Below, one piece after another: positions 1-25,636 of a stretch of 25,636 bases of DNA. The translations under genes were made by a program, and so were the position numbers. The stretch's first letter is position 1. Each line of letters starts with the position of its first letter. Source of the stretch: a virus (Duplodnaviria; Caudoviricetes); the IMG/VR virus record IMGVR_UViG_3300012347_000041, positions 1-25,636 of that record, one strand, 5' to 3'. The notes beneath the pieces are model-generated. The model saw only the letters and a program-made list of their open reading frames with translations, was not told the origin of the DNA and searched no databases.

Positions 1-590
1 ATATAGGTCTCTTTATTGACTCCGAGCTGCTGGGCTAGGGTGTAAGTAAGCTGCTCACCATTCTCTTTTTTGAACGCTTTGAGAGCGTCAGCCAGCTTGT
101 AAATGTCTACAGTACCCTTATTCAGATCAACTGAACTGAGGGCTCCTAAACGAGCCAGTGGAGTAAGAATTGCAGCATCCCCAAGCTTGATCCCTGCAAT
201 GCCTTGTTGCATTGCCTGAACCGAGGATTGGAAAGCTTCAGCGTCACCGCCTACTGTCTTGAGAACTCCACCCCAAGCGTCAAGCTCACGAGCAGACATT
301 TGGAATAGCTGAGCATTTCTACCGAGAGCAGCATTGGTGCTCGTCATTTCCTTGGAGAACTGCGTAAAACCCTTCAAACCGACAAAAGCGACCCCGAGTG
401 AGACTAGGGCATTACGAGCTTTTTCAAAGCCGTCTCCAACGTTTTTGGAGCCTTGCTGAGTGTTTTTAGCTGTCTTTTGGGCTTGCTCGTCAAACTTGCG
501 AAGTTCCTCTACGGACTTCTTTTGCGATGCGTCAAACTTGGATGTATCTAATCCAAGCTCAATCAATAAACTGTCTATGACGGTTGCCAT
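1..590 (-). CDS. Tail tape measure protein, N-terminal part (runs off the left edge)
   Basis: Not in the ORF track; read manually. ATG at 590 overlaps the TAA of the upstream frame (TAATG). Translation MATVIDSLLIELGLDTSKFDASQKKSVEELRK...MSARELDAWGGVLKTVGGDAEAF is a typical tape-measure N-terminus. It lies directly downstream of the tail chaperone pair. Confidence 0.85.
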   Translation of the reverse strand, partial: MATVIDSLLIELGLDTSKFDASQKKSVEELRKFDEQAQKTAKNTQQGSKNVGDGFEKARNALVSLGVAFVGLKGFTQFSKEMTSTNAALGRNAQLFQMSARELDAWGGVLKTVGGDAEAFQSSVQAMQQGIAGIKLGDAAILTPLARLGALSSVDLNKGTVDIYKLADALKAFKKENGEQLTYTLAQQLGVNKETY

Positions 591-817
591 TACTTTTGAC
601 TCACAATATAAGCGTTGTGCCGATCAACGGCATGAACCTCAAGGAGTATCCACAAATCCTCAACACCATAGACAGTATCAAGTTCATGGAGGGTAGCCAG
701 TCTTGACGAGACTACTGTTGCTATCGTTTGCGCTGTGGCTTGATACTCAACGAGGCGGGTGCTGCTTGTGCCTGAGCTTCTGACTCCGAAGTCGACTTGT
801 CTGCGTCTAAAAAAAAA
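590..817 (-). CDS. Tail assembly chaperone, -1 frameshift extension (T part of a G/G-T pair)
   Basis: ORF 590..835 is in the -1 frame relative to 721..1185 and has no convincing start of its own. It is entered at a 9-T run (809-817). Its C-terminus ATVVSSRLATLHELDTVYGVEDLWILLEV resembles chaperone extensions, and its stop abuts the tape-measure start. Confidence 0.75.
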   Translation of the reverse strand, partial: FFFRRRQVDFGVRSSGTSSTRLVEYQATAQTIATVVSSRLATLHELDTVYGVEDLWILLEVHAVDRHNAYIVSQK

Positions 818-1185
818 TCCATGTGCAGGTCCCAAATCGCTTTACGCAACATGAGTCGAGTCTTTACTTCTTCGATGTCATCTTCAATCAGAGGACGTTT
901 AACATTGGGGGATGGGACTATCTGAACGCACCCCATCATTTCATCCAAAAGAGGCTTTGCAGACTCGAATGGAATCTTGAGGAGGTTCATATAGCCCACC
1001 GCCATTAGACCCGCCATTCCTTGAGCAGCCAAGTTATCAGGGATCTCGATACCAGCATTGCCGATAGCGAGAATTACCCTGAAAGCCCAGCTCTCAGCTT
1101 GTGAAGCAGACATTTCAGTGATATGGAATTGCTTGCCCTTATCACGTCCAGCGTCTGCTACGAATGTCGACTCTTTTCTTGCCAT
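721..1185 (-). CDS. Tail assembly chaperone (G part)
   Basis: 154 aa, between the tube and tape measure genes. Contains the slippery site ATG GAT TTT TTT TTA. Confidence 0.8.
   Translation of the reverse strand: MARKESTFVADAGRDKGKQFHITEMSASQAESWAFRVILAIGNAGIEIPDNLAAQGMAGLMAVGYMNLLKIPFESAKPLLDEMMGCVQIVPSPNVKRPLIEDDIEEVKTRLMLRKAIWDLHMDFFLDADKSTSESEAQAQAAPASLSIKPQRKR
809..817 (-). promoter_or_regulatory. Programmed -1 ribosomal frameshift slippery site (T TTT TTT / T TTT TTA)
   Basis: Nine consecutive T on the coding strand, in the overlap of the 0 and -1 frames, at the canonical position upstream of the tape measure. Confidence 0.75.
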
Positions 1186-1188
1186 ATA

Positions 1189-1620
1189 TTAAATTTGACC
1201 GCCAATGATTCGTTGCCAAGTAATTTCGTAAACGAGTGGTTGCAAAGTCTTTTTAACTGCAGGGAACGGTGTCGCCTGAGTCAAATAGCCGTTTTGCAAA
1301 GTATATACCATACTGGTTGAAGGTAGGGTAATAGATCCACTTGCAGAAAATACATCGACAGCAGCATCTTGTGCGTTGCGCCATGCGTCAAATAAGAAAA
1401 CGCTTGGGCTGTCTGCTTGGAGGTGAATGGTCATCTTGTACGGTACGAAAACTTTACCAGCACTCAAAATACCATCTACACCCATCAAGATTTCTGCTTG
1501 TTGAACTGCTTCGCCTTCAAAAGCATCATCTACCGCATAGCCCTGAATTACTTGTGGGACTGGGAAGTAGTTGTTGATCGCAAGCGATAAAACCGAATTA
1601 GCTGAGGTTATTGTTGACAT
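1189..1620 (-). CDS. Tail tube protein (DUF3277-like)
   Basis: 143 aa, immediately after the sheath. Motifs TITSANS, MGVDG.LSAG and LQADSPS are typical of tubes paired with DUF3383 sheaths. Confidence 0.8.
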   Translation of the reverse strand: MSTITSANSVLSLAINNYFPVPQVIQGYAVDDAFEGEAVQQAEILMGVDGILSAGKVFVPYKMTIHLQADSPSVFLFDAWRNAQDAAVDVFSASGSITLPSTSMVYTLQNGYLTQATPFPAVKKTLQPLVYEITWQRIIGGQI

Positions 1621-1629
1621 AATTTATCC

Positions 1630-3120
1630 TTATTGAATAGCGATTGAAGCCATAGTAATCTGTTGAACTGCCTCACCATCCTGATAATACAGGGTGATAG
1701 GAGGGGACAAACGAGCAGCACGAGTCTGAGCAGTTGCCTCAGAGATTTGCAAGTAGAATCCTTGGGAAGCAATCGTAGGGGCAGCGTTAAAGCCAAGAGC
1801 GTACTGAATTTCAGCAGCTTGGGAAGCAGAAACATTGATACCAGCACGAATTGCGCCAAAGTTAACAGCAGCATTGATCGGGTCAAGAGCAGCAGAGTAG
1901 ATCAAGCCATTACCTTGAGTGTTGTAAGGAATTGCGCCAACTGAAGTAAGCAAGTTAACCATAGCCAACTGAAGGTTAGCATTAAGCCAAATTTGATTCA
2001 AGTAGGTGTCAGCCCATAACCATTCGCCTGAAACAGATCCCGGTGTAAACCAGTTTGCGTTGTTAGCTGGGTTGTTAGAGCCAAAAGCACCGTAGCAGTT
2101 GTAACCATTGCTTAGGATCGCAGCGTAATCAGTAGCGTTGCTTACAGAAGCTACGAGACCTGACTGAGACTTAAAGCAAAGAGTTGCACGTCCATTCAAA
2201 CGGCTAAAGTTCAAAGACGCAGCAAATCCGCAAGCGAATGCAGCATGAGTCTCGTCACCAAAAATAGGCAAAGTGCCTACTAGATCGTTGGTTTGTAAGT
2301 AATGACCAAAGTTTGAAGTGTTATTGGCAATAAGCGCATTAACGTCAGAATCTTGGCATACATATAGCCAACGTGGGGCAGCAGAATTACTCCATTGAGC
2401 AAACGCTTCTTTTTCGCTCAAACTAGCTTCCCAAACAGTCATGAAGGTTGCCCAGTTTTGAGTCTGAGACAAAATACCAGCCATGAATGAGGCAGGAACA
2501 CCAGCGTCAGCACCTTGCGAAAGAATGGCTGAAGTTGCAGCAGTCAAACGCAGATTTGCAGCCAAAGTACCGTCAGCAGCGTAGCTCATTGTTTGAGTTG
2601 CGCCAGTGCTGGTAGTGGTGAAAATGAATGCTGCTTGAGTTGAATCGTAAGTTACGAGGAAGCCGGGGCTTGTGAAAGCAGCCTGAATAATGGTCGCTGC
2701 ATTGCTAAAGCTTGTTGCACCTGTCAAATTGATAGTGCCTGAAGTCTTAACTACACCAGCAACAGTGATAGCCAAAGTGCCTGTAAAGGCTTGTAATTGA
2801 CCTAAAGTCACACCAGCCATAGAGCCACTGCGTAACCAGCCAGCAATAGCTGCTTCAGGGTAACGAGTCATCAATAGATCGCCCGGGAGCTGAGTGCCAC
2901 CGCTATAGCCGTTGAAATAAACGTTTGCAACTGTTGCTTCGTCTGAACTAGCACCGAAATAGTCTTGGACATCGGTAGCACTTGCAAACTGCAAAACTGT
3001 ACCGTATGGAGCTAGGGCATTTTGAGTAAGCACCAAACCATTAAGGTCAACTGCTATGCCATTAGCCGACAGGACTGAGGGTACTACTTGGACTACTTCT
3101 GAAAAAGGAATGGTACTCAT
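1630..3120 (-). CDS. Contractile tail sheath protein (DUF3383-like)
   Basis: 496 aa. Motifs IP.S.VV.V.P.V, V.DYFG.SS.E, QNWATF, W.D.Y.NQIWL, IPYN..G and R.AR.SPP..LYY.DG. Position is between the tail terminator and the tube. Confidence 0.88.
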   Translation of the reverse strand: MSTIPFSEVVQVVPSVLSANGIAVDLNGLVLTQNALAPYGTVLQFASATDVQDYFGASSDEATVANVYFNGYSGGTQLPGDLLMTRYPEAAIAGWLRSGSMAGVTLGQLQAFTGTLAITVAGVVKTSGTINLTGATSFSNAATIIQAAFTSPGFLVTYDSTQAAFIFTTTSTGATQTMSYAADGTLAANLRLTAATSAILSQGADAGVPASFMAGILSQTQNWATFMTVWEASLSEKEAFAQWSNSAAPRWLYVCQDSDVNALIANNTSNFGHYLQTNDLVGTLPIFGDETHAAFACGFAASLNFSRLNGRATLCFKSQSGLVASVSNATDYAAILSNGYNCYGAFGSNNPANNANWFTPGSVSGEWLWADTYLNQIWLNANLQLAMVNLLTSVGAIPYNTQGNGLIYSAALDPINAAVNFGAIRAGINVSASQAAEIQYALGFNAAPTIASQGFYLQISEATAQTRAARLSPPITLYYQDGEAVQQITMASIAIQ

Positions 3121-3128
3121 AAATTCTC

Positions 3129-3647
3129 CTAGGGGTTAAATGTCTGATCGATTGGAGCAAGTCCGATGTCAACACCAAGCATAGACTGCTGAGTAGTCGA
3201 TAGGATTGGGTTGTATTGTAAACTCGCCACCAATTTCCAGCGTTGCTCATATTGGGCTTCCCCATCAATAAGCGGAATTTGGACTGGATCGTCTGCATAC
3301 AGAGGCTGAATATTTGACGGAAAAATCTCAGTCGCATACTCGTCCCTAAACAATGCAACAGTTTGCATAGCCCATTGTTGTGAAATTGGACCATAAAAAT
3401 CTAGCTGCATTGAATATCTTGTCGGGGTAAGAATTGTCTTACCCTGTGGGATTGGCTGGTACTGGTCAATGTTAAATGACAGCCTGTCCATTCCCGTATT
3501 GTTCATGGAAATAAATCCACCTTTGGGCATTGATACCCGATTATCTTGAGCTTGAATTACTTCTACCGTACTTGGTACGAAGGATTTCAAAAAAGTGACC
3601 ATAGCTCGGAATACGTCTTGGTCAATGATGTCGATTGTCGCTGCCAT
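3129..3647 (-). CDS. Tail terminator / neck protein
   Basis: Start moved to ATG 3647 (MAATIDIID..., preceded by GAGGA). Motifs QLDFYGP, PLYADDP.Q and EQRW...LQYNP. Lies just upstream of the sheath. Confidence 0.7.
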   Translation of the reverse strand: MAATIDIIDQDVFRAMVTFLKSFVPSTVEVIQAQDNRVSMPKGGFISMNNTGMDRLSFNIDQYQPIPQGKTILTPTRYSMQLDFYGPISQQWAMQTVALFRDEYATEIFPSNIQPLYADDPVQIPLIDGEAQYEQRWKLVASLQYNPILSTTQQSMLGVDIGLAPIDQTFNP

Positions 3648-3649
3648 AA

Positions 3650-4036
3650 TTAATCCTCTTGTAGCGTAACGATTACATGACACCAATCAGACCATGTTTC
3701 CATGACCTGAGTAATAAGCCAGTTTTTATTGCAGCAGTTCGGGGCTTCAGGAAATACCAAAATGTCACCGCCAATCTGATCGGCTCGGACTACACCAGCA
3801 GCATTTCCGTACATATAAACAGACCGCATAACACCAGTGATATTAAGACCATCAACGTGCTTTAAATCGGTTGCGCTTAAAGCCTGTACCTGAGCCTCAA
3901 CTGTCAAAGTTATGGTCTTGGGAGTGCGTTTACCAGCGTCATCGGTGACATATCCATTGGATTGTATCCAGTTGATCTGCTGGTTTTTATTTGTGACCTG
4001 AATATATTTGTTAGCAAGTGCTCTTACGTTAAACAT
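3650..4036 (-). CDS. Head-closure / collar protein
   Basis: 128 aa, beta-rich, with AQVQAL, R..GGD.L and W.V..V.E.W.DW motifs. Lies in the head-tail joining block with a TAATG overlap. Confidence 0.65.
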   Translation of the reverse strand: MFNVRALANKYIQVTNKNQQINWIQSNGYVTDDAGKRTPKTITLTVEAQVQALSATDLKHVDGLNITGVMRSVYMYGNAAGVVRADQIGGDILVFPEAPNCCNKNWLITQVMETWSDWCHVIVTLQED

Positions 4037-4515
4037 TATGAGCCTTTACTTGTGAATTCTGCGCCTGTCTTATTGACGGCATTTTGAACGCTTGCCAGCA
4101 TCAATCCTGTATCGATCAATGGCTTGGCAGATCCTTTTGCTCTGATCGTAGCTGGAGCGTTTGGAGGGGTATAAATGCTAGAGATCTTTGTTTGAATATC
4201 CGCAGCAGCAGAAATTCCTACCAAATCCAGCACGTCAAAAGCCGACATTTTGCCCAAAGCCACTTTTGGCAATGATTTCTCAATGATTGTGACCCAAGTG
4301 TCTTTTTTCTCTTGTACGGTTGGCTGCATAAAAGGACGTGCAGGTATCCCGACAGCAGGGGCTCCAAATTCTTGAATTGCAGCTACATAAGCCACTGAGG
4401 TTCCATCTTCGTAATTAATGCCCGATGGAAAGCCGATCTGAGCCACCATGCCCTCGAATTCTTCAGGCACACGCTCAAGCGTTGCCCTGATCTTGTCGAG
4501 GTTAAGCTGTTTCAT
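4036..4515 (-). CDS. Neck / tail completion protein (HK97 gp10-like)
   Basis: Motifs VA.VA.I.EFG, IPARPF and PPNAPATI.AKG..KPLIDTG.M..SV. Confidence 0.75.
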   Translation of the reverse strand: MKQLNLDKIRATLERVPEEFEGMVAQIGFPSGINYEDGTSVAYVAAIQEFGAPAVGIPARPFMQPTVQEKKDTWVTIIEKSLPKVALGKMSAFDVLDLVGISAAADIQTKISSIYTPPNAPATIRAKGSAKPLIDTGLMLASVQNAVNKTGAEFTSKGS

Positions 4516-4961
4516 CCAAAGTACCCGCCAGCTCTGCGGAAGCCTTGATTCTCATAACTGCCACCAACATAGAGACCTACGTTAGCGACTGCTTTCAATA
4601 GAGCCCTTAATTGAGCACCGTATGGAGTTGTAGCAAGCCACCATCCATAAGAGGATTTAATGGCTGGGGGAACTAGGGATACGCTCACCGTACCTTCGGA
4701 CGATCCCTGAACTATCACGCTGGGAGTTCCTGAGTTGATGAGCGTATATGAGGCTGCAAGATGGGCAGCCATCAAATCGATTGCTAACTGTAGCTGCTTG
4801 GTTTTGAAATTCCAAGGGTAGTTATTGTCGATGTTGATATAAGCTGTACCCATAGTCCACCAGCTTTCCAACTGAGCAGGTGGAAACAGGGTCGTATTCT
4901 CAAATTGAGGAAACTGGTTCCGAAATGCTTCATCGTTGTAGACTGGTGTTAGGGATGTCAT
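4512..4961 (-). CDS. Head-tail adaptor (DUF4054-like)
   Basis: Motifs FR.QFPQF, L.AAHL, SEG.VSVS and W..T.YG.Q. Second gene after the capsid. Confidence 0.75.
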   Translation of the reverse strand: MTSLTPVYNDEAFRNQFPQFENTTLFPPAQLESWWTMGTAYINIDNNYPWNFKTKQLQLAIDLMAAHLAASYTLINSGTPSVIVQGSSEGTVSVSLVPPAIKSSYGWWLATTPYGAQLRALLKAVANVGLYVGGSYENQGFRRAGGYFG

Positions 4962-4962
4962 T

Positions 4963-5322
4963 TTATTTGCCTACTTTTGGACCATCTTCGTTTGCATAAT
5001 CCGAGTCGGTCAATGGAGCAGACTCATCTTTTAGGTTCATATCGGCAGCCACTTTTTCAGCTTCCGCTTTTTTGGCTTTAACCACTACAAACCCGTTTTT
5101 TTCATGATCTTTGAAAGAAGGATTCTTTTGAAGCTCCTCAAGATCATAGTCAGTAATTTCTGTTGAAACACCCAATGGTGTAATCAATCTATCGTTTGCT
5201 ACCCCTGTCCCGCCTTTAATCAGAACAGAATGCCCCTTAATAGGCATATCGCCACCGCCTTGCATCCAATTCGTATAGAGTTGGTCGTTTGCTAGTGTCG
5301 AGAATACATAATTTTTAGCCAT
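4963..5322 (-). CDS. Hypothetical virion-associated protein downstream of the capsid
   Basis: 119-aa ORF with an AAGGA RBS, between the capsid and adaptor genes. Confidence 0.6.
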   Translation of the reverse strand: MAKNYVFSTLANDQLYTNWMQGGGDMPIKGHSVLIKGGTGVANDRLITPLGVSTEITDYDLEELQKNPSFKDHEKNGFVVVKAKKAEAEKVAADMNLKDESAPLTDSDYANEDGPKVGK

Positions 5323-5345
5323 TTTCGTTATCCTTTTTGATGTTT

Positions 5346-5368
5346 AGAAAGACGGGATTTCTCCCGCC
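5346..5368 (-). terminator. Probable intrinsic terminator after the major capsid gene
   Basis: Minus strand GGCGGGA-GAAA-TCCCGTC-TTTCT: a 7-bp stem with one G.U pair, a GNRA loop and a short U tract. Confidence 0.6.
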
Positions 5369-5419
5369 TATCCTATCTTACATCAGCTAGATTGGGCAGT
5401 CCATAGACCGCCCTATCCA

Positions 5420-6526
5420 TTAAATGCCTGAGTAACGAACAACAGCGTAAGGACGCTTCAACAAGCAGCCAGCAGTCGCATTCGCATAGTCTTCTTCGTA
5501 TGCCTTAGCCATTTTTTCCACACCTAGGGCTTGGAATTTAGCTGGGACAACTTGAACCCATGTACGGCTGTCATCGCTTGCGCCATCTTCTACAGACTCT
5601 GCATAGAGGTAGAACACGTTTGCGCCACCGTTTGCTGCGTTCAACTGTGGAGCCGAAACAACACGCAACTTAGGATATGTCTTGCTGAGCCAATCACGAA
5701 CTGAAATACCGAAGTCAGAAGTTACTGACAGGTATTGGTAAGAGATTGTTGGCAATGCCAAAGTCAATTCCATATCTTCAGGGTTAATAGTGTCCTGAGA
5801 TTGGTTTTGCAACTGAGCAGCAGCGACACGAATGTCAGCAACGATTTGCAAGAAAGTCTTGCTTGACCACAATGTAGAGCTACCAGTGCCTGAAGCAGCA
5901 ACAGTAACGTATGCTGGCAAGCCCGGATCATTCAAGAAACCGTAAGTCAAGTTTGCGCCATTGTTGAAACCGTAGAAACCAACTAAGTTACGTTGAATTT
6001 CCAAAGACAAGGCTGCAGACGCACGTTTCTCAGCAGAAGTGCTGATACGGATACGAGCTGCACGAGCTTCTTCCAACATACCTACTTTGATGCCCTTTTC
6101 AAAACGGACAACAGTTCTACGAACGAAGTTGGTATTCCATGAAGCCAAAGGAACGTTGGTGTAATCACCGTAAGGAACGGCATTACCGATAGGCTCTAAC
6201 AGACCTTGAACGATCTCTTGATCTTCCCATGAGCCAGTTGTAGAAATACCTACGAGCTCATCAATCTTACGAGCTGCAGTGATTACTTTAACGAAGCCGG
6301 GGAGCCAGTTTTGGAGGAATTGCACTGGAGTAGTAATCGAAGGAGCTGATACGTCAGCTTGATTCGTTGCGTCCATTGCATAGTTTGTCATAGCCTTGAT
6401 GTTTTGAGCACCAAAGTTAATGCCGAGATCTCCGAGAGCAGCGTAATCGGAAACGTCATCGGCAGACATTGTCACCGCACCAACTTGGCGAGGTGAGAGT
6501 GAGCTGCGTTCAATAGATTTGTTCAT
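5420..6526 (-). CDS. Major capsid protein (DUF2184-like, HK97 fold)
   Basis: 368 aa. Motifs G.A.PYGD...P, N..GFYG, YG.LNDP.L and T.G..LKRP.A..R.SGI. Follows the protease and decoration genes. Confidence 0.88.
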   Translation of the reverse strand: MNKSIERSSLSPRQVGAVTMSADDVSDYAALGDLGINFGAQNIKAMTNYAMDATNQADVSAPSITTPVQFLQNWLPGFVKVITAARKIDELVGISTTGSWEDQEIVQGLLEPIGNAVPYGDYTNVPLASWNTNFVRRTVVRFEKGIKVGMLEEARAARIRISTSAEKRASAALSLEIQRNLVGFYGFNNGANLTYGFLNDPGLPAYVTVAASGTGSSTLWSSKTFLQIVADIRVAAAQLQNQSQDTINPEDMELTLALPTISYQYLSVTSDFGISVRDWLSKTYPKLRVVSAPQLNAANGGANVFYLYAESVEDGASDDSRTWVQVVPAKFQALGVEKMAKAYEEDYANATAGCLLKRPYAVVRYSGI

Positions 6527-6539
6527 AATTGATCCTTAA

Positions 6540-7052
6540 TTAGTTGGTAAGACGGATTGCAGCCAAACCAGTAGCAGTTTGAGCATAGTTCCAAACAACT
6601 GCATTAGGAACTAGAGCATAGCCAGTGGCAGGTGAAGTACCGGGAGTGATTGCAGATAGGATACCAGTTGATTCTTGGTATTGAACCAAATCACCAATTT
6701 CAGCAGCACCAACTAAAGTCACTACGATAGTACCCATAGTCAAGAACTCGCCTTGAGTATTTGGACCCAAGAACAATGTTGGATCTAATGGAGCACCACC
6801 AACAGCACCGTAAGAAGCGTAGGCTTTTGGGTTAACCAAAATACCAGCAAACAAATTAGTACCAGCAACAATAGCACCGCCTTGGGTAGCCACGTTAGTT
6901 GTTGAGCTCTTTGTAAATGCCAAACCGATAGTGCCACCAGTGGTATCAAGGGTAAGTGAGTCTACACGTTGTGGTCCGTCAACAATCAATTCACCGGGAA
7001 TTCCAAAACCCAAATTGACGTTAACTGTGGATTGAAAAGTCGCAGCAGTCAT
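6540..7052 (-). CDS. Capsid decoration / cement protein
   Basis: 170 aa, FQ..VN...GFGIPGE and FAGILVNPK motifs, between the protease/scaffold and capsid genes. Confidence 0.7.
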   Translation of the reverse strand: MTAATFQSTVNVNLGFGIPGELIVDGPQRVDSLTLDTTGGTIGLAFTKSSTTNVATQGGAIVAGTNLFAGILVNPKAYASYGAVGGAPLDPTLFLGPNTQGEFLTMGTIVVTLVGAAEIGDLVQYQESTGILSAITPGTSPATGYALVPNAVVWNYAQTATGLAAIRLTN

Positions 7053-7054
7053 GA

Positions 7055-7621
7055 TTATTTACCTTCTAAAAAACGTTGAACGAAATTGCCCTTGCGTACA
7101 GAGGCAGCATCCATCGCTGCTTGTGCAGGAGCACCCTTGCCTTTTAGGAATGCTTCAATAGAGCTGATACGAGCCTCTTTCGGAGCTTCCAAGCCAAGTT
7201 TTTTGCAGCCATATTGAGCCATAGCGTCTAAATCCATTTCGGCATGATCGAACGCACCGATATGAGCAGACAGCTCGTTATATAGCTTAGCTTTTTTAGC
7301 CAAATTCTTTTCGACTTTACGCACGATTTCGGCAGTATCCATACCGTTAGCACGTTCGTCTTCTTTTGGCTCTTCTTTTTCGCCACCTTGAGGAATCGGA
7401 TCTTCTTCTTCGTCCTCAACCTCATTAGGGGCTACTTCATCACCGTCAGGCTTAGACATATCTTCGTCTGCAACTGCTTCCAAGCCAGCAGCACCGTAAG
7501 ATTTACCTGTCAATTCCTGAATTTTTGCCAATTTAGGCATAACTTCTTCGAGGAACTTATGAACTTCCTCTAAAGTCATGTCAAGCTTTTCAGCTCCGAC
7601 TTCTTTGTTTTCTTCAGCCAT
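7055..7621 (-). CDS. Putative in-frame nested scaffold protein (188 aa)
   Basis: Internal AAGGAG-N9-ATG (aaggag tttttaaac ATG GCT GAA) just after the end of the protease domain. Confidence 0.55.
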
Positions 7622-8665
7622 GTTTAAAAACTCCTTGTTATCTACTGTAAAAGTGAAATGATCCAAAACTGCCACATCGGGACCCATACGTCCGTTTTCG
7701 ACTAGGGCTAGATGATTGCCTCGAATATCCCGTTGCACATAATCATAATCTATCCCGTTGTAACTACCGGGGGCATATTCATATCTGCATCGGTATCCGC
7801 AGGACAACTCCTTTTTTCCATTTGCAATGAGGTTAGCCATTGCTTCGGAGAATACCTTGATATTACCTTTTAAAACGTCACCGTCAAAATAAACGTCTTG
7901 ACCGATAACACCTTGCACACCTTTTTGCTCGGATGGAGTAAGACCCTCATCTTCGCTGCCCAACATGACATGATTATCGATCCAAGGAATCAACTTGAAT
8001 GAATCGATACAATCATTGGTTCCCAATTCCTCTGCAGGACGGTACACCATATAAACCCTGTCAGGATCTGCTGCTGGATCGATTGATCGACCCGAATAAG
8101 GGAATACCCCGACCATTGAAAGTGGATTGTCTTTTACCTCAAACCACCCATTAGTGTCGTACTCTCGCTTATCCATTCCTGAACTAGCCATTTCTTTAAT
8201 CTCCAATTCAGGGAAAATAGGGCTTGGGGCATCTTCTAATGAAGCCCAAACGAATGAGTCATGCTCATAATTAAGCTTAGGAATGAATTCTCCGTCAGCA
8301 CAAGTGTATATACAAAGATTAGGCTCCTCGTAAATTAACTGGAGCCCTGTTTTTGGCGCATGACCGATTTCTTCTCGGCATTCACGAATTGCGCCTTCAA
8401 TAGCTGCTTCTCCTACTTCTACATGACCACCGGGGAAACTCCACGATTTGTCATCGGATCTACGCATCCAAAGAATTTTATTGTCAGCAACAAAGATTAC
8501 AAAAGCCACCAAATCAGTATTGCCAGCCCCTAAATCTACTCCGCTATGCTTTCGAGCGTTGGTATAAGCAGCAGCCATAGCCTGTTTAGGGTCATGACCT
8601 GCCTTAATCATTTCAGCAATGTTTTCCTGAATTACCTCTTTTGAGGAACCTTCTTTGAGTGGCAT
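7055..8665 (-). CDS. Prohead protease/scaffold (DUF2213-like) with an N-terminal NUDIX hydrolase domain
   Basis: Start set at ATG 8665 (TAATG overlap). It has a complete Nudix box, [24 protein letters not shown] (GX5EX7REUXEEXG). DUF2213-type motifs are [26 protein letters not shown] and [18 protein letters not shown]. The C-terminus is acidic and scaffold-like. Confidence 0.85.
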
Positions 8666-9027
8666 TAGCAAATCCTTCCAGTCTGAGTCGGGATATTGGT
8701 CACGTTCAATAAAACAGTGGCTTCCCTAGTGTTTCCAGCACTTGTTTCAAATAATGCTCTTATTGTATAGAGTTGATTGATTTGTGGCTCAGGAATTATT
8801 CCTTCGGAGATTTGAACCGAAATTACTTTGCCAGCAGCAGCTACTTGTTTGTCAGGGAAAGTGATTGGGGTTGGATTTATGGCTGGACCCAAAAGCACTA
8901 ATCCTAGTTGATCGGCAGTAACCGAAACAACGTCAGTAATGATTTCTAAAGTGTCGAGCAAATAGGTGCAGTCAATATCGTAATAAATTGACTCGGAGGT
9001 CCGTTTTTCTAAAATGTAACTATTCAT
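8665..9027 (-). CDS. Putative fibre adaptor / Ig-like anchor protein (120 aa)
   Basis: Start moved to ATG 9027 ([20 protein letters not shown]), overlapping the upstream stop. The K...E..YY.ID pattern and beta-rich sequence recall fibre-docking adaptors. It is the last gene of the fibre cassette. Confidence 0.5.
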
Positions 9028-10339
9028 GAGCTTGCCAATAATCCTGTCTTGGTGAAACGTGCCAGTAATCCAATCTTTGCGCTGCTTGCCAATTTGTCGG
9101 TCTTGGTGAAACGTGCCAAACTCTGTCCGACTTTTGGAAAATAGGAGCACAAACGTAAATATCTACCGCATTGCCCGATTCTACTACTGTGACTATGACA
9201 TAAGCAGTCGAATTAGTCGAATCTTGAGCGTTTGCAGCTTCGTCAATGTTTAGAGAGGCTGTGACTACCGTACTGATAATGTCTTGAGCTAATCCAGCTT
9301 CCGATACATTCGCCTGAGCGATCATGTTTGCAATTACTTGATCTTGAGCGTCTGCGCTCTCGAGCATTTGCAAATAAGCCGTCATTTGCTGAGACGCAGC
9401 ATCCGAAGCCAATCCTGACTCAACTACCGCCAGCAAAGCGATTATGTTTTGAGTTTGCACGTCTACGGCATTGGCAGCCTCAATAACAGCCAAATAAGCC
9501 GTTGCATTTTGAGAGACGCTATCTTGTGCGTTGGCAGCTTCAGTTACTGTAACCGTAGCAATCATATTTTCGCTTACGGTGTCTTGAGCATCTGCAGCTT
9601 CAGAAACAGTCAAGTCAGCCGTCATATCCTCAGAAACCGTATCTTGTGAGTCTCCAGCTTCATTTACAGAGGTTGGGGAGCTCATATTCTCTGACTGCTC
9701 ATCGACAGCATTTCCAGCCTCAAGTACGTCAACAGGCGCAGCCATTTCTGCAAACTGAGAATCTTCAGCCAAGGCAGACTCAGAAATAACTCCCTGAGCT
9801 GTCATATTCTCAGAAACGTCATCAACAGCGTTTGCAGCTTCTAAAACGGTTTGCGGAGCAGACATGGTTTCAGATTGATCGTCTAATGCGTTTGCAGCCT
9901 CAGAAACGTCAACTGGTGAGGTCATTGACTCTGATTGATCGTCAGTAGCACTGCCAGCTTCAGATACTGCTACTGGGGCATTCATGATTTCTGATTGGCT
10001 ATCCTGAGCGTTGGCAGCCTCTACTACTGAAATAAGCGCAGACATTGACTCAGATTGAGTGTCTGTAGCTGATCCAGCTTCGCTAATTGTCAATGGCGCA
10101 GCCATAGTCTCAGACTGTGTATCTGTTGAGCTTGCAGCCTCAGCGATTGTGAGGGGTGCGATCATAGCTTCAGAAACCGCATCTACGACAGACGCAGACT
10201 CAGAGACAGTGCTTGAAATCAAAATTACTACGGTTATGGCATCTTGAGCAGCCCCTACCTCAAGTACGGCAAGCTGCCAAATTGCTACTCCACTACCCCC
10301 GCTAAAAGGCGCAGACGATATGGGGCTAAAGCCAAACAT
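9020..10339 (-). CDS. Acidic protein with 19 tandem 20-aa repeats
   Basis: 439 aa. N-terminus MFGFSPISSAPFS; repeat consensus xEAANAQD.QSE.M.A...V; Trp-rich duplicated C-terminus. Confidence 0.8.
   Translation of the reverse strand: MFGFSPISSAPFSGGSGVAIWQLAVLEVGAAQDAITVVILISSTVSESASVVDAVSEAMIAPLTIAEAASSTDTQSETMAAPLTISEAGSATDTQSESMSALISVVEAANAQDSQSEIMNAPVAVSEAGSATDDQSESMTSPVDVSEAANALDDQSETMSAPQTVLEAANAVDDVSENMTAQGVISESALAEDSQFAEMAAPVDVLEAGNAVDEQSENMSSPTSVNEAGDSQDTVSEDMTADLTVSEAADAQDTVSENMIATVTVTEAANAQDSVSQNATAYLAVIEAANAVDVQTQNIIALLAVVESGLASDAASQQMTAYLQMLESADAQDQVIANMIAQANVSEAGLAQDIISTVVTASLNIDEAANAQDSTNSTAYVIVTVVESGNAVDIYVCAPIFQKSDRVWHVSPRPTNWQAAQRLDYWHVSPRQDYWQAHE
9046..9118. repeat. 19-bp exact direct repeat GTCTTGGTGAAACGTGCCA (9046-9064, 9100-9118)
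   Basis: Encodes the duplicated WHVSPR peptide at the end of the repeat protein. Spacing is 54 bp, which is in frame. Confidence 0.85.
9125..10264 (-). repeat. 19 degenerate 60-bp coding tandem repeats
   Basis: Residues 26-405 parse into 19 gap-free 20-aa units with invariant E at position 2 and D at position 8. The period is visible as aligned columns in the 60-nt lines. Confidence 0.85.
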
Positions 10340-10342
10340 GAC

Positions 10343-10705
10343 TTACCCAGCCGAGCTAATTACAGGCAGCCAAGAATGAGAAGATTGATCCCAATACCAA
10401 TCGCCATTTTTAGGTCTAGGAATTGGAGGTATCCAAAGACAGGTTTGCTCATCAAGAATCCAATCAGGGTATGGCTGAATTGGAATAAAAGCGTCTTTTA
10501 CAGGATCATATCCATAGCCAATTCCTGCAAAATTCATGCGTAAAGCTATGCCATCGTCAGGTTGACCATCTTGCCCATAATGGATCCCGCCTCTAGTGCT
10601 GTATGAAGTTTTAAGCCAAACACCTTCAAGAGTATCAATGTATTCTTGATCTGCAGAAATTACGTCAGTGACTTTATTGTCTTGAACTTTTGCGTAATAG
10701 CTCAT
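10343..10705 (-). CDS. Putative fibre-associated/chaperone protein partnering the Gly-rich protein
   Basis: 120 aa. Motifs W.KTSY.T.GG.H, LR.NFAGIGY.YD...DAFIP.QPYP.W.L.E.TC.W.PP.P.P and Y.WD....W. ATGA-coupled to the Gly-rich gene. Confidence 0.6.
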   Translation of the reverse strand: MSYYAKVQDNKVTDVISADQEYIDTLEGVWLKTSYSTRGGIHYGQDGQPDDGIALRMNFAGIGYGYDPVKDAFIPIQPYPDWILDEQTCLWIPPIPRPKNGDWYWDQSSHSWLPVISSAG

Positions 10706-11526
10706 GCTGTATATGTCCCGCTACCAGTAAATTTAATAATTGTATTTGCGCCTGAAGTGGTTATGGTTGGAGATCCAGTAACAGTACCGCTATAGCTTGC
10801 TGTAGGTACAGACAAAATAATAACTCCTGAACCACCGCCCCCAGTATTACCACCTAATCCTGAGCCACCACCCCCACCGCCTGTATTGGCAGCTCCTGAA
10901 GTTCCTGCCCCGCCAACTGACCCACTGCCAGCACCACCGCCACCTGACCCACCAGCACCCGGAATCGCACCATAACCGCCAGCACCGCCACCGCCACCGT
11001 AATCTACGTTTGTCCCAGTAATGGCAGAGGTTAATCCAGCTCCACCAGCACCGCCTACACTTAAATAGGAGCTAAATCCTCTTTGGCTTGCGCCACCGCC
11101 ACCGCCACCTATACCAAATCCGTCAGTTCCACCGCTTTGACTGCCAGCACCACCGCTTTGACCTTGCCCAGCAGTTCCGCTACCAAAGGTATTTTCAAAG
11201 TATGCGTCTCGTGCTCGACCACCACCGCCACCACATCCACCAGCATTTTGATAAAACCCGCCTCCAAAAGCGATAATATTTAAATTGTATGGATTTGCCG
11301 TAGTAAGGCTTGAATTGCCTCCATTGGTCGTGGAATTTACTCCAGCACCAGCTCCAACGGTTGCCGAATAAACAGTGCCTTTTACAAATACCAATGAGCC
11401 AGTTAATACCCCGCCACCCCCACCGCCACCGCCAATTCCTTGACCGGGACCGCCACCACCAACAATTAAGTAAGAGCCAGTGTATTGAGTAGATCCTAAT
11501 TTAGCGAGATTAACAGCGTTTGTCAT
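10702..11526 (-). CDS. Glycine-rich fibre / putative receptor-binding protein
   Basis: 274 aa. Motifs YLIVGGGG.G, GGGGGA repeats, ANTGGGGGG, GGSGVIIL and I.KFT.SGTYTA, a polyglycine-type domain seen in phage fibre modules. Confidence 0.7.
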   Translation of the reverse strand: MTNAVNLAKLGSTQYTGSYLIVGGGGPGQGIGGGGGGGGVLTGSLVFVKGTVYSATVGAGAGVNSTTNGGNSSLTTANPYNLNIIAFGGGFYQNAGGCGGGGGRARDAYFENTFGSGTAGQGQSGGAGSQSGGTDGFGIGGGGGGASQRGFSSYLSVGGAGGAGLTSAITGTNVDYGGGGGAGGYGAIPGAGGSGGGGAGSGSVGGAGTSGAANTGGGGGGSGLGGNTGGGGSGVIILSVPTASYSGTVTGSPTITTSGANTIIKFTGSGTYTA

Positions 11527-11529
11527 TTA

Positions 11530-11763
11530 TTAAACCTTTGGATACTTGATTTTTACCGCTTGGCAAGCGTCAATATAAGCCTGAATTTGTGCCTGATCGC
11601 CTTTAACTACTGCATCTAAATACTCTTTAATGTTAGGGTATTCCAAAGCTCTTTTGGCTTTGTAATCCATTGAGTTTGCATTGGCATCCCATTCAGCATG
11701 AATCTCTGCCACTTCTTCGGGGCTGCAATCGACTTCAATGCCGTTAACCATCTTTTTAAGCAT
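11530..11763 (-). CDS. Putative fibre assembly chaperone
   Basis: 77 aa, Y...R..EYP.I.EYLD......I..VK.KYPK pattern, directly following a fibre gene. Confidence 0.55.
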   Translation of the reverse strand: MLKKMVNGIEVDCSPEEVAEIHAEWDANANSMDYKAKRALEYPNIKEYLDAVVKGDQAQIQAYIDACQAVKIKYPKV

Positions 11764-13579
11764 TTTTTATTCCATATAACCAAAAGCGACCAGTGGAAAT
11801 ATTTCCTGAGTCCATTAAAAATCTTAAACCGTCAATGGTATTCGTGCCAGTCCAAGCATTCCCGACAACACCAAGCCATGTAGACCCTAGGTAATATCCT
11901 TGATAATTAATTTTATGTATATCAGAGGCTTGCCAAGGACACATAATATCAATAATCCAGTTGCCACCATTGTTTGCTACGTTTGCAATATTGTCTGCTC
12001 CAGCAGCATCTAAAGCTATTCCCGTTGCTGTACCAGCTTGACCTGTAGTTGCTTGTCCAGCAGTAGTCCATCGCCAGTTTTGCCACCAATAACCGCTTGT
12101 TTGAAAAACTCCGCTTGAAGATACTCTCATCAACAAGTTAACCGCATTATTTACTGGGACAGCGCAATCAATAATTACTCTGTATGCGCTATAAGATCCC
12201 GGCACTAATCCTGTGAAATCAATACTTGCTGAATTGCTTGCTGAAGCAGATCCAAGAAGCACCATTGAGCTACCTTGTGCTGCTGGAAATCCAGTGCAGT
12301 TTGCTAAATTGCCAGCAGAGGGAGTTCCCAAGTTAGGGGTCACTAACGTAGGGCTGGTTTGCAATACTGCATTACCTGTACCAGTTGCGCTCACCAATGA
12401 ATAGGGAGCGTAAGCTTGGAATGCCAACAAATCGCCAGCAATAGCACCAACAGCTAAAGTGACGCTAGTGCCATTAGTTGCTGTAAAGTCCGAAATCCCT
12501 AATTTTGATCCGTTTTGGTAAACCACCAAAAGACCAACGGTATAAGAGACAGTAAATACGGTTTGTCCAGCCGTTGCAGTTTGCTCGGTTGGAGTTATTG
12601 CATTGACTGGCAAAGTTGCGTTAGTCCAATAAGTGCCGTTGTATTGCAGCACTTGATTTGTTGCTGGAGACGTAATTTGAACGTTTGAGTCAGTGCCACC
12701 AAGCACTGAGCCATGATTAATCTCTACGGCAAAAGAACCTGATCCACCGGGTCCAGCCACAATGACTGTACCAATTTGGACTTTAATATTTGGGGCTACT
12801 GGCTTTGTTTTTGTTGGATTACCCGTTACTGGGTTGTACCAAATAACGTCACCGTCTGCCCATGTTTCGCTATAAGCGGAGCCGTCAGTCGTAATGCCAT
12901 GAATCACACCAAAAGTAGTGACTCGACCAAAACCATTTAATGCGATTGATTCGGTAGCAACACCAATAATCAAATTGCCGTCAGTAATTCCTGAAGTTGT
13001 AGGGGCAAACGTAATAACCCCGCTTGCGCCAACTACTCCAGTTTGTTTAATAAGTTGCAAAGGAGAATCGGTAATGGCTGCCGAAGCTTTACCATAGTAA
13101 AAAAGCTCCTCGCCTACTTGCTGGGTAATGTTGCCATTGCCCATGCCAAGGTTCCAAGCTCCAGTCGTGCCGTCATACCACATACGTCCAGCAGCAACTG
13201 TAGGGCTTGCTGAAGCGTAATCTACATATCCTTGACCACCAGCATTAAGTTTGCCAGCAGGGTCTAAAAGGATTGCTTTCCCCGCAGCATAGTCGCACCA
13301 AATATTTTGAGTGCCACTAGCAAAATTGGTTAGCGAACCTCCATTGGAGGACGCTAAGACTGTTGTTCTCGCTAAAGTGTTTCCAGTGGTCGAGTAAGTA
13401 CCAACACCGACTTCCCAATTTGCGCCTGTTTGATCCGCAATAGTGTAGAAAGTGGTATTGGTATTTCCAATAGCACTGGAAAAAGTTTGAAAGCCTGTAA
13501 CCGCACCTAGAAGGCTTACTGTGCCAGTACCGGGGGCTGAGCAGGTTTCCTGAACCCTGTCTTTAACGAGAAATGCCAT
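11756..13579 (-). CDS. Mosaic fibre protein
   Basis: 607 aa, Thr/Gly/Ser-rich. N-terminal L.KDRV.ET....GTG...L.GA..GF..F anchor, an internal TATAGQT.F...VYQNG..L domain, a V..TSPTLVTP.LGTP hinge and a C-terminal SASASNSASIDF...G.F.LYGIKN tip. Confidence 0.7.
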   Translation of the reverse strand: MAFLVKDRVQETCSAPGTGTVSLLGAVTGFQTFSSAIGNTNTTFYTIADQTGANWEVGVGTYSTTGNTLARTTVLASSNGGSLTNFASGTQNIWCDYAAGKAILLDPAGKLNAGGQGYVDYASASPTVAAGRMWYDGTTGAWNLGMGNGNITQQVGEELFYYGKASAAITDSPLQLIKQTGVVGASGVITFAPTTSGITDGNLIIGVATESIALNGFGRVTTFGVIHGITTDGSAYSETWADGDVIWYNPVTGNPTKTKPVAPNIKVQIGTVIVAGPGGSGSFAVEINHGSVLGGTDSNVQITSPATNQVLQYNGTYWTNATLPVNAITPTEQTATAGQTVFTVSYTVGLLVVYQNGSKLGISDFTATNGTSVTLAVGAIAGDLLAFQAYAPYSLVSATGTGNAVLQTSPTLVTPNLGTPSAGNLANCTGFPAAQGSSMVLLGSASASNSASIDFTGLVPGSYSAYRVIIDCAVPVNNAVNLLMRVSSSGVFQTSGYWWQNWRWTTAGQATTGQAGTATGIALDAAGADNIANVANNGGNWIIDIMCPWQASDIHKINYQGYYLGSTWLGVVGNAWTGTNTIDGLRFLMDSGNISTGRFWLYGIKNA

Positions 13580-13581
13580 GA

Positions 13582-13764
13582 TTAAACGGCAGCAATTTCA
13601 GTTTCTTTGAAATAACGCATTTGGTCTACACCTTCTGCGTCTTTGTACGAAACCAAGAAAATGATTTCGCCAGTGCTTTCGTCAAAAGCAAACTTATCAA
13701 CAGTTCCCACGATAGGAGCTTGAATGATCTGAGATACTTCTTGACCTTTAGTAAATTTAGGCAT
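13582..13764 (-). CDS. Hypothetical small protein of the fibre cassette
   Basis: 60-aa ORF with an AAGGA RBS, tightly packed with its neighbours. Confidence 0.6.
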   Translation of the reverse strand: MPKFTKGQEVSQIIQAPIVGTVDKFAFDESTGEIIFLVSYKDAEGVDQMRYFKETEIAAV

Positions 13765-13774
13765 GATTTATTCC

Positions 13775-14356
13775 TTAGAGGCTTAGTGAGTAAGTAACTT
13801 GCACAACGTTACCGCTATTAACAGGCTGATTGCCACCAGTGAATGCGCCAGCAGACAACAAAGTACCTGCAGTGCTCATCAATGTAGTAACTGCGCCAGT
13901 ACCGTAAGTAATAAACGCACCGACCAAAGTACCTGCGCCAGTCATTGTGAAGCTTACTGGAGTAGAGGTGGAAATTGCGCCAGCAGAGGCAGTACCAAAG
14001 CTAGGGGCTACACGAGCTGCAAAAGTTGGAGCATTAGTAGATCCAGCCTCATTCCAGCCAGTATGAGAAGCCATAGTATCGGCTGCAGAAACTGCTGTAT
14101 AGCCGATAGATGAGATCAAGCCCATGTATGGACCTACTACTGTATAAGCTGATCCAGTCAAAGAGGACTGGAGCATCAAGTTTTTGCCTAAAGTGCAAAC
14201 TACGTTATCGATCTTGTCTTCCCAAAGCAGGGGACCGCCTTCATATTCAAAACACTTGAAAGTGTAAACACCTTCAGCTTGGGCAGACTCGCCCATACCA
14301 GCGATTGAGGCAATGCTCATATTCGCTGATTCTACTGCGTTAAGTTGATCTTTCAT
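13775..14356 (-). CDS. Putative virion structural protein (fibre/appendage subunit)
   Basis: 193 aa, Thr/Gly/Ala-rich and beta-type (W.D...N.V...G; V.SG....VTYSL). AAGGA RBS; first gene of the fibre cassette. Confidence 0.55.
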   Translation of the reverse strand: MKDQLNAVESANMSIASIAGMGESAQAEGVYTFKCFEYEGGPLLWEDKIDNVVCTLGKNLMLQSSLTGSAYTVVGPYMGLISSIGYTAVSAADTMASHTGWNEAGSTNAPTFAARVAPSFGTASAGAISTSTPVSFTMTGAGTLVGAFITYGTGAVTTLMSTAGTLLSAGAFTGGNQPVNSGNVVQVTYSLSL

Positions 14357-14365
14357 TTTGTTTCC

Positions 14366-15196
14366 TTATTCGTCTAAATCAAAGTTGATGACTGGTTTGC
14401 AAATACAACGGCAATTTGGTAAATCACCGGGTAATCCCCGCACTTCTTCCCCGTACATTACCCCAATTACAGGGGGGCTGTCGAATGAATATTCATTACC
14501 CGACATTCTAATATGATTCTCTCTAGGCTCCTTACCACCGCCCGAGTGAATCCATATAAACTTCTTCACCCCGAGAGTTTTAAGTCTTGAAGTGTTGATT
14601 GATTGATAAGCCTTGCGAGTCTGATCTAGCGCAGTGTTTCTCGCATGACGGATATTGCCATTGTATTTTTTTGTCAGGAAGGGGACTAGATCCTCCATCC
14701 CTTTACCAGTTGTAATGCTTCTCATGACCTGCCCTTGGACTTCGGCTAGGTACTTTTGAGGAATAACTTTAATCAGGTTTGCAGCTTCTTGGGTGCTGGC
14801 TTTGATTACATCATTGATCTGAGCATTTCTAAAGGAAGTGTCAATCTTAAAATCCTCAGCAGCGTCCCTTAATGAGAGCCCCAGCGTTACGGCTGAGTTG
14901 CGAATAGTGCGCTCTATCATGCGCTCCGTTGAGCTCTTGGCGATGTCATTAAAGCGTTTTGACCATTTAGCCAGCAGCCAGTTCAAAAGGATACGAGCTT
15001 GGCTTGAAATGGACGCATCCATCGCAAATCCAAACTCATTCTCTTTAAACAGCTTTTTTAGTTGTCTCTCTACATCACGAGACATTAAGCCGATCAGATC
15101 AACTGTCGGCTTAGCGTAGTCGGCAGCAATACTTGCATTAGGTCGTAATGCGCCACCGACTATCCCATCAACGGGCTTTTTAGTTGCCTTCCGCAT
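14366..15196 (-). CDS. Head morphogenesis protein MuF (SPP1 gp7-like), short form without a toxin extension
   Basis: Motifs A.DQT.K, G..KFIW.HSG...PR..H and PG.LPNCRC; the protein ends just after the CRC motif. Confidence 0.88.
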   Translation of the reverse strand: MRKATKKPVDGIVGGALRPNASIAADYAKPTVDLIGLMSRDVERQLKKLFKENEFGFAMDASISSQARILLNWLLAKWSKRFNDIAKSSTERMIERTIRNSAVTLGLSLRDAAEDFKIDTSFRNAQINDVIKASTQEAANLIKVIPQKYLAEVQGQVMRSITTGKGMEDLVPFLTKKYNGNIRHARNTALDQTRKAYQSINTSRLKTLGVKKFIWIHSGGGKEPRENHIRMSGNEYSFDSPPVIGVMYGEEVRGLPGDLPNCRCICKPVINFDLDE

Positions 15197-15368
15197 CGGT
15201 TTCTTTAGCTGCTTTCTTCCAAATAGCTAGGTATTCGGGAGTCATAGAAGCTGCTACCTTTGCGTCTTGTTCTTTTTCGAGATCATTGCCATATTCAGCC
15301 ATGTCTCGCCCGTTCAGCTCTTTAAGCCATTCGGCTCGAGCTTCTTCAAAAGTCATCTTCTTAGGCAT
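15180..15368 (-). CDS. Hypothetical small charged helical protein
   Basis: 62-aa ORF with an AAGGAG RBS; overlaps both neighbours. Confidence 0.6.
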   Translation of the reverse strand: MPKKMTFEEARAEWLKELNGRDMAEYGNDLEKEQDAKVAASMTPEYLAIWKKAAKETDAEGN

Positions 15369-15573
15369 CTTCTTCTCCTTTCTTCATAAGGAATAGCTCC
15401 CAGTGAGCAGGGTGCATTCGACTTTTACCAGTTTCATAGTTACTCCATCGTGCTTGAGTAGTATAGATCAAACTAGCTGCTTTGGATTGGGATAAATGCC
15501 CTCGTGACTCAATAATCTCTTGAGCAGTGGGGACGTATCCCATCCCCCCTCTATTTCGTTTGTTGGTAATCAT
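15361..15573 (-). CDS. XRE/Cro-family HTH regulator
   Basis: I..SR..LSQSKAASLIYTTQARWSNYETGKSRM is an XRE helix-turn-helix. ATGA overlap at 15570-15573; an alternative start exists at 15543. Confidence 0.75.
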   Translation of the reverse strand: MITNKRNRGGMGYVPTAQEIIESRGHLSQSKAASLIYTTQARWSNYETGKSRMHPAHWELFLMKKGEEDA

Positions 15574-16169
15574 GCGTAAGCTGTCCAGTTGGCTTCTTCG
15601 TAAATTGGGACCCCAGCCACTACTGCAACAGGATTGATCCTGTAGGCACTGCTGAAGCTATTGACCCTGAAGTAAACGCTCTCACCACTAGCTTGAATGC
15701 GAACCCTTCTAGCCTCTCCGACAAAACGATTAGGAGCTGGGACGCAAACACCTTGATCTGCATATCCATTACCTTCACGCATTTGGCTGATTTCACGAAC
15801 TTGCATCATTTGACCGCTAACCGCAACAACTTGGTAGTAATCAATGTTTGTTTGGTCGTAACCCCACATTGCTTGGAAAATGTCACCGACATTTACCGCA
15901 GCATTACGGTTTGCAGCCACACGCTCAGCTCTACGCTGGGCAACACGATCACGCTGGGCAACAATACCAGCAATGTATTCGGCAATGTAAGCATTCATAC
16001 GCTCAGCATTGTTGAAGCGGTAGGCGAAATCAGCACGATTTCTGCGACCACTGAATCCCCTTGCGACATTGCGCTCAGGATCTCCAAAGACCTCGATACC
16101 CAAAGCTTCGTCTTGAGCCAACAAAACATAACCTTCAGGGACAAATCTACAACGCTCTTGAACTCTCAT
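15570..16169 (-). CDS. Hypothetical protein (GDIF...WGYDQTNIDYYQVV motif), Lys- and His-free
   Basis: 199 aa with a CACGAAAGGA-N7-ATG RBS and its own promoter. It has 0 K, 0 H, 2 T and 24 R (manual count). Confidence 0.8.
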   Translation of the reverse strand: MRVQERCRFVPEGYVLLAQDEALGIEVFGDPERNVARGFSGRRNRADFAYRFNNAERMNAYIAEYIAGIVAQRDRVAQRRAERVAANRNAAVNVGDIFQAMWGYDQTNIDYYQVVAVSGQMMQVREISQMREGNGYADQGVCVPAPNRFVGEARRVRIQASGESVYFRVNSFSSAYRINPVAVVAGVPIYEEANWTAYA

Positions 16170-16208
16170 TTTGATTTCCTTTCGTGATTAATCAAAGACA
16201 ACACCTTC

Positions 16209-16236
16209 AGTATATACCTATTTAGCATCGGGTCAA
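16209..16236 (-). promoter_or_regulatory. Leftward sigma70-type promoter
   Basis: TTGACC (16236-16231)-N16-TATACT (16214-16209), with an A-rich UP-like tract upstream. Confidence 0.65.
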
Positions 16237-16302
16237 GTGTTTTTTGATATTTTTTTGAGGTGTATTACAAATACAACACCCTAAAAATATTTCTCAAACC
16301 TC

Positions 16303-16331
16303 TTGACAGTATGCTTAATTAGTATGATACT
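16303..16331 (+). promoter_or_regulatory. Rightward sigma70-type promoter
   Basis: TTGACA (16303-16308)-N17-GATACT (16326-16331), with an AT-rich upstream tract. Confidence 0.7.
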
Positions 16332-16368
16332 AAGACTGTAGTTTGTTCTTCCACGAAAGGAGATTGAA

Positions 16369-16524
16369 ATGAATGCTTTGTTGGTTGTTCGAGGTTTCGG
16401 TAATCGGGTTCCCATCCAAGGTGAGCCAGTCCCGTTCCTCCAGTATGTCTTCGGAGCCGAACGTGCTGAGCGAATCATGCAGGGTTTGGATCGTAATTAC
16501 GCTGTTTTATTCCAAGGAGCTTAA
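16369..16524 (+). CDS. Hypothetical 51-aa protein (below the ORF track cut-off)
   Basis: CACGAAAGGA-N7-ATG. Translation MNALLVVRGFGNRVPIQGEPVPFLQYVFGAERAERIMQGLDRNYAVLFQGA*. Its 3' end supplies AAGGAG for the next gene. Confidence 0.7.
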   Translation: MNALLVVRGFGNRVPIQGEPVPFLQYVFGAERAERIMQGLDRNYAVLFQGA

Positions 16525-16526
16525 AA

Positions 16527-16721
16527 ATGAGAAACGCAAATAGAGTCATTGATCGCCAAGTCAATCAGATCTTCAATCGTATTGGCAACGGTATCCAGTT
16601 CGACATCATGGACCTCCGTTACATTGACGCTGCAGCCCGTAATGTTTTGCTTGCTGGTGGCAGCTTAGAGCTGGCTGAGGAAGCAATGGCTGGAGCAATC
16701 GAAGTTTACCGAGTCAACTAA
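16527..16721 (+). CDS. Hypothetical protein
   Basis: 64 aa, AAGGAG RBS; no K, H or T. Confidence 0.75.
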   Translation: MRNANRVIDRQVNQIFNRIGNGIQFDIMDLRYIDAAARNVLLAGGSLELAEEAMAGAIEVYRVN

Positions 16722-16741
16722 TTCCACGAAAGGAAAAAATC

Positions 16742-16993
16742 ATGAGATACCAAATTGTTGCTTTAGACCAAAACGGCTGGGGTGGTTTTAACCTCGACAT
16801 CCCAAGCGTAGCAGAGTGCATTCAGGCAATGGCTGCACAAGGCTACAGATGTCGTAGGCTTGAAGATCGTGACTACTTGCGTAGCGAGTTGATCGGTCAG
16901 CCAGTCTTTGAGGGCTTAGTCGGTCCAATGTATAACGGTGAGGGCTGCATCCGTTACGAAAACCAAGCAGCCTATGACGCAATGAGCAACTAA
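16742..16993 (+). CDS. Hypothetical protein
   Basis: 83 aa, CACGAAAGGA-N7-ATG; no K, H or T. Confidence 0.75.
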   Translation: MRYQIVALDQNGWGGFNLDIPSVAECIQAMAAQGYRCRRLEDRDYLRSELIGQPVFEGLVGPMYNGEGCIRYENQAAYDAMSN

Positions 16994-17008
16994 CGAAAGG
17001 AACTCAAA

Positions 17009-17218
17009 ATGGAATACGCAATCGGAACCCTGTTTAAGACTCGTGCCAAAGCTCCAAGGCTTTGCGAAGTAGTCGACATTTATAAGACTTACAACTCTGC
17101 TGGTGAGCTGGTTAAAACCCGTTACGTTGCGACTCATGATTTTATGGGTCAAAAAGTGACTGACTACGATGTCGTAGCCACCACTATTGCAATGGGTCTT
17201 ATCCCAGCAGCATCTTGA
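17009..17218 (+). CDS. Hypothetical protein
   Basis: 69 aa, ACGAAAGGA-N7-ATG; overlaps the portal 3' end convergently by 20 nt. Confidence 0.7.
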   Translation: MEYAIGTLFKTRAKAPRLCEVVDIYKTYNSAGELVKTRYVATHDFMGQKVTDYDVVATTIAMGLIPAAS

Positions 17219-19904
17219 GCTTCTTGTCACCGTCTTGTATCCTGCCTTCAGCGACTACCTTCTTAGCAAACGAAATCATCCGTTCACGCAAAGCAGCTCT
17301 GTCGGTGTAGGTAGGAACTTGGTTGATCTTGCCTTCAGTCAAGTAAGGAGGATCACCAGTGTTATTGTTTACAACGGTGAACTTCACTCTAGGATTGTCT
17401 TTGTAGTGCTCAGCCAGCTTCTTGATGTTTTCGGAAGCTTTGATATGAGCGTCAAGCTGAGTATCCAATCGAACGGTACGGCTGCGCTTCATGTTGAGCA
17501 TGACAGCTAGATCAAGGGTCGCATTGGTGTAAACGATGTCTACGTCACCCTTAGTAATGTCAAGGGTTTGATTGATCTTGTCAGTAGCGGATTTGAAATT
17601 GCCTAGCACTGAGTCAAAGGTCAATGCGTCATCTTTCAGACCGAGCAGTTTACGAGCCATCTTTTCAGACTCAGATTTGCCTGATCCGCTGCCACCAGCA
17701 GTAAACATGGTCGCAGAATTGTCACCCGCTGCTGCCTTCTTCTCTAGGGCATTCTTCCAAATTACTTTTGAGAGGTATGAGCTAGGCTCGTGTACGGCTG
17801 CAGCCAATGATGAGTCTTTGGCAAAACGTGGGTCCAGCTTCTTAACTGAGTCAGGGTCAATGATATTGCCATTGGTTTCCTGATACTTTTCGATCAAAGC
17901 CTTTTCGTTATTGCGGATCGCTGCGTAAAATGTTCCCTCAATTCTTCGCTCTTTGGGAGTAAGGTTTGGGGATCGCTCAAATCCATGCTTGTCGATGTAT
18001 CCACCGTTAGAAAGCTTTTGGACTTTTTGTGTCCCTTGCTTTGGCTGCTCTTTTCCCTGCTCAAGCGGAAGATTTTGCTGAGCAGACTCAGGAGACTTTT
18101 TTTCTGCCTTGGCTGGCTCACTCGCTACTTCTTTTTTTTTAGACTCTGATTTAGACTTAGGAGCTGCACCAGCCCCGCCCGAACCAAATTGACCGTTCTT
18201 GGCTCGTGGGTGATCTTCTTCTTTGAACTTAGAATCGTCTTGGGCAACGCAGTTAGGAACTTGTTTCCCATCCTTGTCCTTCATGCCGATTTGCTCGTAA
18301 CCTTCCCAGCAAGGGTCTTTATCTTGTGAAACGGAAAACTTTTCGCCAAGGGCTTCGCCTCCGACTTCAGGATCTGAATAGCTTTGATCTTCAACGCTCT
18401 TGAAATCTTCGTCAGCCAATTCTTCGGCTTCAGGACGATCATCTTCCATAATGCCGATTTCGTTGTATCCGCTAGTCTTGTCAGTTGCCACACGTTGACG
18501 CTCATCTTCGCTCGAGATAGCACCTGAAGTAATAAGCACTTGACCCGCTTGAGCTTTTGCCAAGTTGGTAGCAGCCAATTCTGCTGCAGTAGGTGTATCG
18601 AGTGGGAGCCAGTTCAAAGTGGTCTCAACTTCCATCTTGATCTTGAGCTGTGGCTCAACGTAAGACTTGATTACCAGCGCATGATGACGCTCAGCCAATG
18701 GGGTGAGGTCATGGGTTTGGATTGACTCAAGCAGCTCGTGATAGCTGGCTTCTTCGTACTCTCCAGTGGAATTGAATCCTTTTGGAGTTGTACCGATCAA
18801 TTTGGTTGCTGGAACTCCAGCGATAGCTGCCACCAGTTGATACTGGGTCATGATAAGGGAGTCAAAGTCAGCAAGCGAAGTATCGAATTGAGAGAACTCA
18901 TCGCCTTCCTTATCGCCTAGCTTGACACCGTAGTTATCACGATAGGCAGCCCATTGCTGCAAGCGACCAATAGCTGCATTGGTGTCACCCATTACGGCTT
19001 CCATGTCAGTAAGCCATACGGTTGTACGCTTGGACATTGCCAACTGGGGAGCTTCATTGGAAACACGTTCCGCAGCGTATACACGCTCCATTAACTGTTG
19101 AGTCAAAGGCACACCGCCATAAATGTATTGAGGTTTCAATACATCGACAGGATCGGCATGACGGAAAATGATGAGGTGCGAACGGTGAACCTTCTTACCG
19201 TTGATGAGCCACCAAGTAGGCTCATAGAAATGTAAGGTATCAGGCTGGCTAGAGCTGGCATTGTCCAGCATTGGAGCAGTCCAGTACGGGTCGACTTGTA
19301 CGATTCCCTTGTAGCTGCCAGCAGTAATGCCATCGATATTGAATGGCTTCTCGTAATACTGAGGATCGGTAGATTGCACTTTAAACATGGCAATACGAAT
19401 ACCGAAGATACGTCCCTTGCGGATAAACTCACGCATATTCCAATTTAGTCGGAAGGAACGATCATAAGAATTAATGATCTTGACGGCTTCAGGGTCCAGC
19501 TCATCGCCATCCACTGAGACCACGTTGTAGCCTTTACGGATTGCATCATCCCCCGGCATCGCACAAGCTTTATTAATCAGCCAGTTTTGAGCCAAGATAC
19601 CGCAGAGTTGAGCCCCAATGAATCCTTGGGAGGCATACCAATAAACCACTGCATCGGAAACGCTATTGCTTCCCGCTGCGTACATTTTGAATCCAGCCAC
19701 TCCATTGCTAGAGTCATCCATAGCGAACTCGCCAGTAAATACTGGCTGCTGCTTTTGAAGTGCTGCGAAAGTGTCAGCTACTTTAAATCTTTTAGCGTCA
19801 GGATCAAACATATCAAAGGCATGAGTGCTGAATAAGCTTTTCTTAGCCTTCGGCTGAATTGGTTCTTGTTGAACCTCGGTCTTCCCTCTTAGCCACTTAA
19901 ACAT
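17199..19904 (-). CDS. Portal protein (DUF1073-like) fused to a C-terminal extension ending in a Zeta-toxin-like P-loop domain
   Basis: Follows TerL. Portal motifs P.DDAIRKG, GR.FG, YEP..W.ING..VH.S.L, VAA.AG.P.TKL.G.TP.GFNSTGE and L.W.PL run to about aa 480. An acidic linker, DPCWEGYEQIG...VPNCV, HPRAKNGQFG and MFTAGGSGSGKS follow. Confidence 0.85.
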   Translation of the reverse strand: MFKWLRGKTEVQQEPIQPKAKKSLFSTHAFDMFDPDAKRFKVADTFAALQKQQPVFTGEFAMDDSSNGVAGFKMYAAGSNSVSDAVVYWYASQGFIGAQLCGILAQNWLINKACAMPGDDAIRKGYNVVSVDGDELDPEAVKIINSYDRSFRLNWNMREFIRKGRIFGIRIAMFKVQSTDPQYYEKPFNIDGITAGSYKGIVQVDPYWTAPMLDNASSSQPDTLHFYEPTWWLINGKKVHRSHLIIFRHADPVDVLKPQYIYGGVPLTQQLMERVYAAERVSNEAPQLAMSKRTTVWLTDMEAVMGDTNAAIGRLQQWAAYRDNYGVKLGDKEGDEFSQFDTSLADFDSLIMTQYQLVAAIAGVPATKLIGTTPKGFNSTGEYEEASYHELLESIQTHDLTPLAERHHALVIKSYVEPQLKIKMEVETTLNWLPLDTPTAAELAATNLAKAQAGQVLITSGAISSEDERQRVATDKTSGYNEIGIMEDDRPEAEELADEDFKSVEDQSYSDPEVGGEALGEKFSVSQDKDPCWEGYEQIGMKDKDGKQVPNCVAQDDSKFKEEDHPRAKNGQFGSGGAGAAPKSKSESKKKEVASEPAKAEKKSPESAQQNLPLEQGKEQPKQGTQKVQKLSNGGYIDKHGFERSPNLTPKERRIEGTFYAAIRNNEKALIEKYQETNGNIIDPDSVKKLDPRFAKDSSLAAAVHEPSSYLSKVIWKNALEKKAAAGDNSATMFTAGGSGSGKSESEKMARKLLGLKDDALTFDSVLGNFKSATDKINQTLDITKGDVDIVYTNATLDLAVMLNMKRSRTVRLDTQLDAHIKASENIKKLAEHYKDNPRVKFTVVNNNTGDPPYLTEGKINQVPTYTDRAALRERMISFAKKVVAEGRIQDGDKKLKMLLG

Positions 19905-19910
19905 AAAATC

Positions 19911-21362
19911 CTATCCAAAGAAACTTCTGCGAGCTACCATTATTTCAGAAAAAGCTCTTGAAAGCGAATCCACTTGGTCATCATGAGTACCATTGGGGAA
20001 TATACGCATTTCATTGATTAGAGCTGAATTCCAATCACCTCGCAGCATTGATACGTTGCCAATATTAACTTGAGCAGCAAAAGGCTCTGCTCGAGTTATC
20101 TTATCGCCTGACTCGGGAGAGCTGGTGACAGTATATCCTGCCAATGCTCTTGTGAGGTAAAGCACTTGTGTTTTACCTGCTTGTCCCGGGTCCTGCGGAA
20201 TGCTTATTTTGACTTTTCGAGTGTCGAGTGCAGCCGTATTAACCATTGCTGCGTCACGCTGATCGGGACCCACACGCAGTCGAACCATATCCGCAATAAC
20301 AAACCTGCCGTCTGATAACCGTCCAAGTTTGCCTCCTGCCGTATAGTCACCGTCTACAGTGCTGGCTAAGTCCCAGCCCCTACACCACTTAATCTCCCCC
20401 GCAGGGAGAGCGTCAATAATTTGTATCTGATCGGGTTTGAATAAGTCACCGTCCAAAGGTGCGGGTCGCTGCTGATACAGTGCCGACCACGTTCTCGGGT
20501 TTTGCTCAAATTGAGCCCAGTGCTTCTCGTCAAACCATTCAGTCCAAAGGTATTCCCCGATCTTTCGACCTAGCGGATCACCTTCGTTTTCGCATTTTGC
20601 TGGCAAACAAACCACTTCCCAGTGGTTTCCGTCTTTGCATAGAATCTTTCCTGATTCACCTTTCCAGCCATCGGGGAGTATTCGACCTGCCAAATCGTCT
20701 TCATGCCACCGAGTCTGAATCAATACGATCCAGCCACCCGGGATAAGACGAGTCTTGAGGTCATCCTCGAAAGCGTCATAAGTCTTGTTTCGGATTGTGT
20801 CCGAATTTGCCTGTTCACGTCCCTTGATCGGGTCATCAATGATGATCCCATGAGCTCTATTGCCCGTAACACCGCCCAAGATACCGCAAGCCATGTATTC
20901 GCTGCCATTCGTTAGGCTGAACTCCTGCGCTGCAGACGAGTCCACCGTTAGGCTGGCATTCCATATCCCCTTGTAACGGGGTTGCTTGATGATAGAGCGA
21001 GTACGTCTACCAAGCTTTCGGGCTAGATCATCGCCATAGCTGGCTAGGATCACCTTACGGTTTGGCTGAGCCCCAAGGTACTTACTGGGGAAAACTACTG
21101 AGGCATAAGTCGATTTGGCACTGCCCGGGGGCATAAACACCATCATTCGACCATGCGGAGTATTTGCTACCTCATCGAGCTTAGTCAAAAGCAGTCGATG
21201 ATGATGAGCCATCGTGGTTTCGATTGGCTCAAAGAATTCGGTGTCAGGGTCATCCGTTGACGGTTTACCCGGTACATCAATCGCATTGGCATACTGCAGA
21301 ATGTCTGCACGAGCCCTGCGCCTGATTAGGACTTCCTTAGCTGCTTCGGCTTGCAATGGCAA
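19911..21362 (-). CDS. terL: Terminase large subunit
   Basis: Walker A MPPGSAKST, Walker B IIIDDPIKG, QTRWHEDDLAG, LYQQRP, and nuclease motifs GWDLA, GDYTAG and FPNGTHDDQVD. Confidence 0.93.
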   Translation of the reverse strand: MPLQAEAAKEVLIRRRARADILQYANAIDVPGKPSTDDPDTEFFEPIETTMAHHHRLLLTKLDEVANTPHGRMMVFMPPGSAKSTYASVVFPSKYLGAQPNRKVILASYGDDLARKLGRRTRSIIKQPRYKGIWNASLTVDSSAAQEFSLTNGSEYMACGILGGVTGNRAHGIIIDDPIKGREQANSDTIRNKTYDAFEDDLKTRLIPGGWIVLIQTRWHEDDLAGRILPDGWKGESGKILCKDGNHWEVVCLPAKCENEGDPLGRKIGEYLWTEWFDEKHWAQFEQNPRTWSALYQQRPAPLDGDLFKPDQIQIIDALPAGEIKWCRGWDLASTVDGDYTAGGKLGRLSDGRFVIADMVRLRVGPDQRDAAMVNTAALDTRKVKISIPQDPGQAGKTQVLYLTRALAGYTVTSSPESGDKITRAEPFAAQVNIGNVSMLRGDWNSALINEMRIFPNGTHDDQVDSLSRAFSEIMVARRSFFG

Positions 21363-21888
21363 GGAGAGCCTCGTCTGTCATATCCCGTAGATCTGATCCA
21401 TCAGGAATTGTAAGTTTTGCAGCTTGCTCCTTGTTTGCATTAAGCAATCCCAAAGGAACCTTGCTGGCTTCATTGGCTAGGTCTTGTAATGCGCCCACCA
21501 TTTTTAGGGTAACGAGCCCATCGCCAGTCGTGAGTGATTCGTCCGTAATCGTATTGAGCTGAGCATTAGCCATACCTGATAAACGATTAGCGTTGATCGC
21601 CCCGAACTTACCCGCACTAGCAAGATTAAGACTGATCGCTTTTAGATCATCTACGAAATTTAGTACGGTAACTTGTTCGGAAACTGGGAGAGCCTTTAAA
21701 TTCTGCTCTGCGCTAACTAATTGATTTGAAACGGCTTTCATGGTTTCCACACGCTTTGAAAGTCGTTCGCTTATCGAAGTCTTACTTACCCCGTATTCAC
21801 GAGATAGATCTGCAGCCTTCTCGCCCTTGAGCATTCGGCTTTTGATTTCTTCCCACTGCTTATCAGTGAGCTTTGAAGGACGTGCCAT
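21337..21888 (-). CDS. terS: Terminase small subunit (N-terminal HTH)
   Basis: MARPSKLT..QWEEI..R...GE...DLSREYGVS HTH and an L..MTDE.L tail. Overlaps the terL start; GAGGAG RBS. Confidence 0.75.
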   Translation of the reverse strand: MARPSKLTDKQWEEIKSRMLKGEKAADLSREYGVSKTSISERLSKRVETMKAVSNQLVSAEQNLKALPVSEQVTVLNFVDDLKAISLNLASAGKFGAINANRLSGMANAQLNTITDESLTTGDGLVTLKMVGALQDLANEASKVPLGLLNANKEQAAKLTIPDGSDLRDMTDEALLAIASRSS

Positions 21889-21917
21889 TAAGCGACTTCT
21901 CCTCTCAGCGTATCCAA

Positions 21918-21976
21918 AATATACGATTTATTGCCCAAAATGTATCTTCCTTTTTTGTATCCCTCGCTGGGATACA
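21918..21976 (-). promoter_or_regulatory. Candidate late promoter with GATAC repeats
   Basis: GATACA (21946-21941)-N17-TATATT (21923-21918), and the perfect inverted repeat TGTATCCC-N5-GGGATACA at 21956-21976. Confidence 0.45.
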
Positions 21977-21984
21977 GTTTACCC

Positions 21985-22404
21985 TCAATCTACTGCAACG
22001 TCCTCGGTTTTGTAAAGTTTTGAGTGCAGCATTGTCAAGTTCTTGGCTTGATTCCATGACTTCCTTGCAACGGAGTCAGCCTTCTTGTAGAAGTTTGCCC
22101 GATTAATGCCAATCTCGCTGGCTATGACCTTGATCGGAACTTTTTTGCCGTTACGGTATGCCGAACAAATATAAACAGCGTAGAAGGCGATTTGCTCTGT
22201 CTTGTCCAAGCTGTCGATAATCATGGTCAAGGCTGGAAAATATGGATTGAGGGGGTAATCTACCCCTCGCTGCGTAGCACCTTCATTCAGGATATTGTAA
22301 AAAGCTGGGGGGAGTCGGGGACCGTCATACCTATGCGCTTTGGCATACTGCCAAAAATTTACGCATATCTCCTCAAATTCAGGATCGGTAAACCGTCTGC
22401 TCAT
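21985..22404 (-). CDS. Putative late-gene regulator (Q/activator position, C-terminal HTH)
   Basis: IKVIASEIGINRANFYKK is a sigma-region-4-like HTH. This is the last gene before terS. Confidence 0.55.
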   Translation of the reverse strand: MSRRFTDPEFEEICVNFWQYAKAHRYDGPRLPPAFYNILNEGATQRGVDYPLNPYFPALTMIIDSLDKTEQIAFYAVYICSAYRNGKKVPIKVIASEIGINRANFYKKADSVARKSWNQAKNLTMLHSKLYKTEDVAVD

Positions 22405-22494
22405 TCTTTCCCTTTTAAGGTCCCGGTTACATTTATCCGGGGTGCGAAAAAGGAATTAACGCACTGATTTGCGTCAATCTTAATCGATCAATCG

Positions 22495-22770
22495 TCATGA
22501 GGCAATTCTTCCAGTGGCGATTTCCAGCAAATCGTATTCGGTGACTTGGTAGTGCTTCTCAAACGCTTTGCGTCCAAGTCCATGAATACCGGTATTGCCA
22601 CGATGATGTTCGGGGCAGAGCGGGATGACTGGAGCATCACTGCGCTTTCCCGCCCTACGGATGTGGTGAATTTCAGCAGGGCTTCCTTCTCCGTATCCGA
22701 GGTGAATACAAAGGATGCACCCGAGATCTGCAAGTCTTCCAAAATGTTCCTTTTCGGCTTTAGTCGCCAT
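22495..22770 (-). CDS. Ref-like (recombination enhancement) HNH nuclease
   Basis: TKAEKEH...LA.LGCI.C, PAEIHH and IPLCPEHHRG..GIH, a Zn/HNH pattern in a nin-like region. Confidence 0.75.
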   Translation of the reverse strand: MATKAEKEHFGRLADLGCILCIHLGYGEGSPAEIHHIRRAGKRSDAPVIPLCPEHHRGNTGIHGLGRKAFEKHYQVTEYDLLEIATGRIAS

Positions 22771-22936
22771 ATTTGTACCCGTAAGCCAACATACAAAATT
22801 CTTTTTCTAAGCTGCTGCCTGTTTGCCAAAAAATATCGACAGGGCAGTTATCCCTTGCGACCACGAATGTTTTTCCAGCCCAAAGCAGCAAAGCAACGCA
22901 AAGAATCAGTTTAGCAAGGTTGAGAATATCTTTCAT
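22760..22936 (-). CDS. Hypothetical 58-aa membrane-anchored protein (not in the ORF track)
   Basis: GGAGGA RBS and ATGA overlap. Translation MKDILNLAKLILCVALLLWAGKTFVVARDNCPVDIFWQTGSSLEKEFCMLAYGYKYGD*. It fills the gap between its neighbours. Confidence 0.6.
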   Translation of the reverse strand: MKDILNLAKLILCVALLLWAGKTFVVARDNCPVDIFWQTGSSLEKEFCMLAYGYKYGD

Positions 22937-23295
22937 TCAATATCCTCCAGCAAAAATTTAGCCGTTTGATAGCAAGTCCAAGATTCTTCTCCGTAGTTGT
23001 ATTCTCGGCAAGGACATCCTACAAATTCTTCTTTTCCCAAATTACATGGTTCAGTTTTTTCAACTTCAATTAAAAGTCCTGCTTTTACGGCTAAATCCTG
23101 CAACTCTCCACCGTCCCAATTACCTACGCAATCATCGCCATGAGCCACTATTGGCTTTACAAACTGTTTTAGTTTTTGGTTTTCTATTTGTAGTTGTAGC
23201 AGCATAGTTGCTGCTTCTAATAATGTGTTTGGTGGGGTCCAATATTTTTCTTTTGCATATTCTTTTAATATTTCAGCCAGTTCACTTGGATTCAT
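22933..23295 (-). CDS. Hypothetical protein
   Basis: Start moved to ATG 23295 (MNPSELAEILKEY..., ATGA overlap, GAAAGG RBS). C-terminal Cys cluster PC...CPC...C. Confidence 0.65.
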   Translation of the reverse strand: MNPSELAEILKEYAKEKYWTPPNTLLEAATMLLQLQIENQKLKQFVKPIVAHGDDCVGNWDGGELQDLAVKAGLLIEVEKTEPCNLGKEEFVGCPCREYNYGEESWTCYQTAKFLLEDIE

Positions 23296-23459
23296 TTGTC
23301 TTGATCCTTTCCCAAATCGCAACCAAAATCTTCATTTATTTTTGTGCTTTTAAAATTTACAGTTTCCTGTATATGGGGTGGTAAATTTATGACACACCAT
23401 CCGTAGTCCCAAGGCTCTCTTGGCACTCTGTCAAAAAATTTGCAGTTTTTACATTTCAT
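23292..23459 (-). CDS. Small Cys-motif protein (CxxC...C...C)
   Basis: Start moved to ATG 23459 (MKCKNCKFF..., ATGA overlap); 55 aa. Confidence 0.6.
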   Translation of the reverse strand: MKCKNCKFFDRVPREPWDYGWCVINLPPHIQETVNFKSTKINEDFGCDLGKDQDK

Positions 23460-23938
23460 TTGTCTTGAGCCTTTCTTAGCAGCCAATTTACCAGTGCAAT
23501 CAAAGCAAATTTTCCATGCCTATTGCCTACCATTTCGCAAGCAAGATCGTAAGTGTTAAAAAAACCAGTATTTATTGGGTGGGCTCTTTGTATTTCTTTT
23601 GACCACTCATCTTCTCTATCTTCCCAATCTAACTTTTTTGAGCTTTCGTAATATTGACGATTTTCCCAGCCATGCCAAGCACAACATATATCAGGTATTT
23701 GGTCATAAACAGTATGTCCCGAATCACTAATGCTTTCGTCAAGCCAACGGTTAAATGCCTCATCAGAAAATCGCAGTCTATCTGCTTCTCGATCTTTTAC
23801 TGGTTTGGTATAGACATCCACCATTTTTCGATCAGGGCAACATGAGATCAGCTTAGGGTTAAATCGTTTTTCACGATCAAGCCTTTCATCATCCCAACTA
23901 GACCCGCAGCCAATACAAATCTTTCCTATTGCCTTCAT
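23456..23938 (-). CDS. Hypothetical protein
   Basis: 160 aa, GGAGG RBS, ATGA overlap; N-terminal CxxC...CC; ends in LRKAQDK. Confidence 0.65.
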   Translation of the reverse strand: MKAIGKICIGCGSSWDDERLDREKRFNPKLISCCPDRKMVDVYTKPVKDREADRLRFSDEAFNRWLDESISDSGHTVYDQIPDICCAWHGWENRQYYESSKKLDWEDREDEWSKEIQRAHPINTGFFNTYDLACEMVGNRHGKFALIALVNWLLRKAQDK

Positions 23939-24096
23939 ATCAGTGCCTCCTCAAATTTAGATAAATCCAACTTTGGTTTAGGCTTGCGAACGCATTTAAA
24001 GGTCCAGCCTTCACGCAACGAGCAAACGGCAATAGCTTCTTCTTGTCTGCCAACAATCCGCATAACCTCGTTGTCTTCATTTTTGATAATGTACAT
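23935..24096 (-). CDS. Hypothetical protein
   Basis: Start moved to ATG 24096 (MYIIKNEDNEV...), behind CACGAAAGGA-N6. Confidence 0.6.
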   Translation of the reverse strand: MYIIKNEDNEVMRIVGRQEEAIAVCSLREGWTFKCVRKPKPKLDLSKFEEALI

Positions 24097-24124
24097 TTCA
24101 TATCCTTTCGTGAATATATTTCTA

Positions 24125-24508
24125 TCATACATCAATTCCGTTGCCGATTGCCCACGCTTGAATGTATTCGATCAGCTCAATCATTTCGTTGATCGTGAGC
24201 TCTGAGGTCCTACGGAAAACGATGTCGACTCCATGACCGTCTAAAGCAGGGAGCATTTCGATTGGCTCTCCACGAGCTCTAAGCCATGCAGCCGTCAGCA
24301 ATCGCTTCCAAGTCTCTACATCCCGCTTGGTCCCAGCCCATTCAAGATTCCTAGCAATATCTGAAATAAGAGCATGAAGCTTGGCATTTTGAGCAAGGCT
24401 GCGGGTAATGGGTTTGATCTCTACTGCGTAACCGTCAGGAGACTCGTCAATAGCGATTTTTGCGTTTGATCTAGCAACGTTGTGAGCCAGTATGAAATAT
24501 TTTCTCAA
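24125..24508 (-). CDS. ninB: NinB/YbcN-family recombination protein
   Basis: RSLAQNAKLHALISDIA...W.G......WK.L...AW, P.LDG.G and RTS.L...EM.ELIEYI.AW. Confidence 0.85.
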   Translation of the reverse strand: MRKYFILAHNVARSNAKIAIDESPDGYAVEIKPITRSLAQNAKLHALISDIARNLEWAGTKRDVETWKRLLTAAWLRARGEPIEMLPALDGHGVDIVFRRTSELTINEMIELIEYIQAWAIGNGIDV

Positions 24509-24627
24509 AAAGGACTCCCCCCAAAAACTTCCCCTTCTAAGAATCGAAGGTATCGGTTTTGGTGTTCTAGGTGCTTCAGTAACTCATCATACTTGGTTCG
24601 CCAAAAATCAGCGTCATTTACATCCAC
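24505..24627 (-). CDS. Hypothetical short coiled-coil protein
   Basis: Likely GTG start at 24627 after GGGAG (MDVNDADFWRTKYDELLKHLEHQNRYLRFLEGEVFGGSPF); stop overlaps the ninB start. Confidence 0.45.
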   Translation of the reverse strand: MDVNDADFWRTKYDELLKHLEHQNRYLRFLEGEVFGGSPF

Positions 24628-24815
24628 ACCCCCCACTCCCCCCGATTGCCCAGTCTCCACTGGACGATAAAGTCTTCTTCCGTTTTTAGCTTTAGATCCC
24701 ACCTTCGCTCTGAGTTTATCCATGCTCGATATTCCTTTAATCCCCACTCATGCCTATATTTCAAAAGCTGCCGTACTAGGCAGCGGTGTTTGTGCTTTTC
24801 CTCACTAATTGGCAT
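24618..24815 (-). CDS. Hypothetical protein
   Basis: 65 aa, EKH.HRC.VR.LL..R...QW..GNRG..G.W pattern; overlaps its neighbours. Confidence 0.6.
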   Translation of the reverse strand: MPISEEKHKHRCLVRQLLKYRHEWGLKEYRAWINSERRWDLKLKTEEDFIVQWRLGNRGEWGVWM

Positions 24816-25050
24816 TGATACGGTCCGGGTGATATTCGTATGACCAAACAGTCTTCCGAGCCCTTAGCGTATTGTTTGCCACCAGCTCACGAGTAACATA
24901 CCTTTGCTTGCGTAAATGACATAAAGCCATTGCAATCGCTGCGGAAGTTAAATTGGTTTTTTCTCGAATAATTGATAACGTTAGTGGTTTTTTTTCTTTG
25001 ACAAAAGTTTCTCGAACCTTTACCAGTGCGTTTGAGCTTTGTTTTTCCAT
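24805..25050 (-). CDS. Putative winged-helix DNA-binding protein
   Basis: PLTLS.I.EKTNL....I.MAL.HL.KQ.YV.R...W.Y.Y wHTH-like pattern. Confidence 0.55.
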   Translation of the reverse strand: MEKQSSNALVKVRETFVKEKKPLTLSIIREKTNLTSAAIAMALCHLRKQRYVTRELVANNTLRARKTVWSYEYHPDRINAN

Positions 25051-25464
25051 TTACTTCCCCATGATCGATACAGATTTTTGTTTAAATGAAGACGTGAACT
25101 CCCGTAGTTTTGCTAATGCTTCTTCTTTTGCTTTTGCTGCGTTCCGAATTTCTTCTTGAGTTGGCTGCTTTGTAATCAAGGTATTGGGTTTACTGGGTAT
25201 CCGGGGTCCATCATTGCAAAGCTGCTTAAAAGCCAGTGCAGACGGTGGAAACTTTGCGTCCATGTGATTTAAGGCATAGTCAATCTTTGGCTTATAGGTC
25301 GCATGAACCCCTAGCAGCTCCAGCCATGTTTGACGTACCAGCCCATGATCTACCCCATCCCAGTGACGCATAAACGCAGCACCGTAGATAGCACCCATGC
25401 GCCCAAAAATGTAGTCAAGCCCGTCTTCAGGCTGGCAAAAGTCACTTTCCAAGTAATCGGACAT
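25051..25464 (-). CDS. Putative helicase loader (lambda P position)
   Basis: Start moved to ATG 25464. IF.RM.AIYG..F...W, W.E.L and FPPS...F..LC motifs; directly after the initiator. Confidence 0.5.
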   Translation of the reverse strand: MSDYLESDFCQPEDGLDYIFGRMGAIYGAAFMRHWDGVDHGLVRQTWLELLGVHATYKPKIDYALNHMDAKFPPSALAFKQLCNDGPRIPSKPNTLITKQPTQEEIRNAAKAKEEALAKLREFTSSFKQKSVSIMGK

Positions 25465-25636
25465 CCTTACCCCCTCCAATCAAACCCCTCGTTAAACCCG
25501 ACATAACGTCCTGATTGCGGTCTCCAGCCGTTTTAAATGACTTGGATGAGGCATTCTGTCTCCTTACCCATCCTCGCCATGTAGCAAGCCAATCAGCCCT
25601 TATTCCTTTAGACCCAGCCATTGATACCCAATAATC
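25442..25636 (-). CDS. Replication initiator, C-terminal fragment (runs in from the right edge)
   Basis: Manual translation DYWVSMAGSKGIRADWLATWRGWVRRQN...LLGK*. DYW....G.K..DW.ATWR.W is typical of the C-terminus of phage O/DnaT-like initiators. Confidence 0.65.
   Translation of the reverse strand, partial: DYWVSMAGSKGIRADWLATWRGWVRRQNASSKSFKTAGDRNQDVMSGLTRGLIGGGKDVRLLGK

Follow-up and report, generated by a model that had tools for sequence, protein, structure and literature searches.

The closest described setting for this locus is the conflict between phages and tRNA-targeting defences. In the available extracts of the respective reports, AriB cleaves tRNA-Lys(UUU) as well as tRNA-Thr(UGU/CGU), with minor products from the His(GUG) and Pro(UGG) tRNAs (10.1101/2025.02.04.636281), and AriB of E. 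coli PARIS also cleaves tRNA-Asn(GUU); tRNA-Thr(UGU), which reads ACA, is favoured by AriB and P2 OLD; VapC cleaves tRNA-Ser(NGA) and spares tRNA-Ser(GCU) (PMC10264068); and a reporter that lacks Gly/Thr codons is not affected by FaRel2 (10.1101/2024.07.05.602228). The phage counters described in such extracts are resistant tRNAs (against PARIS/AriB, P2 OLD and retron-Eco7) and repair by tRNA ligase (against PrrC); in the available part of PMC10264068, avoidance lies in the choice of phage-encoded tRNAs, the codon frequencies of phage genes being no different.

The window analysed here (the whole stretch of 25,636 nucleotides, record IMGVR_UViG_3300012347_000041, Caudoviricetes) holds four adjacent promoter-proximal genes whose avoided codons resemble these targets, namely the Lys and Thr tRNAs of AriB, Thr(UGU) of OLD, and Ser(NGA), though not Ser(GCU), of VapC. 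Unlike in tRNA-supplying or tRNA-repairing phages, here the proteins are rewritten; searches of the window and of 27 loci, among them the best record, G001 (77% complete), yielded no tRNA gene. Lysine deserts, described in partial sources for ubiquitin-proteasome components, pupylating bacteria and toxin A subunits, are Lys-free like this block, in which K-to-R replacement is seen; unlike them, the block also loses Thr and His together with the synonymous TCN box across adjacent unrelated genes. First-expressed genes of anti-defence type likewise have their own codon usage in plasmid leading regions (10.1101/2025.04.03.647016) and in phage early/late codon classes, but leading regions, as far as the extracts go, move toward optimal codons, whereas in the present case entire amino acids disappear, and Ser codons are chosen in the opposite way to those of the capsid gene. 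Portal/MuF-fused polyvalent-protein effectors (zeta-like kinase, RelA/SpoT; PMC5512222) resemble the portal domains of these phages and an LPD29-like gene of relatives (weak match); they account for the neighbourhood, not for the codon purge, and adjoin unpurged genes too. A literature search, judged mostly by title and abstract start, found no published account of codon-purged early phage genes.

Composition and codon use of the block

The four genes lie behind two putative sigma70-type promoters, both recognised by consensus match only. Behind the leftward one (TTGACC-16-TATACT, 16209..16236, minus strand), with the conserved spacer motif ATGCTAAATAGGTAT (16214-16228, minus strand), the first gene encodes a 199-aa protein (15570..16169, minus strand; phrog_37844) and has the extended ribosome-binding box CGAAAGGA (16177..16184, minus strand, read from the sequence). 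Behind the rightward one (TTGACA-17-GATACT, 16303..16331, plus strand), whose conserved spacer motif ATGCTTAATTAGTAT (16311-16325, plus strand) is an imperfect, operator-like palindrome, the first gene is that of a 51-aa protein (16369..16524; box at 16354..16361), followed by those of a 64-aa protein (16527..16721) and an 83-aa protein (16742..16993; box at 16727..16734), all on the plus strand. On recounting, the coordinates, lengths and residue counts of an earlier sequence-only reading were correct, as were the sharp edges that it drew: the XRE-like HTH gene on the left (15361..15573, minus strand; HTH_31 18.7 bits, under the cut-off) has K5 T5 H3, and the 69-aa gene on the right (17009..17218, plus strand; phrog_28041; same ribosome-binding box) has K5 T8 H1, both being of ordinary composition.

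Across the four genes (about 393-397 codons or residues) there are 0 Lys, 0 His, 2 Thr (both ACA) and 12 Ser. The 199-aa gene has neither TCN nor CTN codons, its Thr are restricted to the family-invariant Thr107 and to Thr196, and its protein contains 24 Arg; the 51-aa protein lacks Lys, Thr, His and Ser altogether; the 64-aa and 83-aa proteins lack Lys, Thr and His and have one and three Ser, respectively, all AGY. With expectations derived from the 38 other window genes, the depletion is strong for Lys (0 vs 21.3, p 1e-9) and Thr (2 vs 26.8, p 1e-9), and for His weak by itself (0 vs 4.6, p 0.023); the major capsid gene is also without His, and the His ratio in the class of genes with this ribosome-binding box (box genes) is 0.81 (n.s.). 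Arg (43 vs 15) and Asn (29 vs 19.4) exceed expectation, Ile, Met, Gly and Cys are not depleted, side-chain nitrogen is raised (0.47 vs 0.39 per residue), and Ser and Tyr persist in the purged proteins, Tyr being enriched.

Serine is written exclusively as AGY (12 of 12 codons; TCN 0 vs 19.4 expected, p 6e-7), which speaks for tRNAs rather than side chains. The loss of TCN-Ser had been overlooked in the sequence-only reading.

The avoided triplets are frequent in the two other sense frames (AAR 27 + 11, ACN 37 + 2, TCN 42 + 26), and from the positional base composition of these genes AAR 10, ACN 15, CAY 15 and TCN 10 would be expected. The effect is therefore one of the reading frame, and avoidance of DNA motifs is ruled out together with base composition, which had been rejected as an explanation from the start. 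AAR is gone while AAY is rich, and CAY is gone while CAR is rich, a split that tracks tRNA identity. A post-hoc scan returned H/K/T as the best three-residue subset of the four genes (p 8e-21), but the same scan gave E/K/R for the fibre genes at p 2e-20; because the amino-acid test alone does not discriminate, weight is placed on synonymous codons and on contrasts between homologues.

The doubt once raised over whether these frames are translated genes is answered by pN/pS values: 0.15-0.36 for the 199-aa gene (12 homologues), 0-0.31 for the 51-aa gene (10 homologues, 67-100% identity), 0.17-0.45 for the 64-aa gene (9 homologues) and 0.23-0.36 for the 83-aa gene (3 homologues). Judged by these substitution ratios, all four are real genes under purifying selection. 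Mis-called frames are excluded; a 56-aa frame overlapping the 51-aa gene is interrupted by stops in 4/4 diverged homologues.

Homologues and spread in the phage group

In alignments, in which many rows are near-identical and hence not independent, the 199-aa protein is Lys-free in 9/12 close and 0/181 distant DNA homologues, so that a family trait is excluded for this gene, and TCN:AGY is 5:89 in close vs 1381:971 in distant ones. Outgroup residues K42, K45, K76, K80, K156, K168, H49, H90, T115 and T134 are replaced in the clade, confirming at family-conserved columns the replacements that the sequence-only reading had proposed to look for; K-to-R replacement preserves charge. Ser101, encoded by TCN in 124/169 outgroup rows, has become AGY or Met within the clade. 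By contrast, Thr107, which all 169 outgroup rows share, is retained, with ACA in 10/10 Lys-free rows. A rule that retained Thr is always ACA fails: codons of ACC/ACT type are retained in an 80-aa family, and Thr196 is ACT in an AT-rich homologue. One phage of 35% GC has a homologue with K0 and TCN0. Loss of Lys is labile and bimodal across the tree.

Other families behave similarly. In relatives, the slot of the 199-aa gene is filled by an unrelated, likewise purged gene of 165 aa (LPD29, PF18847: 25.4 and 16.9 bits, gathering cut-off 27) with up to 16 Ser, written as AGY; its 7 close members have K0-2, T0 and TCN:AGY 1:84, whereas 26 distant ones have K5-31 and a ratio of 170:174. TCN:AGY in the 80-aa family is 11:34 in 12 close vs 264:50 in 53 distant homologues. 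The 64-aa family includes Lys-rich forms (K6-10), and in the 83-aa family, for which 114 short representatives were compared (K 4.1%, T 5.0%), Lys, Thr and His are all absent in only 2. Relative to distant homologues, these sequence comparisons place the purge as a derived state.

The scan of related phages for early clusters poor in Lys, Thr and His, which had been suggested earlier, found the purge recurring in 12 unrelated families, 7 of which never served as locus-search queries. At one threshold, 17/139 small gene clusters of the phage group and 2/458 of outgroup loci were purged; one gene per family, pooled, gave K2 T5 H2 TCN4 AGY33 in 957 codons, and G001 has a further early cluster that is purged. 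First genes were purged more often than later ones (11/19 vs 9/41, p 0.009), 8/19 being unpurged. A strictly positional effect is contradicted by the Lys-rich genes interspersed among the purged ones.

The serine shift does not depend on the residues used for selection: 16 box genes chosen on low Lys alone have TCN:AGY 9:51, while 129 small control clusters have 535:301, and the choice is contrary to that in the major capsid gene (24:7) and the decoration gene (7:1). Leu has moved partly from CTN to TTR in purged genes, a shift that the capsid gene also shows in part (CTN:TTR 11:19). Thr is depleted evenly over the ACN codons of box genes (ratio 0.36 for ACA, 0.39 for all Thr) and is down by half (2.9% vs 5.8%) also in the 39 box genes with normal Lys, whereas outgroup genes with a similar ribosome-binding site are ordinary (K7.2 T5.5, TCN:AGY 93:74). 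The sets of avoided codons vary by lineage.

Products, neighbourhood and host

Profile searches of Pfam, NCBIfam and PADLOC gave no match for any of the four proteins, and PHROGs matched the 199-aa protein only (phrog_37844, function unknown). AlphaFold models of the 199-aa and 83-aa proteins have pLDDT 91 and 97; the former is predicted to consist of an N-terminal three-strand-plus-helix domain, a long helix and an SH3/Tudor-like barrel. At E<=0.001 neither model had a Foldseek match in the PDB, and the best VIA Z in a wide search on the 199-aa model was 7.2; with ESM Atlas included, the profile and fold searches yielded nothing beyond viral relatives that are uncharacterised and weak rows of SH3/Tudor-like type. 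The anti-defence or host-takeover role that the sequence-only reading proposed for the four proteins thus gained no functional match from these searches. The 83-aa protein belongs to a widespread unnamed family with the consensus RxELxGQPxFxGLxGPM...RYE.

The portal of the window bears a zeta-like P-loop domain, with no sequence relative in the PDB; in some relatives the portal/head protein bears a synthetase whose only PDB match is Tas1, not a translation-targeting toxSAS. Judged by capsid, Burkholderia phages come closest among isolates (58%), only remote homologues of the 199-aa gene occur in GTDB, and a terminase match occurs in 3/172 genomes of one family (best 68%); searches by capsid, GTDB and family genomes identified neither a host nor a tRNA-targeting effector. 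In an expression search, no more than 5-11% of the words occurred in 12 runs; in 4 RNA libraries, the contigs span early and late genes equally, so transcription or its timing cannot be read from them.

A proposed bypass of disabled tRNAs and its alternatives

On balance we lean towards first-made proteins whose coding sidesteps the host's Lys, Thr and Ser(NGA) tRNAs, probably also those for His and Leu(NAG), inactivated by defence or toxin enzymes. The predicted early promoters would fire upon DNA entry, when host enzymes of anti-phage or toxin-antitoxin type, probably more than one, may have inactivated tRNA-Lys, tRNA-Thr and tRNA-Ser(NGA), with tRNA-His and tRNA-Leu(NAG) as less certain targets. 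Selection would have rewritten the small promoter-proximal genes for translation despite cut or chemically blocked tRNAs, with Ser placed through AGY and Lys, His and Thr exchanged for Arg, Gln, Asn or Val; at least one purged product would then lift or outrun the block, and the ordinarily coded late genes would become readable. Late genes use the avoided codons freely, which, with no tRNA gene found, means that such a block must be lifted by other means. The chances seem about even that this first wave in a reduced genetic code is a further phage answer to tRNA-destroying immunity, one that needs no targeted tRNA. Known enzymes match in part. The depletion of Lys and Thr (0 vs 21; 2 vs 27) agrees with the cleavage of Lys(UUU) and Thr(UGU/CGU) tRNAs by AriB, and to that extent the PARIS enzyme named earlier stands; Asn is enriched rather than disfavoured, and ACA is not singled out and is retained at Thr107, which makes the specificity of E. 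coli PARIS a poor fit. Among published tRNA-targeting enzymes, as far as available extracts describe them, no single one was found to cover the whole avoided set.

If true, this would be an undescribed way round tRNA-targeting immunity, beside tRNA supply, tRNA repair and nuclease inhibition. Codons absent from phage first genes would form a readable record of the tRNAs that hosts destroy, making the attacked tRNAs of uncultured hosts testable by sequence alone; missing codons would flag anti-defence genes and could pick out tiny early genes needed while translation is attacked.

An unlikely but substantial alternative is physiological shortage, in which starvation or dormancy of the host leaves these tRNAs uncharged or scarce, with no defence enzyme, and that pool is what the first genes are fitted to. 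Serine starvation of B. subtilis reproduces the serine split, with pausing at UCN and not at AGY, and UCN isoacceptors drop most in its stationary phase (10.1101/564526); passive phage resistance in Synechococcus upon loss of tRNA-Leu(TAA) expression is described in an extract of PMC11726456. The halving of Thr even in Lys-normal box genes points the same way. Ile, Met, Gly and Cys share pathways with Thr, Lys or Ser, yet are undepleted; side-chain nitrogen is higher, not lower, the avoided sets vary among lineages, and the outgroup genes with similar ribosome-binding sites are ordinary. Should starvation be the cause, twelve unrelated folded proteins that evolve under purifying selection almost devoid of Lys, Thr and His would still be an uncommon instance of reduced-alphabet coding in nature. 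We consider improbable a self-inflicted shut-off, by which a portal-fused, virion-delivered enzyme blocks some tRNAs or synthetases and the purged genes alone are read first. A zeta-like P-loop or small-alarmone-synthetase domain does end 15/15 portal/head-associated proteins compared, and an HD_4 gene lies in the early cassette of the group's synthetase loci; but the synthetase matches Tas1 (6ox6, E 6e-15), a (pp)pApp maker and not a tRNA modifier, both the zeta domain (L044, L155-L157, L168; Lys-rich L017/L101/L102) and the synthetase (L009, L013, L072, L080, L094, L154) adjoin ordinary homologues too, 4/5 HD genes inspected have ordinary composition, and one codon pattern is accompanied by two unrelated enzymes.

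The sequence-only reading had left translation and side-chain modification as twin causes; the former gains from the move of TCN to AGY alongside the loss of Lys and Thr, and the latter is weakened. That Lys, Thr and His were shed to evade conjugation, acetylation or phosphorylation is now hard to credit, although K-to-R replacement maintains charge, Lys loss is labile and bimodal, and lysine deserts are described, in partial sources, for pupylating bacteria and the ubiquitin system. A Lys-free stretch is present, but synonymous choice is nonetheless shifted (TCN:AGY 0:12 in the block, 9:51 in low-Lys box genes), ratios of 1:84 (Ser-rich LPD29-like genes) and 5:89 (close 199-aa homologues) are left unexplained, and Ser and Tyr remain. 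RelE, HigB and YafQ are ribosome-dependent mRNases with codon specificity, and escape from enzymes of their type would suit an avoidance that is strictly in-frame; it is very improbable, since entire decoding boxes are avoided, AAR/AAY and CAY/CAR split in opposite ways, following tRNA identity, and ACA is retained. Family trait, chance or drift is largely refuted. The genes are short, the relatives share ancestry, and fibre genes reach comparable post-hoc p-values for other residues; but distant homologues of the tested families are ordinary, the purge is common to unrelated families that were in part never queried, and only 2/458 outgroup clusters pass the threshold.

Codon depletion in the promoter-proximal genes

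The 25.6-kb window carries tailed-phage genes (terminase, portal, MuF, protease, capsid, sheath); judged by its capsid, the closest isolates are Bm1 and BCSR129, two phages of Burkholderia (57-58%). A cassette with two divergent promoters (sigma70-type consensus matches) is placed between portal and MuF, and its genes have a common RBS box, CGAAAGGA. The purged block comprises the first leftward gene (199 aa, 15570..16169, minus strand) and the first three rightward genes (51 aa, 16369..16524; 64 aa, 16527..16721; 83 aa, 16742..16993; plus strand), a layout suggesting early expression of all four.

Our recount agrees with the sequence-only reading, which had reported 0 Lys, 0 His, 2 Thr and 12 Ser. 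Over the 393 codons past the start codons, with expectations from the other 38 window genes, Lys is found 0 times (21.3 expected), Thr 2 (26.8), His 0 (4.6) and Arg 43 (15.0). To this are added a depletion of Ser TCN (0, 19.4 expected; AGY 12, 8.5 expected) and of Leu CTN (6, 16.3 expected). The triplets missing in-frame are abundant in the other frames of the same genes, and pN/pS against homologues is far under 1 for all four.

Among the 42 window genes, the four stand out on combined Lys, Thr and His (binomial p 8e-10, 1e-5, 2e-4 and 1e-3), though not exclusively: the 439-aa repeat protein also reaches 1e-3, and drops out once TCN is included. In a post-hoc scan of all three-residue subsets, His, Lys and Thr score best for the four-gene run (8e-21); fibre genes reach 2e-20 for Glu, Lys and Arg, so amino-acid counts by themselves are insufficient to decide.

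Other features of the window were recorded. The early promoters have a common imperfect-palindrome spacer, ATGCTWAATWRGTAT, operator-like (16311-16325, plus; 16214-16228, minus), with four copies in G001, a 77%-complete related record; the adjoining XRE-like gene is a candidate regulator. The head-maturation protease (DUF2213; 7055-8671, minus) has an N-terminal NUDIX domain, with DUF6321 added in relatives. The 439-aa protein (9020-10339, minus) is acidic, with a single Lys and no Pfam or PHROGs family match.

Recurrence across families and lineages

Of 53 protein clusters of the 199-aa gene, the closest 29 have T 0-5 and H 0-3 (16 without Lys), the remaining 24 K 5-23 and T 6-17. In a tree of 44 of 54 sequences (10 omitted), the T/H-poor rows form one clade of 28 (99/99), within which Lys-free and Lys-bearing rows intermingle on unresolved branches, and the tree does not show in what order Lys was lost and regained. 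Among 218 distinct DNA homologues (25 excluded on length), the 12 with at least 58% identity have a pooled TCN:AGY of 5:89, and 9 of them are K0; for the 181 less similar ones the ratio is 1381:971, with K 4-28 and 5 at TCN0. Columns mainly Lys, His or Thr across 169 outgroup rows are Arg, Val, Asn or Ala in the clade; Ser101, mainly TCN in the outgroup, is AGY or Met; the invariant Thr107 is retained, as ACA in 10/10 Lys-free rows. The depletion is not a family-wide trait.

Distant 199-aa homologues occur on many phage, plasmid and chromosomal contigs. A phage of 35% GC with a different portal type carries a homologue with K0, TCN0 and AGY9-10. Some distant homologues, of the 199-aa gene (L167, L171, L173, L078) and of an LPD29-like gene (L207, L209, L212), lack TCN although their Lys content is normal; other lineages may thus have come to avoid Ser(NGA) independently.

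The 64-aa gene is Lys-free in 20/24 clusters and Thr- and His-free in 24/24, its family also including K6-10 forms; 5/6 close clusters of the 83-aa gene are Lys-free, but the means for 114 short representatives at a distance are K 4.1% and T 5.0%. In loci L182-L186, L190, L193, L199 and L200 the 199-aa slot is occupied by a gene of 165-167 aa that is LPD29-like and unrelated to the 199-aa gene. Seven of its sequences have T0, K0-2 and a pooled TCN:AGY of 1:84; its distant homologues have K 5-31 and 170:174 (26 sequences). A second early cluster in G001 has a matching promoter shape and additional purged genes. With one cut-off (K+T+H+TCN at most 5%), 17/139 small gene clusters from 71 loci of the phage group passed, versus 2/458 from 145 outgroup loci with comparable GC (p 9e-10; both locus sets retrieved using five purged families as queries). 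The two outgroup genes are L210 3335-3583 and L339 3853-4002 (K0, H0, TCN0, T1-2). The 17 clusters represent 12 unrelated families, the LPD29-like slot gene included, and one gene per family (957 codons) gives K2, T5, H2, TCN4, AGY33, CTN22 and TTR42.

Genes chosen by the RBS box alone (55 clusters with 4828 codons, from 67 loci) have 2.3% Thr versus 5.8% in 129 control small clusters, and relative to control TCN 0.72, CTN 0.60, Pro 0.61, Lys 0.86 and His 0.81 (n.s.). This set contains two overlapping frames that were mis-called and some genes from outside the cassette, all of which weaken the signal. The 16 selected by low Lys only have T 0.7%, H 0.2%, TCN:AGY 9:51 and CTN:TTR 22:58 (control 535:301 and 555:477), whereas the 39 Lys-normal genes have T 2.9% and an ordinary TCN:AGY of 145:86. 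The depletion is therefore two-layered: Thr, together with Pro and CTN, is reduced widely, and a deeper purge extends to Lys and TCN. This second layer is commoner in the first gene behind a promoter (11/19) than in later genes (9/41). The pattern varies with lineage: Lys is kept in L017/L101/L102 and in L103, which have H0 and TCN:AGY 6:22 and 6:14, and loci of 38-40% GC have low Thr and normal TCN. L298 15734-15934 (minus) is first behind its promoter yet unpurged, all five Thr codons being ACA.

Candidate causes of the purge

The codon purge itself is firmly established; its cause we infer. Because entire decoding boxes are lost in-frame, and Ser is kept solely via its second isoacceptor family, the unit under selection is most likely the tRNA. 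We lean, by a modest degree, towards adaptation of the purged genes to bypass tRNAs inactivated by host enzymes. AriB cleaves Lys(UUU) and Thr(UGU) and, to a lesser extent, Asn(GUU) and Thr(CGU), while His and Pro tRNAs give minor products (10.1101/2025.02.04.636281); Thr(UGU) is the favoured target of P2 OLD (PMC12445682; 10.64898/2026.07.10.737580); Lys(UUU) is also the substrate of a bacterial Schlafen (PMC13056530); nucleases of mycobacteria cleave Ser(NGA) but leave Ser(GCU) intact (PMC10264068); and FaRel2 blocks Gly and Thr tRNAs, a reporter without Gly/Thr codons escaping (10.1101/2024.07.05.602228). These targets overlap the codons avoided here, but none of the enzymes matches alone: Asn is over-represented, ACA is not avoided in particular and Gly stays at its usual level. 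Several effectors acting jointly would suit the differences between lineages. As late genes use all codons and no tRNA gene was found in the window or 27 loci, including G001, tRNA bypass would need either a putative antidote encoded by one of the purged genes or a block that is incomplete or short-lived; either would let late genes be translated.

The main rival is starvation physiology, which can yield the same UCN/AGY split (10.1101/564526); we consider it unlikely as the cause. Optimal-codon bias, described for plasmid leading regions (10.1101/2025.04.03.647016), was rejected as the source of the Ser shift because capsid (TCN:AGY 24:7) and decoration (7:1) genes favour TCN; it may partly account for the Leu shift. 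A virion-delivered effector was also examined: head proteins end in zeta-like or Tas1-like domains, resembling MuF/portal fusions described in PMC5512222, but such domains occur next to unpurged genes too. In the literature searched, mostly outside subscription journals, no report was found of early genes that lack whole decoding boxes; related work deals with tRNAs encoded by phages, the repair of tRNAs, lysine deserts and the plasmid adaptation.

Head-protein domains and protein models

The portal C-terminus (17199-17987, minus) is a zeta-toxin-like P-loop domain of ~260 aa (18.5 bits in Pfam, under cut-off), replaced in relatives (L018 6846-7757, L103, L190) by a Tas1-like small alarmone synthetase. 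Tas1-like loci carry within their early cassette a gene for an HD_4 hydrolase (L018 5167-5688, L103 8166-8681, L104, L106, L190 1152-1682, L193), absent from the zeta-type loci of the group; the pair is probably a toxin delivered by the virion and its early antidote. In L190/L193 the HD gene is Thr-free and nearly TCN-free. A Foldseek PDB search with the 83-aa model (pLDDT 97) gave no match; in the 199-aa model (pLDDT 91), a small domain of three strands and a helix is followed by a helix of 35 residues and an SH3/Tudor-like barrel (best Z 7.2).
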